Assembly: GCA_964635515.1 (NCBI GenBank)
Contig: CAZWNU010000002.1
Location: 1 to 64,000, forward strand
Direction: 5' to 3'
From: an uncultured Gammaproteobacteria bacterium
GTDB taxonomy: Bacteria > Patescibacteriota > Patescibacteriia > Patescibacteriales > JAGXOH01
DNA: 64,000 nt
Shown here: positions 1 to 64,000 of the stretch, one piece after another
How the letters are laid out: the number at the start of each line of letters is the position of its first letter
How positions within the stretch are numbered: position 1 is the first letter of the stretch
Made by a program: the position numbers and the translations under genes
The notes under the pieces: generated by a model
Databases searched by the model: none
Told to the model about the DNA's origin: nothing
What the model saw: only the letters and a program-made list of their open reading frames with translations

Positions 1-3000
1 TCCCGGATTTTCGATCTAGGGGAATCAGGAAGTATCAACCTGGGCTTGGATTATGATATTCCTCCCAACACTTCCATAGCAGTTTATCTTAGAACCGGTA
101 ATTCCTCCAGTCCTGGTTCCGGTTGGGAGAGCTGGACAAAACTTCCCACTCAAGAGGAAATTGCGGTCCCAGAAGAGTTAAATAATAATCGGTATGCACA
201 ATACCGCTTGGTTTTGGGAACCGATGAATTAGGAGTTACGCCTTCTGTAGATAAAGTGGAAATGATAATTTTTGGTGGCTCCTTAGTATCTTCGCCTTAT
301 GACACCACAGTGACCGATAACAAAATGACAGGAATAGAATGGATTGAGGATATTCCGGAGGATGCTTCTGTAGAGATGAGCGTTAGAACCTCAGACTCCG
401 ATTCCTTCTTACTTGATAGTAACCAAATCAATAGCGGATGGCACTCAGTGGCTATATCCGAGCCAGGAGAAAGTATATCCAACGCTCATTGTTCCAAGCA
501 TTCTGTGTCCGACGGTTATAGGGTTATCTGTAGCGAAAGCGCTTTGCCGTCTGACCTGAGAGCGGAACGTCCTGAAAATAAATACCTGCAGTATAGACTT
601 TCTTTGTCTGCCAACCCCTTTGATCTAGGAGACCTTCCCACTATCTATGAGACCGGTTTGGAATACGAGGCCATGTATCCCTTTGTAGACTCTGTCAGTC
701 CGGATCGATTCAATAATACAGAGGAAGTGAATATTACCATAGAAGGTTCGAGTTTCCAGGAAAAAGACGGTGAGATTCCTGAGGTAGCTTTAATTAATGA
801 GATAGATGGCAATGAAGTGGAAATCTGGGCGGATACAGTAATTTACCAAGGTTATAATGAATTAGCCGCCACTTTTGAAGATGTTACCCTTTACGCCGGT
901 TCTTGGGATGTAGTGGTGAAGAACCCTAATCAGGGCAGAGGTTCTTTAGAGGAGGGGCTGACTCTGGTTAACAGCGGAATTTATACAACTGAACCCTATG
1001 ACCTTGGAGGAGGCTCGGAATTTGGAAGTATTAATTTCGGTCTTCATGAGCCGGATGGGACAAGTATTACCATTGAAGCTCGTTCCAGTAATAATGAAGA
1101 GGACCTAGTGGACCCTCATGATCAAGGTTGGGAAGATGGAGAGTGTGAGGTGGAAAATGGTACACCCTTTGAAGAGGCGAACTGTATTGATACTGGTCAT
1201 CAATATGTTCAGTTTAGATTCAATTTTGAATCTGAACTGGCTGAGAATCAGCCCTATGTCACCTCTTTGGATGTAGAGATACTTGCTTCTCTGGCTTCAA
1301 TCATATCATCGCCCTATGATACCGTTTATGAAAAAAACGCTATTACCGGATTTAGATGGACAGAGAAAGAATTGGATGTTCCCAATCAAAGACTAGAGGT
1401 TTATGCCAGGGCTTGGTCTTTTGAAGATAGCGAGTTTATGGTAATAGATGAATACATAGAAGACGATTGGTATTTGGTCTCTGAAACTCATCACGGTGGT
1501 AATCCACAAGGATGTGAGGTGGTAAGCACAAGCGGGTCGGAGAGAGATGTAGAATGCAGTGTTGAAGATGTGCCGGAGGAACTGCGTAATATTGACGAGG
1601 ATCAAGTGATTCAATACAAAATAAATTTGGTAACACCGATAGAAGAAGAGATTGATGATCCGGAATATTACGATCAAGATGAACATTCTCCCCGATTTTC
1701 TAATTTCGAGGTTTTGTATACTCATAATCAACCTCCAGAGTTTGATGACGATGATTTGACAGCTGAGCAGAAAGACATAGAATTCTCCCCGGAAGTTTAT
1801 CAAGGAGATGTTGAGGTCGAGATATCAGTCAGAAATGATAACTATCCCCTGGATGATCCAGATGGCACTTCTTCGCCTTTGGCTGTCCTGATCGAGTATT
1901 CCTTGGATGATGGTGAAACCTGGTCTTCTCCATCTCCATCTCATCTTCAAGCCACTTCTAGTGACGGTGAAATACTAGCTAACTCCGAAGACGAGCTCAG
2001 AATTTTAGCCTATGATACCATTTTTACCGATTATACCATCTATTGGAGAGCCAGAGACGAGATACCCGGAGTTTACTCTACCAACACCAGAATCAGGATG
2101 GTCTTGGATGATCAGGAGCCGGTTCGGAATATCGCAACCGCCACCTCTGCTAGGTTTACCTTGGATACCATAGCTCCGGTTTGGGGAGATGACCCGATTA
2201 ACCTAGAAAATCTAGAAGAAAGGTCAGATGAAAGATATGATGCAGATGTGGTTATTAACCCAGGCGCAGAATCCTTCGTTGATGGTCCTTATAAGGTGGA
2301 GGAATCCAGAATTGGTTATAACATGCTTGACCTGGATGACGGGGTTTGGGGGGATTACAGCTCCTCTACACCAACAACTCTCCAAACCAGGCCGGATATA
2401 GTTTATGCTCAACTAAGAGATAATTGGAATAATCAGAGTGTGATAGTGGGTGCCAGTTCTAATCGCAATATTGCCGGAGAGGCCAGAATTGTGGATCTGG
2501 ACGAGTATATTTATACCAGTTGTCATGATTACGGTGACTGCGAGCCGGACAATATGCACAATGTTATTTTGGATATTCTTACCCTTAATTTTAGCGGTTA
2601 TGCTTCTTCCAGTCAGGGTTGGGTCAGCTTTGAGTCAGAGGAGACTCCACCGGATGACTCTTTCAGAGACAATTGTTTGTATGAATGTAACTCCACTTCC
2701 ACTCCCGCCTGTACCGCTTGTTATAATCCGGAAGATAATAATGTCTATGGCTGGGCGCAATTGGTGTCCAGCGGTGACTGGTTGGAGCTAAACGGTGCCG
2801 AGATTGGTGATGTGTCTAATGTTAGGATAGGAGCCATGGAAGGCTCTACACAGTTCAGGGGCAGTGCTCATTCAGATGATTTGGGTGAGGTTATTTTCAA
2901 CTGCGTGGATGATGGGGATATCGATTGCGCTTCTAATGATTATCATGTCAGATTAGTTGATCACTTTCTACCAGAAGCTTATGACCTAAAAGCTCCTAAT

Positions 3001-3783
3001 CAGAGCACTTCCACTCGAACCTCTGATGACGGCTCTTTGTGTCATCCTGACACCAGTGTACGGGATATAACCCTAGAGTGGGCAGTGCGGGATGAAAGTG
3101 ATGACTCCTATATCAGAGCTTTTGAGGTTAGGATAGCCACTACCAGTAATGTAGATAACTATTTTGCCACAGCCAGCGACACCAGGCGGCTATGGGATGA
3201 GGATACCGCCAGCTTTTCCTTTAATTGGGAGGATAGTATTGACTACAAACAATCATATTATTGGTGGGTAAGGGTTTATGACACTTTTGGCTTTAACTCC
3301 GGTTGGGTGCAATTCGATCATGACGAGGGAGAGGGTCATGAATTGACCAATAACCGAGAAGAAAATTTCTATGAAAATGCAATCGACCCCTATCTCACCT
3401 TTACCACCTACAAACATGAATTCCCCAACCCCTATATTTACTGGGAACCTCATTATGGTGATGATTATCCCACCCAAGAGCAGTACACTTTCTTGAGCGC
3501 CACCTCCTCCCATATTTATGCTGATGAAGACGGTAGTAGAGCCACACCCGTCACTTTTGCCACTTCCAGTTATGAGAGTCTTACTTGGCGGGCCGGGGTC
3601 AATCCTGAAAGGGTCAACTTCTTGGGAGCTACCAGCACTCCCACCACCTCAGCCAGATTTCTCTACAGCACCTCTACCATAGAGCTTGAAATAGAGGATC
3701 TGAGTGGATATACCTGCGCCACCTCTACTGTCTTTGATGTTGATGTTATGCCTTTGTGGGAGGAAGTAAAAACCAGTGATTAG
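1..3783 (+). CDS. Giant acidic secreted/surface protein, 5'-truncated by the window edge. It has repeated beta-sandwich-like modules plus IPT/TIG-like and FN3-like segments, and is a candidate pilus-associated adhesin.
   Basis: Frame 1 is open from nt 1, with no stop before the TTG at 46 used by the ORF track, so the gene begins upstream of the window. Four ~130-150 aa modules end in NRYAQYRLVL / NKYLQYRLSL / HQYVQFRFNF / QVIQYKINLV; three of them start with (S/E)PYD, and the first is cut off by the window edge. Its stop (3781-3783) lies inside the start region of the first pilin-like gene. Confidence 0.8.
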   Translation, partial: SRIFDLGESGSINLGLDYDIPPNTSIAVYLRTGNSSSPGSGWESWTKLPTQEEIAVPEELNNNRYAQYRLVLGTDELGVTPSVDKVEMIIFGGSLVSSPYDTTVTDNKMTGIEWIEDIPEDASVEMSVRTSDSDSFLLDSNQINSGWHSVAISEPGESISNAHCSKHSVSDGYRVICSESALPSDLRAERPENKYLQYRLSLSANPFDLGDLPTIYETGLEYEAMYPFVDSVSPDRFNNTEEVNITIEGSSFQEKDGEIPEVALINEIDGNEVEIWADTVIYQGYNELAATFEDVTLYAGSWDVVVKNPNQGRGSLEEGLTLVNSGIYTTEPYDLGGGSEFGSINFGLHEPDGTSITIEARSSNNEEDLVDPHDQGWEDGECEVENGTPFEEANCIDTGHQYVQFRFNFESELAENQPYVTSLDVEILASLASIISSPYDTVYEKNAITGFRWTEKELDVPNQRLEVYARAWSFEDSEFMVIDEYIEDDWYLVSETHHGGNPQGCEVVSTSGSERDVECSVEDVPEELRNIDEDQVIQYKINLVTPIEEEIDDPEYYDQDEHSPRFSNFEVLYTHNQPPEFDDDDLTAEQKDIEFSPEVYQGDVEVEISVRNDNYPLDDPDGTSSPLAVLIEYSLDDGETWSSPSPSHLQATSSDGEILANSEDELRILAYDTIFTDYTIYWRARDEIPGVYSTNTRIRMVLDDQEPVRNIATATSARFTLDTIAPVWGDDPINLENLEERSDERYDADVVINPGAESFVDGPYKVEESRIGYNMLDLDDGVWGDYSSSTPTTLQTRPDIVYAQLRDNWNNQSVIVGASSNRNIAGEARIVDLDEYIYTSCHDYGDCEPDNMHNVILDILTLNFSGYASSSQGWVSFESEETPPDDSFRDNCLYECNSTSTPACTACYNPEDNNVYGWAQLVSSGDWLELNGAEIGDVSNVRIGAMEGSTQFRGSAHSDDLGEVIFNCVDDGDIDCASNDYHVRLVDHFLPEAYDLKAPNQSTSTRTSDDGSLCHPDTSVRDITLEWAVRDESDDSYIRAFEVRIATTSNVDNYFATASDTRRLWDEDTASFSFNWEDSIDYKQSYYWWVRVYDTFGFNSGWVQFDHDEGEGHELTNNREENFYENAIDPYLTFTTYKHEFPNPYIYWEPHYGDDYPTQEQYTFLSATSSHIYADEDGSRATPVTFATSSYESLTWRAGVNPERVNFLGATSTPTTSARFLYSTSTIELEIEDLSGYTCATSTVFDVDVMPLWEEVKTSD

Positions 3784-3790
3784 TTTATTT

Positions 3791-4357
3791 ATGAAAAAAC
3801 AGACAAATAACAATAATTCCGGCTTCTCTTTGATAGAAGTTATAGTAGCCTTGGGCTTGATCGCTTTGATAGCCGGCCTTATAATAGCCAACTACAGAGA
3901 GGGAGAGAGGACAAACACAATTCATTTCTCTGCCAAGGATCTGGCTACTACTTTAAGACAAGCTCAAAACAATAGCCTGGGAGCGGTCAGATATGATGGG
4001 CGCACCCCTGCAGGCGGCTGGGGCGTTCATATCGACCTGGAGACAGCTACCACTTCCTACAAGCTATTTGCCAACCTGGACTATGATGAGGAGGATATAG
4101 ATACTTATGGTTATGAAGCTGGCCAGGCCTTACCCGAGCATGGTGGAAAGACTATGGACACCAAAAGAGGAACTTTTATAGCCACCACCTCCCTGGGTAG
4201 TATGGTCAGTATCAGTTTTCTTCCTCCGCATCCGGAAACACTTATCTTTGACGGCACTGCCACATCTAGCGAAGTTGAGATTCTGCTTGAAAATGAAGCC
4301 GGGGAGACCAGGAAGGTGGAAGTTAATTCTCTAGGTCTAATAAAATCAGGACCTTAA
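3791..4357 (+). CDS. Type IV pilin-like (pseudopilin) protein, in the GspH/FimT-like position
   Basis: It has a prepilin class III signal 'KKQTNNNNSG|FSLIEVIVALGLIALIAGLII' with Glu at +5. The ATG at 3791 is preferred over the GTG at 3776. Confidence 0.85.
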   Translation: MKKQTNNNNSGFSLIEVIVALGLIALIAGLIIANYREGERTNTIHFSAKDLATTLRQAQNNSLGAVRYDGRTPAGGWGVHIDLETATTSYKLFANLDYDEEDIDTYGYEAGQALPEHGGKTMDTKRGTFIATTSLGSMVSISFLPPHPETLIFDGTATSSEVEILLENEAGETRKVEVNSLGLIKSGP

Positions 4358-4372
4358 TTTTGCATATAAACT

Positions 4373-4891
4373 ATGATTAAGAAAAATAACAATCAAGGCT
4401 TCACTGTTCTGGAGATCGGGGTTTCCTTGCTCATAATCTCTGTGGGAATGTTAGGGGTTTTGTCTTTAATTGTTCAGAATATCAGAGCCGATGACGTGGA
4501 CAGAAATAGGATTATTGCCAGCCAGTTGGCCCAAGAGGGATTGGAGCTCGTTAGAAATCAAAGAGACTATAATTGGTTGTCCGAGGATAACTGGATCAGA
4601 GATGTAGCTGAAGAGGATAGTTATACCATTGATTATCAATTAGATACTTATTCGGGTGTGGATGATATATCTGATCCGGAGACCCTTTTGTATCTTAATG
4701 ATGATGGTTTTTATGTTCATGATGACGAGGATAACCAACCTAGCCGCTTTCGGAGGATTATAAAGGTGGAGGTGGTGGATGAAGAAGCGGCTTCTACCAC
4801 AGTCAGCTCTTTGGTTCAATGGGAGGACCGCGGTTCTACTTATCAATATGTAGCTGAGACCGATTTATATAATTGGCGCCCCAGAGATTAG
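4373..4891 (+). CDS. Type IV pilin-like protein, in the PilV/GspI-like position
   Basis: It has the motif 'KKNNNQG|FTVLEIGVSLLIISVGMLGVLSL' with Glu+5, and is small (172 aa). Confidence 0.85.
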   Translation: MIKKNNNQGFTVLEIGVSLLIISVGMLGVLSLIVQNIRADDVDRNRIIASQLAQEGLELVRNQRDYNWLSEDNWIRDVAEEDSYTIDYQLDTYSGVDDISDPETLLYLNDDGFYVHDDEDNQPSRFRRIIKVEVVDEEAASTTVSSLVQWEDRGSTYQYVAETDLYNWRPRD

Positions 4892-4926
4892 TTTTTATGA
4901 CTCACCTCCAGTTTTAAATTAAGAAT

Positions 4927-5499
4927 ATGTCGAAAATAGTGTTACAATCAAGAATTAAGAATCAAGGAGGCGTGACTCTCATAGAGTTGCTGGTGGCTTT
5001 GGGCTTGTTTGCTGTGATCACTATAACTGCTACCCAGATTTTTAATTTGGTGGTCCAGGCCCAAAGGAGCACCGTAGCCTCCCAAAATGCCCAAGAGGAC
5101 CTGCGCTATATAATGGAGGTGGTGACCAAAGAAATTCGCATGGCTCAAGTTGACCATGATGGTGTCTGTGTTTCCCCCAATCGGGTTTACGAACCAGTTT
5201 TTCATGACGATCATGATAATTCTCTGAGCTTCTTAAATTCTAAAGGTCAATGTGTTAGTTATAGGATGGATGACGGTAACTTCGAGATCAGTCGAGTAGA
5301 ACCTTCGGCTGAGCCCGACTGGCATAGCGTTACGAGCGAGGAGACAGAACTGGAAGAGCTCAACTTCAGACAAACCGGAACAGTGCCGGCGGAGCAACCT
5401 TTAATTACTATGAGGTTTAAGGTAAATGTCGGCGGGGACACGGTTGATGTCCACACCCTGAACATTCAAACCTCCATATCAGCTAGGCATTATGAATAA
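4927..5499 (+). CDS. Type IV pilin-like protein, in the PilW/GspJ-like position
   Basis: It has the motif 'IKNQGG|VTLIELLVALGLFAVITI' with Glu+5. The +1 residue would be Val rather than Phe/Met. Confidence 0.8.
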   Translation: MSKIVLQSRIKNQGGVTLIELLVALGLFAVITITATQIFNLVVQAQRSTVASQNAQEDLRYIMEVVTKEIRMAQVDHDGVCVSPNRVYEPVFHDDHDNSLSFLNSKGQCVSYRMDDGNFEISRVEPSAEPDWHSVTSEETELEELNFRQTGTVPAEQPLITMRFKVNVGGDTVDVHTLNIQTSISARHYE

Positions 5500-5941
5500 T
5501 ATTTTTCAAAGATTAAATTCTTCTTGGCAAGACCGGTCAGGGGCGGCACTGTATATGTCCATGATCATACTCTCCGGAATTCTTTTGATTGCTATGATCC
5601 TGGCTGATGTGGTGTTGACCGGGATTCAGATGGGCGGTACTCAGGCTCGTTCCACCAAAGCCTATTTTGCTGCTGAGGCCGGAATGGAAAAACTACTGTG
5701 GGAATATCGCCAAAACGACTATGAAGGAGAAATGAGCTATCATGGGCCTTATCCTGAAGTAGAAACAAACATCTTTACAAAAACTCTCGGTAACGCAGCT
5801 AACTATTCTGTCAGTTATGAGGTTAATCAGGATGATGAGGACTGGGTGGTTAAACGCTTTGTTTCCGTAGGGGGTTATAGGGATGTCCGTAGGTCGGTCA
5901 GGGTTACTATCCGTTACCCCGAGTATTATCTTGATTTTTAA
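5492..5941 (+). CDS. PilX/GspK-like minor pilin candidate with no Glu+5
   Basis: It has a PilX_N-like N-terminus 'RSGAALYMSMIILSGILLIAMILADVV'. It overlaps the preceding gene by 8 nt (ATGA-type coupling) and is the fourth member of the pilin run. Confidence 0.6.
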   Translation: MNNIFQRLNSSWQDRSGAALYMSMIILSGILLIAMILADVVLTGIQMGGTQARSTKAYFAAEAGMEKLLWEYRQNDYEGEMSYHGPYPEVETNIFTKTLGNAANYSVSYEVNQDDEDWVVKRFVSVGGYRDVRRSVRVTIRYPEYYLDF

Positions 5942-5948
5942 ATTAAAT

Positions 5949-8075
5949 ATGAATTCTGAGTTTAGACATAAGAAGAAACAAGCTAAAAAACGCATAGAAA
6001 AACTTAAAGAGGAGATCAACCATCATCGTTATCTGTACCATGTCAAAGACACCCAAGTTATTAGTGATGCCGCCCTGGATAGTCTAAAACAAGAATTGGA
6101 GGGATTGGAAACTCTCTATCCGGATCTGATCACACCAGATTCACCCACTCAGAGAGTCGGAGGGGAAGCTCTGGATAAATTTAGAAAAGTGGAGCATAGC
6201 GAGAATATGCTCTCTTTATTTGACGCTTTTTCCAGAGAGGATATGCGGGACTGGGAGGCAAGACTAAAAAAACTTGCTCCTGATCTACCTTTGCATTATT
6301 TTTGCGAGTTAAAACTGGACGGTTTGGCCATAGCTCTGCGTTACCAAAAACAGAGATTCGCTCTTGCTATCACCCGGGGGGATGGTCGAGTCGGGGAGGA
6401 TATAAGTAGTAACATAAAGACGGTTGAATCAGTGCCTTTGCGTTTGCGATTACCCGAAACCAAGGAGTTGCGCTCCTTAGGTTTTGATCGGACGGCAGCC
6501 GGGTCTATCCGGAAAATCGCGCTGGAGGATGAATTGGAGATAAGGGGCGAGCTGGTCATGCCCTATCAAGCTTTTAAGGACTTGAATAAAAAATTTGAAC
6601 AAGCTGGAAAGCCCAGGCTGGCCAATCCTCGGAACGCGGTAGCCGGTACCGTCCGCCAATTGGATCCGAAGATAGTGGCTGACCGGACTTTGGAATTTTA
6701 CGGATTTGAGCTTTTGGGCAACCTCGGTCTTGTTAGTCAAGAGCAGAAAGTGGGATTACTCGATCTTTTGGGCATAAAAGTCTTGGGTGAGAATAAGTCT
6801 TGTTTCGGCTTGGAAGAAGTGTTTCAATTCCGGGATTACTGGGTTAACAACAAGCACAAACTTTCTTTCGGCACTGACGGTGTGGTGGTCAAGGTGGACC
6901 GGGTTAAGTATTGGTCGGTTCTGGGGGTGGTGGGCAAGGCGCCAAGATATATGATAGCTTACAAATTCCCAGCTGAACAAGTAACCACTAAGGTTAAAAA
7001 TGTTTCTTGGCAGGTCGGTAGAACCGGAGTTTTGACTCCCACCGCCTTATTGGAACCGGTGCAGGTGGGTGGAGTAACCGTGAGCCGCGCCAGTTTGCAT
7101 AACCAGGACGAGATCGATCGTTTGCAAATAAAGATCGGTGACACGGTTATTTTAGAGCGAGCCGGTGATGTGATTCCCAAAATTGTTTCCGTCCTGGATA
7201 ATTTGCGGACCGGTCAAGAAAAAACCATCAAAGTTCCCCAGACCTGCCCTAGGTGTGATAGCCGGGTCTTTAGAAAAAAAGGAGAGGTAGCTTACCGCTG
7301 CAGTAGTAGTGATTGTTATGCTGTAAATAAAGAGAGCTTAGTTCATTGGGTTTCCAAGCCCGGGGTGGATATAGTGGGCTTGGGGGAGAAGGTGGTGGAA
7401 CAATTGATGCGGGCCGGATTGGTAAACAGTATCAGTGATTTTTATCGCCTTAAGAAAGGGGATCTATTATCTTTGGAGAGATTTTCTCATAAAGCGGCTA
7501 CTAATTTACTTCAAGCAATAGAGAATAGTAAAGTCATTACTCTGTCCAGATTTATCTATGCTCTGGGGATACCTTATATAGGTCAAGAAACCTCTTTTCT
7601 TTTGGCTAAGAAAGTTGTCACGGATCTATCGTTAAGCCAAGATCGAATTTCCATCCTCGAGATTAGGAAATACTTCAGCCGCCTCTCTCCTGCTGACTTG
7701 GAGGCAATTCCGGATATAGGCCCGGTTGTGGCCGGAAGTTTTTGTTCTTGGTTTTCTGAAGAGAAAAATCTGCTGGTTTTGGAAGAGCTGGATAAGCTCG
7801 GAGTGGTGCTGAGTCCGGATATCAAGGCGGGCAGGGACGAGAAAGGCGACGTTGAGGGCAAAAATTTTGTTTTGACTGGGAGCCTTTCCGGTTTGACAAG
7901 AGAGGACGCAAAGAATAAAATAAAGAAATTGGGAGGAAAGGTAAGTTCTACTGTTAGTAAAAATACCGATTATTTGGTCTTGGGAACGGATCCGGGGAGC
8001 AAGTATGACAAGGCTAAGGATTTGGGTGTAGTGATAATTGATGAAGAACAGTTTAAAAAAATTTTAGGAATATAA
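5949..8075 (+). CDS. ligA: NAD-dependent DNA ligase
   Basis: It has the adenylation motif 'CELKLDGLA', a Zn finger 'CPRCDSRVFRKKGEVAYRCSSSDC', and a C-terminal BRCT 'GKNFVLTGSLSGLTREDAKNKIKKLGGKV'. The ATG at 5949 removes a hydrophobic extension that overlaps the previous gene. Confidence 0.96.
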   Translation: MNSEFRHKKKQAKKRIEKLKEEINHHRYLYHVKDTQVISDAALDSLKQELEGLETLYPDLITPDSPTQRVGGEALDKFRKVEHSENMLSLFDAFSREDMRDWEARLKKLAPDLPLHYFCELKLDGLAIALRYQKQRFALAITRGDGRVGEDISSNIKTVESVPLRLRLPETKELRSLGFDRTAAGSIRKIALEDELEIRGELVMPYQAFKDLNKKFEQAGKPRLANPRNAVAGTVRQLDPKIVADRTLEFYGFELLGNLGLVSQEQKVGLLDLLGIKVLGENKSCFGLEEVFQFRDYWVNNKHKLSFGTDGVVVKVDRVKYWSVLGVVGKAPRYMIAYKFPAEQVTTKVKNVSWQVGRTGVLTPTALLEPVQVGGVTVSRASLHNQDEIDRLQIKIGDTVILERAGDVIPKIVSVLDNLRTGQEKTIKVPQTCPRCDSRVFRKKGEVAYRCSSSDCYAVNKESLVHWVSKPGVDIVGLGEKVVEQLMRAGLVNSISDFYRLKKGDLLSLERFSHKAATNLLQAIENSKVITLSRFIYALGIPYIGQETSFLLAKKVVTDLSLSQDRISILEIRKYFSRLSPADLEAIPDIGPVVAGSFCSWFSEEKNLLVLEELDKLGVVLSPDIKAGRDEKGDVEGKNFVLTGSLSGLTREDAKNKIKKLGGKVSSTVSKNTDYLVLGTDPGSKYDKAKDLGVVIIDEEQFKKILGI

Positions 8076-8085
8076 TTTTTGTTTT

Positions 8086-8382
8086 ATGATCAAAAAGGAA
8101 GAGATTAAACATATTGCCAGCTTGGCTAGACTAGAGCTAAGTGAGGAGGAAATAGAGAAAATGTCGGATCAATTGTCCGATGTTATATCCTATATAGAAA
8201 AATTAAAAGAGGTGGATGTTGCCGGAATTGAACCGACCGCCCAGGTGACCGGATTGGAAAACTCGGTCTGCGAGGACGAGGTTCGGGAATGGAATAAAGA
8301 AGAGTTAGAGTCTGCGGTGTCCCAAGCTCCAGAGCGCGAAGGAGAGGAATTTAAGGTCAGGCGGGTTCTCGAGGAGGAATAA
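8086..8382 (+). CDS. gatC: Asp/Glu-tRNA amidotransferase subunit C
   Basis: It is 98 aa with 'IKHIASLARLELSEEEIEKMSDQL' and lies directly upstream of gatA. Confidence 0.9.
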   Translation: MIKKEEIKHIASLARLELSEEEIEKMSDQLSDVISYIEKLKEVDVAGIEPTAQVTGLENSVCEDEVREWNKEELESAVSQAPEREGEEFKVRRVLEEE

Positions 8383-8434
8383 CAACCTGTCTAATTAATT
8401 ATATTATCAACCGGATTAAATAATCTGTTCTTCT

Positions 8435-9892
8435 ATGTCTTTAAATCGACTTACAATCAGTGAAGCCAGGGATAAGCTGGATGCGGGTGAGATAAGCTCC
8501 TTGGATTTGGTTCAGGATTGTCTTGAGCGGATCAAGGAGATTGATGAAAGACTCCGGTCCTGCTTGGAGGTGTGTCAAGAAAAAGCTCTCCTAGAGGCGA
8601 AAGAAGCCGATGCCAGAATAAAAAAGGGCGAGACTGGAGCCCTCCTAGGCATTCCTTATATCGCTAAAGATAATATTTTGACCAAGGGAGTGAAAACTAC
8701 TGCCGCTTCCAAGATGTTGGAGAACTATATAGCTCCGACCGATGCTACTGTAATTAAAAAATTGAGACACTCCGGTGCCGTTCTTTTGGCCAAATCCAAT
8801 CTGGATGAGTTTGCTCACGGGGCCTCTACTGAGAACAGCGCTTTTTTTACCACACGCAATCCTTGGGACTTGGAGCGGGTTCCAGGGGGTTCTTCCGGAG
8901 GTTCGGCAGCAGCGGTAGCCGCTGATTTGTGTCTTTTCGCCCTGGGAACCGATACAGGAGGCTCGGTCCGCGCTCCGGCTTCTTTTTGCGGTGTTAGCGG
9001 TTTAAAGCCCAGTTATGGTCGATGTTCCCGTTTCGGTCTAATTGCCATGACCTCTTCCACTGATGTTCCGGGTGTTCTATCTAAGACGGTTTCTGATAGT
9101 GCCTTGGTTTTAAAGGCCGTGGCCGGTCGGGATGAATATGATGCTACTACCCCTGATATTGAAGTAGGGGATTATTATAACAATTTAGGTGAGGATCTCC
9201 AGGGTCTGACTGCGGGATTGCCTCAGGAATATTTTGACGATCAGACCGACCCGGAGGTAATAAAGTTGGTCAAGACGGCTGTTAATGTATTGGAAGAAAA
9301 GGGTGTGAAAATAAAAGAGACCAGTTTGCCTTATAGTAAATATTCCGTCCCCACTTATTATATCATCACTCCTTCGGAGATCAGTTCTAATATGGCCCGT
9401 TTCGACGGCATCAGGTATGGTTTTAGGAAAGAGCAGGGGGTAAGCAGTTTAGCCGATGTTTATCATAAGTCACGAGCCGGTGGCCTAGGGCCTGAGGTAA
9501 AAAGAAGAATCATGTTAGGCACTTACGCCTTAAGCGCCGGCTATCGAGACGCTTATTATCTACAGGCTCAAAAGACAAGGACCAAGATAAAGGAGGAGAT
9601 GGATTCCGCTTTGGAAGAGTTTGATTTCTTGATCACCCCCACCTCGCCTCATATCGCCTTCAAGATTGGAGAGCAATCTGATGATCCTTTACAGATGTAT
9701 CTAGAAGATATTTTTGTCTCCGGCGCTTCTTTGGCTGGGTTGCCGGCCCTGTCAATACCTTGTGGTTTTTCTCAAGGGTTGCCGGTGGGTATGCAGGTCA
9801 TAGTCAAGAGATTTGACGAACAGACTTTGTTTGATGTAAGTTACAACTATCAAAAAGCCACCCAGTGGCATTTACAAAAACCCGATTTTTAA
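8435..9892 (+). CDS. gatA: Asp/Glu-tRNA amidotransferase subunit A
   Basis: It carries the amidase signature 'GGSSGGSAAAVAA' and 'GTDTGGSVRAPASFCG', and is 485 aa long. Confidence 0.96.
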   Translation: MSLNRLTISEARDKLDAGEISSLDLVQDCLERIKEIDERLRSCLEVCQEKALLEAKEADARIKKGETGALLGIPYIAKDNILTKGVKTTAASKMLENYIAPTDATVIKKLRHSGAVLLAKSNLDEFAHGASTENSAFFTTRNPWDLERVPGGSSGGSAAAVAADLCLFALGTDTGGSVRAPASFCGVSGLKPSYGRCSRFGLIAMTSSTDVPGVLSKTVSDSALVLKAVAGRDEYDATTPDIEVGDYYNNLGEDLQGLTAGLPQEYFDDQTDPEVIKLVKTAVNVLEEKGVKIKETSLPYSKYSVPTYYIITPSEISSNMARFDGIRYGFRKEQGVSSLADVYHKSRAGGLGPEVKRRIMLGTYALSAGYRDAYYLQAQKTRTKIKEEMDSALEEFDFLITPTSPHIAFKIGEQSDDPLQMYLEDIFVSGASLAGLPALSIPCGFSQGLPVGMQVIVKRFDEQTLFDVSYNYQKATQWHLQKPDF

Positions 9893-9917
9893 CAATTTTA
9901 GCTTTTAACATATTTTA

Positions 9918-10004
9918 GGAGAGGTGGCCGAGTGGTCGAAGGCGCTTGCTTGGAGTGCAAGTGTATCATTTATGATACCCAGGGTTCGAATCCCTGCCTC
10001 TCCG
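9918..10004 (+). tRNA. tRNA-Ser (anticodon GGA)
   Basis: A cloverleaf was folded by hand. The acceptor is GGAGAGG/CCTCTCC, the anticodon stem CTTGC/GCAAG with loop TTGGAGT, the long variable arm GTATCAT/ATGATAC, and the T-arm CAGGG-TTCGAAT-CCCTG. CCA is not encoded. Confidence 0.93.
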
Positions 10005-10056
10005 CCGATTTTGTGTTTAGATTTATTCGATTGAGATAATTATTACCTGTTTTTTT

Positions 10057-10146
10057 GGAGGGGTGGCAGAGTGGTCGAATGCGGCGGTCTTGAAAACCGT
10101 TGGACCTTAACGGGTCCCGTGGGTTCGAATCCCACCCCCTCCGCCA
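10057..10146 (+). tRNA. tRNA-Ser (anticodon TGA), with CCA encoded
   Basis: The acceptor is GGAGGGG/CCCCTCC, the anticodon loop CTTGAAA, the long variable arm GGACC/GGTCC, and the T-arm GTGGG-TTCGAAT-CCCAC. The discriminator G is followed by CCA at 10144-10146. Confidence 0.93.
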
Positions 10147-10280
10147 AATGTAACTTCGCGCTAGGAGAGCGCATTGGCCCGCCTCGGGCCGACTCGAAGC
10201 TGGAAAAAGCGGATTATGGGAATTCGTTTGCGTCACAGCTTTTTTATGATATAAGTAGACCAACTATAAAAAAACATCAA

Positions 10281-10607
10281 ATGAAACTGGCGACAGAGCC
10301 GTACAACAACATTGCATTGGGAAGGAAAGTGATTGAGTCACGTCTTTTTGATGAAAAACGTCAACAAATTACTATTGGTGACCGGATTGTTTTCAGTGAG
10401 AATGATAAGCCAGAGAATAGTGTTACTACCGTAGTGAAGGGGTTGTTACGCTGCCAAACGTTCCAAGAGCTTTTTGCAGATCATGATCTTGCTTTATTCG
10501 GCGAAGAAAGTCGCGATTTTCTTTTGGATCAGGTAAAACAATTCTACTCTGACGAAGATGAACAGAAATACGGTGTAATCGGCATTCGCCTCCAACTACT
10601 TGACTAG
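10281..10607 (+). CDS. ASCH-domain protein (small RNA-binding/hydrolase-like fold)
   Basis: It is 108 aa. 'YNNIALGRKVIESRLFDEKRQQITIGDRIVF ... QKYGVIGIRLQLL' fits the ASCH pattern (G-K-x-E-R, GD-x-I-x-F, C-terminal YGV-x-I). The ORF-track 5' extension to 10071 overlaps the tRNA and is rejected. Confidence 0.7.
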   Translation: MKLATEPYNNIALGRKVIESRLFDEKRQQITIGDRIVFSENDKPENSVTTVVKGLLRCQTFQELFADHDLALFGEESRDFLLDQVKQFYSDEDEQKYGVIGIRLQLLD

Positions 10608-10613
10608 AGGTTC

Positions 10614-10873
10614 ATGTCTGGTTATGGCAACATCAAAAAGATCCAGAAGGGCGAACATATCCGTCAGGAGTGCGGTCGTCATCACGGTATCGTGGATATT
10701 CGTATCTACTCGACGTTCGCTGAGATGCTCAAGCACGAGAAGTCAGGGCATATTGTTCCCGACGATTCCGTGGTGCTCTTAATATTCTTCGGAATATCTA
10801 CCCGAAGCAGAAGGAGGAGTTTGGTGTGTACGTCTTTGAGTTCAAGGTCATCAAGAAAGCGACAGGTAATTAA
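10614..10873 (+). pseudogene. Frameshifted, N-terminally short ASCH-like remnant
   Basis: The frame of 10614 reads sensibly up to '...FAEMLKHEKSGHIVPDDSVV' (about nt 10775) and then becomes Arg/Ser-rich junk. The -1 frame from 10775 reads 'ALNILRNIYPKQKEEFGVYVFEFKVIKKATGN*' (stop 10871-10873), which is a typical ASCH C-terminus. Confidence 0.6.
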
Positions 10874-10899
10874 CCTTTCCGTCCGGAGGTGACTTCGAA

Positions 10900-10932
10900 C
10901 CCGACATCTATCAATAGGTGTCGGGCTTTTTC
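10900..10932 (+). terminator. Rho-independent terminator-like hairpin after the ASCH remnant
   Basis: The stem is CCCGACA(10900-06)/TGTCGGG(10919-25), followed by CTTTTTC. Confidence 0.55.
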
Positions 10933-11018
10933 TATGAACCACGAACACCACCGAGGTTGCTAAGCGATCCCGAGGCGCAGAGTTGTCACGCGCTCCACAC
11001 GTACGGTCGGGGTTGGCG

Positions 11019-11043
11019 TCACCACGCGCGTGGCGCGTGGTGA
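11019..11043. repeat. GC-rich perfect inverted repeat (10-bp stem, 5-nt loop)
   Basis: The sequence is TCACCACGCG-cgtgg-CGCGTGGTGA. It sits in a block that is 68% GC (10951-11050, counted), directly followed by a 32% GC block (11051-11150, counted). Confidence 0.8.
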
Positions 11044-11154
11044 GGAGCTCTCCTTAAAAAATGTTCGCTCAAAGGATAAAATATCTCCACTGATCTACAC
11101 ACCTGTTTTTTATATCCAGGGATAAAGACTCGAATTATTCTTTATCCAAAAAAA

Positions 11155-11178
11155 CCCGCTTGTGAGCGGGATTTTTTG
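11155..11178. terminator. Bidirectional rho-independent terminator
   Basis: The sequence is AAAAAAA-CCCGCT-tgtg-AGCGGG-ATTTTTT. On the minus strand it follows the stop of the 11270..11887 gene with a T7 run. Confidence 0.8.
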
Positions 11179-11269
11179 GATTTGTCTAGAAACTTATTGG
11201 GTTTTTTTGTTTCTGGCTACCAGAGAGCTTTTCAGAGATTTGAATTATTTGATAAGGGGACCAACAATC

Positions 11270-11887
11270 TTATTGCCACTTAATAAGATACTCATTGTAG
11301 TCTGCTCCTTCAAAAACACAGGCTGTCTCTTCCACAGTTACTTTTTTGTCTTTTAGGACAAATTCCATCATTCCCTTGAAAAACCCGGCATGATAGATAC
11401 AAATTAGGGGGTGGGTTTTGTAACCCTTCTCCCTTAATATTATTTCCTGCTTTTTTTTATCAAATTTTACCGCCTCCAAAGATCCAAAATCGAGGTGTTT
11501 ATCCCAATAATTTCCTACATTTTTAAACATGGTTTCGACTGATACCAAATATTTCAAAAGAATTTTCATAATAAAGGAGTTTCTGGTGGACCTTCTTCCC
11601 ATGTCGAAGATATCTTCATCTGTCCAGCCAAAAATTTCTTTGGCTACCACCGGTACCAAAGAGGCCTTCCCTTCGTTTACCCAATCCAGGGAGTTTATTA
11701 TCTCCTCAAAGTCTATTTCCACTCCCAGTTCTTTCATCTTTTTTTCCACTTTTTCCACCCCTTTTTCTCCCTCTTTTTCTTTTATATAGTTCTTATGGGA
11801 AACAAATATATCTCCTTTTACATTTCCTTGAAAATTTTTCAGCCTCTGGGCTGTTTCTTGTAGAGATTCTTTTTCCATATTGTCCAT
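11270..11887 (-). CDS. Hypothetical 205-aa cytoplasmic protein with a V4R-like C-terminal ligand-binding motif; paralog of 27625..28245
   Basis: The C-terminus 'HPLICIYHAGFFKGMMEFVLKDKKVTVEETACVFEGADYNEYLIKW' resembles the V4R pattern (C..x..G...G....V.V.E..C..G). It shares blocks with the 27625 gene (KEGE-G, DW, F-W-D-F-MGR, YW-K, FDK-K). Confidence 0.55.
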   Translation of the reverse strand: MDNMEKESLQETAQRLKNFQGNVKGDIFVSHKNYIKEKEGEKGVEKVEKKMKELGVEIDFEEIINSLDWVNEGKASLVPVVAKEIFGWTDEDIFDMGRRSTRNSFIMKILLKYLVSVETMFKNVGNYWDKHLDFGSLEAVKFDKKKQEIILREKGYKTHPLICIYHAGFFKGMMEFVLKDKKVTVEETACVFEGADYNEYLIKWQ

Positions 11888-12088
11888 TCTATCATTTATT
11901 AAGAATTTGTCTAATTAAGTATATTTGACCGGACTTACTGCTAAAAATAAATTTTAATTTGTTCGACGTGATTCTTTTTTTCTTTCCCTTTCGCCTGAGT
12001 TGGGGGGATGTTGATTTTTCTCTGTTCTTGTGTTAATTTAATTTTAATTGAGAAAAAATTAATAATTTAGTTGTAATTTTTTTATTTT

Positions 12089-14155
12089 ATGGAAACTCAA
12101 CAACAGGAGGAGAGAAATATTTTACAAAAGATCCTTAAACCGGAAACCCCCCGAGGAAGACTAAGACAATTCTTGTTTTTAATAGCTGTTTTGGTTTTAG
12201 GTGGTCTATTTGTTGTCGGAGGAGGTTATTACAATCAAGGAGTTGATTGGTTGGCTGAAAGAACCGGTGATTCCATAGTTTTGCCCAAAACCCAAACCAT
12301 TCCTTTTAGCCTGGGCTTGGATTTACAAGGAGGAACTCATTTGGTCTATAAAGCGGATATGAGCGATATTCCGCCGGAGCAAGAGGAGGCGGCTATCAGG
12401 GGGGTTCGGGATGTGATTGAGCGCCGGGTGGATGTTTTCGGTGTCAGTGAACCTTCTATCAGAACAGTTCAGACCGAAGACGGAAATTATCGTATCTCAG
12501 CCGACTTAGCTGGTATTAAAGATGTCAGTGAGGCAATCGAGCAAATCGGGCGCACTCCGCTTTTGCAATTCAAGGAGATGGTTGATGAGGCAGCAGAGCC
12601 TACGACTGAGGAGGAAGAAGAGATAGAGGAGTTTAATATTCAGGCCGAAGAAAGAGCCCAAGAACTTTTAGCGCGGGCCTTGTCCGAAGAAGAGGGATTT
12701 GAGGACTTGATTCAGGACCATGATGAGTCCGAAAGCATTGAACCCAGATGGGTCAGTGCTACAACAGAGTCGGAACTAGCAGCTGCAATGCAAGACCTGT
12801 CAGTAGGAGAGATTTACTCCGAGTTGGTAGAGACCTCCCAAGGCTTTCATATAGTTAAATTACTTGATCAAAGAGCTCAGATAAACGAGTTTACCGGAGA
12901 AGAGGCCAGAGAGGTAAAGGCCAGCCATCTTCTTCTCTGCCACCAGGAGACTCCTGATTGTGATAATGAACTTAGTCGGGAACAAGCTTATGAAAAGATA
13001 AAGGAGATAGGTGAAGAGGCTAGCCCTGAGAATTTTTCCTCCTTGGTGGAAGAGTATTCCACTGAGCCCGGAGCGGCTCAGAGGGAGGGTAGCTTGGGCT
13101 GGTTTGGCCGAGGAGAGATGGTAGAGCCGTTCGAAGAAGCCGCATTTGAACAAGAGGTAGGAACTATTTCTTATGTGGTTGAGACTCAGTTTGGTTTTCA
13201 TTTGATCCATAAAGTAGATGAAAGGCAGTCTTGGGAATATCAAATTCAAGATATTTTAATTCAGACTAGGGGCTTGGATCCTGCTGTAGCGGCTGAACCT
13301 GAGTGGCGAGTGACCGAGCTTTCCGGGAAGCATTTGGACAGCGCTTCTGTCCAATGGTCACAAACCGGACAACCTCAGGTAGGCCTGCGGTTTGATAGTG
13401 AAGGAGCCGATCTTTTTGCCAAAATCACAGAAGAGAATATCGGCAATGTTGTAGGTATATTTTTGGACGGAGAGGTGGTAAGCGCTCCCAATGTCAATGA
13501 AAGGATATCCGGAGGAGAAGCGGTTATTACAGGTGATTTTTCTGTTGATGAGGCCCAAAACATGGTGAGAAGCCTTAATGAAGGAGCTTTGCCTGTTCCG
13601 ATTGAGCTGATCAGCCAAAGAACCATCGGTCCCAGCCTGGGGCAAGAATCCATTGATAATAGTTTGAGCGCCGGAATCATGGGCTTGATCCTGGTGGCTG
13701 TTTTCATGATACTTATTTATCGAGGACCCGGCTTGGTTTCTGTTTTGTCCCTCTTGGTTTACGGCATTTTGGTCTTAGCGGTCTTCAAACTTTTATCCAT
13801 TACTTTGACCTTGGCCGGATTGGCTGGCTTTATTTTGTCTATTGGAATGGCAGTTGATGCTAATGTTTTGATCTGGGAGAGGTTAAAAGAGGAGCTGAGA
13901 TCAGGCAAGGAGTCTGGAGAGGCTTTGTCCGAGGCTTTCCGAAGAGCCTGGTTGTCCATTCGAGACGGAAACTTCTCCACCCTGATCACTTGCTTTATTT
14001 TAATGGAGTTTACCACTTCCCTGGTCAGAGGTTTTGCCATCACTTTGGGAATAGGTGTTTTGGTTTCTCTTTTTGCCGCTATGGTGGTCACCAAAACTTT
14101 TATAATGCTTGCTCCCGGGTCTTGGTTGAATAAAAAAATAATCGGATTAAAATAA
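12089..14155 (+). CDS. secD: Protein translocase subunit SecD with an inserted parvulin-type PPIase module
   Basis: The SecD blocks are 'LGLDLQGGTHLVY', 'IGRTPLLQFKE', 'VGIFLDGEVVSAPNVNERISGGEAVITGDF', 'EGALPVPIELISQRTIGPSLG', followed by a five-helix TM bundle. At 688 aa it is ~230 aa longer than expected because of an insert at aa ~165-400. Confidence 0.93.
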   Translation: METQQQEERNILQKILKPETPRGRLRQFLFLIAVLVLGGLFVVGGGYYNQGVDWLAERTGDSIVLPKTQTIPFSLGLDLQGGTHLVYKADMSDIPPEQEEAAIRGVRDVIERRVDVFGVSEPSIRTVQTEDGNYRISADLAGIKDVSEAIEQIGRTPLLQFKEMVDEAAEPTTEEEEEIEEFNIQAEERAQELLARALSEEEGFEDLIQDHDESESIEPRWVSATTESELAAAMQDLSVGEIYSELVETSQGFHIVKLLDQRAQINEFTGEEAREVKASHLLLCHQETPDCDNELSREQAYEKIKEIGEEASPENFSSLVEEYSTEPGAAQREGSLGWFGRGEMVEPFEEAAFEQEVGTISYVVETQFGFHLIHKVDERQSWEYQIQDILIQTRGLDPAVAAEPEWRVTELSGKHLDSASVQWSQTGQPQVGLRFDSEGADLFAKITEENIGNVVGIFLDGEVVSAPNVNERISGGEAVITGDFSVDEAQNMVRSLNEGALPVPIELISQRTIGPSLGQESIDNSLSAGIMGLILVAVFMILIYRGPGLVSVLSLLVYGILVLAVFKLLSITLTLAGLAGFILSIGMAVDANVLIWERLKEELRSGKESGEALSEAFRRAWLSIRDGNFSTLITCFILMEFTTSLVRGFAITLGIGVLVSLFAAMVVTKTFIMLAPGSWLNKKIIGLK
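12911..13222 (+). other. Parvulin (PpiC/PrsA/SurA-type rotamase) domain embedded in SecD (aa ~275-378)
   Basis: The segment 'VKASHLLL...ENFSSLVEEYSTEPGAAQREGSLGWFGRGEMVEPFEEAAFEQEVGTISYVVETQFGFHLIHKV' carries the classic parvulin hallmarks. A degenerate half-copy ending 'VGEIYSELVETSQGFHIVKLL' precedes it. Confidence 0.75.
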
Positions 14156-14164
14156 TAAAATATT

Positions 14165-15061
14165 ATGTACAGTATTATACCTAAAAGAAAAATTTGGTTT
14201 ACAATTTCCGGAATCTTGGTTACCTTGTCTTTAATTTTTTTAGTAATTTTTGGCCTTAATTTTGGGATTGATTTTGTCGGAGGCAGCTCTCTTGAGGTTC
14301 GATTTGGCAAAGATTCTCCGTCAGCCGAGTCGGTCACTGATCATCTGGCTGAATTGGAGCTGGACAGTTTAGTGGTTCAACCGGCCTCTGATAGGGAAAT
14401 GATCATTCAGTTCAAAGAAATCGATGAAGAGACTCATCAGAAGGTTATGTCCAGACTACAGGAGTTGGATGAAGAGCAATACGGTGCGGTGGAGGAGTTG
14501 CAGTATAATGCTGTAGGTCCGTCTATAGGGGATACCTTGAGAAAACAGTCCACTTATGCCGTGATCCTGGTCATTTTAGCTATAATTGCCTATATCGCCT
14601 GGGCTTTTCGTAAGGTTTCTAAGCCCATTTCTTCTTGGAAATACGGAATTACAGCCGTGATCACCCTGGTTCATGATTGCTTGATAGTTTTGGGTGTTTT
14701 CGCCTTCCTGGGTCATTTTTATAATCTAGAGTTAACCGGAGCTTTTATAGCCGCCATTCTGACCGTGTTAGGCTATAGTGTTAATGACACTATTGTGGTC
14801 TTTGACCGAGTTAGAGAGAATTTGCCTGAAAGCGAAGAAGATTTTGCCGGAACCATAAATACCAGTGTGAATCAAAATATTACACGTTCCATAAACACCT
14901 CAGTCACCACTTCTTTAGTATTGCTAAGTTTATTGATCTTTGGTGGTAGTTCCATCTTTGGTTTTTCCTTAGCCCTGTTATTGGGAGTTTTAATCGGAAC
15001 CTATAGTTCGATCTTTCTGGCCTCTCCTCTTTTGGTTTTCTGGGAGAAGAGGGCTCAGTAA
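14165..15061 (+). CDS. secF: Protein translocase subunit SecF
   Basis: It is 298 aa, follows secD by 9 nt, and has 'GIDFVGGSSLEV' and 'GYSVNDTIVVFDRVREN'. Confidence 0.94.
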   Translation: MYSIIPKRKIWFTISGILVTLSLIFLVIFGLNFGIDFVGGSSLEVRFGKDSPSAESVTDHLAELELDSLVVQPASDREMIIQFKEIDEETHQKVMSRLQELDEEQYGAVEELQYNAVGPSIGDTLRKQSTYAVILVILAIIAYIAWAFRKVSKPISSWKYGITAVITLVHDCLIVLGVFAFLGHFYNLELTGAFIAAILTVLGYSVNDTIVVFDRVRENLPESEEDFAGTINTSVNQNITRSINTSVTTSLVLLSLLIFGGSSIFGFSLALLLGVLIGTYSSIFLASPLLVFWEKRAQ

Positions 15062-15093
15062 GTGGTGTTTTTTGTATAAAGGGCAATCATTCC

Positions 15094-15130
15094 TCCCTCC
15101 TTAAGTGACAAAGGAGGGATTTTACCATTT
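15094..15130 (+). terminator. Rho-independent terminator after secF
   Basis: The 9-bp stem is TCCCTCCTT(15094-102)/AAGGAGGGA(15111-119), followed by TTTTACCATTTTT. Confidence 0.75.
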
Positions 15131-15159
15131 TTGACAATTCTTTGGATTTAAATTAGAAT
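15131..15159 (+). promoter_or_regulatory. Sigma70-like promoter upstream of proS
   Basis: TTGACA (15131-36), a 17-nt spacer, and TAGAAT (15154-59) lie ~78 nt upstream of the proS ATG. Confidence 0.5.
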
Positions 15160-15236
15160 AGTAATTAGTTTTGAAACGAATTTTTTGCTAATTGTACAAA
15201 AAATTTGCACATTAATTATTTCTTTAGTTTGTTTTT

Positions 15237-16949
15237 ATGAAAATCTCTCAACTTTTGACCAAGACTATCAAACAAGCTCCCAGTAGAGAGGAGAGTTTGA
15301 ACTCCAGACTTTTGATCCAGGCCGGTTTTATTGACAAGACCATGGCCGGTGTCTATAGTTTTTTACCCCTGGGCTGGAGGGTGATGAAGAAGTTGAAAAA
15401 CATAATTCGGGAGGAGATGGATGGAATCGGGGGTCAGGAAATTTTTATGCCTAGTTTGTCACCCCGGGAGTTCTGGGAGACTACCGGGCGTCTGGAAAAG
15501 GTGGACAACCTCTTTCAGGCCCGGGCGGCTAACAAACTCTCCAAACAGCTAAATGATTCATCTTATGTGATCTGCTCCACTCATGAGGAAGTGGTCACCC
15601 CTTTGGTTCAAAAGCATACTATCAGCTACAAGGACTTACCAGTAGCGGTTTATCAAATTCAAAACAAGTTCAGAAACGAGGCTCGACCCAAGTCAGGGCT
15701 CTTGAGGGGAAGGGAGTTTTTGATGAAGGACCTCTACAGTTTTCACACTACGCAAGAAGATTTGAAACAATATTATGAAGAGGTAAAAAAAGCCTATCTA
15801 AGGGTATTTGAAAGATTGGGCGTACTTGAAGACACCTATGTTACCCTGGCCAGTGGCGGAGATTTCACTGACGAATATTCTCATGAGTTTCAAACCAAAT
15901 GCCCTACTGGTGAAGACCTTTGTTTTCACGCTCCTTCCGCCCGGATCACTTTTAACCAGGAGGTAGCTCCCAGTTTGGCACCTAGATCGGAGGACGATGA
16001 AGAAGAAAAAGCTTTAGAGAAGGTAAAGACCCCGGACATCGTTACTATTGATAAATTATGTGATTTTCTGAGCCTGGATCCTAGCCGAACCGTTAAAACC
16101 CTGCTTTATGAAACAGAAGACGGCGGGGTGGTGGCGGTGGCCTTGCGAGGAGATTATGATGTTTGCGATTTGAAATTGAAAGATGTCTTGGCCGGACAAG
16201 TCTTTGATCTGGCCTCTGAAGAAAAGATCAAGGAGATCACCGGTGCCGAACTCGGTTATTCCGGTCTGATCGGTCTTGGTCAGGAGGTAAAGATAATTTG
16301 TGATGATTCTCTTAAGGACGGGAAGAACATGGCAATGGGAGCCAATGAAACGGATTATCATCTTCTGAATGTCAATTTTAGCCGGGATATTCCGAATTTG
16401 CAGGAGTTTTTCGATATTAAAACAGCTAAGCCGGGTGATCTGTATCCGGAAACAGGAGAGAAATACGAGAGTTTTAAGGCCAGCGAGGTGGCGAATATCT
16501 TTATACTGGACACCAAATATTCCCAAGACTTTGATTATTATTATACCGATGCCGAAGGTAACAAGAAACCGGTCTATATGGGCTGCTACGGCCTGGGCCC
16601 CAGCAGGCTTATGGGAGTGTTGGCAGAGAAGTTTTCGGATGACTCCGGTTTGAGTTGGCCTGAGGCAGCAGCTCCCTTCAGGGTCCATTTGATTTCTTTG
16701 AAGGAGAATCGAAAAGCCGACGAGCTTTATCAAGAGCTTCAGAAAAGGGGTTGCGAAGTCTTGTATGATGATCGAGATGAGGTAAGCGCCGGAGAAAAGT
16801 TTGCTGATGCCGATCTGATAGGCTGCCCCCTGAGATTGGTCATCAGCCAAAAGACCTTGGCTGATGATTGCGTGGAGTGGAAGGAAAGGAAGAGTCAAAG
16901 CCCGAAACTTGTGGGTTTAAGCGAGATCTATGAGAAGTTGGGTGTCTAG
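15237..16949 (+). CDS. proS: Prolyl-tRNA synthetase (bacterial type with an editing insertion)
   Basis: It is 570 aa with class II motifs ('FRNEARPKSGLLRGREFLMKD', 'GCYGLGPSRL'). Confidence 0.95.
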   Translation: MKISQLLTKTIKQAPSREESLNSRLLIQAGFIDKTMAGVYSFLPLGWRVMKKLKNIIREEMDGIGGQEIFMPSLSPREFWETTGRLEKVDNLFQARAANKLSKQLNDSSYVICSTHEEVVTPLVQKHTISYKDLPVAVYQIQNKFRNEARPKSGLLRGREFLMKDLYSFHTTQEDLKQYYEEVKKAYLRVFERLGVLEDTYVTLASGGDFTDEYSHEFQTKCPTGEDLCFHAPSARITFNQEVAPSLAPRSEDDEEEKALEKVKTPDIVTIDKLCDFLSLDPSRTVKTLLYETEDGGVVAVALRGDYDVCDLKLKDVLAGQVFDLASEEKIKEITGAELGYSGLIGLGQEVKIICDDSLKDGKNMAMGANETDYHLLNVNFSRDIPNLQEFFDIKTAKPGDLYPETGEKYESFKASEVANIFILDTKYSQDFDYYYTDAEGNKKPVYMGCYGLGPSRLMGVLAEKFSDDSGLSWPEAAAPFRVHLISLKENRKADELYQELQKRGCEVLYDDRDEVSAGEKFADADLIGCPLRLVISQKTLADDCVEWKERKSQSPKLVGLSEIYEKLGV

Positions 16950-16982
16950 ATTGTTCAATTTTTTTATTTTAATTTGTGGAAT

Positions 16983-18029
16983 ATGTTTAGCAGATTGTTT
17001 GGAAAATTCAGTAAGGACCTGGCCATAGACCTGGGAACTAAAAATACTTTGGTCTATACCGAAGAGAAGGGTATCATTATCAATGAGCCCAGTATAGTGG
17101 TGGTCAATGCCAGAACCGAGGAGATTTTGGCGGTGGGTGAGGATGCTGAAAAAATGGTGGGAAAGACCCCCGGTCATGTTCGTTCTATCAACCCCTTGGT
17201 GGATGGAGTTATTTTTGATTTTGAAGTAACCGAAAAGATGATCAAGCATTTTATAAACAAAGTTCACAGCGATAGTTTCACTATCACTCCGAGGCCTAAA
17301 ATGATCATTGGAATACCCTTGGATATTACTGAGGTGGAAAAAAAGGCGGTAGAGGATTCAGCCAAATCCGCCGGTGCCAGAAAGGTCCATTTAATAGAAC
17401 AGTCCATGGCCGCTGCCATCGGTGCTCGTTTGCCGGTTTCTGAGGCTATGGCCAGTATGATAGTGGATATAGGAGGAGGAACTTCAGAAATAGCGGTTAT
17501 CTCCTTAAGTGGAGTGGTTACTTCTAAATCGCTCCGTTTGGCCGGTGATGTTTTTGATAACAACATTATCGAGTATATGAGAGAAGAATTCAACATATTG
17601 ATCGGAACCCAGATGGCCCAGGATATAAAGATAAAAGTCGGGTCAGCCACTCCTCTGAAAGATGTCTTGGAGATGGAAGTAAGGGGCAGGGATCTCTTGA
17701 ACGGACTCCCTCGAGCGGTCACTGTCACTGATGCCCAAATCAGAGAAGCTTTGCGGAAATCGATCAATCTGATCATAGATAACGTTAAAACAACTTTGGA
17801 AAAAACTCCTCCGGAACTAGTGGCTGATATCTACGAACAAGGCATCTATTTAAGCGGAGGCGGAGCTTTGATAAGGGGTTTAGACAAGGAATTGGCTGAA
17901 GCTACCAAGATATCAGTGCGGATAGTGGATGATCCCTTGACCGCAGTAGTCAGAGGAACCGGAGTGCTCCTAAATGATTTCGAGCTTTTGGAAAAGATTT
18001 TGGCCCCGGGAGAGGGAGAGGAGTTATAG
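16983..18029 (+). CDS. mreB: Rod-shape determining actin homolog MreB
   Basis: It has 'DLAIDLGTKNTLVY', 'VDIGGGTSEIAVISL' and 'IYLSGGGALIRGLD'. The ATG at 16983 is preferred to the TTG at 16974. Confidence 0.96.
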   Translation: MFSRLFGKFSKDLAIDLGTKNTLVYTEEKGIIINEPSIVVVNARTEEILAVGEDAEKMVGKTPGHVRSINPLVDGVIFDFEVTEKMIKHFINKVHSDSFTITPRPKMIIGIPLDITEVEKKAVEDSAKSAGARKVHLIEQSMAAAIGARLPVSEAMASMIVDIGGGTSEIAVISLSGVVTSKSLRLAGDVFDNNIIEYMREEFNILIGTQMAQDIKIKVGSATPLKDVLEMEVRGRDLLNGLPRAVTVTDAQIREALRKSINLIIDNVKTTLEKTPPELVADIYEQGIYLSGGGALIRGLDKELAEATKISVRIVDDPLTAVVRGTGVLLNDFELLEKILAPGEGEEL

Positions 18030-18048
18030 CTCTAAACTTATTTTTACA

Positions 18049-18858
18049 ATGTACAAGATCAAATCCAAGAAAATTTTAATAATTTTGATTATAGTTTTTG
18101 CTTTAATTTTTCTTCATTATACAAAGATCTTAAGGCCGGTTGAGAACGCGTTTCTAAGCTTGACCCAACCGGTGGCTGAGAGATTATATGGACTCGGTTC
18201 CTTGGTTAAAACCTCTTACAATAGGCAAGTGGGGGCCTGGGATCAGGCGGAGAAGATCCGGGAGCTCGAGGCCGAGGTGAACCGGCTGACCATAGACAAA
18301 GCTGAGAAACAGGTTCTGGAAGAAGAGAACAGAGCTTTGCGTTCGTATTTAAATTTTTTAGAGGAGGCGGAATACGATTATATTTTGGCCAATTTACTTT
18401 CTCGAGAGATCGCGGTCAATCCTCAAGAAAGAAGGTCCAATATTGTAATTGATCGAGGGAGTAAAGCAGGTTTGGAAAAAGGTCTTTTGGTCGTTGACTC
18501 TCAAGGATTGGTGGTGGGCAAGCTGGGAGAGGTGCGTCCGGAGTCCTCGGAAATCATTTTGATTACCAGCAGTGATTGTCAGATAGCTTCCACTCTTCAA
18601 AATCAAGAAAGAACCTCTGGTGTGGTCACCGGAGAGTTGGGATTGACCATGAATATGGAGTTTATACCCCAGGACGAGGAAATTAGAGAAGGGGATTTGG
18701 TGGTGACTTCCGGATTGGAGAGGAATATACCCCGAGGTAGGGTTTTGGGTCGAGTGACAGAAGTGGACAGTAGCCGTGATGAGGTGTGGCAAAGGGCGGT
18801 GATTGAGCCCTTGGTGGATTTTGACGATCTTAGCCTGGTCTCCATTTTGCTCCCTTAA
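18049..18858 (+). CDS. mreC: Rod-shape determining protein MreC
   Basis: It has an N-terminal TM, a coiled coil 'ELEAEVNRLTIDKAEKQVLEEENRALR', and a beta-barrel region, in mreB-mreC-mreD synteny. The ATG at 18049 avoids overlap with mreB. Confidence 0.85.
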   Translation: MYKIKSKKILIILIIVFALIFLHYTKILRPVENAFLSLTQPVAERLYGLGSLVKTSYNRQVGAWDQAEKIRELEAEVNRLTIDKAEKQVLEEENRALRSYLNFLEEAEYDYILANLLSREIAVNPQERRSNIVIDRGSKAGLEKGLLVVDSQGLVVGKLGEVRPESSEIILITSSDCQIASTLQNQERTSGVVTGELGLTMNMEFIPQDEEIREGDLVVTSGLERNIPRGRVLGRVTEVDSSRDEVWQRAVIEPLVDFDDLSLVSILLP

Positions 18859-18870
18859 ATTTCTATCTTT

Positions 18871-19398
18871 ATGTATCTGAGAATAATTATTCATTCTATT
18901 TTAGCGATCAGTGTGAGCTTGTTTCAGATATCCCTCCTTCAGTCCTGGCAGGAGTGGTTGGGATATTTTAGCTTGGTCTTGATCTTTCTGCTGTTTGTTC
19001 TATCCTTGTCCGGTCTGGACAAGGCCCTGATCTGGGCGGGTGTTTGCGGTTTTATTTACGATATTTACAGCTTTTTCCCCTTTGGTCTTTTTTTATTGAT
19101 CTTTGTTCTAACTCTTCTTCTGGCCGACTTTCTGTTAAAAAATTTTTTTACCGACCGGTCTCTTTATTCTTTCTGGGCCTTGATCTTGATCATAAACCTA
19201 AGTTTTAATCTGCTCTTCTATTCCGGGGTTTATATAATCAATTGGTATGTTGGTGATCTTCCTTTTTTCTTGCTGAGTCAAGATTTTTGGTCGGCCCTTC
19301 TCAGGGGAGGGATTTTTAGCTTGATAGTGGTCTTCTTCTTCTTTTACGCCTCCCATTTTATCAGTAATCGCCTTAATGCCGTGTTTTTAAAACATTAA
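18871..19398 (+). CDS. mreD: Rod-shape determining protein MreD (polytopic membrane protein)
   Basis: It is 175 aa and very hydrophobic, and sits between mreC and the PBP2 gene. Confidence 0.7.
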   Translation: MYLRIIIHSILAISVSLFQISLLQSWQEWLGYFSLVLIFLLFVLSLSGLDKALIWAGVCGFIYDIYSFFPFGLFLLIFVLTLLLADFLLKNFFTDRSLYSFWALILIINLSFNLLFYSGVYIINWYVGDLPFFLLSQDFWSALLRGGIFSLIVVFFFFYASHFISNRLNAVFLKH

Positions 19399-19419
19399 TT
19401 TTGCTATAATATATTTAAG

Positions 19420-21474
19420 ATGAGAAAGATCGGAGACAAGAAAAATCAAGATCCTTTTTCCTTGAAAGCTGAAAAACCCAAGTTAAACAAACTAGAAAAC
19501 ACTTACTACAAGCAAGAGTGGACTGAGGATAGTTATCTTGAGGGTCAAGGAGGGAAGGATAGTATGGGAATAAGCTTTGATTTCTCTTATCTGAGAAAAT
19601 TAAGCTTCTTCCTGTTGGTTATGATTTTACTTCTTTTGGGTCGAGCTCTTTGGCTACAGGTCATAAAGGGGGATCACTACGGTGCCATGGCTCAGGGAAA
19701 CAGGATCCGAGTGGTTTCGGTTGAACCCAGTCGCGGTATCGTTTATGATCGCAATCAAAATGTTTTGGTTCAAAATACGGCCAACTTCATGCTCTATTTA
19801 ATTCCGGGCGATTTACCTCAGGAGGATTCGCAGAGAAGAGAAATTCTTGACAATGTTATAGGAATTTTAAATCAGGATGATTCAGAGGGGGGAGTAGACA
19901 GAGAAATTTTGGAGGGTCGGATCGAGCAGGCCCAAGAATCTCCTGTGTCAGCCTATGAGCCGATATTTATTCAGGATAATATTGAATATGAAAAGGCAAT
20001 ATCGCTCTATTTGATCACCCAAGAAATGCCCGGCATAGTTTTGTCCAATAAGACTCGTCGCGAGTATCCGAATCAAGTAAAGATTTCTCAATTCATGCCC
20101 GAAACCGATACTCCTGAAGCGGAGCTTGAGGAAACCATTTATGACGGGGAGGATGTTTTTCAACTAAGATCCCTCTCTCATATTTTGGGCTATACTGGCA
20201 AGATCAGCCGGGAGGAATTGGATCGCAACCCCGGGTATTCACCCATCGATTATATCGGTAAATCCGGGATAGAGTTTGTTTGGGAGGGGCAGTTAAAAGG
20301 TGAGAAGGGGAGAAAGCAAGTCGAGGTAGACGCCTTAGGTCGGGAGATAAGGGTTATTAGTGAGGAAGATCCGGTTAAAGGAAACAGCTTGGTCCTTTCC
20401 CTGGATTATGACCTACAGGCCAAAACAGAAATGATCTTAAAAGAGTACTTGGATAATTTGAATGAAGACAAGGCCGCAGCGGTCATCATGGACCCCAATA
20501 ACGGTGAGATTTTGAGCTTGGTCAGCTTGCCGGGCTTTGATAATAATCTTTTTGCCAGGGGTTTTAGTTCCGAAGAGTATCAGAGGATGACCGAGGAAGA
20601 GGACTATTCACTCTATAATCGGGCTATCTCTGGTGAGTATCCGGCCGGCTCTACTATTAAGCCGGTGATAGCGGCGGCTGCCTTGGAAGAGGGCGTAGTC
20701 ACTGAGAGCACTACTGTAAACAGTACCGGCGGTATAAATGTTGGTCCTTGGTTCTTTCCCGACTGGAGAAGCGGCGGTCATGGCATCACCAATGTCCGCA
20801 AAGCTATTGCCCAGTCAGTCAACACTTTTTTTTACTATGTCGGAGGTGGTTACAGGGATTTTTCCGGTTTGGGTTTGGAAAAAATAATAAATTATGATCG
20901 AATGTTTGGCTTGGGAGACAAGAGCGGCCTGGATCTTCCGGGAGAGTCTCCCGGGTTCTTACCCTCCAGAGAATGGAAGGAGGAGCAGCTGGGAGAACCT
21001 TGGTACATTGGAGATACCTACCATCTCTCCATCGGACAGGGGTTTTTACTGACCACTCCTTTGCAAGTAGCTAATTTTACTTCGGTTTTTGCCAATCAAG
21101 GCACCTTGTATCGCCCTTACTTACTTAAAGAGATCCTTGATCACGAAGGGGAGCTTGTGAACTTTGTCGAGCCGGAAGTGATCAACCAAGATTTTATAGA
21201 TGATTATGTTTTGCGGGTTGTCCGGGAAGGTATGAGAGAAACCGTAACCAGGGGTAGCGCCAGAAGTTTGTCTAATCTTGATGTGGCTGTGGCCGGTAAG
21301 ACCGGTACGGCTCAATGGTCTTCAGAGAAGGAGAATCACGCTTGGTTCGCCAGCTTCGCTCCTTATGACGATCCCGAGATAGTTATTACCGTTTTAGTGG
21401 AGAGAGGGGGTGAGGGTTCGGATGTCGCCGTGCCCATAACCCGGGATATTCTAGAATACTATTTTGACAATTAA
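19420..21474 (+). CDS. mrdA: Penicillin-binding protein 2 (class B transpeptidase)
   Basis: It has SxxK 'GSTIKP', 'KTG' in 'AGKTGTAQ', an N-terminal TM anchor, and mreBCD synteny. Confidence 0.9.
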   Translation: MRKIGDKKNQDPFSLKAEKPKLNKLENTYYKQEWTEDSYLEGQGGKDSMGISFDFSYLRKLSFFLLVMILLLLGRALWLQVIKGDHYGAMAQGNRIRVVSVEPSRGIVYDRNQNVLVQNTANFMLYLIPGDLPQEDSQRREILDNVIGILNQDDSEGGVDREILEGRIEQAQESPVSAYEPIFIQDNIEYEKAISLYLITQEMPGIVLSNKTRREYPNQVKISQFMPETDTPEAELEETIYDGEDVFQLRSLSHILGYTGKISREELDRNPGYSPIDYIGKSGIEFVWEGQLKGEKGRKQVEVDALGREIRVISEEDPVKGNSLVLSLDYDLQAKTEMILKEYLDNLNEDKAAAVIMDPNNGEILSLVSLPGFDNNLFARGFSSEEYQRMTEEEDYSLYNRAISGEYPAGSTIKPVIAAAALEEGVVTESTTVNSTGGINVGPWFFPDWRSGGHGITNVRKAIAQSVNTFFYYVGGGYRDFSGLGLEKIINYDRMFGLGDKSGLDLPGESPGFLPSREWKEEQLGEPWYIGDTYHLSIGQGFLLTTPLQVANFTSVFANQGTLYRPYLLKEILDHEGELVNFVEPEVINQDFIDDYVLRVVREGMRETVTRGSARSLSNLDVAVAGKTGTAQWSSEKENHAWFASFAPYDDPEIVITVLVERGGEGSDVAVPITRDILEYYFDN

Positions 21475-21559
21475 GCTTAATATGGTTACTATTGATATAG
21501 TTTGGTTAACTCGATAATCTTAAAACACTCTCAAGATACTTAAATATTGACGGAGCAAT

Positions 21560-24496
21560 ATGGATAAACAGGTCAAAGAAAAACAAAAAAGTTCTTTTTC
21601 CGAAATGGAAGAAGAAATTTTGCAATTTTGGGACAAATCTCAGACATTTCAAAGATCTTTAAAGAAAAAAGATCCCCAGGGAGATTTTGTTTTCTATGAC
21701 GGACCTCCGTTTGCCACCGGATTGCCCCACTATGGTCATTTGGTGGCTAATATTATCAAGGATGTCGTGCCCAGGTATTGGACCATGAAGGGTTATCATG
21801 TAGACAGAAGATGGGGTTGGGATTGTCATGGTTTGCCTTTGGAGAATTTGGCTGAAGAAGAACTCAACCTGAAGGACAAATCTGATATTGAAGACTACGG
21901 AGTGGACAAGTTCAATGAATATTGTCGAGGCATGGTTTTGCGCTACTCAGAGGAGTGGGAAAAAAGTATCCGGCGTATAGCTCGTTGGGTGGACATGGAA
22001 AACGGATATCGGACTATGGATGTTGACTATATGGAGTCTTTGTGGTGGATATTTCATAGATTGTCCGAAAAAAACTTGATTTACAAAGGTTACAAATCCA
22101 TGCACATGTGCCCTAGGTGCGGTACTACTCTTTCCAATTTTGAGGTGGGTTTGGGTTACCTGGATATTAAAGATTTGGCTGTTACTGCCAAATTCGAACT
22201 GGAATCCGAACCAGGTGTCTATTTCCTGGCCTGGACCACCACTCCTTGGACCCTGGTGGGCAATGTAGCTTTGGCTGTAGGAAGGAACATAAATTATGTT
22301 AAATTCAGTTTGCAGGGCGACTCTGTTTTTCCAGACGGTCGATATATTGTCTCTCAAGATTATTTTGACAGTTTAAAAGAGAGGGTTACCGGAGGTGAGA
22401 TCAAAAAGGAAAAAAGTTTTCAAGGCAGAGATCTGGTCGGAGAAAAATACAAACCCTTGTTCAATTATTATTCCTTGGATAAAAACTTACTTTACAGAGA
22501 AAACGGCTGGCAGGTTTATGTGGGTGATTTTGTAACCACCCAGGAAGGGAGTGGCATAGTCCATATCGCCCCCGCTTTTGGAGAAGATGATCTGGACTTG
22601 AGCCATGAGTACAACCTACCCTTTGTCCAACATATAGACAAGGAGGGTAAGTTCAAACCTGAAGTGGAGTTTTTGGCCGGGCTTGAGGCTAAGCCCAAAA
22701 AGGATCACCAAGCCAGTGATGTTTTGATAATCAAGTATTTAGCCAAGCATAACTTGCTTTTTTTCAAAGAGAAATATGAGCATTCTTATCCTCACTGTTG
22801 GCGTTGCGACACCCCCTTGCTTAACTATGCCAGTGATTCCTGGTTTATCCAGGTAAGTAAATTCAGAGAAGCTCTTATTCAGAACAATCGTTATGTCAAC
22901 TGGGTCCCTTCTCATTTAAAGGAAGGTCGTTTCGGTAAATGGTTGGAACAGGCCAGAGACTGGGCCATCAGTCGAGATAGGTACTGGGGCACCCCTTTAC
23001 CTGTCTGGGAGTGTTCGACCTGTACCCAAAGAAAAATAATCGGTTCCAAGAAGGAACTGGAAGAGCTCAGCGGACAAAAAATTCAAGATCTGCACAAACA
23101 TATTGTGGATGATATCAGTTTTGACTGTACTTGCGGAGAGGGGTCAATGCACAGGATCAGCGAGGTTTTGGATTGTTGGTATGAATCGGGTTCCATGCCC
23201 TATGCTCAATATCATTATCCTTTTGAAAATGAAAAAAAATTTGAAAGAAATTTTCCTGCCAATTTTGTGGCGGAAGGCATGGACCAGACCAGGGGCTGGT
23301 TTTACACCTTAATGGTCATCTCCACCGCCCTTTATGGCAGGGGTGCTTTTGATAATGTTGTTGTCAACGGGATTGTTTTAGCCGAAGATGGCCAGAAAAT
23401 GAGCAAATCCAAGAAAAACTTTCCGGCTCCGGATAAAATTTTCGATCTTTATTCTGTAGATGCCACCAGATATTATCTTCTTTCTTCTTCTGTGGTCATG
23501 GGGGAGAATTTAAATTTTTCCGAGGACGGAGTAAAGGAGGTTTTGAGAAAAGTCAACATGACTTTGTGGAATGTCTATAAGTTTTATGATCTTTTCGCCC
23601 GGACCGAGGAAAAAATCGAGGCCAAGCCCGGGGAGGACCATATTTTAGATAAATGGATAGTGTCGCGTTTAAATCAATTAACAGAGGAGGTCAGTCTCAA
23701 TATGGAGAAGTATCTGCTCCCCAAGGCGGTGCGCCCTATAGGGGTCTTTATTGACGATCTGTCCACTTGGTATTTAAGACGTAGCCGAGATAGGTTTAAG
23801 GCCGGGGGAAGAGTTGATAAGATGGAAGCTCTCCAGACCACTAAATATACTCTTTTGGAATTGTCTCGTATCATGGCGCCTTTTATGCCCTTTTTAGCAG
23901 AAAGATTGTGGCAGAAAGTCAGTGGTTTTGATTTTGGCCGGGAGGACAGAAGTGTTCACTTGGAAGATTGGCCCTCAAAAAAGGATGTTGACTCCGAGGT
24001 CTTGGAAAAGATGAGTAAAGTCAGAGAAATAGTGGAGTTGAGCCTAGCCAAAAGAGATCAGGCTGGAATCAAGGTCAGACAACCTCTGCCAAAGCTGAAT
24101 GTATCCGGTCCCAGTGTGATGTTGGGTGAGGACTATTTTGACTTGATCAAAGAGGAGGTCAATGTGAAATATCTTAAAATTGACCAGGACTTGGAACTTG
24201 AGGTAGAGCTCGATACCGAGTTAACTCCGGAATTGATCCAAGAGGGGATAAAAAGAGAGTTAGTAAGATTGATCAATAATATGCGGAAGAATTTAGGCCT
24301 AACTCTTTCCGACCGAGTTTCGGTTTCTTGGCAGAGCGAGGAAGAGTTGATCATTCAGGCCTTGCTTGGTTTTGCCGAGGATATAAAAAGAGAGACCCTA
24401 AGTCAAGAATTTTATCAAGGAGAGATGAAAGAGCCTGATTCCCACAAGGAGTTCAAGCTGGACAAGGGTCGGGTTAAAATTTTTCTTAAAAAATAA
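21560..24496 (+). CDS. ileS: Isoleucyl-tRNA synthetase
   Basis: It has the HIGH motif 'PHYGHLVAN', KMSKS 'KMSKSKKN', a CP1 editing domain, and is 978 aa. Confidence 0.96.
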   Translation: MDKQVKEKQKSSFSEMEEEILQFWDKSQTFQRSLKKKDPQGDFVFYDGPPFATGLPHYGHLVANIIKDVVPRYWTMKGYHVDRRWGWDCHGLPLENLAEEELNLKDKSDIEDYGVDKFNEYCRGMVLRYSEEWEKSIRRIARWVDMENGYRTMDVDYMESLWWIFHRLSEKNLIYKGYKSMHMCPRCGTTLSNFEVGLGYLDIKDLAVTAKFELESEPGVYFLAWTTTPWTLVGNVALAVGRNINYVKFSLQGDSVFPDGRYIVSQDYFDSLKERVTGGEIKKEKSFQGRDLVGEKYKPLFNYYSLDKNLLYRENGWQVYVGDFVTTQEGSGIVHIAPAFGEDDLDLSHEYNLPFVQHIDKEGKFKPEVEFLAGLEAKPKKDHQASDVLIIKYLAKHNLLFFKEKYEHSYPHCWRCDTPLLNYASDSWFIQVSKFREALIQNNRYVNWVPSHLKEGRFGKWLEQARDWAISRDRYWGTPLPVWECSTCTQRKIIGSKKELEELSGQKIQDLHKHIVDDISFDCTCGEGSMHRISEVLDCWYESGSMPYAQYHYPFENEKKFERNFPANFVAEGMDQTRGWFYTLMVISTALYGRGAFDNVVVNGIVLAEDGQKMSKSKKNFPAPDKIFDLYSVDATRYYLLSSSVVMGENLNFSEDGVKEVLRKVNMTLWNVYKFYDLFARTEEKIEAKPGEDHILDKWIVSRLNQLTEEVSLNMEKYLLPKAVRPIGVFIDDLSTWYLRRSRDRFKAGGRVDKMEALQTTKYTLLELSRIMAPFMPFLAERLWQKVSGFDFGREDRSVHLEDWPSKKDVDSEVLEKMSKVREIVELSLAKRDQAGIKVRQPLPKLNVSGPSVMLGEDYFDLIKEEVNVKYLKIDQDLELEVELDTELTPELIQEGIKRELVRLINNMRKNLGLTLSDRVSVSWQSEEELIIQALLGFAEDIKRETLSQEFYQGEMKEPDSHKEFKLDKGRVKIFLKK

Positions 24497-24785
24497 TTCT
24501 ATTGATACCAAAAACATTTCATCTCAGAAGAGGTGGATTGGATATAAAAAAGAAAAAAAGAGGAGGAGGAGATGGAAGACAGAATCATGTACCTTTATCA
24601 CTTGAAAAGAGATTTTTGTCGGGGTTGGCCTTGTGAAATGTTGTTACAGATAATTTTTGCGCCCTTGCCGAGGAGGGGCAGGCGAAAACTTGTTCAAGAG
24701 TTTCTGGATCTTGCCCACCCCCTGGAAAAACCCTTATCGAAAAACAAAATATTATTTCCTTAAAGGCTTGATCTGTTGAGCACCT

Positions 24786-24819
24786 GGGTCGAGAAAAAAA
24801 CTCGACCCTTTAATTAATT
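24786..24819 (+). terminator. Hairpin just upstream of the PP-loop gene; either a terminator or a leader element
   Basis: The sequence is GGGTCGAG-aaaaaaa-CTCGACCC followed by TTTAATTAATT. It is 16 nt upstream of the ATG at 24835 and ~290 nt downstream of the ileS stop. Confidence 0.5.
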
Positions 24820-24834
24820 CAATCTATTTTTCCT

Positions 24835-25854
24835 ATGTCCCGAGAAAAAATAAAAGCGCTTGTCCTTTTCTCCGGCGGTTTGGACTCGATGTTGGCTGTA
24901 AAGATTTTACAGGAACAAGACATTGAGGTGGTGGGAGTCAACTTTGTCAGTAATTTTTTCGATTCCCGGGTTGCGGAGCGGTCGGCTCGGCATTTAGGGC
25001 TGGAGCTGAAGATTTTGGATATAAGTGAAGAGCTTTTAGAAATGATCAAAAAACCCGATCATGGTCGTGGTAAAAACCTTAATCCCTGTCTTGATTGTCA
25101 CGGTTTTATGATCAGAAAAGCCAAGCAGGAACTTCTTTCTGGCAGTCCAAAAGATTGTTTCATAGCTACTGGCGAGGTTTTGGGGCAAAGACCCTTCTCC
25201 CAAACCAAGAATGCCTTAAAAAAAGTAGAAGAGTTGGCCGGGAGTGAGGTTTTAAGGCCTCTGTCCGCCAAGTTGTTGCCTGTGACTGAAATCGAGAAGC
25301 AAGGTCTTGTGGATCGGGAGAAATTGCTTGACATAAAGGGAAGGAGCAGGGAAAGGCAAATGAAACTGGCCTCTGAGCACGGAATCAAAGATTACCCCAG
25401 TCCTTCCGGGGGTTGTCTTTTGACCGATCCCGGCTTTAGCCAGAGATTAAAAGATATGATGGACAAATGGGCTGTCTTTAAGCCCGCGGATGTGGAGTTA
25501 CTCAAACAGGGCCGGGTTTTTTGGGCTAATCAAGCTGACCAGAACTGGGTCTTGGTTGTGGTGTCCAGAGATGAGCGGGAAGGGGAGAGTCTGATGAAGT
25601 TAAAACGCTCCGGTGATGTTTTGGTTCAATTAAAGGATATGACCGGCCCTTTGATTTTAGCCCGAGGCCTTAATTTGGACCAAGAGAAGAAAGAGTGGGA
25701 GTTTAATTGCTATATTCCGGACAAGTGGCCGGCTGACCTGCTTTCTTTACCGGAAAGGGGTGAACAAATTCTCTCTACCCTAGCCTTAATGGCCGGTTAT
25801 TACAAACCTGAAGCTAGGGGAAAGGAGCTTAAAGTCGGGTTGCGCAGAGATTGA
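24835..25854 (+). CDS. PP-loop ATP pyrophosphatase, ThiI-AANH/MnmA-like tRNA sulfurtransferase family
   Basis: It has the PP-loop 'ALVLFSGGLDSMLA', 'NPCLDCHGFM', 'TGEVLGQRPFSQT', 'LRPLSA' and 'PSGGCLLTDPGFSQRL'. Confidence 0.7.
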   Translation: MSREKIKALVLFSGGLDSMLAVKILQEQDIEVVGVNFVSNFFDSRVAERSARHLGLELKILDISEELLEMIKKPDHGRGKNLNPCLDCHGFMIRKAKQELLSGSPKDCFIATGEVLGQRPFSQTKNALKKVEELAGSEVLRPLSAKLLPVTEIEKQGLVDREKLLDIKGRSRERQMKLASEHGIKDYPSPSGGCLLTDPGFSQRLKDMMDKWAVFKPADVELLKQGRVFWANQADQNWVLVVVSRDEREGESLMKLKRSGDVLVQLKDMTGPLILARGLNLDQEKKEWEFNCYIPDKWPADLLSLPERGEQILSTLALMAGYYKPEARGKELKVGLRRD

Positions 25855-25928
25855 TTTTTTTGCTTCTATCTGTTAATATAGCAGGTAATAATGGGAACAT
25901 TAATTAAATAATAAATAAGATAAAGTTT

Positions 25929-26498
25929 ATGACCACCACTACATGGATCATTTTAGGTATTATTGCTCTTGTTTTATTAGTGGCAATATTTACCTACAAT
26001 AGCCTTATTAGACTAAGAAACCGAGTTCAGGAAGCTTGGAGTGATATTGATGTCCAGTTAAAAAGAAGACATGACCTGATTCCGAACTTGATCAACACAG
26101 TTAAGGGTTATGCCAAACATGAAAGGGAGACTCTGGAAAATGTTACCAATGCCAGAACTCAGGCCATGCAGGCCAGGACTGAAGGGGGTGATACCCAAAG
26201 CCAAGCCCAGGCCGAGAACGCGCTTTCCAGTACCCTAAAATCTTTATTCGCTGTTTCGGAAAACTACCCGGACCTAAAGGCGAGTGAGAATTTTAAGGAA
26301 TTACAAAGGGAGCTTACAGACACCGAGAACAAGATCCAGGCCGCCCGTCGTTTCTACAATAACAACGTTATGCATTACAATACTAAAATTCAGTCTTTCC
26401 CGGTCAATATCCTGGCTGGAATGTTTAGTTTCGGTAAAAAGGAATTTTTTGAACTGGAAGATGAGAGCCAAAGAGAAAACGTAGAAGTTAAGTTTTAA
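25929..26498 (+). CDS. lemA: LemA family membrane protein
   Basis: It has an N-terminal TM followed by '[33 protein letters not shown]...[12 protein letters not shown]...ARRFYN'. Confidence 0.92.
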
Positions 26499-26501
26499 TC
26501 T

Positions 26502-27422
26502 ATGAACACTTTATATACCCATTCCGATTCCAATAAAAGAAAGACATGGTTTTTAATGTCCGGTTTTTTGATTTTCGTTATTATGGTAGGCTGGGTATTC
26601 AGTTTGGCCTTGGGAACCTCTTCTATATTATATATAGCAGTGGCGTTCAGTGTTTTTTCCGCTTTTGCCAGTTATTGGTGGAGTGACAAGATTGTTCTCA
26701 GGATGAGCGGAGCGAAGGAGATCAAGTTCGAGGACAACAAAGAGATTTATCGTTTGGTGGAAAATCTTTGTATCACAGCCGGCCTACCTCTTCCCCGGAT
26801 ATATATTATTGATGACCCCTCACCCAACGCTTTTGCCACCGGTAGGAATCCTGATAATGCCGTAGTGGCCCTGACCAAGGGTCTTATCCAAAAATTGGAC
26901 AGAAATGAAATAGAAGCGGTGATCGCTCACGAACTCTCCCATATAGGAAATAGGGATATTTTAATCGCCACTCTGACCACCGTCTTGGTCGGCTTTATTG
27001 TCCTTTTAGCGGATTGGTTTTGGTACTGGGTCTTTTTTAGGGGCATAGGGGGTAGCGGAGACGATAACCGGGTTAAGATAGCCTTGATGTTGGCTGCCGT
27101 GGTTTTGGCTATTGTCGCCCCTATTTTCGCTTACATGATGCAATTCGCCATTTCCAGGAAGCAAGAGTTTAAAGCCGATGCTGATGCCGCCCTTTTGACC
27201 AGATATCCAGAGGCCCTGGCTAGCGCCCTGGAAAAGATTTCCGGAGATAACTCTGACTTGAAAACAGCCAATCGGGCCACCGCCCACATGTATATCTCCA
27301 CACCTTTAAAAAAGGAGAAGAAAAAGGAAAGGCAAAAAAAGAAAGGATTCTTTTCTAAGGCTTTTATGAGCCATCCTCCGGTTGATGAGAGGATTGCTGC
27401 CTTAAGAGGGATGAAAGTTTAG
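26502..27422 (+). CDS. htpX: Zn metalloprotease HtpX (M48)
   Basis: It has the 'HELSHIGNRD' zinc motif and four TM segments. The lemA-htpX pairing is common. Confidence 0.92.
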   Translation: MNTLYTHSDSNKRKTWFLMSGFLIFVIMVGWVFSLALGTSSILYIAVAFSVFSAFASYWWSDKIVLRMSGAKEIKFEDNKEIYRLVENLCITAGLPLPRIYIIDDPSPNAFATGRNPDNAVVALTKGLIQKLDRNEIEAVIAHELSHIGNRDILIATLTTVLVGFIVLLADWFWYWVFFRGIGGSGDDNRVKIALMLAAVVLAIVAPIFAYMMQFAISRKQEFKADADAALLTRYPEALASALEKISGDNSDLKTANRATAHMYISTPLKKEKKKERQKKKGFFSKAFMSHPPVDERIAALRGMKV

Positions 27423-27624
27423 TTTTTGATTCTGCGGCTTGCAATTAAGAGCTTTGAAATATCCAAGACCCCGATCAATCGTCCGGAGGTGGTGTTTCTT
27501 GTTTTGGGGAAGAGGGGGTGAGAGTAAAATTCTAAATGGACCGCAATCAAATCAAGACGTCACCACCTAAATTCCCAATAACTTCAAGAAAAGTTGTTGT
27601 TTAATAAAAAACTTTTTGGTGCTT

Positions 27625-28245
27625 ATGAGCAAGGGTGTCAAAGAACAATACCTGGAAGAATTAAAGGAGTTAAAAAAGATGAAGGGAGAGGAAAGAGGAG
27701 CGGATCTGGTTTTTTTGACCGAATACCTTAAAAAAAAGGAAGGAGAAGAAGGTTATAGAAGTCTTTTGAGGTTTTTAAAAAAAGAACTTGATTTTGAGTT
27801 GCCCGACCCGGAAAAGCTCAATAATTTTGATTGGATCCCGGCAGCCGCTCCCCATGTTTTTATGGTTGCCATGGTGAGATTTTTTGACTGGGATGATAAG
27901 GAGGTTTTTGAGATGGGCAGAAATTCTTTTACCATTTCCAGGTCCTTGAGGATCCTTATTAATTATACTTTCATTACTAAATATAATATTAAAAAGGCTT
28001 TGAGCTACTGGAATAAGTTCTATACTTGGGGAAGCGCGGAGCTTTTGTCTTTTGATAAAAGGAAGAAAGAGGGATTTCTTTGCCTAAGAGATTTCCCCAG
28101 TCACCCAGTGGTCTTTAAGTATTTGGAAGGATTGTTCTCCAGATTTTTAGAGATCAGCTCCGGTAGCGCCAAGGCCAAGGTGAGAGAGGTTGATAAATCA
28201 CCGGACCGGGGGAAAGATGACCATGTTTTTAAATTGACTTGGTGA
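27625..28245 (+). CDS. Hypothetical ~206-aa protein, diverged paralog of 11270..11887 (V4R-like, Cys-less C-terminus)
   Basis: It shares ordered blocks with the other copy: 'YLKKKEGEEG', 'FDWIP', 'FFDWDDKEVFEMGRNS', 'YWNKF', 'FDKRKKEG', 'HP', and a terminal 'KLTW'. The ATG at 27625 is preferred to the TTG at 27616. Confidence 0.55.
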   Translation: MSKGVKEQYLEELKELKKMKGEERGADLVFLTEYLKKKEGEEGYRSLLRFLKKELDFELPDPEKLNNFDWIPAAAPHVFMVAMVRFFDWDDKEVFEMGRNSFTISRSLRILINYTFITKYNIKKALSYWNKFYTWGSAELLSFDKRKKEGFLCLRDFPSHPVVFKYLEGLFSRFLEISSGSAKAKVREVDKSPDRGKDDHVFKLTW

Positions 28246-28276
28246 TCACTATAATGTTTAAAAGAAATTTATTTTT

Positions 28277-29713
28277 ATGAAAGTAGAGCTAAAAAATAAA
28301 AAATTGCAAGAAATTAAGGCTGACTTAGAGCTTATTTTTGTAGTCAAAAAAGACTTGAAGCACAGATGGGTCAATAAAAAGGATTTTGAAAAGAGAGATT
28401 TCACCGGAGAGGTTGATCAAACCGCATTGGTGGAAGGAAGAAAGAAGCTTTATGTGGGAATCGATTCCTTAGACCAAGAGAGTCTTCGCCTGGGGGCCGG
28501 CTTAGCAATTAAATCTTTATTGGATTTTAAGTTTAAGGACATGAAGCTCGGGCTTTACGGAGTGGAAAGCGGAAACCTTAAGGCTATGGCTGAAGGTTTT
28601 TTCTTAGGCAGTTATTTTTTTGATCGGTATTTGAACAAAAAAAGAAAAAAATATTTGAAAAAAATAATTATCTCTACCGAGGAATACCAAAACAAAAAAC
28701 CCCTTAGTAGGGACAAGTTAAAAAAGGAGATACGGGAGGCGGAAGTTATCTCTGATTCGGTTAATTACGCTAGAGACTTGGTCAATATGCCTCCTTCTGA
28801 GTTAACACCGGTCAAGTTGGCCGAATTCTCTCGTGAATTGGCCAAAAAGAACAATCTGTCTGTGACAGTAAGGGGAGAAAAGTATTTGGAAAATCAAGGG
28901 ATGGGTGCTTTTCTAGCGGTCAGTAAGGCCAGTCCGTATCCGCCCCAATTGATTCATCTGGTTCACAAAACCTCGAAGGCCAAGAAGAAGATCACTTTGG
29001 TGGGCAAGGGTCTGACTTATGATTCAGGAGGACTGAGTTTAAAGCCCAGCTCCTCCATGACCTCCATGAAGGCGGATGAGAGCGGAGCTTGCGCTATTTT
29101 AGGAATCATGCAGGCCGTTTCCAGTTTAGGTCTGGATCTGGAGGTTCACGGCATTATCGGGGCTACGGAAAACGTGGTAGGTAAGCATGCCTATAAGCCG
29201 GATGATGTTTTAACAGCTAGGAACGGAAAAACGATTGAGGTCAAAAACACCGATGCCGAAGGCAGGCTGGTTCTAGCTGACTGCCTTTGTTACGCTCAAG
29301 ATCTTAAGCCCGATTATATAATAGATATGGCCACTTTGACCGGAGCGGTGGTGGTGGCCTTGGGAGAATATACAATAGGTGTTTTAGGGAACAGTGAAGA
29401 GCTCAAGAACTCCCTGATCAAGGCCGGTTCTGAGAGTGGAGAGTTGAGCACTGACCTGCCTTTTAATAGATATCTGAAGCCTTTGATAAAAAGCGATGTG
29501 GCTGATGTCAGTAACATCGGTTCCAGTAGTTATGGAGGGGCTATAACCGCCGGACTTTTCTTAAATGAATTCATTGAAGACAAGAATAAGGATAAGTGGA
29601 TCCATTTGGACATAGCCGGTCCGGCCTTTGTTCAAAAGGCCTGGGGCTACAATCCTCCCGGTGGTAGCGGAGCCGGAGTTCGGATGGTTGTTAAGTGGCT
29701 GGAGGATCTGTAG
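28277..29713 (+). CDS. pepA: Leucyl aminopeptidase (M17)
   Basis: It has the signature 'NTDAEGRLVLAD', plus 'GKGLTYDSGG', and is 478 aa. Confidence 0.94.
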   Translation: MKVELKNKKLQEIKADLELIFVVKKDLKHRWVNKKDFEKRDFTGEVDQTALVEGRKKLYVGIDSLDQESLRLGAGLAIKSLLDFKFKDMKLGLYGVESGNLKAMAEGFFLGSYFFDRYLNKKRKKYLKKIIISTEEYQNKKPLSRDKLKKEIREAEVISDSVNYARDLVNMPPSELTPVKLAEFSRELAKKNNLSVTVRGEKYLENQGMGAFLAVSKASPYPPQLIHLVHKTSKAKKKITLVGKGLTYDSGGLSLKPSSSMTSMKADESGACAILGIMQAVSSLGLDLEVHGIIGATENVVGKHAYKPDDVLTARNGKTIEVKNTDAEGRLVLADCLCYAQDLKPDYIIDMATLTGAVVVALGEYTIGVLGNSEELKNSLIKAGSESGELSTDLPFNRYLKPLIKSDVADVSNIGSSSYGGAITAGLFLNEFIEDKNKDKWIHLDIAGPAFVQKAWGYNPPGGSGAGVRMVVKWLEDL

Positions 29714-29833
29714 GATCTTAAAATCATGGGAGTTCCTCCTTGATTGTCAGGGCTTTTAAAAAGGCTCTCCATTTTTGTTTGCCATCACTCCATTAGCTGT
29801 CCAGAGCTATATTTTTTTATCTCAATTTTAAAT

Positions 29834-31111
29834 ATGATGGAAAAAAAATCGACTCCGGAGTTGTTAGCTCCGGCCGGAAGCCCGGAGAAGTTAAAAGCAG
29901 CCCTGAGATTCGGGGCGGACGCTGTTTACCTGGGGGCGGCTGATTTCTCTCTGCGAGTCAGGGTTAATGATTTCAACATTCCCCGGATCAGGCAGGCTGT
30001 CAGTTATGCCCGAACAAGGGGAAAAAAAGTTTATGTAACCGTAAACATCTTTGCTCATAATCGTCATTTTTCCTCTCTGCCCGGGTATATCAAGAAGTTG
30101 CGAGAGATAGGGGTGGATGCCTTGATAGTCAGTGATCCCGGTGTGATAACTTTGATCCAAGAGCTTTGGCCTCAAGCAGAAATTCATTTATCCACTCAGG
30201 CTAATTGTCTGAATTGGCGGTCTGCTTCTTTTTGGCAAAAAAATGGTGTAAAAAGGATCATTTTGGGCCGGGAGATAAACTTGGTCGATATTAGCAAGAT
30301 CAAGCGGAAGCTGCCAGGCTTGGAATTGGAATATTTTGTCCATGGTTCTATGTGCATGGCTTATTCCGGCAGATGTTTTCTTTCTCAATATTTTCTGAAT
30401 CGTTCCGCCAATTTGGGAGATTGCGTCCAGCCTTGCCGCTGGCCTTACCAGGTCAAACAGGCTGAGCTTTGGGATGAAGAAAAACAAAGATCCTTAAGGA
30501 TAGAAGAAGACAGTTCAGGCTCCTATATCTTGAATGCTCAGGATTTGTGTTTAATTGAATATTTGCGGGATCTGAAAAAGGCCGGAGTGGATAGTTTTAA
30601 GATCGAGGGCAGGAACAAGAGCGTCTATTACCTGTCAATGGTCACTGGGGCGTATCGTCAAGCTCTTGAAGAGATAGAGAGTTCGAAGGAGGATGTTTCT
30701 GATAAATTAAGTTTTTTAAAACAAGAATTAGAGGAAAAGCTTTTCCATCGAGGTTATGGCACCGGTTTTCTTCTGGGAGAAGTGGCTGAGCAAACTTCCG
30801 ACACTTCCACTTGTCAGAGCGGATGGGAATTTTGCGGCCAGGTGCTCAGAAAAGCTCGGTCCAGCCGGGAAAACAAAGGCAAGTATCTGTTAAAAGTAAA
30901 AGTCCACAACAGTATCCGGGTCGGTGATGTTGTGGAAATAGTGAAACCCTTTTATAATGTGGATAGGGTGAAGATAGAAAAGATGTGGAATTCTGAGAAC
31001 GGAGAAGAAATTATAGAAGCCCATGGAGGGGGAAGTCGGATCCGGGTTCTTCTGGGAGTGGATAATTTTGTTGAAGAGGGAAGCGTGCTAAGGCGGATTA
31101 TTAAAACTTAG
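29834..31111 (+). CDS. Peptidase U32 family protein (collagenase-like / RNA hydroxylation family)
   Basis: It has 'PELLAPAGS...ALRFGADAVYLG', 'FVHGSMCMAYSGRCFLS' and 'DSFKIEGRNKS'. The ATG at 29834 is preferred, because the 29744 extension is hydrophobic junk. Confidence 0.88.
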   Translation: MMEKKSTPELLAPAGSPEKLKAALRFGADAVYLGAADFSLRVRVNDFNIPRIRQAVSYARTRGKKVYVTVNIFAHNRHFSSLPGYIKKLREIGVDALIVSDPGVITLIQELWPQAEIHLSTQANCLNWRSASFWQKNGVKRIILGREINLVDISKIKRKLPGLELEYFVHGSMCMAYSGRCFLSQYFLNRSANLGDCVQPCRWPYQVKQAELWDEEKQRSLRIEEDSSGSYILNAQDLCLIEYLRDLKKAGVDSFKIEGRNKSVYYLSMVTGAYRQALEEIESSKEDVSDKLSFLKQELEEKLFHRGYGTGFLLGEVAEQTSDTSTCQSGWEFCGQVLRKARSSRENKGKYLLKVKVHNSIRVGDVVEIVKPFYNVDRVKIEKMWNSENGEEIIEAHGGGSRIRVLLGVDNFVEEGSVLRRIIKT

Positions 31112-31130
31112 CTCGATTTAAGGATTTTTT

Positions 31131-31733
31131 ATGATAACTTATCTCAAGGGAAAGATATTTTACAAAGGTTCCGGTTTTGTGGTTATACTGGTGTCTGATA
31201 TCGGTTACAAAGTTTTTGTAAATGAAAAGTTTTTTTCTAAACTTGAATCAGATCAGGAAACAGAGATTTATACCCATCAATATGTACGGGAGGACTCTTT
31301 GGATCTTTATGGCTTCCAGTCTCAGGAGCAACTGAATCTGTTTGAGCTTCTGTTATCCATCTCCGGCATCGGGCCTAAGTCGGCCTTAAATGCTACCTCT
31401 GTAGCCGATTCAGAAGAGTTTAAAGATTATATAGCCAGGGGAGATTCTTCTCTCTTAACTCAGGTCTCCGGAATCGGCAAAAGAACCGCTGAAAGAGTGG
31501 TGGTAGAGTTAAGAGACAGGATCGGGGCCCTTCCTTCGGGCGGAGTTGCCGGTGCCGGAAGGGGTCAGGAGGGATCCTCTGCCAGGATCACCCAAGATGA
31601 AATAGACGCCCTGATCTCTTTGGGCTACTCTCTGACTCAGGCCAGGGACGCTCTTTCCAGGGTGGATCCGGAAATTAGGGACAGTGGCCAGAGGATCAGA
31701 GAGGCCTTGAAGAATATGGAGAATAAAGAATAA
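31131..31733 (+). CDS. ruvA: Holliday junction helicase subunit RuvA
   Basis: It has 'MITYLKGKI', the HhH motifs 'ISGIGPKSAL' and 'VSGIGKRTAERV', and is 200 aa. Confidence 0.93.
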   Translation: MITYLKGKIFYKGSGFVVILVSDIGYKVFVNEKFFSKLESDQETEIYTHQYVREDSLDLYGFQSQEQLNLFELLLSISGIGPKSALNATSVADSEEFKDYIARGDSSLLTQVSGIGKRTAERVVVELRDRIGALPSGGVAGAGRGQEGSSARITQDEIDALISLGYSLTQARDALSRVDPEIRDSGQRIREALKNMENKE

Positions 31734-31771
31734 AGGTTCTTAGTGGAGTTTTTTAATTTTTTTAATTTTTT

Positions 31772-32752
31772 ATGGAAATAAAAGAGATAGGGGATAAAGA
31801 TAGTTGGGACGCTTTTTTGACAAAACAGAAGTATTCCAGTTTTTTGCAAGCCAGTCAGTGGCTTGATTTTCAAAAAAATTGGTCCCGAAAGGTTTTTCCC
31901 TTAGCTGTACTGGGAGAGAGGGAAGAGATCTTGGCCGTGGCCGGACTGCTGTTAAAAGACACCCCTTTAAAAAAGCCCTATCTTTATTGTCCTCGAGGGC
32001 CGGTTTTGAAAGAAGAGTCCGGCTTGGGAGAGGAGGTCTGGAAGAAGTTGATGAAGGGAATCAAGGATCGGGCCGAGTCTGAAGGGGCTGTATTTTTAAG
32101 ATTGGAACCTTCTTTTTTTCCACCCTCGGATCTCACCCCTCTTTTGGAGAGAAGTGTGGATATCCAGCCTTCTCGAACCTTGATTCTGAATCTGGATCAG
32201 GAAGAGTCAAGTCTGCTTCAAGGAATGCATCAAAAGACCAGATATAATATTCGCTTGGCAGCCAAAAAAGGAGTGGAGGTTCGGGCGGGCCAGAGGAGTG
32301 ATTTTGACCAAGTTTGGAAATTGTTGGAACAAACTGGTCAGAGAGACGGATTTCGGAGCCACTCTAAAAAATATTATCAAAAAATGCTTGATACCGATCA
32401 GGATCTTATTAAGATGAAGGTAGCGGTTTACGAAGGCCGGATCATAGCCATGGGTATTTTTTCTTTTTTTTCTCCAGTGGTTACCTATATGCACGGAGCC
32501 TCTTCTTATGAATACAGAAGCTTGATGGCTCCTTATGCCCTGCAATGGAGCGCTATGACCGAGGGTCGGGCCCTGGGTTATCTTTATTATGATTTTTACG
32601 GAATTGACGAAGATAAATGGCCAGGAGTGACCCGTTTTAAGTTGGGTTTTGGTGGGAGCATTCTGGAGATGCCCGGGACCTTTGATTTGCCTTTTAACCA
32701 AAGATGGTATAATATCTACAAGTTCCTAAGAAAGATCAGACGGAGATCATAG
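31772..32752 (+). CDS. FemAB/FemX-family peptidyltransferase (lipid II amino-acid transferase-like)
   Basis: It is 326 aa with 'SFLQASQWLDFQ', 'LYCPRGPV' and 'HQKTRYNIRLAAKKG...YMHGASS', which are typical of the FemAB family. Confidence 0.85.
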   Translation: MEIKEIGDKDSWDAFLTKQKYSSFLQASQWLDFQKNWSRKVFPLAVLGEREEILAVAGLLLKDTPLKKPYLYCPRGPVLKEESGLGEEVWKKLMKGIKDRAESEGAVFLRLEPSFFPPSDLTPLLERSVDIQPSRTLILNLDQEESSLLQGMHQKTRYNIRLAAKKGVEVRAGQRSDFDQVWKLLEQTGQRDGFRSHSKKYYQKMLDTDQDLIKMKVAVYEGRIIAMGIFSFFSPVVTYMHGASSYEYRSLMAPYALQWSAMTEGRALGYLYYDFYGIDEDKWPGVTRFKLGFGGSILEMPGTFDLPFNQRWYNIYKFLRKIRRRS

Positions 32753-32754
32753 TT

Positions 32755-34152
32755 ATGGATAAAATATTGAATAAAATAAAAAAGATTATCCCCGGTAGAG
32801 TGTTCAGTTTTTTTCAGCCTTTCTACCATTTTTTTCTAAGCTGGCTCGCCGCTTTGTTGTGCGGGAGACCCGGAGAAAAAATGATTGTTGTTGGGGTAAC
32901 CGGAACTTCAGGCAAGACCTCAACTGTTTGTATGATAGCCAGACTTTTGGAAGAAGCCGGATTTAAGGTGGGCTATACCTCTACCACCATGTTTCACAAC
33001 GGCCGGGAGGAGTTTTTAAACGACAAAAAGATGACCATGCCCGGTCGATTTTTCAGTCAGAAGATCTTGAAGCAGATGCACCAAAACGGTTGTCAGTACG
33101 CCATAATAGAGACCACCTCGGAAGGGATCAGACAATTCCGACATCGTTTTATAAATTACGACATTTTGATCTTTACCGGTCTGTATCCGGAACATATAGA
33201 GTCCCACGGAAGTTTTGAGAACTACAAACACGCTAAGGGGGAGTTGTTCAAGCACTTGAAAAAATGTCGGACTAAGTATGTTGATGAAAACCGGCAAGTT
33301 AAGAAAACCTCTTCTGAGATAAAAAAAATAGATCTGAGTCGGGTGAAAAAGACCATTATAGCCAAAGGGGATGATGAACAAGCCGATTATTTTTTGGATT
33401 TTTGGGCGGAGGAAAAATTCGTCTATTATGATCAAGCTGAAGAAACCTCTCGGGATGGTGTTGTTAAGGCCAAGAAAATAGAATACCGGATTCTTTCTTA
33501 TCGGGATCAGGGATATGATTTCTCAGTCGAGGGAGAAGAATTCCGACTGCCCATGTTGGGAGAATTTAACGTTTTGAATGCCATGAACGCCATTTGTCTT
33601 GGCTTCAGTCAAGGTTTGGAGACAGAGATCATTAAACAGGGTTTAGGCAAACTTAAGGGCGTGGCCGGACGATTGGAAAAGATTGAGGAGGGTCAGGATT
33701 TTACAGTAATAGTCGATTATGCTTATGACCCGAACGCCTTGGAGAAGCTGTACTCCACAGTGGAATTGCTTGACCACAAAAGAATAATCCATTTGCTAGG
33801 ATCTGCCGGGGGAGGTAGGGACTCCGCTCGACGCGGACCCTTGGGCAAAATAGCCGGAGAAAAGGCAGATATTGTTATTGTCAGTAACGAGGACCCCTAT
33901 GATGAAGACCCTGGTCTGATCATCGATCAAGTAGCTGCCGGAGCCTATTATTCGGGCAAAAAAGAGGGCAAGGATCTGTTTAAAATCGAGGATAGGAGAG
34001 AAGGGATTAGGAAGGCTTTGCAATTAGCGAAAAAAAATGATATAGTTCTAATTACCGGCAAAGGAAGTGAACAGGCAATCTGCGTCCAAGGAGGAGAAAA
34101 GGTTCCCTGGGATGACAGAAAGGTGGTTAAGGAAGAATTAGAAAAAATTTGA
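32755..34152 (+). CDS. murE: Mur ligase family protein, MurE-like
   Basis: It has the P-loop 'VGVTGTSGKTST', 'DYAYDPNALE' and a C-terminal 'LITGKGSEQ...PWDDRKVV'. It starts 2 nt after the femX-like stop. Confidence 0.75.
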   Translation: MDKILNKIKKIIPGRVFSFFQPFYHFFLSWLAALLCGRPGEKMIVVGVTGTSGKTSTVCMIARLLEEAGFKVGYTSTTMFHNGREEFLNDKKMTMPGRFFSQKILKQMHQNGCQYAIIETTSEGIRQFRHRFINYDILIFTGLYPEHIESHGSFENYKHAKGELFKHLKKCRTKYVDENRQVKKTSSEIKKIDLSRVKKTIIAKGDDEQADYFLDFWAEEKFVYYDQAEETSRDGVVKAKKIEYRILSYRDQGYDFSVEGEEFRLPMLGEFNVLNAMNAICLGFSQGLETEIIKQGLGKLKGVAGRLEKIEEGQDFTVIVDYAYDPNALEKLYSTVELLDHKRIIHLLGSAGGGRDSARRGPLGKIAGEKADIVIVSNEDPYDEDPGLIIDQVAAGAYYSGKKEGKDLFKIEDRREGIRKALQLAKKNDIVLITGKGSEQAICVQGGEKVPWDDRKVVKEELEKI

Positions 34153-34342
34153 TTTAATTTTAATGGCTAGAATTACTTAAACAGCCAGTTTCTCAGAGAG
34201 ATCTACCGACCATCTCCATTTTTTTGTTGTGGATAAAGTGTTGAAAATGATCTTAACCGCTCTTATTGCGTCCTTCGGTTTTAAGTTTCAGGTTTAAGAT
34301 TATCATAAAATTAGCAATATTTTTATCTTTTTGATTTCAGAG

Positions 34343-34371
34343 TTGACATATTCTCTTTTTGTTGTTAATAT
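34343..34371 (+). promoter_or_regulatory. Near-consensus sigma70-type promoter ~310 nt upstream of rpoB
   Basis: TTGACA (34343-48), a 17-nt spacer, and TAATAT (34366-71). Confidence 0.5.
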
Positions 34372-34492
34372 AAAAAATCATTTTTGTTATTGATATATTT
34401 CAATCTGAAGAAAAGAGAGTTTTCTTGATCGGTTTAAAAAACTAATTTTTCTAAGTGATTAAAGAAGTAAGGAAATAATCTTTACCCAAAAG

Positions 34493-34528
34493 CTCAAGCT
34501 CTGGTCTAGGAGTACTTGAGATTTTTTT
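34493..34528 (+). terminator. Terminator/attenuator-like hairpin inside the rpoB leader
   Basis: CTCAAG(34493-98)...CTTGAG(34515-20), with an inner CTC/GAG extension, is followed by A-TTTTTTT (34522-28). Confidence 0.45.
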
Positions 34529-34680
34529 GTTATTTTTTTGTTTTTAAATTTAACTTAAATCATTTTCGGGTTTAGATTTTTCTTGGACTCGAAAAAACTT
34601 AAGAGAGGTTTTTTGAATTATAATCAGATCATTGTTTATATTAGTTCTAAAATATTTGTTTTTAAAATTGTTTTAAAAAT

Positions 34681-37600
34681 ATGATGAATAAAAAAGCTAC
34701 TTCCACCTCTAACATCGTTCCTAGAAAATTTTTTACCGAATCTCGAGAGAACATTCCCATGCCTGACTTGATCGAGGTTCAAAAGGATTCCTATGATTGG
34801 TTTATCAAGGAGGGTTTAAGAGAGTTGTTTGATGAAGTTTCCCCTATAACTGATTTTATCGGCCGAGACCTGGAACTTTATTTCAAAGATTATTATTTGG
34901 ATGAGCCCAAGTTCAGTGAACAGGAGAGCAGGGACAAAAACATTACCTATGAAGCGCCTTTAAGAGTAAAGGTGGAGCTGATCAATAAAAGGGACAAATC
35001 GAGTCGGTCAGAGCAAGAGGTATTTTTGGGAGATTTCCCCTTGATGACCACCAATGGTACCTTTGTCATCAACGGCATTGAAAGGGCCATAGTGTCCCAG
35101 CTTATCAGAAGTGCCGGAGTTATTTTTAACTCCAGCTATATCAAGGGTAAAAAATATTACGGAGCTAAAATAATCCCCAATCGCGGAGCTTGGCTGGAAA
35201 TAGAAACTGATGTTAACAAGGTTATTTGGGTAAGAATAGACAGAAAGAGAAAAGTGGCCATCACCTCTCTTTTAAGGTGTTTTGGTTATAGTTCGGACAA
35301 AGAATTGATCGATCTGTTTAAAAAGGTGGATCTGGTCAGTGAGGAGGGCAAGAACAAAGGAGAATTGGGCTTTATTGAATCCACCATCAAAAAAGACGCT
35401 GCCACTAATGAGGAAGAGGGTTTGAAGGAGGTCTATCGGAAGATCAGGCCGGGTGATTTTGCCGCTACCGACAATGCCAGGCAATTGATCCACTCTATGT
35501 TTTTCAGGTTTGACAGATATGATTTCGGCAGAGTGGGAAGGTACAAATTAAATAGAAGATTCGGTTTTGACATTGAAAACACTAAAGAGAACCGAGTTTT
35601 AAGAAGGGAAGACCTGTTAGCCATTATTGGCGAGGTGATCCGTTTGAATATTACCGGCGATCCAGAAGATGATATCGATCATTTGGGTAATCGTCGAGTT
35701 CGGGCTGTGGGTGAGTTGGTCCAAAACAGATTCAGGGTAGGCTTGGCCAGGATGCAGAGGATCATCAGAGACAGAATGAGTACAGCCGAACTCGGATCTT
35801 TAACTCCGAATAAACTTATTAATGCCAGGCCGGTAATCAGTGTGGTTAGAGAGTTCTTTATGTCCTCTCAATTGTCTCAATTTATGGATCAGACCAATCC
35901 CTTGGCTGAACTGGAGCACAAAAGAAGGTTGTCTGCTATGGGCCCGGGAGGTTTAACCAGAGAAAGAGCCGGTTTTGAGGTCAGGGACGTTCATACCACT
36001 CATTACGGCAGAATCTGCCCCATTGCCACACCCGAAGGTCCTAATATCGGTTTAGTGGGACACCTGTCCAGTTATGCCAGGATCAACAGCTACGGTTTTC
36101 TTCAGACCCCCTACAGAAAGGTTTTACATGATCTTAGAATCGATGATCCCCTGCTTGAGGGTGAGATATTGAGAGAGGATGTGAAAGAGGTTAGAAATTT
36201 GGATTTGGACCAGGATGTTTTGTATGAGGACGTTCCGAGTAACAAAACAGGCAAGATCCTTATTAAGGCCGGAAATAAATTAACTAAAAAAGATATTAAA
36301 AAGATCAAGGACGGAGTGGATAGCAAAGTCTTGATTCCGATCAAGCCCCGAGTGAGTCAGGAAATAGTTTTGTTGGACGCTTTTGAAGAAGAAAAATATA
36401 TTACCTCTTCCTCTAATATTCCCCGGGATAATTCCGGCTATTTTTTGGTGGAAAATCATGAAGTGAGAAAATTCGGTCATCCTACTACAATAGATGTCCA
36501 GTATATTGATTTTATCGGAGTGGCTGCCAGTCAGATCATTTCTATTTCCACTTCTCTGATTCCTTTTATGGAACATGATGACGGACAGAGGGCTTTAATG
36601 GGAACCAACATGCAAAGGCAGGCTGTTCCTTTGATAACCAGTGATTCACCAGTTGTCGGTACTGGGGTAGAGAGAAGGGCGGCTCAAGATTCCGGGCATA
36701 TGGTGATAGCTATGGAAGAAGGGGAAGTGGTTAAGGTTGACTCTTCTTTAGTCTCTGTTCGAAACAAGAGTGGAAAGGAAAGAGTATATTCTTTGTGTAA
36801 ATTTGCCAGGTCAAATTCCTCCACCTGCATGAACCAACGACCGGTGGTATCTGTCGGGGACAAGGTCAAGAAAGGAGATCCTTTGTCCGATGGCCCTAGC
36901 ATCCAAGGAGGAGAGTTGGCTTTGGGAAAGAATATTTTAGTGGCTTTTATGTCCTGGGAAGGTTTTAACTACGAGGACGCTATTATAATCTCGGATAGAT
37001 TGGTCCAAGAAGATCTTTACTCTTCCATTCATATAGAAAATTACACTGTTGACGTTCGGGACACCAAGCTGGGTCCGGAGGAGATTACTAATGATATACC
37101 CAATATCAGTGAAGAGAAATTAAAAAACTTAGATGAAGACGGTATAGTTCGTGTCGGGGCTGAAGTTTCTTCCGGTGATATTTTGGTCGGTAAGATCACG
37201 CCTAAGGGAGAAACCGAACTTTCAGCTGAGGAGAAGTTGCTTCGGGCCATTTTTGGAGAAAAGGCCAAAGATGTTCGAGATTCTTCTTTGTATCTGGAAC
37301 ATGGTGAGCACGGCAAGGTGGTCAATATTAAGATATTTTCCAGAGAGAACGGAGATAAACTGGCAGCCGGTGTTTTGAAGTCGATACAAATATCAGTAGC
37401 TAATTTAAGGAAGATTCAGGTGGGTGATAAATTGGCCGGTAGACATGGTAACAAGGGAGTCATTTCTAAAGTGGTTCCTCGAGAGGACATGCCCTACTTG
37501 GAGGATGGAACACCGGTTGATCTTATTTTGTCTCCCCTGGGGGTTATTTCTCGTATGAACCTGGGACAGATCCTGGAAACTCATTTGGGTTTCGCTGCTG

Positions 37601-38244
37601 AAAAACTGGGTTACAAGGTGGCCACACCCGCTCTGAACGGTGTTCCGGAAGAAAAGATCAAGGAAGAATTGAAAAGAGCCGGCTTACCTGAAGACGGCAA
37701 AGTGAAGCTGTATGACGGAAAATCAGGACGAGAGTATGATAACAAGGTGGTGGTTGGTTGTAAGTATATGTTGAAACTGAATCATATGGTGGAAGACAAG
37801 ATGCATCAGAGGTCGATCGGCCCTTATTCCTTAATTACCCAACAGCCTTTGGGCGGAAAGGCCCAATTTGGAGGCCAGAGGTTCGGAGAGATGGAAGTTT
37901 GGGCTTTGGAAGGCTATGGAGCTTCCCATACACTCCAGGAGATATTGACCATCAAATCCGATGATGTTCCGGGAAGAAGCAGTGCTTATGAGTCTATTAT
38001 CAAAGGGGAGGAAATAACCAAATTGAATGTTCCTGAATCCTTTAACGTTTTGACCAGAGAATTGAAGGGTCTGGGTATGAGTGTTGAGCTTTTGGGCGGC
38101 AGAGATGAGATCGGAGATGATAATCCAAAAGGTAACCCCGGGACCGAGGATGAGGCGGTCTCCAATGACAAAGATGATAAGAAGGAGCTTTCGGAGCAGG
38201 GGGAGGAAAACGAGAAGGATGAATTAACACCTCAAGAGGATTAG
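34681..38244 (+). CDS. rpoB: DNA-directed RNA polymerase beta subunit
   Basis: It is 1187 aa with '[26 protein letters not shown]', '[12 protein letters not shown]' and '[20 protein letters not shown]'. Confidence 0.98.
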   Translation: [1187 protein letters not shown]

Positions 38245-38271
38245 TATAATTTTTTAACTTAATATATTTTT

Positions 38272-41200
38272 ATGATTAATCCAATAAAAACAACCGACTT
38301 TGATGCCATTAGGTTAAAGTTGGCCTCTCCGGAAGAAATCCTTTCTTGGTCTTACGGAGAAATAACTAAGCCTGAAACCATAAATTACAGGACTCAGAAG
38401 CCGGAAAAGGACGGATTGTTTTGTGAAAAAATATTTGGACCCACCAAGGATTGGCAATGCTATTGCGGTAAATACAAGAAAATTCGTTACAAGGGGATTG
38501 TCTGCGATAAATGCGGTGTCGAGGTAACTCGGAGTGTGGTCAGGCGGGAACGAATGGGCCATATAATTTTACAGACTCCATGTTCCCATATTTGGTTTTT
38601 GCGAGGCCTTTCTTCCAAGCTCGGTTTATTACTGGACCTGGGCATGCATTCCTTGGAGAGAGTGATCTATTTTGCCAGTTTTATAGTAACCGAGGTGGAT
38701 GAAGAGCTGAGACAGGCTACCATAGAGCAGATTAAAAACGAGTTTAAGGAAAAGAAAAAGGCTATAAACAAAAAATATAACAATGAGATCAAGAAGGTTA
38801 AAAGTGGCAAGGCTCAAGATGGAGCAGAAGAAGAGGGAGGAAAATCAAAGACCACAGAAATTCAGAAGCAAGTTGACGAACTCAATGATACTAAGCTTAA
38901 AAAAATAGAAGAGTTGCAAGCCGACTTTAACGAGTCCCTGAAAGAACTAAAGGAATTAAAACCGATGTTGGTTATCTCAGAAGAGGTTTATCAAAATCTC
39001 AGTTTAAAATACGGACATATCTTTGATGCCGGTATCGGGGGAGGAGCTATTCGAGACATTTTGGAAAAAATCGATCTCAAAGATAATATTAAAAAATTGG
39101 AGGAACAATTGGAAAACGCCATTGATTCCAAGCGAGAAAAGATCTTAAAGAGATTACGACTTTTTAAAAGTCTATACAATCACGGGATCAAGCCGGAATG
39201 GATGATCATGACCCATGTTCCGGTTATTCCTCCGGATCTAAGGCCCATGGTAGCTCTGGATGGAGGTCGTTTCGCCGCTAGTGATCTGAATGATTTGTAT
39301 AGAAGGGTTATTAATAGAAATAATCGTTTAAGGCAATTGATCGAACTCAACGCTCCGGAGGTGATCTGTCGAAACGAAAAAAGAATGCTTCAAGAGGCGG
39401 TTGATGCCCTAATAGATAACTCCGCTCGGCAAAGCAAGACCGTGGTCGCTTCTACCGGTCAAAAAAGACAACTCAAATCTTTGGCCGACTCTTTAAAGGG
39501 TAAACAGGGTAGGTTTAGGCAAAACCTTTTAGGGAAGAGGACCGATTATTCCGGTCGAAGCGTTATTGTGGTTAATCCCAAGTTGAACTTGGATCAATGC
39601 GGTTTGCCTAAAACTATGGCCTTGGAACTTTTTAAGCCCTTTGTGATCAGTAAATTGATCAAAAACGAAGTGGTTCATAATGTTAAAAGCGCTTCCCGTT
39701 TTATTGAGAGCGGAGCGGATGTGGTCTGGGACATGCTGGAGGAAGTAGTGAGTGATTCCTACGTCCTTTTAAATCGGGCGCCCACTCTGCATAGATTGGG
39801 TATTCAAGCCTTTAAACCGATTTTGATCGAGGGTAAGGCCATTCAGATCCATCCCTTGGTCTGCCCGGCTTTTAATGCCGACTTTGATGGAGACCAAATG
39901 GCTGTGCATGTGCCTTTGACTAAAGAGGCCAAGGATGAGGCTAAGAACATAATCCTTTCTTCCCGCAACCTCTTAAAACCTGCCACCGGAGACCCGATAG
40001 TGGCTCCCAATCAGGATGTGGTTTGGGGAGCCTATTATGTAACCAATGTTAAGGAAGGAGATGAAAAAAAAGAGGATAAGGATTTAAAATTCTTTTCCGA
40101 CTCTTATGAGGCCAGGTTGGCCTATGAAGACGGTCATATCAATATTAATGAGTTAATAAGGGTCAGGATTCCGGATCAAGGTCTTTTAAGAACCACCATC
40201 GGCAGAGTCATTTTTAACGAGATCCTGCCGGAGAAGTTGAGGTTCATTAATAGAGTGGTTAAAAAAGGCAGTTTAAAAACATTGATCAGAGATTGCTTAC
40301 GTCTTTATGAAGAGGAGGAGACCGTTAAGTTTATTGACAACCTAAAGAATAAAACCTTTGAAATAATGACCAGGAGTGGCTGGTCTTTCGGTATCGGGGA
40401 TATGATATATTTCGAAGAAAAGGATCAACTGATTAAAGAGACCAGTCTTCAGGTAGAAGAGGTGGAAGAGCAATTTGAAGAAGGCTTATTAACCGATAGT
40501 GAAAGATCAGGTAAGATTATTGAATTGTGGAGCAATACCAAAGAAAAAATTACTGATATTTGCCAAAAGGGATTGTCTCATGAGGGTCCTGTTTATTCCA
40601 TGATTGACTCCGGTGCCAGAGGTAGCTGGGGTCAGCTTACTCAGATTTTGGGAATGAAGGGTCTGGTGATTTCTCCGGCAGGAGATATTATTGAATTACC
40701 GGTTAAGGGAAATTTTAAGGAGGGCTTTGGCGTTTTAGAATATTTTATTTCTACTCACGGAGTTCGGAAAGGTTTATCCGATACCGCTCTTCGTACCGCT
40801 AATGCCGGTTACTTGACTCGTCGTTTAGTCGATGTTTCCCAAGACGTCATTGTCAGTGATGATGATTGTGGTGATACCGAGGGTATATTCATTACCAGGC
40901 AGGAAACCGAAGAAGTGGGAGATGATTTTTACAAAAGAATAATCGGAAGATATTTGGCTCAAGACTTGAAAAACAGTAAGAACAAGGTCTTGGCTAAGAA
41001 AGGAGAGGTCATTGAAGGAAGGATGATGGAGGAGTGGCAATCCCAAGGAGAGGAGATAAATGAGGCTGTTATTAGATCTGTCTTGAGTTGTCAGGTTTCC
41101 AGAGGGGTTTGTTCCAAGTGTTATGGTTATGATCTGGGGAATAATAAACCGGTTCAAATCGGAACAGCTGTAGGAATTGTGGCTGCTCAATCTATTGGGG

Positions 41201-42237
41201 AGCCTGGAACCCAGCTTACCATGAGAACTTTCCACACCGGTGGTGTGGCCGGTCAAGAAGATATCACCCAAGGTCTGCCCAGGGTAGAAGAGATCTTTGA
41301 AGCCAAACCGCCCAAGAAAAAAGCTATTCTGGCTGAGGTTGAGGGTAAAGTTAAGATAGAAACCGGCAAGAAGATTATTAAGGATGAAGCGGGTAAGGAG
41401 GTGATGGTGGATAATCCTCAGACCAAAGTTCTAAAAATAGCTTTTAAAGGCAAAGATTCGGATAAATATTTTTTCTCTGACGCAGTAGAGAAGGTTAAGC
41501 TAAAAAGCTCTGGAGAGCCCAAGGAGTCCGAGTTAAAAGTGAAGGTCTTGGTAAAAGATGGAGATCAGGTAGTCAAGGGTTCGGAGTTGTTTTCAGTGGG
41601 AAAGACCAAGGTCAAGGCTAAAAAGGCCGGGGTGGTGAAACTTCAAGAAAAGTTTGTAAAAGTGGAGAGCGAGACCAAGAAAGAGGAGGAGATAACTGTT
41701 ATGAAGGGAACCGATATTTTGGTCAATGATGGAGACAAGATAACAGTGGGTCAGAAGTTGACTGAAGGTAGCTTCGATCTTTATCAGTTGTATAAATTAA
41801 GGGATAAGATGGAGGTCCAAAAGTATATCCTCAAGGAGATTCAATATGTTTATTTTTCTCAAGGTCAACCTCTTAATGATAAGCATGTTGAAATCATTGC
41901 CAGACAGATGTTTTCCAGGTATTTAGTGGGCGATCCCGGTGAGACCGACCTTTTGCCAGGAGAGGTAGTTGAGCAATCGGTTTTAGATAGGGCCAACAGG
42001 AAGGTGAAAAAGAAGGCTCAGGCCAGTCAGTTGTTGTCTGGAATAACCAAAGCCTCCTTGACCACAGATAGTTTCTTGTCAGCCGCTTCTTTTCAGGAAA
42101 CAGCTAGAGTTTTGGTGGATGCTTCCTTAAGCGGGAAGATAGATTATTTGGAAGGTCTGAAAGAGAATGTGATTATCGGATGTTTGATTCCCGCCGGTAG
42201 CGGCTACAAAGGAAAAAAGAAAAGAGTGAAATATTAG
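38272..42237 (+). CDS. rpoC: DNA-directed RNA polymerase beta' subunit
   Basis: It is 1321 aa with Zn-binding 'CYCGKYKKIRYKGIVCDKCG' and the catalytic 'NADFDGDQMAVH'. Confidence 0.98.
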   Translation: MINPIKTTDFDAIRLKLASPEEILSWSYGEITKPETINYRTQKPEKDGLFCEKIFGPTKDWQCYCGKYKKIRYKGIVCDKCGVEVTRSVVRRERMGHIILQTPCSHIWFLRGLSSKLGLLLDLGMHSLERVIYFASFIVTEVDEELRQATIEQIKNEFKEKKKAINKKYNNEIKKVKSGKAQDGAEEEGGKSKTTEIQKQVDELNDTKLKKIEELQADFNESLKELKELKPMLVISEEVYQNLSLKYGHIFDAGIGGGAIRDILEKIDLKDNIKKLEEQLENAIDSKREKILKRLRLFKSLYNHGIKPEWMIMTHVPVIPPDLRPMVALDGGRFAASDLNDLYRRVINRNNRLRQLIELNAPEVICRNEKRMLQEAVDALIDNSARQSKTVVASTGQKRQLKSLADSLKGKQGRFRQNLLGKRTDYSGRSVIVVNPKLNLDQCGLPKTMALELFKPFVISKLIKNEVVHNVKSASRFIESGADVVWDMLEEVVSDSYVLLNRAPTLHRLGIQAFKPILIEGKAIQIHPLVCPAFNADFDGDQMAVHVPLTKEAKDEAKNIILSSRNLLKPATGDPIVAPNQDVVWGAYYVTNVKEGDEKKEDKDLKFFSDSYEARLAYEDGHININELIRVRIPDQGLLRTTIGRVIFNEILPEKLRFINRVVKKGSLKTLIRDCLRLYEEEETVKFIDNLKNKTFEIMTRSGWSFGIGDMIYFEEKDQLIKETSLQVEEVEEQFEEGLLTDSERSGKIIELWSNTKEKITDICQKGLSHEGPVYSMIDSGARGSWGQLTQILGMKGLVISPAGDIIELPVKGNFKEGFGVLEYFISTHGVRKGLSDTALRTANAGYLTRRLVDVSQDVIVSDDDCGDTEGIFITRQETEEVGDDFYKRIIGRYLAQDLKNSKNKVLAKKGEVIEGRMMEEWQSQGEEINEAVIRSVLSCQVSRGVCSKCYGYDLGNNKPVQIGTAVGIVAAQSIGEPGTQLTMRTFHTGGVAGQEDITQGLPRVEEIFEAKPPKKKAILAEVEGKVKIETGKKIIKDEAGKEVMVDNPQTKVLKIAFKGKDSDKYFFSDAVEKVKLKSSGEPKESELKVKVLVKDGDQVVKGSELFSVGKTKVKAKKAGVVKLQEKFVKVESETKKEEEITVMKGTDILVNDGDKITVGQKLTEGSFDLYQLYKLRDKMEVQKYILKEIQYVYFSQGQPLNDKHVEIIARQMFSRYLVGDPGETDLLPGEVVEQSVLDRANRKVKKKAQASQLLSGITKASLTTDSFLSAASFQETARVLVDASLSGKIDYLEGLKENVIIGCLIPAGSGYKGKKKRVKY

Positions 42238-42256
42238 GGAGCTTCTTAGTTAAAAA

Positions 42257-42282
42257 CCCCGCTTTAAAAAGCGGGGTTTTTA
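42257..42282. terminator. Bidirectional rho-independent terminator between rpoC and the convergent small membrane gene
   Basis: The sequence is AAAAA-CCCCGCTT-taaa-AAGCGGGG-TTTTTAT. Confidence 0.85.
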
Positions 42283-42316
42283 TGTTTTTTTAAGACCTGA
42301 GACCGGATCTGTGGTT

Positions 42317-42643
42317 CTAGCCTTGATCTTTTTCTTGGTTCTCCTGATCCTTTTTGTCTTTGTTGTTGTCTCTATTCCTTTTTCGGTTGATCCAGTTATA
42401 GAACACGCCTAAGAGATAGAGTATGGCGAAACCTTCGATAAAACCCCAAAAAAGACCAACAAAGCTACCCAACCAGCTTATATCATATCCGGGATAGCTG
42501 GCGGATATCATCTCCAGAAAGTCTGTTGCGTAACCCGTAGACAGGGCGATCAAGGTCAGCAAGAACAAGGACATTCCCCAGATAATTCCTCCGGACAGAC
42601 CCAGATTTTTGGGATCTAAGATGTCTTTTCTACTTTCTTTCAT
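42317..42643 (-). CDS. Small integral membrane protein with a Lys/Asp/Asn-rich tail (hypothetical)
   Basis: It is 108 aa with two or three hydrophobic helices ('GGIIWGMSLFLLTLIAL', 'WLGSFVGLFWGFIEGFAILYLLGVF') and a charged C-terminus. Confidence 0.6.
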   Translation of the reverse strand: MKESRKDILDPKNLGLSGGIIWGMSLFLLTLIALSTGYATDFLEMISASYPGYDISWLGSFVGLFWGFIEGFAILYLLGVFYNWINRKRNRDNNKDKKDQENQEKDQG

Positions 42644-42724
42644 TTCCTAAAATTTGAATTAATTTAAATTAGTTTTTATAATGAAAAGGCACTGTTTTAA
42701 TTATTTTATCATTATTAAGAATAA

Positions 42725-44131
42725 ATGTTAAATTCAGTAACTAAAATCAGACTTATTCTGGGCTCAGGCCTGTTCGGAGTGGTGTTTTTTCTTTTGTGGC
42801 AGGGAGTGGTTCCTCTAGGAGAGATCACTTACTCTAGTGATTTGAAGGATGGTAATGATTTTATAGGCAAATTGGATCCGGATACCAGAATAGAGGACGG
42901 AGGGAGGAGGATTATAGGCGACCCTGTCTATTTTTCCCTTCGCACCCCCAGGAGCTTTCAATCAGTGGAATTGGAAATTCTTTATAGAAATGAGGATTTT
43001 CCATTACTGGAAGCGGGAATGCTGATTGATGGTGATAGGTGGCGTTATCAGACCCAGCCTTTGGAAAACCGGATTATTGATGAATTGCTTGAGGATTGGC
43101 ATGTTTTAAAAGAAAACGGTCTGTTGTTACTGCAGAAGCAACAGGGTTTTCAATCCAAGGATGACTTTTTGAATAATCTACCCGATTTCAGTGAAATAGC
43201 TGTTTATAACTATAATCTGGACAGGGAGTTTATTTTGCCTGACTATAAAGCAACTTCAAGTTCGCAGACCATCGATCTTGACTTTAGGGGTTCGTATGAG
43301 TTTTATACCTACATTAAGGAGGAGGATCTGGAGTTCGAGTTTCAGGTTCAAGATAAGAACGAGAACGAAGGCCCTTCTCCGATAAATATAAATCTTTTTT
43401 TTCAGGGAAAATTGATTGATAACGAATATTTGCCGGATGACGGAGTGGTTGAAGCTATTGGTGAAAAAACACCTCCTCGAAGAGTAAGTTTAAAGACTGA
43501 AGATCTGCCCGAGGGTGTGTATAAGATCGAGCTTAAAGCCAATGATGATATAATTACCAGGCAGATAAGCACCAGTCAACAGAAATTGTCTTTTGCCAAT
43601 CAGGTCCGTTTGGCAGAAGAAGCGCGATCTCATGAATTTTATGTAACAGGAAGGGAATTGAGCGCTCAAGTAAGCAACCCGGCTTATAGGCAGGCCTTGG
43701 TTTTAGATTCTGAGGAACTCCCCCTGACCCAGGCCTATAAGAGGTTTATTACCAAGCTGGATTGCCATCCCTGTTTTTTGGATACAGAGTCGGGCGGACT
43801 TATCCTGTCCTCGGATGGAGTTTTTAGTTTAAGCCAGGAAGCCCTTATTGACCCTTCGATCAATAGAGTGGACGCCAATCTGGATGTTGAAAGAGAGGGT
43901 ATAGAGTATATCTTAGCTGAATATACCCCTCCGGAGAAAAAAGGTGATTACCGATTGGCACGGGCTCGTTTTGATCTTAGCTCCGCTTACAAGGAAGATG
44001 GTGAATATGGTCTGATGCTTTCTGTTCCCGGCCTAAGAGCTGAGGACGATTCCGGTCAGTATATTGAACTGGAAGAGATAAGAGTTAATTTAAAAGGAAG
44101 AAATTTATGGCAGAAACTTTTTCAGCCTTAG
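42725..44131 (+). CDS. Hypothetical membrane-anchored extracytoplasmic protein (468 aa)
   Basis: It is a long ORF with an N-terminal TM 'IRLILGSGLFGVVFFLLWQGVV'. I recognise no family motif. Confidence 0.7.
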   Translation: MLNSVTKIRLILGSGLFGVVFFLLWQGVVPLGEITYSSDLKDGNDFIGKLDPDTRIEDGGRRIIGDPVYFSLRTPRSFQSVELEILYRNEDFPLLEAGMLIDGDRWRYQTQPLENRIIDELLEDWHVLKENGLLLLQKQQGFQSKDDFLNNLPDFSEIAVYNYNLDREFILPDYKATSSSQTIDLDFRGSYEFYTYIKEEDLEFEFQVQDKNENEGPSPININLFFQGKLIDNEYLPDDGVVEAIGEKTPPRRVSLKTEDLPEGVYKIELKANDDIITRQISTSQQKLSFANQVRLAEEARSHEFYVTGRELSAQVSNPAYRQALVLDSEELPLTQAYKRFITKLDCHPCFLDTESGGLILSSDGVFSLSQEALIDPSINRVDANLDVEREGIEYILAEYTPPEKKGDYRLARARFDLSSAYKEDGEYGLMLSVPGLRAEDDSGQYIELEEIRVNLKGRNLWQKLFQP

Positions 44132-44142
44132 TTTAAAATAGA

Positions 44143-44319
44143 ATGACCAAATATATTTTTTTACGAGAATCTTTTTATGTTCTTAGCCTTGCTTTGCTGA
44201 TTTTAGCTTTGCTGGAATTGACTTGGCCCAGGCTGGTTTTAGCTTATATCAACCTTAATTGGATATTGCTTGTTTGGTTTTTTGTTGGTATAGTTATATT
44301 AGTTACCAAGCCTGAATGA
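44143..44319 (+). CDS. Unlisted 58-aa two-TM micro-protein (below the ORF-track cutoff)
   Basis: An ATG at 44143 lies 9 nt after the upstream stop. The translation is MTKYIFLRESFYVLSLALLILALLELTWPRLVLAYINLNWILLVWFFVGIVILVTKPE*, with a TGA at 44317-19. Confidence 0.45.
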   Translation: MTKYIFLRESFYVLSLALLILALLELTWPRLVLAYINLNWILLVWFFVGIVILVTKPE

Positions 44320-44476
44320 GCGACTCGGGTTGCAGTTTTGGAGATGCGGCCACTGTATTTCGATCTGTTCCATCTCACTTTAGAGCCTTAAAGTCAATAT
44401 ATTTTCAGCATTTTTCAGTTTTAATTAAGGAGCTGTTTTCAAATTGATCTTTTGTGGTAATTTTTTCATTTAATCT

Positions 44477-46543
44477 ATGATTATGGGTTTAAAAGAGTTG
44501 TTGCGACCCGAATCCGTGGCCATAATCGGGGCTTCCGGAAAAAAAGAAAAATTGGGTTGGCAAATTTTAAATAATATCCAAAAGGAGGGGTTTTCAGGTA
44601 AAATATACCCGGTTAACCCGGAGCGATCCAGGATAAACGGTCTAAAAACTTTCCAAAGCGTGGTCGATATTGAGGACGAGACGGTGGACTTGGCTGTAAT
44701 AGTCATTCCGGCTCGATTGGTTCTTTCCTCTGTAAAATCCTGTATTCAGAAAGGAATAACAAACATTATTATCATAAGCGCCGGTTTTTCCGAAGCCGGA
44801 TCGTCTGGTAAAAAAAGGGAGAGAGAGCTCCAGGACCTAGCTGCAGAACACAAGCTTAATATTCTGGGTCCCAATTGTTTGGGGATCATAAATTCCGAGA
44901 TAGACCTTAACGCCACTTTTGCCGATTTTTCTTCTAAGGAGTCAGGTGGTACTGGTTTGGCTTTTTTGTCCCAATCCGGAGCGGTAGGCAGCGCTTTCCT
45001 AGATTGGAGCCGAAAAGAAGGTCTGGGAGTTGATTATTTTGTCAGCCTGGGCAATAAGGCGGTATTGGAGGAGAGCGATTTTTTCTCTTATTTCAGTTCT
45101 GAGGGGCAGATCACAGCTGTAGCCGCTTACTTGGAGGAAATATCTCAGGGTAAAAAATTCATGGCAGAAGTGTCTAAGTTGGCCCAGGTTAAACCGGTCG
45201 TAATCTTGAAATCAGGAAGGACCAAGGCCGGTCAAGTCGCCACTATGTCCCATACCGGCAGTTTGGCAGGCTCGGAGAAGGCCGTGGAGACCGGTTTAGC
45301 CAGAAGTGGAGCCATAATAGTAGATAACCTGGAGGAGCTTTTCTATATGATCAAGTTTTTGCAGGTCAGGCAGAGTAAAAAGATAGAGAAAAGTGGGACT
45401 AATGACAAGAACATCTACCTTCTTTCCAATGCCGGCGGCCCTATGGTAGTAGCAGTGGACGATCTGGCCAGGTCAGGCCTTAATCTACCCACTTTTCCTA
45501 AGGAATTAAAGACCGATTTAGAAAAAAATCTGCCTGAGTTGACCTCTTATCAAAATCCTTTGGATGTCTTGGGAGATGCTCCGGCTATCAGATATGAAAA
45601 AGCTTTGCAAGCTTTGCTGGAAAAGGGTGAATCCTCCTATATCCTACTGCTTTTAACCCCCCAAAGTTCGACTGAAATAGATTTGACCGTTGAAAAGATC
45701 AAGAAAGCGGCTGACCAAGATCCGAACAAAATGATTATAAGCAGTTTCTTGGGAGGAAGTTATGTCCAAAAGGCCAAGGAGTCTTTTAAACAGGTTGGTC
45801 TTTTGGAATTCGATTACCCCAATCAAGCCATAACTTGTTTATCCAAATACCTGGACTATCAAGAAAGAATCAAGTCTTGGCGTGTTTACAATTTCTCCGG
45901 TCCGGAAAAAAGAGTTTCAGGAGCTGTTAAGCATCATGATTTTTTGGAAAGCTTAAAACTCTTGGCTAAGTATGATATTCCCACCCTGGAGACGAAGCTC
46001 ATAAAGGGGTTGGAAGATTTGAGAGACTTAGAGTTTCCGATTGTTTTAAAAATGGCAGGTGAACAGATAGTTCATAAAACCGAAAAGAAAGCTTTGGCAC
46101 TGGGTCTGGACAATTTTGATCAGGCTAAAGAGAGTTTTGAAAAACTGCAAAAAAACTTTCCTAACGCTTATTGTCTGGCTCAAAAACTCAGCTCCGGCCA
46201 AGAGATGATCCTGGGTTTTAAACGAGATAGTTCTTTCGGACCCATTATTATGGTTGGCTGGGGAGGTGTTTATACCGAGTTGTTAAAAGATATTCAAACC
46301 GAGGCTGATGATGTTTGCCCGAGAAGGGCCAGGCAGGCGATAAAAAAATTAAAACTTTATCCTGTTTTAAAGGGTTTTAGACAGGGGCAAAAATACGACT
46401 TGGATAGCTTGGTCAAAGCTATGGTTAATTTGGGACGTTTGGCCCGAGAAAACCCCTTGATTCAAGAGCTGGACATCAATCCTCTGTTCGTTCGAGCTAA
46501 GGGGTGTTCAGCAGTTGATGTTAGAATAATTTCCCGGGAATAG
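44477..46543 (+). CDS. ADP-forming acetyl-CoA synthetase (acetate--CoA ligase, fused alpha/beta)
   Basis: It has an N-terminal CoA-binding 'PESVAIIGASGKKEKLGWQILNN...IYPVNP', a succinyl-CoA-synthetase-like middle with 'MSHTGSLAGS', and a C-terminal ATP-grasp. It is 688 aa. Confidence 0.88.
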   Translation: MIMGLKELLRPESVAIIGASGKKEKLGWQILNNIQKEGFSGKIYPVNPERSRINGLKTFQSVVDIEDETVDLAVIVIPARLVLSSVKSCIQKGITNIIIISAGFSEAGSSGKKRERELQDLAAEHKLNILGPNCLGIINSEIDLNATFADFSSKESGGTGLAFLSQSGAVGSAFLDWSRKEGLGVDYFVSLGNKAVLEESDFFSYFSSEGQITAVAAYLEEISQGKKFMAEVSKLAQVKPVVILKSGRTKAGQVATMSHTGSLAGSEKAVETGLARSGAIIVDNLEELFYMIKFLQVRQSKKIEKSGTNDKNIYLLSNAGGPMVVAVDDLARSGLNLPTFPKELKTDLEKNLPELTSYQNPLDVLGDAPAIRYEKALQALLEKGESSYILLLLTPQSSTEIDLTVEKIKKAADQDPNKMIISSFLGGSYVQKAKESFKQVGLLEFDYPNQAITCLSKYLDYQERIKSWRVYNFSGPEKRVSGAVKHHDFLESLKLLAKYDIPTLETKLIKGLEDLRDLEFPIVLKMAGEQIVHKTEKKALALGLDNFDQAKESFEKLQKNFPNAYCLAQKLSSGQEMILGFKRDSSFGPIIMVGWGGVYTELLKDIQTEADDVCPRRARQAIKKLKLYPVLKGFRQGQKYDLDSLVKAMVNLGRLARENPLIQELDINPLFVRAKGCSAVDVRIISRE

Positions 46544-46612
46544 TATATTAAACTCGGAACAACTGGCGCTGGAGAGCCTTGTTTTGGTTTTAAATAAAGG
46601 AGTGAAATCTTT

Positions 46613-48256
46613 ATGATCAAAAAAATTTTTTCTAGAAAAATAGACAGCATTACTATTGCGGCCACTTTAGTGGCCTTTTCTTCTTTGCTTAGTCGATTTT
46701 TAGGGATCTTTAGAGATAGGATCCTGGCCAGTGAATTCGGTGCCGGTGATTTCTTGGATGTGTATTATGCCGCTTTTCGGGTGCCTGATCTGGTCTTTAA
46801 TCTTTTGGTCCTGGGCGCCTTATCCGCCGGCTTTGTTCCGATCTTTGTCGGTTTGATCAAGGATTCCAAGTGTCTCGGTTTTGGCAGGCTCAAGAGGGAG
46901 CGTAACAAGGAGGCCTGGATCTTGGTTAATAATATTTTGAATATTTTGGTTTTTCTCTTGTTGTTGATTTCTGTTTTTGGAGTCTTTTTCGCTCCCGCCT
47001 TGGTGAAATTGGTCGCTCCCGGGTTTTCCCCAGAAAAGCAGCAATTGACAGCAGAGCTGACCCGGATCATGTTTCTATCTCCCATCTTTCTGGGTATTTC
47101 CAGTGTTTTGGGCGGCATCTTACAGTCCTTTAAAAGGTTTTTTGTTTACTCCTTGGCTCCCATAATGTATAACATAGGTATTATTCTGGGAGCTCTGTGC
47201 TTTGTGCCGGTTTTGGGTATTCACGGCTTGGCTTGGGGTGTGATCCTGGGAGCTTTTCTTCACATGTTGGTACAACTTCCTTTGGCTTACAGTTTAGGTT
47301 TCAGATACCAAGTTATTGTGGATTTTAAGGACAAGAATGTCAGAAAGATCGCCCGGATGATGCTCCCTCGGACTTTGACACTGGGTATTTCCCAACTGAA
47401 TCTTTTGGTTATAACAGTTTTGGCTTCGGGTTTGGTAGGAGGTTCTTTGGCTGTTTTTAATTTCGCCAACAATCTTCAGGCTTTTCCGGTGGGAGTTTTT
47501 GGGATATCCTTTGCCATAGCCGCTTTCCCGACCATGTCCAAATTGGCTTCCAGTCGAGATAAATTGATTAAGAGCTTTTCTTCAACTTTCAGGAAGATTC
47601 TTTTTTTTATAGTCCCGGCAACTGTTTTGCTTATTACCCTCAGGGCTCAAATTGTCAGAGTTATCTTGGGAGCAGGGGAGTTTACCTGGCTGGACACTGT
47701 GTTAACCATGAACACCCTGGGATTTTTCGCTATCGGTCTTTTCGCTCAAGCTACCATACCCTTGATGATCCGAGTATTTTATGCTAAACAGGATTCTAAG
47801 ACACCTTTTTTCATAGGACTGGTAGCGGCTGTATGTAATTTCGTTTCTGCCTGGTATTTTTCCAGAATTTTGGGAGTAGCTGGTTTGGCCTTGGGATTTT
47901 CCATCGCTCAGATCGTCAATTTTATCCTTTTGTGGTTAACCCTTCATATTAATTTGGGAGGCATGGACGAGAACAAGATTTTGTCTTCTACTTTTAAGTT
48001 CTCCGTGGCCGCTATTGCCTGCGGTGCCGCGGTTCAATTGACCAAAGTCGCGATCTGGCCCCTGATCGACATGACCAAATTTTGGGGGGTCTTTAGCCAG
48101 GGTCTTTTTGCCGGTTTGTCCGGAATTTTGGTCTATATTATAGTTTGCCTGGCTCTCAGGTCGGAAGAAATGCTCTCGATCTGGAACTCCCTTTCCAAGA
48201 GATTACCTTGGAAGAAGGTGGATACCGGGGATCAGGGAGAGGCCAGAGGGATCTAG
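46613..48256 (+). CDS. murJ: Lipid II flippase MurJ (MviN)
   Basis: It is 547 aa and polytopic, with 'LSRFLGIFRDRILASEFGAGDFLDVYYAAFRVPD'. Confidence 0.92.
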   Translation: MIKKIFSRKIDSITIAATLVAFSSLLSRFLGIFRDRILASEFGAGDFLDVYYAAFRVPDLVFNLLVLGALSAGFVPIFVGLIKDSKCLGFGRLKRERNKEAWILVNNILNILVFLLLLISVFGVFFAPALVKLVAPGFSPEKQQLTAELTRIMFLSPIFLGISSVLGGILQSFKRFFVYSLAPIMYNIGIILGALCFVPVLGIHGLAWGVILGAFLHMLVQLPLAYSLGFRYQVIVDFKDKNVRKIARMMLPRTLTLGISQLNLLVITVLASGLVGGSLAVFNFANNLQAFPVGVFGISFAIAAFPTMSKLASSRDKLIKSFSSTFRKILFFIVPATVLLITLRAQIVRVILGAGEFTWLDTVLTMNTLGFFAIGLFAQATIPLMIRVFYAKQDSKTPFFIGLVAAVCNFVSAWYFSRILGVAGLALGFSIAQIVNFILLWLTLHINLGGMDENKILSSTFKFSVAAIACGAAVQLTKVAIWPLIDMTKFWGVFSQGLFAGLSGILVYIIVCLALRSEEMLSIWNSLSKRLPWKKVDTGDQGEARGI

Positions 48257-48307
48257 TTTTGACCCGGATCGGAGAATCGGTCCGATATTTAGATTTAAGC
48301 TTTAATC

Positions 48308-50098
48308 ATGTTGAATAATATTAGAAATTTTTCCATAATCGCCCATATTGACCATGGTAAATCCACTTTGGCCGACAGAATGTTGGAGATGACCAAGACG
48401 GTTGAGGGAAGGAAGATGAAGGATCAGGTTTTGGACCGGATGGATCTGGAAAGAGAAAGGGGAATAACTATTAAACTGCAGCCGGTAACCATGAAATACG
48501 GGGATTACATTTTAAACTTAATTGATACTCCCGGTCATGTTGATTTTAACTACGAGGTTTCCCGCTCTTTGGCAGCGGTGGAGGGAGCTGTTCTATTGGT
48601 TGATGCCAGCCAGGGAATTCAGGCCCAGACTTTGGCCAATTTGTATTTGGCTATGGAACAGGATCTGACAGTCATACCGGTGGTCAACAAGATCGATCTG
48701 CCCGCGGCCGATCCGGTCAGAGTAAAACAGGAGATTAAAGATCTCCTGGGTTGCCGAGAAGAAGAAATATTGGAAGCTTCAGGCAAGACCGGAGAGGGGG
48801 TGGAGGGAATCTTGAAGACGGTTATTGAACAGGTTTCTCCACCTTATACCGTGGCCAGTGACAATTTACCCTTAAGAGCTTTGATCTTTGATTCCAATTA
48901 TGATGAGTATTGCGGAGTCGTGGCCTATGTCAGAGTCAAGGAGGGTAGGATCAAAAAAAGAGACAAGATCACTTTAATGGGAGCTCAGACAGAAAGCGAG
49001 ATCCTGGACCTGGGTATCTTTAGCCCGGACTATAAATCTACCGGGGAGTTGAAGGCCGGAGAGGTGGGATATATAGTCACTAGTTTAAAAGATATTCAGG
49101 AATGCCGGGTGGGAGATACCGTGACTTTGTCTAAGCAAAAAGACAAGGTTAAACCCCTAAAAGGTTATGAAGAGATAAAGCCCATGGTTTTTGCCGGACT
49201 TTTTCCCAGAGAGGGAAGCGAGATCGTTGATCTTAGAGAGGCGGTAGAGAGGTTAAAATTAAATGACGCTGCTTTGATGTATGAACCGGAATATTCCGAG
49301 GCTTTGGGTAGCGGTTTTCGATGCGGTTTTTTGGGTTTGCTTCATTTAGAAATAGTGGTAGAAAGACTAAAGAGGGAATATGATCTGGACCTGGTAGTGA
49401 CCGTGCCCAGTGTGGCTTACAAGGTGTTTAAAAAAAACAAGGAGGAGCTGGATATCCGAACTCCTCAAAAAATGCCCGATCCCAGTGAGGTGGATAGGAT
49501 AGAGGAGCCTTGGGTGAATTTGGATATAATTGTCCCCAAGGTCTATATGGGCAAGATCATGGAATTGGCTCAAGCCAAGAGAGGTGTGTATAAAAATACA
49601 GAGTTTTTGGATGAAAATCGAGTAGTACTCCATTATGAAATACCCATGGTTTCGATTTTGACCGATTTTTATGATAAGATAAAAAGTGTCAGCTCCGGTT
49701 TTGCTTCGGTCAATTATGAATATATGGGCCATAGAGAAGCTGATGTGGTGAAAATGGATATTTTGGTAGCTGAGGAACCGGTGGAAGCCTTGGCCTCCAT
49801 GGTCTATCGGGATGAAGCTTTTGAGCAAGGCAAAAAAGTGGTTAAGATCTTAAAAGAAACCCTGCCACAACAGATGTTTGTTCTTAAGTTGCAGGCGGCT
49901 GTCGGTGGCAAGGTTATTGCAGCCGAGAGACTGTCCGCCAAAAGAAAGGATGTTACAGCTAAGCTGTATGGAGGTGATGTAAGTAGAAAAAGAAAGCTTT
50001 TAGAAAAACAAAAAGAGGGCAAAAAGAAAATGATGGCCTCAGGCAAGGGTAGTGTGGACATCCCCCCCGAGGCCTTTGTCAAGATCTTGAAGAAATAG
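48308..50098 (+). CDS. lepA: Translation elongation factor 4 (LepA)
   Basis: It has 'IRNFSIIAHIDHGKSTLADR', 'DTPGHVDF', 'NKID' and the LepA C-terminal domain. It is 596 aa. Confidence 0.97.
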   Translation: MLNNIRNFSIIAHIDHGKSTLADRMLEMTKTVEGRKMKDQVLDRMDLERERGITIKLQPVTMKYGDYILNLIDTPGHVDFNYEVSRSLAAVEGAVLLVDASQGIQAQTLANLYLAMEQDLTVIPVVNKIDLPAADPVRVKQEIKDLLGCREEEILEASGKTGEGVEGILKTVIEQVSPPYTVASDNLPLRALIFDSNYDEYCGVVAYVRVKEGRIKKRDKITLMGAQTESEILDLGIFSPDYKSTGELKAGEVGYIVTSLKDIQECRVGDTVTLSKQKDKVKPLKGYEEIKPMVFAGLFPREGSEIVDLREAVERLKLNDAALMYEPEYSEALGSGFRCGFLGLLHLEIVVERLKREYDLDLVVTVPSVAYKVFKKNKEELDIRTPQKMPDPSEVDRIEEPWVNLDIIVPKVYMGKIMELAQAKRGVYKNTEFLDENRVVLHYEIPMVSILTDFYDKIKSVSSGFASVNYEYMGHREADVVKMDILVAEEPVEALASMVYRDEAFEQGKKVVKILKETLPQQMFVLKLQAAVGGKVIAAERLSAKRKDVTAKLYGGDVSRKRKLLEKQKEGKKKMMASGKGSVDIPPEAFVKILKK

Positions 50099-50129
50099 TT
50101 TCTAATTTAGATTTAAAATAAGGAATAGT

Positions 50130-50252
50130 ATGGCGAAAAAGAAAGGATTTAAAATCAGAAAAAAACATCTTAAGCAGTTTCTATGGCTGATTATTTCTTC
50201 CATAGTTATTTTCAGTATGGTCTTTTGGAGTTTAAGTTTAGCGTTTTATTGA
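50130..50252 (+). CDS. Unlisted 40-aa single-TM micro-protein
   Basis: An AGGAA at 50121-25 precedes the ATG at 50130. The translation is MAKKKGFKIRKKHLKQFLWLIISSIVIFSMVFWSLSLAFY*, with a TGA at 50250-52. Confidence 0.4.
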   Translation: MAKKKGFKIRKKHLKQFLWLIISSIVIFSMVFWSLSLAFY

Positions 50253-50316
50253 TTTTTTTAGATAAAAATTTCGTACTTCATAACGCGCAACATATAATTT
50301 TTTATGTGTTGCGAAT

Positions 50317-52035
50317 ATGAATTATGATAAAAGATGGCGAGTTCTGCCCCAGGCTCGCGACAGTTTTTTTAAGGGCAAAGAATCTTATAATCCCTTGATT
50401 TTGCAACTCTTGTACAACAGGGGTATAAAAAACAAGGAAGATATCAGGTATTTCCTGGAGGCTGACTCCGATCCCGGGCACGACCCCTTCTCTCTGCCTC
50501 ACATGCAGGAGGCCATTGATCTGGTGATTGAGCACATCAAGCTTCAGAACTTGATTTATGTTTATGGAGATTATGATGCCGACGGCATCACCTCCTCAGC
50601 TCTTTTGTTTGGATTAATAGATAAGTTGGGGGGCCGGGTCCATGTCTATATTCCGGATCGGGTAAGCGAGGGTTACGGACTGCACCAAGAGGCCTTGGAA
50701 GAGATTAGAGGTAAGGAGGCCAAATTGGTCATTACCGTGGATACCGGCATAAGGAACAAAAAGGAAGTGGAGTACGCCAAAAAGAAGGGGATGAATGTTT
50801 TGGTGACCGATCATCATATGCCTCCGGAGAAAGAAGAGGATCTCCCCGCCTGCCCCATAGTAAATCCATGGTTGAGTTACAGTGAATATCCTTTTAACTC
50901 TTTAGCCGGGGTAGGAGTGGCCTTTAAATTGGCCCAGGCCTTGATTCAGAGGTCCACTCTGCCAGAGGAGTCTAAAAAAATGCTCACTGAAGAACTTTTG
51001 GACTTGGTAGCTATCGGTACTATAACCGATTGCGTCAGTTTGCTCGGGGAGAATAGGGTCTTAGTGAAGAAAGGCTTAAAGGTTTTGAATCATAGCAAGA
51101 GACCGGGTCTACAGGAGTTGGTAGAAGTTTCCCAGATAAACAACAAGAAGATAAAGGCTTGGAATGTCGGTTTTCAACTGGGTCCCAGGTTAAACGCCTC
51201 CAGTCGTATGGACCATGCTGACGGCGCTTTTTATCTTTTGACAAGCAAAGATAGGCAACAGGCCAGATCTCTGGCCCGAGAGCTCAATCAAAAGAATACT
51301 AAAAGACAAAAAGAGACCGAGTTGATCTTTGATCAGGCCTGTCAGGGTCAAGACAAGAACGAAAACAAGGTAATAATAGCTATCAGTGGCCAAGACCAGG
51401 AATGGTCAGAGGGGATTATAGGTTTAGTGGCCAGTCGCCTTTTGGAAAAATATTATAAACCGAGCCTGGTCATAACTCGGGCCGAGGGGGAGTACAAGGG
51501 TTCGGCCAGGAGTATTGAAGGTTTTAATGTGGTTAAAGCCCTGGAGAGATGCTCTGATTTACTGGAAAAATACGGGGGTCATGCCAAAGCTTGCGGTTTT
51601 AGCTTGGCTGAGGAGAATATTCCCGAATTCATAAAAAAGATCACTCATATCGCAAACCAGGAGATAAAAACCGAAGACCTGGTCCCGAGTTTAAGAATAG
51701 ACTCTGAATTGCCTTTAAGTGAGATTGACCTGGAGTTACTGGAAAGAATTGAGGATCTGGCTCCTTTTGGACAGGATAATCCCCAGCCCTGCTTTGTCAG
51801 CAGGCGGATAGCGATCCGGGATATTGTTCGGTTGGGCAGGAAAGGGGAACATGTCAAATTCAGGGTAGAAAACCTTTGGGCTCTTTGTTTTAATCATCAG
51901 GAAAAATATCAGGATCTGAAAATTGGAGATATGGTCGACCTTGTTTATTATATAGATTTAAACGAATTCAATGGAAGAAGCGAGGTTCAACTAAAGATAG
52001 TGGATATGAGAAGAAGCGAGCTCGAGCAAAACTAA
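50317..52035 (+). CDS. recJ: Single-stranded-DNA-specific exonuclease RecJ
   Basis: It has DHH-family motifs 'VYGDYDADGITS', 'ITVDTG' and 'VTDHHMP', plus a DHHA1 'GGHAKACG'. Confidence 0.95.
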   Translation: MNYDKRWRVLPQARDSFFKGKESYNPLILQLLYNRGIKNKEDIRYFLEADSDPGHDPFSLPHMQEAIDLVIEHIKLQNLIYVYGDYDADGITSSALLFGLIDKLGGRVHVYIPDRVSEGYGLHQEALEEIRGKEAKLVITVDTGIRNKKEVEYAKKKGMNVLVTDHHMPPEKEEDLPACPIVNPWLSYSEYPFNSLAGVGVAFKLAQALIQRSTLPEESKKMLTEELLDLVAIGTITDCVSLLGENRVLVKKGLKVLNHSKRPGLQELVEVSQINNKKIKAWNVGFQLGPRLNASSRMDHADGAFYLLTSKDRQQARSLARELNQKNTKRQKETELIFDQACQGQDKNENKVIIAISGQDQEWSEGIIGLVASRLLEKYYKPSLVITRAEGEYKGSARSIEGFNVVKALERCSDLLEKYGGHAKACGFSLAEENIPEFIKKITHIANQEIKTEDLVPSLRIDSELPLSEIDLELLERIEDLAPFGQDNPQPCFVSRRIAIRDIVRLGRKGEHVKFRVENLWALCFNHQEKYQDLKIGDMVDLVYYIDLNEFNGRSEVQLKIVDMRRSELEQN

Positions 52036-52070
52036 CCTTTTAGTTTAAAAAATTAAGTAAAATAGATTTT

Positions 52071-52475
52071 ATGAATTTGAATATCTATACCGACGGCGGG
52101 GCCAGGGGTAATCCGGGTCCGGCCGGAATCGGAGCGGTTTTTTACAACCAATCCGGACAAGTAGTTAAAGAAATATCAGAGTATCTGGGCCGGACCACGA
52201 ATAATCAAGCCGAATACCGAGCTGTGCTCAGGAGTTTGGAGGAGGCTAAAAAAATAGGAGCCAAAAGACTCCAGTTCTTTCTTGATAGTGAGTTGGTGGT
52301 AAAACAATTGAATGGTGAATATAAAGTTAAAAACAAGGATCTGCAACCCTTGTTTGTACGAATCCATAACCTGAGCCTAGACTTTTCCCAGGTCGGCTTT
52401 AAGCATATCAAGCGAGAATTTAACAAAGAAGCGGACGGATTAGCTAACTTGGCTATGAATAAAGGCTCGAATTAA
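52071..52475 (+). CDS. rnhA: Ribonuclease HI
   Basis: It is 134 aa with 'IYTDGGARGNPGPAGIG', 'TNNQAEYRA', 'DSELVVKQL' and 'REFNKEADGLAN'. Confidence 0.92.
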   Translation: MNLNIYTDGGARGNPGPAGIGAVFYNQSGQVVKEISEYLGRTTNNQAEYRAVLRSLEEAKKIGAKRLQFFLDSELVVKQLNGEYKVKNKDLQPLFVRIHNLSLDFSQVGFKHIKREFNKEADGLANLAMNKGSN

Positions 52476-52486
52476 ATCGAGCCTTT
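52461..52486. terminator. 10-bp hairpin spanning the rnhA stop, between the convergent rnhA and porB
   Basis: The sequence is AAAGGCTCGA-attaaa-TCGAGCCTTT. The U-tracts are weak on both strands. Confidence 0.4.
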
Positions 52487-52496
52487 ATTAACGGAT

Positions 52497-53468
52497 TCAA
52501 TCATTTAATTTAAACCTCTCTATATTTTTATCAGCCAGTTCCTGGATGTGCTCGATCTGTTCTTTTCCTTGTTTGTTTTTAAATAGGTGTTTGAATCTGC
52601 CTTGAGATTTCAAGTATTCGTCTACTTGTTTTTTTTCCTTTATTTTACTGGTTTTGACAAGTTCGCCATTCTGGTATTCCAACAAGGGGTATAACCCTGT
52701 TTCTACCGCCAGTTTAGCTACCTCCATAGATTGTCTGGGCTCTATCTTCCAACCCGGTATACAGGGAGTGAGGATCTGGATGTAGCCGGGACCTTCGAAT
52801 TCCAGGGCTTTTTTTACTTTTTGAGCGATGTCATCCGGAAATCCGGCCGTGCTTTGGGCCACATATCTGAGGCCGTGGGCTAAGGCTATGGCCACCATGT
52901 CCTTTTTTCTTTGATGAGATCCTATGGCATCTATGGTCGGCCCTGAGCCCGATGGTGTGGTGGTGGTGTCCGCTCCCCAAGGGGTAGCGCCGCTGGCCTG
53001 AACTCCGGTGTTGGAGTAGGCTTCGGTATCATAGCAGACGTATAGAATGTTTTCTCCTCTTTCCCACATTCCACTGATCAGGCCAAAACCGATATCAAAA
53101 GTACCTCCGTCCCCGCCTTGGGCAACTACTTTAATATTTTTGATCCTTTCTTTTTCTTTTTTACTCTTGCTTGTCTTTATTCTGTGGTCCAGGGCCGCTC
53201 TGATTCCCGAGGCTATTCCTGCCGCGTTTTCAAAAAGGGAATGGATCCATGGCACTTCCCAGGAGCTGGTGGGATAGGGAGTAGTGGTAACCTCCAGGCA
53301 TCCGGTAGCGTTGGCGATGATAACTTCCTCTCCCAGAGAATTAACTACTGTTTTGGCGGCAATGATCTGACCGCAGCCGGCACAGGCTCTATGACCCGGG
53401 CTGAGCAGAGATTTGGATTTATTCTTTTTTTTAAGAGTCTTGCTTGTCATATGGTGTTTAATTATCAT
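52497..53468 (-). CDS. porB: Pyruvate/2-oxoacid:ferredoxin oxidoreductase beta (TPP-binding) subunit
   Basis: It has 'GHRACAGCG', 'ATGCLEV' and the TPP motif 'VVAQGGDGGTFDIGF...YDTEAYSNTG'. The start is either the ATG at 53468, which overlaps the upstream gene by 11 nt, or the ATG at 53450. Confidence 0.93.
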   Translation of the reverse strand: MIIKHHMTSKTLKKKNKSKSLLSPGHRACAGCGQIIAAKTVVNSLGEEVIIANATGCLEVTTTPYPTSSWEVPWIHSLFENAAGIASGIRAALDHRIKTSKSKKEKERIKNIKVVAQGGDGGTFDIGFGLISGMWERGENILYVCYDTEAYSNTGVQASGATPWGADTTTTPSGSGPTIDAIGSHQRKKDMVAIALAHGLRYVAQSTAGFPDDIAQKVKKALEFEGPGYIQILTPCIPGWKIEPRQSMEVAKLAVETGLYPLLEYQNGELVKTSKIKEKKQVDEYLKSQGRFKHLFKNKQGKEQIEHIQELADKNIERFKLND

Positions 53469-53706
53469 TATTATTTATTTTTGTAGGCACTAATCTTTCT
53501 TTTTCCTTATTGTTATTTCCCAAATTTTTGATCTTTTTTAGTTTCTCCATCTGTCCTATGAATCTGGAAGCGTTCAATATCTCGATCAGGATCGGTTTGT
53601 TGCTAGGGGAGAGATGGATGATAAAATTATTGAACTCCCAAGCATGACTAATTTTGCCTCCGGAAAGCTCCCAACTGATGATATTGGCCTCTGGATCGTA
53701 GATCAT
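53458..53706 (-). CDS. DUF2283-like small protein (antitoxin-like partner)
   Basis: The segment 'MIYDPEANIISWELSGGKISHAWEFNNFIIHLSPSNKPILIEILNAS' matches the DUF2283 pattern (M-x-YD-x-E-A-D..., ...GIEIL-x-AS). Confidence 0.65.
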   Translation of the reverse strand: MIYDPEANIISWELSGGKISHAWEFNNFIIHLSPSNKPILIEILNASRFIGQMEKLKKIKNLGNNNKEKERLVPTKINNNDN

Positions 53707-53711
53707 AGACT

Positions 53712-53927
53712 TTAGACAGGATAAAAGGTGATTATTTTTATATCTTCTTCCTCTTTGTGATATATTACTTTAATATTATCTTTTTTGGCTGCTAGATAAC
53801 CTTCTTTTTTATCCACTTTTTCCGGTTTTTTCACCACCTCCTCAATCTGGGCTTTGGTTAAAAAAACACTGTGTTTGCTTAGGAGGTTGAATTTTTGCTC
53901 CGCGTAGTTGGTGAAGTAGATTATCAT
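53712..53927 (-). CDS. DUF4258-like small protein (toxin-like partner)
   Basis: It is 71 aa from the ATG at 53927: 'MIIYFTNYAEQKFNLLSKHSVFLTKAQIEEVVKKPEKV...IKVIYHKEEEDIKIITFYPV'. It lies 5 nt upstream of the DUF2283-like gene. The longer ORF-track start at 54008 would overlap the preceding gene. Confidence 0.5.
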   Translation of the reverse strand: MIIYFTNYAEQKFNLLSKHSVFLTKAQIEEVVKKPEKVDKKEGYLAAKKDNIKVIYHKEEEDIKIITFYPV

Positions 53928-53955
53928 ATCTTTTGTTTTTGTATAAATGCAAAGC

Positions 53956-54726
53956 TTAATTGCAGGTCCAGCCAACGATATTATCTTCAACACATGATTC
54001 ATCTTCATTGAATTGATTAGTGTTGGAGAGGTCGGGTTTTAGATCGCATTCAAGCCTGTTAGTATTTTCACAACTATCATATGTGCCAAGTGTCAAGTCA
54101 TACAAACAACAACCTGTAGGTATGTTCACACACGTATCTCCTACGGGTTCGTAATCGGGTCCGTAGAAGGTTCCTGGTCCTCCGGCATACTCATCGCTTT
54201 CGCAGATTTCTCTGGACCTAAATTCCGCTGTGTCGTCAAATTGACAACAACCAAAATCTGAATCAAGGCTAATCTCTCCCAGATCAACCTCATCGATCCC
54301 GAGCTCGGGAAAGGCCACTAGTTCCGGGTTTATCTGATAAAGGAGCATGTAGGAGGTGAGCATTAGGACCAGGCCGGTCAAGGCTCCTCCTATCCATTGT
54401 TTGGCCGTCTCCACCCGATTGACATTACCTCCGGCCGTCAGCCAGATCACACCTCCTATCATCAGGACCACGGCGGCCAAAATTCCCACAATCCCCAGGC
54501 TATAGTTATATATAGCTCTAATATATTTACCCAGGGTATCTCCACTGAAGGTCACGTCTTCTCCTCTCTCAAACTCTGAACTTCCGGGTATGCCGGTCTC
54601 CAATCTGTATTCTACATTGCTTTGCGCGTGAACCGGGTCTGGGAGGAGGATAAAAGAAAATGCAAGAGACAACGCCAACAACATTAACAGTTTCGGGAAT
54701 AAATTTTTAATTTTTTGTCTTGACAT
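53956..54726 (-). CDS. Exported TrbC/VirB2-like 'T4SS-pilin' domain protein with an acidic 10-Cys C-terminal domain (tandem copy 2)
   Basis: It has a signal peptide 'LLALSLAFSFILLPDPVHA|QS' and a two-TM pilin-like core 'IRAIYNYSLGIVGILAAVVLMIGGVIWLTAGGNVNRVETAKQWIGGALTGLVLMLTSYMLLYQI'. A 107-aa Cys-rich tail follows, containing 'GCCQFDDT' and 'GCCLYDLT'. Confidence 0.75.
   Translation of the reverse strand: MSRQKIKNLFPKLLMLLALSLAFSFILLPDPVHAQSNVEYRLETGIPGSSEFERGEDVTFSGDTLGKYIRAIYNYSLGIVGILAAVVLMIGGVIWLTAGGNVNRVETAKQWIGGALTGLVLMLTSYMLLYQINPELVAFPELGIDEVDLGEISLDSDFGCCQFDDTAEFRSREICESDEYAGGPGTFYGPDYEPVGDTCVNIPTGCCLYDLTLGTYDSCENTNRLECDLKPDLSNTNQFNEDESCVEDNIVGWTCN
54281..54681. repeat. 401-bp perfect direct repeat, copy A (period 779 bp)
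   Basis: It is base-for-base identical to 55060-55460 by manual comparison. The ORF track also shows identical antisense 60-aa ORFs at 54397-54579 and 55176-55358. Confidence 0.95.
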
Positions 54727-54740
54727 AAGTTATCTTATTA

Positions 54741-55505
54741 TTATGGCTCTTCCCCACATCTGTGTACCACCCCTGACACTTGGTGAAAGTCGTCAGAGCA
54801 ACATTCTTCTTCGCAATAAGGTCCTTCCCAATGAGTTGTTTCATAGCAGACTGTTTGATCAGGGAGACATCCGTTTTCTGTTTCTTCACCACCTTCACCG
54901 GTAACATCTGCTAGGCAACAACAAGTTTCAAAATTTTCGTTCTCTTTTGGTCCACATCTGTGGGAACTCGCTTCGACATAATCAGTATCATAAAATTGGC
55001 AGTTTAGACCAAGAATCCAGGTGCATTCAGGTTCGCCACCAAATTGGGGCATCCCTGCTAGATCAACCTCATCGATCCCGAGCTCGGGAAAGGCCACTAG
55101 TTCCGGGTTTATCTGATAAAGGAGCATGTAGGAGGTGAGCATTAGGACCAGGCCGGTCAAGGCTCCTCCTATCCATTGTTTGGCCGTCTCCACCCGATTG
55201 ACATTACCTCCGGCCGTCAGCCAGATCACACCTCCTATCATCAGGACCACGGCGGCCAAAATTCCCACAATCCCCAGGCTATAGTTATATATAGCTCTAA
55301 TATATTTACCCAGGGTATCTCCACTGAAGGTCACGTCTTCTCCTCTCTCAAACTCTGAACTTCCGGGTATGCCGGTCTCCAATCTGTATTCTACATTGCT
55401 TTGCGCGTGAACCGGGTCTGGGAGGAGGATAAAAGAAAATGCAAGAGACAACGCCAACAATATTAATAGCTTCGGGAATGGGTTTTTGGTTTTTTTCTTT
55501 ATCAT
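54741..55505 (-). CDS. Exported TrbC/VirB2-like 'T4SS-pilin' domain protein with an acidic 12-Cys C-terminal domain (tandem copy 1)
   Basis: Its N-terminal ~149 aa are near-identical to copy 2. Its 105-aa tail, containing 'NCQFYDTDY', 'ETCCCLADVT' and 'EEECCSDD', is different. The ATG at 55505 lies 2 nt after the porA stop. Confidence 0.75.
   Translation of the reverse strand: MIKKKTKNPFPKLLILLALSLAFSFILLPDPVHAQSNVEYRLETGIPGSSEFERGEDVTFSGDTLGKYIRAIYNYSLGIVGILAAVVLMIGGVIWLTAGGNVNRVETAKQWIGGALTGLVLMLTSYMLLYQINPELVAFPELGIDEVDLAGMPQFGGEPECTWILGLNCQFYDTDYVEASSHRCGPKENENFETCCCLADVTGEGGEETENGCLPDQTVCYETTHWEGPYCEEECCSDDFHQVSGVVHRCGEEP
55060..55460. repeat. 401-bp perfect direct repeat, copy B
   Basis: See copy A. 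The flanks diverge abruptly. The 45 nt toward the start codons have 13 mismatches (about 71% identity), and the C-terminal-domain side cannot be aligned at the DNA level. Confidence 0.95.
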
Positions 55506-55507
55506 AG

Positions 55508-56719
55508 TCAGTTTACAAAAGTTCCGTGGATATGGTTATCTTTTTGCTTGACCCGTTTTATAACCTCTCTTATCTTACTTCTGGGAATATCTCTTCCGCC
55601 CAAACCTACCACAAAACTCTGGATCTTGGGGTGATAAGGACTGGTCCTTAGGTGAGGGATGGTTTCTTGAAAAGCACTCCTTATATCCGAGGCTAAGGGG
55701 CCCATTTGGCCCAGGCTAACAGCCTTATCCAAGACTGCGATATATTTGGGACCCAGTTTTTTTATGGTTTCTTTTAACTCGGTGGAGGGAAAAGGTCTGA
55801 AGGTTTTTAATTTCAATACTCCGACTTTTTCTTGTTTTTGGTCAACCACTTCTTTGATGGTCCCAATTATTGACCCCATCGCTATTATCACGGTCTTGGG
55901 TGATCTGGGTCCATAGTATTCCAATAAACCATTGTCTATCTGGGCCTCGGATTTACTTTTACTGGTTCCGAAAAGTTGTAGATATCTATTATATTCTTTT
56001 TTGATCAAAGGGAGGGAGCTTAAGAGATCAGTGTGCAACTCTTCTCTTATTTCCATATAATAAGCTGGTGGAGCAAAAGCTCCCATGGTTCTGGGTTGAT
56101 TCGGGTCCAGGATCATATTTTTCTTTGCCTTGTAGTCAGGTAAGAATTTTTTGATCTGAGTCGGAGTGGGTATGTTCACCGCTTCGTAGGAATGGGTCAA
56201 AAGAAAACCATCGATGTTGACCATGGCCGGGAGATTGGTCTTTTCCGCCAATTTGTAGGCCAAGATGTGTTGTTCCACCGCTTCTTGATGATTTTCAGCA
56301 AAGAACATCAACCAACCGGAGTCTCTGATGGTCATGGCGTCTTGGTGATCGTTCCAAATGGTTATCGGAGCAGATACTCCGCGGTTAGCGCAGGTTATGA
56401 CCACTGGTAGGCGCATGCCGGCAATGTTGAACAGAACTTCAGTCATCAAGAGTATTCCTTGGGAGCTGGTGGCGCTGTAGGTACGTACTCCTTGGGCACT
56501 GGCACCCTCCACGATCGAGGCGGCTGCGAATTCGCTTTCCGCTCGCACATATTGATATTTGGCCTTGCCATCAGCTTTGAACTTGGCTAAGTCCTCCACT
56601 ATATGTGTCTGGGGGGTGATGGGATAAGCGGAAATAACCCCGGGATTGATATTTTTAATACTCAAGGCGACCGCTCTGGACCCTTCGAGGATTTGGGTGT
56701 TTTTTCTGTTGTTTAACAT
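55508..56719 (-). CDS. porA: Pyruvate/2-oxoacid:ferredoxin oxidoreductase alpha subunit
   Basis: It is 403 aa with 'EGSRAVALSIKNINPGVISAYPITPQT' and 'ESEFAAASIVEGASAQGVRTYSATSSQGILLM'. Confidence 0.93.
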   Translation of the reverse strand: MLNNRKNTQILEGSRAVALSIKNINPGVISAYPITPQTHIVEDLAKFKADGKAKYQYVRAESEFAAASIVEGASAQGVRTYSATSSQGILLMTEVLFNIAGMRLPVVITCANRGVSAPITIWNDHQDAMTIRDSGWLMFFAENHQEAVEQHILAYKLAEKTNLPAMVNIDGFLLTHSYEAVNIPTPTQIKKFLPDYKAKKNMILDPNQPRTMGAFAPPAYYMEIREELHTDLLSSLPLIKKEYNRYLQLFGTSKSKSEAQIDNGLLEYYGPRSPKTVIIAMGSIIGTIKEVVDQKQEKVGVLKLKTFRPFPSTELKETIKKLGPKYIAVLDKAVSLGQMGPLASDIRSAFQETIPHLRTSPYHPKIQSFVVGLGGRDIPRSKIREVIKRVKQKDNHIHGTFVN

Positions 56720-56737
56720 ATTATTAGTAAAATTTTA

Positions 56738-57001
56738 TTATTTCTCTTCTAAATCCATTTTGATGGCCTTGACCGGACAATGAGCGGCGCACAGGCCACA
56801 TCCTTTACAATAATCATAATCAGTCTCCGGTTTTAATCCCGCTTTTTTTTGTTTCATATCAATGGTGCTTTCCGGGCAAATTTTGGCGCACAAACCGCAA
56901 CCGATACATTTTTTCTCATCGGTTTCCGGGCGAAAGGTTCTCCAGCCCCCGGTCTTGTTCTTCTTGGTTGATCCGGGCCGGGATGTGATATCTATTTCCA
57001 T
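56738..57001 (-). CDS. porD: Pyruvate/2-oxoacid:ferredoxin oxidoreductase delta subunit (2x[4Fe-4S] ferredoxin)
   Basis: It is 87 aa with 'CIGCGLCAKICP' and 'CKGCGLCAAHCP'. Confidence 0.92.
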   Translation of the reverse strand: MEIDITSRPGSTKKNKTGGWRTFRPETDEKKCIGCGLCAKICPESTIDMKQKKAGLKPETDYDYCKGCGLCAAHCPVKAIKMDLEEK

Positions 57002-57010
57002 AATTAAAGT

Positions 57011-57553
57011 TTAATAGTTATAAGCTTTTTCTATGGCCTGAATGTTTTTTTTGATTATTTCTTGGCCTTTGTTTTGGAACTTTTGTTTAACCGCTTTTTT
57101 TAGACCGGACAAACTGACTTCCTCGGTGTTTTTAGCAAAAGAGCCCAGGATAACGGTATTAGCTATGTCCTTGCCGATCACATCCAGGGCTATTTGAGTG
57201 GCATTGATGGTATAGATGTTTTCTTGAGGTATTTGAAGTTTCAATTTCTCTTTTTTCTTAGAGGTGTTTATTATCACTCGGGTTTCCTGTCCACAACCTT
57301 GACTCAAGTCGGTTACTTGCAATAAACTGGCATCCAAGATGACCAGAATGTCCGGATTATAGATCTGCTCTCTCAACCTTATCGGTCGGGAGTCAATTCT
57401 GGTGTAGGACTCTATCGGAGCCCCTGTCCTCTCCACTCCGAACGAGGGGAAGGCTTGGGAATATCTCCCGTCGGCAAAAGCGGCTATAGCGATTAATTCT
57501 GAAGCAGTAACCACTCCTTGGCCGCCTCGGCCATGAATTCTAATTTGGATCAT
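57011..57553 (-). CDS. porG: Pyruvate/2-oxoacid:ferredoxin oxidoreductase gamma subunit
   Basis: It is 180 aa with 'IRIHGRGGQGVVTASELIAIAA...AFPSFGVERTGAP'. Confidence 0.92.
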   Translation of the reverse strand: MIQIRIHGRGGQGVVTASELIAIAAFADGRYSQAFPSFGVERTGAPIESYTRIDSRPIRLREQIYNPDILVILDASLLQVTDLSQGCGQETRVIINTSKKKEKLKLQIPQENIYTINATQIALDVIGKDIANTVILGSFAKNTEEVSLSGLKKAVKQKFQNKGQEIIKKNIQAIEKAYNY

Positions 57554-57557
57554 ATTT

Positions 57558-58295
57558 TTAGTTATTATTATCAGATTCTCGAAGGATCTCTTCGATCAGA
57601 ATTTCGAATATTTCATAGGGTATATCTCCCTCTATTTTGTAACCGTTAATAAAGTAACTCGGGGTACCCCTAACACCCATTTCCACTCCGCCCTCAGCAT
57701 CTTTAATTATTTCTTCTTCGGTTTTATCAGCCGAGATACATTGATTATACTCGATCATGTTCATCCCTATTTCTCTAGCTAGGTCAGGCAATCTTTCCAA
57801 AGGAAGGTTGCCTTGGTGCCGGAACAACTCTCTTTGCATTTCCGGGAAAAATCCTTGCTCTTGGGCGCATTTAGCAGCTATGCTCAGGACCAGGGATTCT
57901 TCATTGGTCACGGGGAAATTTCTAAAAACCAATTGTATTTCTTCTCCATAGTTTTTGTTCAGCTCCTGCATTATCAGGTAAGATTCTCTGGAAAAAGGAC
58001 AATTGAAATCGGAAAACTCCACTATAGTAACCCGGGGAGAGGAGGTGGCTCCCAAGAGGGGGCTGTTAATTTCTTTTCCGGTCGGGTCTTCAAATTTTTC
58101 CTGTTCTTTCAGTTCTGCCAGTAAGATGGCTCCGGCGTTTTGGTCTTGCGGGTCGAGTTGTTCGACTTGAAAATTATCAACAGTTTTGGCAAAATAGATC
58201 ATAAAAAGAATAATCAGGATCAAGATTATTCCTAGAAGAGAAAGTATGATAATCAACCCTTTATTTTGATACCACTTTAATTCTTTATTAGACAT
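57558..58295 (-). CDS. Membrane-anchored DsbA-like thioredoxin-fold protein with a CPFS (monothiol) active-site motif
   Basis: It has an N-terminal TM and a DsbA-family layout: 'VTIVEFSDFNCPFSRESY...FRNFPV...AAKCAQEQGFF...GVRGTPSYFINGYKIEG'. The codons read TGT CCT TTT TCC on the minus strand at ~58001-57990. The gene ends 4 nt before the porG start. Confidence 0.8.
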   Translation of the reverse strand: MSNKELKWYQNKGLIIILSLLGIILILIILFMIYFAKTVDNFQVEQLDPQDQNAGAILLAELKEQEKFEDPTGKEINSPLLGATSSPRVTIVEFSDFNCPFSRESYLIMQELNKNYGEEIQLVFRNFPVTNEESLVLSIAAKCAQEQGFFPEMQRELFRHQGNLPLERLPDLAREIGMNMIEYNQCISADKTEEEIIKDAEGGVEMGVRGTPSYFINGYKIEGDIPYEIFEILIEEILRESDNNN

Positions 58296-58352
58296 ATACT
58301 AATTGTGTTAATTGTTTGAATTATAACATATTTGTTCGGTCTAACAAAATCT

Positions 58353-59120
58353 ATGAAAATTTTTTCTTGGAACGTAAATGGAATCAGGGCTTCAATCCGA
58401 AAGGGTTTTGCCGAGTTTTTGAAAAAACACCAGCCAGACATCTTTTTTTTGCAGGAGATCAAGATCTCTCGGCAAGATATAGAAAAAGAGAGAATAGAAT
58501 TCGAGGGCTACCAGGCTTATTGGAACCCGGCTCAAAGACCGGGTTATAGTGGTACGGCTATTTTAGTAAAAGAAGAAAAGATCGGGTTAATTTTTTTAGA
58601 GAGCGTTTTTTCTCCACCAAAAGACGATGAGGGTAGGGTGCAGTTCTTGGAGACCCAAGACCTCTATCTGGCCAATATCTATTTCCCCAATGCCGGCCCT
58701 GAGTTGGCCAGATTGGATTTTAAGATCGAATTTAATAATAAGTTGTTGCAAAGAATCAAATCCTTGGAGAAAAAAAAGCCCTTTTTGATAGGAGGTGATT
58801 ACAATGTGGCTCATCAGGAGATAGACTTGGCCAGACCCAAGCAAAATGTGGGCAATGCCGGGTTTACCGAAGAGGAAAGGGCTTGGATGACCCAGTTCTT
58901 GAATTCCGGATTTAAAGATACTTTCAGAGAGATCCAACCGGAAAAAGAAAAGTATACTTGGTGGACTTACAGATCTCCTCAGGCCAGAGAGAAGAATATT
59001 GGCTGGAGAATTGACTATTTTTGTGTGTCTGATAGTATTTTAAAACGAGTTAAAAAAAGCGACATTTTAGACACTGTCAAGGGCAGTGATCACGCTCCCT
59101 TGGAAATTGAGATAACCTGA
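58353..59120 (+). CDS. xth: Exodeoxyribonuclease III (AP endonuclease)
   Basis: It has 'MKIFSWNVNGIRA', 'PDIFFLQEIK', 'GDYNVAH' and 'SDHAPLEIEI'. The ATG at 58353 is preferred. Confidence 0.95.
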   Translation: MKIFSWNVNGIRASIRKGFAEFLKKHQPDIFFLQEIKISRQDIEKERIEFEGYQAYWNPAQRPGYSGTAILVKEEKIGLIFLESVFSPPKDDEGRVQFLETQDLYLANIYFPNAGPELARLDFKIEFNNKLLQRIKSLEKKKPFLIGGDYNVAHQEIDLARPKQNVGNAGFTEEERAWMTQFLNSGFKDTFREIQPEKEKYTWWTYRSPQAREKNIGWRIDYFCVSDSILKRVKKSDILDTVKGSDHAPLEIEIT

Positions 59121-59137
59121 GAAGAAAGGATGATGAG

Positions 59138-59338
59138 ATGGCTTGTTCCGGTTGTGATGAATATTTGGATTCCTGCAATGAGATCTTGAGATGTCTTGAT
59201 TGCGGTCAAGTCTATGTTTTACAAAACTCTGTTTTCAAGAAGTGTCGGATAAAATTCAGTGGCAACAACTCATTTCTGTTAGCCTATCCGGAAGGAGGAG
59301 CGAGAATGGTACTGGACCCTGAAGAATTGATCTTTTAA
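59138..59338 (+). CDS. Small zinc-ribbon protein (hypothetical, 66 aa)
   Basis: It has the pattern CxxC-x12-CxxC ('CSGC...CLDC'). Confidence 0.5.
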   Translation: MACSGCDEYLDSCNEILRCLDCGQVYVLQNSVFKKCRIKFSGNNSFLLAYPEGGARMVLDPEELIF

Positions 59339-59481
59339 GTCGGTTTTTAACAAGGGGTGGGTAAAAATTTTTTTCGCGGTTTTTTTAACAAAAATTTAGT
59401 TTAAAAAAAGGAGGTATAAATTTTCCTGGAACAAGGATGTTTTCAGGAGGGTTAAAAACAAAAAGAAAGGAGGAGCCATCT

Positions 59482-59694
59482 ATGAAGATCTGCATGGTTT
59501 GCAACAAAGCTGTTGAGGAGTTTTTTAACAAAGGAGCTGTCCAGGAGTGTCCCGGATGTGGTCAGCAATACCACAACGGATACCCTCTCCAGGAAAGGAG
59601 GGAGGGCTTGACCGCTCTCCAACGGCAACAGATCAGAGAAATGAGAAGGAACCTTGATAGTGAAGAGGACTATCCGGTCCCTTCTCCCTCGTAG
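59482..59694 (+). CDS. Small zinc-ribbon protein (hypothetical, 70 aa)
   Basis: An SD sequence AAGGAGG lies 8 nt upstream of the ATG at 59482. The protein has CxxC-x15-CxxC ('CMVC...CPGC') and an acidic/Arg-rich tail. Confidence 0.55.
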   Translation: MKICMVCNKAVEEFFNKGAVQECPGCGQQYHNGYPLQERREGLTALQRQQIREMRRNLDSEEDYPVPSPS

Positions 59695-59717
59695 ATCTAA
59701 ATTAAAGCAGAGCGAGA

Positions 59718-59750
59718 CCCGGACAAGGACATTGTCCGGGTTTGATTTTT
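59718..59750 (+). terminator. Rho-independent terminator
   Basis: CCCGGACAA-ggaca-TTGTCCGGG is followed by TTTGATTTTT. Confidence 0.8.
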
Positions 59751-59823
59751 ATCAGGTTTTTAGTTAGAATAAGGTTAAATTTTAATGATTAAAATGAGTA
59801 GAGAATAAGAATAATCTATATAT

Positions 59824-62325
59824 ATGAGCAAATATGACCACCAAGCTATAGAAAGCAAGTGGCAGAAAAAATGGGACCTTGAAGGGCTTTATAAAACTGG
59901 TGAGTCTCAGGATAAGCAAAAGTATTATATTCTGGACATGTTTCCTTATCCTTCCGGATCCGGTCTTCATGTGGGCCATCCTCGCGGATATATAGCTACA
60001 GACGTTTTTGCCAGAATGAAGGTTCTGCAGGGCTACAATGTTCTTCACCCCATGGGATGGGACGCTTTCGGCCTGCCGGCGGAAAATTATGCCATTAAGA
60101 ACAAGGTTCATCCAAAGCAAGCCACCAATGAGAATATAGCCACCTTTAAGAAGCAGTTGCAAAAGATCGGTTTCAGTTATGATTGGGACAGGGAAATAGA
60201 TACCACCGACCCCGATTTCTATAAATGGACACAGTGGATCTTCCTTCAACTCTGGAAAAAGGGTTTGGCCTACCAATCCTATGAACCCATAAACTGGTGC
60301 TCCGGTTGCCAGACCGGTCTGGCTAACGAAGACTTGGAAGACGGCAGATGCGAGCGCTGTGACAGTGAGATCGAACAAAAACCCATGCGGCAATGGGTTT
60401 TGAAAATAACCGATTATGCCGACCGTCTCTTAAACGACTTGGATAAACTTCCGGATTGGGACTCTTCCATTAAAGAGATGCAAAAGAATTGGATCGGGAA
60501 AAGCGAGGGAGCGGAAATAGATTTTAAGATTGGGCCGAGTTCCGGGCCTGAGGGTTCTGGTCAAATGGAGACAGTAAAAGTGTTTACCACTCGTCCGGAT
60601 ACTCTGTTCGGAGCCACCTATTTTGTTTTAGCTCCCGAGCACCCGGTTCTGGAGAAGAATCAAGATAGGATCGAAAATATTCAAGAGGTTCGGGAGTATA
60701 TGGAAAAGGCTAGAAAAAAGACAGAACTTGAAAGGACCGATCTGTCTAAAGACAAGACAGGTCTTAGGCTTGAAGGTTTGGTAGCGATCAATCCGGTGAA
60801 CAAAGAAGAAATTCCGATCTTTGTGGCCGATTATGTCATGATTCATTACGGAACCGGAGCTATTATGGCGGTTCCGGCCCATGATGAGAGAGATTTCGAG
60901 TTTGCTCAAAAATACGGATTGCCGATCAAAAAAGTGGTGGAACCGAAAGAAAAAGACGACACAGAAGATCAAGAATCGCTCTGTTTTTCCGATTCAGGTG
61001 TGAATGTTAATTCCGATTTTCTTGACGGTCTGGAGACGGCTCAAGCCCAGGGAAAAATGATTGAATGGCTGGAGAAGAATGGACTGGGTAAAAAAGAATT
61101 TAATTACAAAATAAAGGACTGGGTCTTTTCCAGGCAGAGGTATTGGGGAGAGCCCATACCCATTATCCATTGTGACAGGTGCGGGGTAGTGGGAGTTCCG
61201 GAAGCGGAGCTACCGGTAGAATTACCAGAAATAGAACACTATGAACCCAGTGGAACAGGGGAGTCTCCCTTGGTCAATGTTTCGGATTGGGTCAATACCG
61301 AGTGTCCTGAATGCCAAGGGGTGGCAAAAAGAGAGACCAATACCATGCCCCAGTGGGCCGGATCCAGTTGGTACTACCTTCGCTATATTGATCCTTTTAA
61401 CCAGCAGGCCCTGGTTGATCCGAAAAAGGAAAAATATTGGTCTCCGGTAGATTTTTATGTGGGTGGGGCCGAGCACGCTACCAGACATTTGATCTATGCT
61501 CGTTTTTGGCATAAGTTTTTGTACGATCAGGGAGTGGTCAACTATGATGAACCCTTTAAAAGATTGCAGCATGTAGGTATAATTCTGGCTGAAGATGGTC
61601 GGAAGATGAGTAAGAGATTCGGAAATGTGATTAATCCGGATGAGATAGTTTTTAAATACGGCGCTGACGCCTTACGGGTATATGAAATGTTCATGGGGCC
61701 CTTTAGTCAGTCCATAGCTTGGAGCACTAATGGACTTATAGGGGTCAAGAGGTTTTTGGAAAAAATACATGATCATGTATCCGATCTGTTAGACGAGAAA
61801 AAACGACCCTGTTTGAGTGAAGAATTATCAGCCTGGAAAAAGGGGGAGGCAGAAAACGACCCTGAGCTTCTTTGTCTGCTTCATCAGACTATTAAGAAGG
61901 TGGGCCGGGATATTGAAGGTTTTAAATTCAATACAGCTATCAGTCAAATGATGATACTCAGAAATTCCTGGGATGAGGATAATTTTCTAGCTAAAAAAGA
62001 TCTGGAAAAATTTTTGATCATACTATCTCCCTTTGCCCCGCATTTAGCAGAAGAGCTTTGGCAAAAACTGGGTCATGAAAAAAGTATCTTTGCCCAGACT
62101 TGGCCGGACTACGATCCGGAATTGATCTCGAAACAGGAGGTGGAGATAGTGGTTCAGGTTAACGGCAAGCTCAGAGACAGGCTTATGGTTTCCCCGGATC
62201 TGGGAGAGGAAGAGGTTTTGGACCTGGTCCTTGAAAGGGACAAGGTTCAAGAGTGGCTTAAGGACAAAAAGTTGATTAAAAAGATCTTTGTTCCCGGCAA
62301 GCTGGTTAATTTGGTTGTGAAATAG
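59824..62325 (+). CDS. leuS: Leucyl-tRNA synthetase
   Basis: It has HIGH 'LHVGHPRGY', KMSKS 'KMSKRFGN', a CP1 editing domain, and is 833 aa. Confidence 0.97.
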   Translation: MSKYDHQAIESKWQKKWDLEGLYKTGESQDKQKYYILDMFPYPSGSGLHVGHPRGYIATDVFARMKVLQGYNVLHPMGWDAFGLPAENYAIKNKVHPKQATNENIATFKKQLQKIGFSYDWDREIDTTDPDFYKWTQWIFLQLWKKGLAYQSYEPINWCSGCQTGLANEDLEDGRCERCDSEIEQKPMRQWVLKITDYADRLLNDLDKLPDWDSSIKEMQKNWIGKSEGAEIDFKIGPSSGPEGSGQMETVKVFTTRPDTLFGATYFVLAPEHPVLEKNQDRIENIQEVREYMEKARKKTELERTDLSKDKTGLRLEGLVAINPVNKEEIPIFVADYVMIHYGTGAIMAVPAHDERDFEFAQKYGLPIKKVVEPKEKDDTEDQESLCFSDSGVNVNSDFLDGLETAQAQGKMIEWLEKNGLGKKEFNYKIKDWVFSRQRYWGEPIPIIHCDRCGVVGVPEAELPVELPEIEHYEPSGTGESPLVNVSDWVNTECPECQGVAKRETNTMPQWAGSSWYYLRYIDPFNQQALVDPKKEKYWSPVDFYVGGAEHATRHLIYARFWHKFLYDQGVVNYDEPFKRLQHVGIILAEDGRKMSKRFGNVINPDEIVFKYGADALRVYEMFMGPFSQSIAWSTNGLIGVKRFLEKIHDHVSDLLDEKKRPCLSEELSAWKKGEAENDPELLCLLHQTIKKVGRDIEGFKFNTAISQMMILRNSWDEDNFLAKKDLEKFLIILSPFAPHLAEELWQKLGHEKSIFAQTWPDYDPELISKQEVEIVVQVNGKLRDRLMVSPDLGEEEVLDLVLERDKVQEWLKDKKLIKKIFVPGKLVNLVVK

Positions 62326-62376
62326 CAATCATTGTTTTTTTGTGAAAAACTCTTTTTTTATATCAAAACAAAGGAA

Positions 62377-62407
62377 ACAATCACTGATAAGAGTGATTGT
62401 TTTTTTG
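62377..62407 (+). terminator. Rho-independent terminator after leuS
   Basis: AACAATCACT-gataag-AGTGATTGTT is followed by TTTTTT. Confidence 0.85.
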
Positions 62408-62466
62408 CGCTCGAGATGTTACAATAAATATAGCCAGTTTTTTAAGATCTTTTCTTGAACAAAGAT

Positions 62467-63315
62467 ATGAAGCTTCTTTCCGAGACTAAGAGATTGTGTC
62501 ATCTCTACGGCATCAGGCCAACCCGAAGTAAGGGTCAGAATTTTTTGATATCTGAAGGAATTTATAGTAAAATAATAGAAGAGGGAGAATTAACCGGATC
62601 GGATCAAGTGCTCGAGGTGGGGCCCGGTTTTGGTTTTATGCTTCTACGCTTGGCCGATCAGGTGAAAAAAGTTTTGGCGGTAGAGTTGGATGACAGAATA
62701 AGTCGGGCACTTCAATCAGAGCTTGAAAAAAGAAAGATCAGTAATGTCTGTCTGTTGAATCAAGATATACTGGATCTGGAGTTGCCACCCTCAAACCTGA
62801 AAGGATCTTATAAGGTGATGGCCAACCTGCCCTACAACATAAGCTCGATCTTTTTACGAAAGTTTTTAAGCAGCCCCGGCAGGCCAAAGCTACTGGTCTT
62901 GTTGCTTCAAAAGGAGGTAGCAGAACGCATTGTAGCCGAGCCGCCCCAAATGAGTCTTTTGGCTGTTTCGGTTCAATACTATACATATCCCTGTTTTGTT
63001 AAAAAAGTTACCCCAGGAAATTTTTGGCCCTCCCCCAGAGTTGATAGCGCTATAGTAAAGCTAAGAGTTAAGCCGAAGCTACCCTTGCCCCAAGGGAGGG
63101 AAGAGAGTTTTTTTAAACTAGTTAAAGCCGGGTTCAGTTCTAAAAGAAAAATGTTGAAAAATAATTTAGTTTCCAGATCAGAGTTTTCAGCCGGAGAAGT
63201 GGAAGAGATATTTTCAGATCTGGGACTGAATCCCAAGATCAGAGCTCAAGAACTTTCTTTGGACGATTGGTTAAAAATTTATAACACTAAAATTTCTTAT
63301 GCAAAACTTAAATAA
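62467..63315 (+). CDS. rsmA: 16S rRNA (adenine1518/1519-N6)-dimethyltransferase
   Basis: It has 'RPTRSKGQNFL', the SAM motif 'VLEVGPGFG' and 'ANLPYNISS'. The ATG at 62467 is preferred to the TTG at 62455. Confidence 0.93.
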   Translation: MKLLSETKRLCHLYGIRPTRSKGQNFLISEGIYSKIIEEGELTGSDQVLEVGPGFGFMLLRLADQVKKVLAVELDDRISRALQSELEKRKISNVCLLNQDILDLELPPSNLKGSYKVMANLPYNISSIFLRKFLSSPGRPKLLVLLLQKEVAERIVAEPPQMSLLAVSVQYYTYPCFVKKVTPGNFWPSPRVDSAIVKLRVKPKLPLPQGREESFFKLVKAGFSSKRKMLKNNLVSRSEFSAGEVEEIFSDLGLNPKIRAQELSLDDWLKIYNTKISYAKLK

Positions 63316-63931
63316 TGATCACCAAGGTGACAACTCTCCTAAACTCAGCCTGGGACAAAAATTGGGTGTGGTCGGCTTATCTTTTTTGGCGGTTATGATA
63401 GTTTTTTTGTGGATATTTAATTTGAACAAGAATATCCAAGGTCCCGGAGCCACCAGGAGTGTCTCTACTGAAGATCCTTGTCCCGGAGGAGATTGTTTCA
63501 GCGATCAATCATTTCAAGAATTTACCAGTTCTTTTGAGGGCTCTTTTGATGATGAGGATATAGTTGATGGTTTTGATACAGATGAAGAATTGGACTTTAT
63601 TGTTGACTATGAGTCAGAGAGGGGTGATGATCCCACCTCAAGACTTGGTGCCGAGGATATGGGAGTTACGGGTAGCTTGGGTCAGATGGATCTGCCCACC
63701 ACAACCACTTCTACTGTTGATGATTTTGATTCTTTGGATTTTGAAAACGACCTGGATGGTCAGGAAATGGGTCTAGGGGAAACAGAAATTATGTCTATCA
63801 TCCAAGGAGAGGGAGACGCGGAAACCCTGAGAGAGGTCCTTCTTCAGTCTGGGGTAGCGGATAGTGAGTTTCTAGACCAGGTCAGTGATGAAGATTTAAT
63901 GAGTACTTATCAAGAGACCCTGGGTCAATAG
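63299..63931 (+). CDS. Hypothetical membrane-anchored, very acidic protein (210 aa)
   Basis: It has a TM 'LGVVGLSFLAVMIVFLWIF' followed by a D/E-rich, low-complexity extracytoplasmic region. It overlaps the rsmA end by 17 nt. Confidence 0.6.
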   Translation: MQNLNNDHQGDNSPKLSLGQKLGVVGLSFLAVMIVFLWIFNLNKNIQGPGATRSVSTEDPCPGGDCFSDQSFQEFTSSFEGSFDDEDIVDGFDTDEELDFIVDYESERGDDPTSRLGAEDMGVTGSLGQMDLPTTTTSTVDDFDSLDFENDLDGQEMGLGETEIMSIIQGEGDAETLREVLLQSGVADSEFLDQVSDEDLMSTYQETLGQ

Positions 63932-64000
63932 ATTGATAAATAATATAGTTAAGTTTTTAAAATTTGATGCCTAAGAAGAGGATAAATTCAATTACATCAC

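Follow-up and report, generated by a model that had tools for sequence, protein, structure and literature searches.

Whether a gene for a very large, acidic surface protein belongs with the small pilin-like genes that follow it, or has simply come to lie beside them, is the question raised by the first 6 kb of the 64-kb stretch of DNA analysed here (the window), which comes from an uncultured, ultra-small bacterium of the Patescibacteria. A reading frame open from base 1 in frame 1 runs to a TAG at 3781-3783, and four small genes come directly after it (Table 1). The first-pass annotation had read the four as an H-I-J-K-like minor-pilin set translationally coupled to the giant gene, whose product was taken to be the tip-displayed cargo or adhesin of the pilus.

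Table 1. Features at the left end of the window; a slash in a signal sequence precedes residue +1.
Feature	Position	Strand	Remarks
Giant gene, 3' part	1..3783	+	3.78 kb with codons 1093-2352 and the TAG, out of 2,352 codons in the whole gene; acidic secreted multidomain protein
Giant repeat unit 5	1..675	+	Two-module unit YESTF…YxQYRxxLGTDELGxTP…; its first 27 nt lie before base 1; approximate limits; seen as direct-repeat families D1-D6 of L001 and in alignments with P0001 and P0005
Giant repeat unit 6, diverged	982..1700	+	BLASTP of window residues ~328-565 against repeat units of P0001 and P0005; boundaries approximate
X module	2428..3780	+	C-terminal ~450 aa; N-terminal beta domain with GxAWSxxxGWISFN-type repeats, fn3-like domain, PKD-like domain
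X tail MPLWEEVKTSD	3748..3780	+	Extreme C-terminus; family hallmark [LMIV]PxWxE[VI]K
Minor pilin 1, GspH/FimU/ComGD-like	3791..4357	+	ATG start; class III signal MKKQTNNNNSG/FSLIE; alternative GTG 3776
Minor pilin 2, PilV/GspI-like	4373..4891	+	Signal NQG/FTVLE; conserved helix motif ASQLAQEGLELVRN
Minor pilin 3, GspJ/PilW/ComGF-like	4927..5499	+	Signal QGG/VTLIE, Val at +1
Fourth pilin-like gene, K position	5492..5941	+	N-terminus RSG/AALYMSMIILSG (RSG/AALYM…, STKAYFAAEAG), PilX_N-type; no Glu5; overlaps pilin 3 by 8 nt; 149 aa

The four pilin-like genes

The three class III prepilin signals with Glu5 are all present where they had been reported, and a six-frame search of the 64-kb window for G[hydrophobic][ST]xxE followed by a hydrophobic run found the pattern at pilins 1-3 only, so chance does not explain the cluster. 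Pilin 1 matched N_methyl (5.7e-7) and, under cut-off, GspH (6e-9); across its family GspH was matched by 51 of 63 members, ComGD by 42 and, under cut-off, Verru_Chthon cassette protein D by 23, with Glu5 in all 63. Pilin 2 matched PilV (5e-11) and GspI (6e-4), both under cut-off, and its family did so in 64 and 13 of 71 cases, respectively; it has 145 relatives in GTDB species genomes, the listed loci all coming from Patescibacteria-type MAGs. Pilin 3 matched GspJ (1e-6, under cut-off), and the 70 members of its family, every one with Glu5, matched PRK10557 (50), GspJ (36), ComGF (32) and, under cut-off, Verru_Chthon cassette protein C (36). The valine at +1 of pilin 3, earlier called unusual, is common in this family (F 29, V 18 and T 6 of 70).

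For the fourth gene, a start at 5492 was preferred over the 5555 of the gene callers because orthologues keep Gly-1 and the 8-nt overlap with pilin 3, an overlap already recorded in the first-pass annotation. The protein matched PilX_N at E=0.09, and PilX_N was the sole Pfam family matched by its relatives (17 of 48, best 6e-7). An exhaustive HMMER search brought the family to 342 representatives. It had been described as PilX/GspK-like without Glu5, which is so in the window protein and throughout the relatives (Glu5 in 0/48 and 0/128). With a helix at 16-74 and a four-stranded sheet in its AF2 prediction (pLDDT 87.8), it models as a minimal pilin fold; its best folds, at non-significant E-values, were PilA of S. 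sanguinis (7o5y, prob 0.97) and ComZ (prob 0.87), and the profile of its family touches ComZ at E=0.021. These nearest structures are pilins that sit at the tip and have no Glu5.

All of these family matches covered only the N-terminal 50-75 residues and stayed under the curated cut-offs, the window pilins reaching 36 against 80 bits for GspH, 20 against 44 for GspI and 28 against 65 for GspJ at equivalog level. On these scores the proteins are at most putative members of the GspH/I/J/K families. The gene order, the Glu5 pattern and the nearest families taken in order (GspH/ComGD, PilV/GspI, GspJ/ComGF, PilX_N) support the view that the four genes behave as a core minor-pilin set of H-I-J-K type.

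The ATG of pilin 1 stands 7 nt after the stop of the giant gene, and the GTG at 3776 favoured by gene callers would overlap that stop by 8 nt. Plus-strand genes here are separated by a median of ~25 nt, and the fourth pilin gene and ligA likewise stand 7 nt apart. Close spacing is thus usual throughout the genome and gives the 7-nt gap no particular weight; translational coupling is not demonstrated, and the ATG at 3791 has no Shine-Dalgarno sequence nearby. In favour of a link between the giant gene and the pilins, no plus-strand terminator-like site was found within 3000-6190. Searches by tblastn with queries from related loci found no PilB, PilC, PilD, PilT or major pilin in the 64-kb window, in agreement with the earlier statement that the major pilin, PilD, PilB and PilC lie outside it; pilus building by this organism is therefore only presumed.

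The giant protein and its C-terminal module

Of the giant protein, put earlier at more than 1,245 aa, the window holds 1,260 aa. The start, for which inspection of the upstream contig had been proposed, was recovered in an overlapping metagenome contig (L001:2353-9411; one mismatch to the window in 14,891 bases), giving a complete length of 2,352 aa. The protein is acidic (pI 4.05, D+E 19.5%), and its N-terminus is Sec-type, with its sole hydrophobic segment followed by VSA/T, a putative cleavage site judged by eye and hydropathy only. It contains a LamG_3 domain at residues 339-486, outside the window, and six repeat units of ~220 aa (~200-230). An anchoring signal of its own had been named beforehand as evidence that would count against a place on the pilus; the protein has no LPXTG/sortase motif, no SLH/S-layer or other anchor domain, no C-terminal anchor and no second hydrophobic segment.

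Conservation was confined to the last ~450 aa, termed here the X module, which belongs to a family without an existing name. Its usual form is a free-standing secreted all-beta protein of ~450 aa encoded beside a minor-pilin set (44 homologues at 417-542 aa), and an HMM from A3 aligns to giant residues 1902-2350. Sizes form a series from ~450 aa through 794-820 aa with LamG (P0158, L018) to 1,145-2,352 aa, and proteins sharing only the N-terminal repeats of the giant were found away from pilins (L007, L010, L008). Judged from these alignments, the giant is an N-terminally expanded member of a pilus-linked X family: its size is a lineage-specific N-terminal expansion, and the conserved part linked to the pilus is the C-terminal module alone. 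In most lineages X keeps a constant size of ~450 aa, as might equally be expected of a structural or machinery component.

The AF2 model of the X module (pLDDT 80.7) is all-beta and matched fn3/Ig tandems only in Foldseek; Pfam domains in its relatives were Ig_Rha78A_N and PKD, and neither the giant nor X had any NCBIfam match. Conserved residues are spread across all three domains, and the module is strongly acidic (median pI 4.07). Of 24 short X proteins, 22 have an AXA-like site immediately ahead of the conserved part, which suggests that a signal peptide is cleaved there. The hallmark of the family is the C-terminal tail, PxWxE[VI]K, found within the last 16 aa of 35/36 locus X proteins and 44/44 database homologues (79/80 together). 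The same motif occurs in 38 of 1,425 locus ORFs of at least 100 aa, 37 of which are X proteins; the 38th also lies directly upstream of pilin 1.

The pairing of X and the pilins in related genomes

Among 80 loci from GTDB species genomes, the order pil1-pil2-pil3-pil4 was kept in nearly all, and an X gene stood directly upstream of the four-pilin set in 44 of the 66 Patescibacteria loci with upstream sequence. No X gene was found elsewhere in ~1.1 Mb of fetched loci. The reverse test gave the same picture, as three X homologues picked without regard to pilins (P0170, P0188, P0158) were each followed by four pilin-sized genes. X often lies inside full PilB-PilT-PilC-pilin-PilD clusters, its usual place being between PilD and the minor pilins, and PilT-like ATPases and two major-pilin genes occur beside the cassette in related loci. 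Such clusters read PilB-PilC-two pilins…X-pil1-4 in L040, T2SSE-PilC-two pilins-Wzy_C/TPR-PilD-X-pil1-4-LigA in L092, and two pilins-PilD-X-pil1-4 in L050. The flanks vary, with PilD, YbeY or FemAB upstream and ligA or large proteins downstream, while X plus four pilins persists.

Two observations temper this picture. About one-third of loci with this pilin set are without X, among them most loci that bear the label Saccharibacteria, so X is not obligatory for the set; and many loci keep ligA-gatCA in synteny with the cassette as well, which makes gene-order conservation alone weak evidence within the clade. With LigA controlled, X-module distances covaried with those of pilin 1 (partial r 0.50, p 0.0005) and of the fourth protein (partial r 0.45, p 0.025), in 17-18 genomes and with Mantel-type permutations that are lenient. 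The giant-pilin link is real, and stronger than the sequence of the window alone could tell, as the X family lies directly upstream of the pilin set across Patescibacteria.

A proposed tip role, set against known systems and other readings

Among the closest known systems is the type IVa pilus priming and tip complex with its non-pilin adhesin, namely FimU-PilV-PilW-PilX with PilY1 in Pseudomonas aeruginosa and Myxococcus xanthus and PilC1/2 in Neisseria. There, too, four core minor pilins in H-I-J-K order end in one without Glu5, and an adjacent gene encodes a large Sec-secreted non-pilin that is conserved towards its C-terminus but variable and adhesive in its N-terminal part. In genomes related to the present one, PilB, PilT, PilC and PilD are encoded in the same cluster. 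The differences are that X lacks the PilY1/PilC beta-propeller (no PF05567 match; the model is a beta-repeat domain with fn3 and PKD), that its gene lies upstream of the H gene and not downstream of K, that the fourth pilin has only 149 aa and that the bacteria concerned are Patescibacteria. X is analogous, not homologous, to PilY1, and PilC/PilY1 is absent in monoderms (PMC9934059). The tip of the T2SS, GspH-GspI-GspJ-GspK, agrees in gene order, in a GspK without Glu5 and in the best NCBIfam matches of genes 1-3 (GspH, GspI after PilV, GspJ), but the scores are far under equivalog cut-offs and the GspK alpha-domain is not seen here.

In the monoderm S. sanguinis, a PilA-PilB-PilC tip complex presents a concanavalin-A-like lectin module, and adhesive modules are grafted onto the pilins PilB and PilC, which carry class III signals (PMC9934059). 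The fourth protein finds its closest structural counterpart in the small PilA of that complex, which has no Glu5; here, however, the LamG protein is a separate Sec-type non-pilin, and there are four pilins, not three. Nanosynbacter lyticus TM7x, of the same superphylum, has type IVa-like machinery, an adhesin candidate at its minor-pilin locus and, in PilX1/PilX2, fourth-position PilX-type proteins without a PilD signal (PMC12206443). There the PilX-like pilin itself carries the accessory domain, a jelly roll or 7-bladed propeller, as a C-terminal fusion (PMC12206443), whereas the window has a minimal PilX-like protein and, as candidate adhesin, the product of a gene of its own that lies upstream and belongs to another family. 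Thermus thermophilus ComZ (PDB 6qvi) is likewise tip-associated with a pilin-like fold, and its pilin part is touched by both the profile and the model of the fourth protein, but these matches are weak (E=0.021 and 0.89), ComZ has a large beta-solenoid insert and binds DNA, and X is acidic and not pilin-like. The Verru_Chthon cassette proteins A-D (TIGR02596, TIGR02598, TIGR02599), matched by the families of pilins 3 and 1, are also a pilin-like cassette, one described as accompanying a large protein A; the likeness is limited by under-cut-off pilin matches, by the giant and X having no NCBIfam match, and by a cassette that is itself without known function.

GspHIJK and FimU-PilVWX prime filament assembly and end at the pilus tip. 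By analogy, the four minor pilins would prime the filament and come to lie at its tip, topped by the fourth protein, which lacks Glu5. X would be exported by Sec, bound by way of its C-terminal module or tail when the minor-pilin complex assembles, and carried outward on the pilus tip, where its variable N-terminal part would serve as an adhesin, probably glycan-binding, for host or surface attachment. In this lineage ~1,900 aa have been added N-terminally to the X module, made up of a lectin-like LamG domain and six repeat units rich in beta structure, so that the logic of PilY1, with conserved C-terminal docking and a variable N-terminal adhesin, may have been reached from unrelated domains. 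That these genes form the distal part of a gene module for a type IVa pilus, with X captured by the minor pilins as a tip-displayed adhesin, is held with moderate confidence. The pilus probably displays the giant as its means of gripping a host, and the X module, as part of this best explanation, may be a dedicated non-pilin partner of the four-pilin set across much of Patescibacteria.

The position of X between PilD and the minor pilins, its near-constant size and the residues conserved over all three domains would also be expected of a fixed part of the pilus machinery or envelope, aligning or wall-spanning, perhaps held by an uncleaved N-terminal hydrophobic helix, with the giant as a surface fibre rooted at the pilus base. 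This is unlikely given the AXA-like sites, the absence of X from a third of the loci in which these pilins and PilD occur, the adhesin-like, lineage-specific lectin and repeat expansions to 2,352 aa, and the covariation with pilin 1 and the fourth pilin. A slightly lower probability attaches to an independent secreted or surface adhesin that inherited its pilin neighbours in a compact syntenic region. ligA-gatC-gatA-secD is equally syntenic with the pilins, gaps are short genome-wide, and giant-type N-terminal repeats do occur away from pilins; yet the cassette outlasts changes in its flanks, every X gene seen adjoins a pilin set, including the three picked blind to pilins, and the tail motif is restricted to the gene upstream of pilin 1.

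Tip display also has to be weighed against a short T2SS/Com pseudopilus with X or the giant as exported substrate or ComZ-like DNA-uptake receptor. GspH/I/J and ComGD/E/F are among the best profiles, the ComZ contact of the fourth-protein family fits, and the window is without PilT or a major pilin. The related loci with PilT and major pilins beside the cassette nevertheless indicate a pilus and not a secretion pseudopilus, and the acidity of X argues against DNA binding. To our knowledge, Patescibacteria are generally described as being without an outer membrane, and a Sec-exported protein would then need no T2SS. This account is judged improbable, a shade more so than the independent adhesin. 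Very improbable is the reading of the giant as target of a neighbouring diversity-generating retroelement, with variability and not the pilus link as the main point: in L001 the start of the giant gene does have an RT gene 1.3 kb upstream of it, and relatives of its N-terminal repeats adjoin bAvd+RT cassettes in L007 and L010, but comparison of the 2.35 kb flanking the RT with the giant gene and with the window found no template/variable repeat pair, and the variable region in L007 is in another gene, the upstream Fib_succ_major.

The four minor-pilin genes

The gene for the giant, an acidic secreted multidomain protein, is followed by four co-oriented, adjacent small genes at 3791-5941, with intergenic gaps of 15, 35 and −8 nt. 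ORF and six-frame inspection of the window reproduced every number of the first-pass annotation for their coordinates, signals and gaps (see the table). A class III signal, with Gly-1 and Glu+5, is present in the H, I and J positions, and the six-frame scan of the 64-kb window found the prepilin pattern in the genes of pilins 1-3 only. Glu5 is kept in 63/63 relatives of pilin 1 and 70/70 relatives of pilin 3, and E14 is invariant across the pilin-2 family. The Val at +1 of pilin 3 had been called unusual, which it is not, as 18 of the 70 family members share it. The proposal that the fourth member is devoid of Glu5 was borne out: position 5 is Met in the window and L, M, I, F or V in 48/48 locus relatives and 128/128 family representatives, with Glu in 0/48 and 0/128. 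The translational coupling that had been proposed is unproven, because closely packed genes are the norm here; gaps between + strand genes have a median of ~25 nt, ligA starts 7 nt past the fourth gene, and no terminator-like site was seen on the + strand between 3000 and 6190.

Features in the window and in related loci (a slash marks the signal site; window positions unless a locus is named)
Feature	Position	Strand	Remarks
Giant gene, 3′ part	open from base 1, TAG 3781-3783	+	ORF, frame 1
YSLDDGETW of the giant	~1897-1923		giant residues ~1725-1733
Tail W-E-E codons of the giant	3759-3765		TGGGAGGAA (TGG GAG GAA); GGAGG ends 12 nt before GTG 3776
Pilin 1	3791-4357	+	MKKQTNNNNSG/FSLIE; alternative GTG 3776 overlapping the giant's stop
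Pilin 2	4373-4891	+	QG/FTVLE
Pilin 3	4927-5499	+	GG/VTLIE; Val at +1
Fourth protein gene	5492-5941	+	…RSG/AALYMSMIILSG…, without Glu5; 8-nt overlap with pilin 3 gene
ligA start, gene callers	ATG 5883 (5883-5951)		59-nt overlap with fourth pilin gene
ligA start, conserved N-terminus	ATG 5949		MNSEFRHKKKQAKKRIEKL…; 7 nt after the fourth pilin gene's stop
V4R-domain protein	11270-11887	-	1.4e-6, below cut-off
Protein resembling the V4R protein	27616-28245	+	no Pfam match
Tandem T4SS_pilin paralogues	53956-54726, 54741-55505	-	PF18895, 1.7e-7
RT gene	L001:28-1086	+	RVT_1, 1e-18; 1.3 kb upstream of giant gene start
Degenerate RT fragment	L001:1661-2125	-
VR/TR pair	L007:2137-2316, 2884-3063		targets upstream Fib_succ_major gene
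Large proteins downstream of the pilin set	L040:11524-18803, L036:12205-17958, L091:9594-13347
Tail carrier missed by the X HMM	L084:2-2758		918-aa partial protein, ends …PSPEWKEVPPQ

Relatives were gathered by a pilin-2-based scan of GTDB species genomes, which gave 145 relatives, all in loci from Patescibacteria-type MAGs; 80 loci were kept, and the order pil1-4 is preserved in nearly all of them. Single-sequence scans of the small genes returned N_methyl matches, and in NCBIfam genes 1 and 3 matched GspH and GspJ best, respectively, while gene 2 had PilV as its best match and GspI as the next; the fourth gave a weak Pfam match to PilX_N. The matches to these five models span the N-terminal ~50-75 residues only and stay below the curated cut-offs (GspH 36.1 vs 80 bits, PilV 43.2 vs 52.2, GspI 20.3 vs 44.35, GspJ 28.4 vs 64.85 and PilX_N 13.2 vs 25.5). 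When the four families were scanned member by member against profile models, GspH was matched by 51/63 and ComGD by 42/63 of the pilin-1 family, PilV by 64/71 and GspI by 13/71 of the pilin-2 family, and PRK10557, GspJ and ComGF by 50/70, 36/70 and 32/70 of the pilin-3 family, while PilX_N was the sole Pfam family matched by the fourth (17/48 members, best 6e-7). The family-level best matches run H, I(V), J, PilX_N in gene order. Single-sequence and profile searches of the PDB with the four pilins hit full-length major pilins through the N-terminal helix alone and cannot tell H/I/J/K apart, the one exception being a marginal ComZ match of the fourth family. Order, signals and profile affinity support the view of the four small genes as an H-I-J-K-type set, and the H-I-J-K likeness first suggested for them stands as a functional analogy, not as membership of the curated GspH/I/J/K families.

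A simpler homologue search returned the fourth protein alone, and an exhaustive HMMER search found 342 representatives of its family. The alignment from the latter was used for an AF2 model of the fourth protein, the one member covered by this test of the pilin fold (pLDDT 87.8), in which a helix at residues 16-74 (59 residues) and a four-stranded sheet make up a minimal pilin fold. The nearest folds found by Foldseek, with non-significant E-values, are the Glu5-less PilA of S. sanguinis (prob 0.97) and the pilin part of ComZ (0.87). The fourth protein (149 aa) is like the minimal pilins that lack Glu5, S. sanguinis PilA for one, and, unlike GspK, has no large alpha-domain insertion in the model.

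The giant protein and the X module

The start of the giant gene had been expected upstream of the window, and the whole gene of 2,352 codons was indeed found in L001, an overlapping 61-kb metagenome contig that is colinear with the window (1 mismatch in 14,891 nt). The protein (pI 4.05, D+E 19.5%) begins MLF…ALIFFVLFLCFFLGSVESVSA/TE, with no GFxxxE, and its one hydrophobic segment is N-terminal and followed by VSA/T, a Sec-type signal that is presumably cleaved. Residues 339-486 match LamG_3 (2e-24), and there are six repeat units of ~200-230 aa. An anchoring signal of its own had been named as evidence that would speak against pilus cargo, and none was found: unlike wall- or S-layer-anchored adhesins, the giant lacks LPXTG and any other [LIV]Px[TSA]G motif, its hydrophobic windows are confined to residues 11-40, with none to serve as a C-terminal membrane anchor, and it has no SLH or other anchor domain, Pfam giving LamG_3 and a weak Ig domain only. 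The segment YSLDDGETW, kept in two database relatives, P0001 (YSSDGGSSW) and P0005 (YSIDGGTNW), fits SxDxGxTW, which we take to be the Asp-box/BNR pattern; no Pfam match backs this assignment in the giant.

Few relatives were found by database search with the window part of the giant. P0001 (31% identity) aligns down to the last residue and has the same neighbourhood as the window, namely giant, four pilins, ligA, gatCA and secD. P0005, P0002 and P0006 have only the giant's N-terminal repeat modules in common and do not adjoin pilins. Across the 80 loci, the gene immediately before pilin 1 very often shows homology to the giant, confined to the giant's last 460 aa. An HMM of this conserved module, here called X, as are the free-standing proteins made of it, found X in 44 distinct loci of the 66 with upstream sequence, in every case immediately 5′ of pilin 1, with no copy at any other place in the fetched loci. 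X is absent from about one third of the loci carrying the same pilin set, and the fourth gene shows no clear pattern of being longer in those loci. An independent database search with the X module returned 44 proteins annotated only as 'hypothetical' or 'PKD domain-containing', and three of these, chosen regardless of pilins, are each followed by four pilin-sized genes. No literature description of the family was found.

The X proteins are acidic (median pI 4.07) and begin with a Sec-like signal, with an AXA-like site just before the conserved domain in 22/24 short members. They contain repeats of the GxAWSxxxGWISFN type, an fn3-like domain (Ig_Rha78A_N) and a PKD-like domain. An AF2 model of the X module of the window is all-beta (pLDDT 80.7, pTM 0.70), and the giant's last 460 aa take the form of sandwich-type domains in the model.

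PilB, PilC, PilD and the major pilin, which the first-pass annotation had placed outside the window, were not found within its 64 kb. Of the 80 loci, 34 hold PilD, 26 PilB, 28 PilC and 34 major-pilin-like genes at up to 10 kb on either side of the orthologous cassette (the four-pilin set, with X where present), and ligA-gatCA is likewise syntenic with the cassette. Pfam scans of the neighbours gave the complete pilus clusters PilB-PilC-two pilins-FemAB-YbeY-X-pil1-4 (L040), two pilins-PilD-X-pil1-4-LigA (L050) and T2SSE-PilC-two pilins-Wzy_C/TPR-PilD-X-pil1-4-LigA (L092), and also one without X, PilB-PilT-PilC-two pilins-Wzy_C/TPR-PilD-pil1-4 (L061). Very large Sec-signal proteins (1,744, 1,917 and >2,540 aa) with no Pfam match are encoded behind the four pilins in several related genomes; since such proteins follow the set in L040, L036 and L091, large surface proteins also flank the other side of the cassette. 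L040 also encodes a 682-aa protein weakly like the N-terminal region of the giant.

The C-terminal tail and readings of X

The motif [LMIV]PxWxE[VI]K lies within the last 16 residues of 35/36 locus X proteins and 44/44 database homologues. The loci contain 1,425 ORFs that are 100 aa or longer; 38 have a PxWxE tail and 37 of these are X proteins. The 38th lies directly upstream of pilin 1 in L084 and was missed by the X HMM, so the tail motif outlasts recognisable similarity elsewhere in the protein. In this genome the codons of the tail might also serve pilin 1 as a ribosome-binding site. That the W-x-E codons are merely a Shine-Dalgarno sequence for pilin 1 was rejected as the main cause: the motif is kept at any distance, at gaps from -61 to +415 nt, so the constraint is one at the protein level. 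Across 17-18 genomes, the distances of the X module correlate, given LigA, with those of pilin 1 (partial r 0.50, p=0.0005) and of the fourth protein (partial r 0.45, p=0.025), beyond what LigA or GatA distances explain, and non-significantly with those of pilins 2 and 3. The covariation of X with pilin 1 and the fourth protein is suggestive only.

According to PMC9934059, filaments are capped by HIJK complexes, which present effectors, and monoderms have no PilC/PilY1. The adhesin candidates of Saccharibacteria are PilX-like pilins with fused accessory domains (PMC12206443). X resembles PilY1/PilC as a non-pilin with a Sec-type signal, probably cleaved, whose gene lies with the minor pilins, next to pilin 1 (here and in 44 loci), and in its conserved C-terminal and variable N-terminal, putatively adhesive parts. 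The likeness is one of analogy, not homology, as X does not have the C-terminal seven-bladed beta-propeller of PilY1; Foldseek of the X model gave no such propeller, only fn3/Ig tandems (TM <=0.25 among the top matches), and the giant has no match to PF05567 (Neisseria_PilC) even at E up to 1. Against viral structures, the model gave generic fn3 and tail-fibre matches only. In contrast to the modular pilins, such as S. sanguinis PilB/PilC and TM7x PilX1/X2, the putative adhesive module of X is not fused to a pilin moiety: neither the giant nor any of the 36 locus X proteins has the class III signal pattern, and the fourth protein is free of added modules.

X is best read as a non-pilin partner dedicated to the minor-pilin set across much of Patescibacteria, and the giant of the window as an N-terminally expanded X; on this reading an unrelated, unnamed family would fill a PilY1-like role. 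With PilY1 and the HIJK complex as analogues, the priming complex would take up X and deliver it to the pilus tip, where the variable N-terminus (LamG, repeats) may act as an adhesin. Of the earlier proposal that the giant is tip cargo or an adhesin, the pilus link is strongly supported by comparative genomics, and tip display itself is a step that we infer from the analogy. X as a structural component would also fit, given its near-constant size in most lineages, where X genes usually encode 413-491 aa. The module is conserved in ~90 proteins with N-terminal additions of 0 to ~1,900 aa, LamG among them, in a series from ~450 aa through 794-820 aa with LamG to 1,145-2,352 aa. A bolder and rather doubtful reading starts from X as a partner and makes the module an unrecognised, Patescibacteria-specific class of non-pilin tip effector. 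X would be a Sec-secreted three-domain beta protein whose near-universal PxWxE[VI]K tail docks the H- and K-like pilins, and whose N-terminus would be a hot spot for grafting lectin or repeat modules, up to giant size, that set the host specificity of episymbiosis. X would then be the monoderm-type equivalent of PilY1, though not its homologue.

The few cultivated Patescibacteria need type IV pili to move and to attach to their hosts. To our knowledge, the molecule in contact with the host has been identified tentatively at best, and for Saccharibacteria alone (the PilX2 propeller). What is new here is a conserved, unnamed and secreted putative partner of the minor pilins across many Patescibacterial lineages, with a diagnostic tail and lineage-specific lectin or repeat expansions, and this makes X a concrete candidate for a host-recognition determinant. 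The X gene with its tail motif can serve as a simple genomic marker, and binding of the tail or module to pilins 1 and 4 is a hypothesis testable with recombinant proteins and no culturing.

Retroelements and other neighbouring features

Both reverse transcriptase (RT) features of L001 lie 4.5-5.6 kb upstream of base 1 of the window, and the RT motif IGNYSSQ is presumably DGR-like. Targeting of the giant by a DGR was considered and rejected, as a search for TR/VR pairs gave none that involves the giant. Proteins of L007 and L010 with only the N-terminal repeat modules of the giant lie just downstream of bAvd+RT cassettes. Farther along the window, a V4R-domain protein has what looks by eye like a paralogue, of equal length and with a similar N-terminal half. 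Two tandem paralogues have nearly identical N-terminal parts of ~150 aa, made up of a signal peptide and a T4SS_pilin domain, and divergent, Cys-rich C-termini, which suggests that this genome also encodes a pair of pilins of the conjugation (type IV secretion) type.
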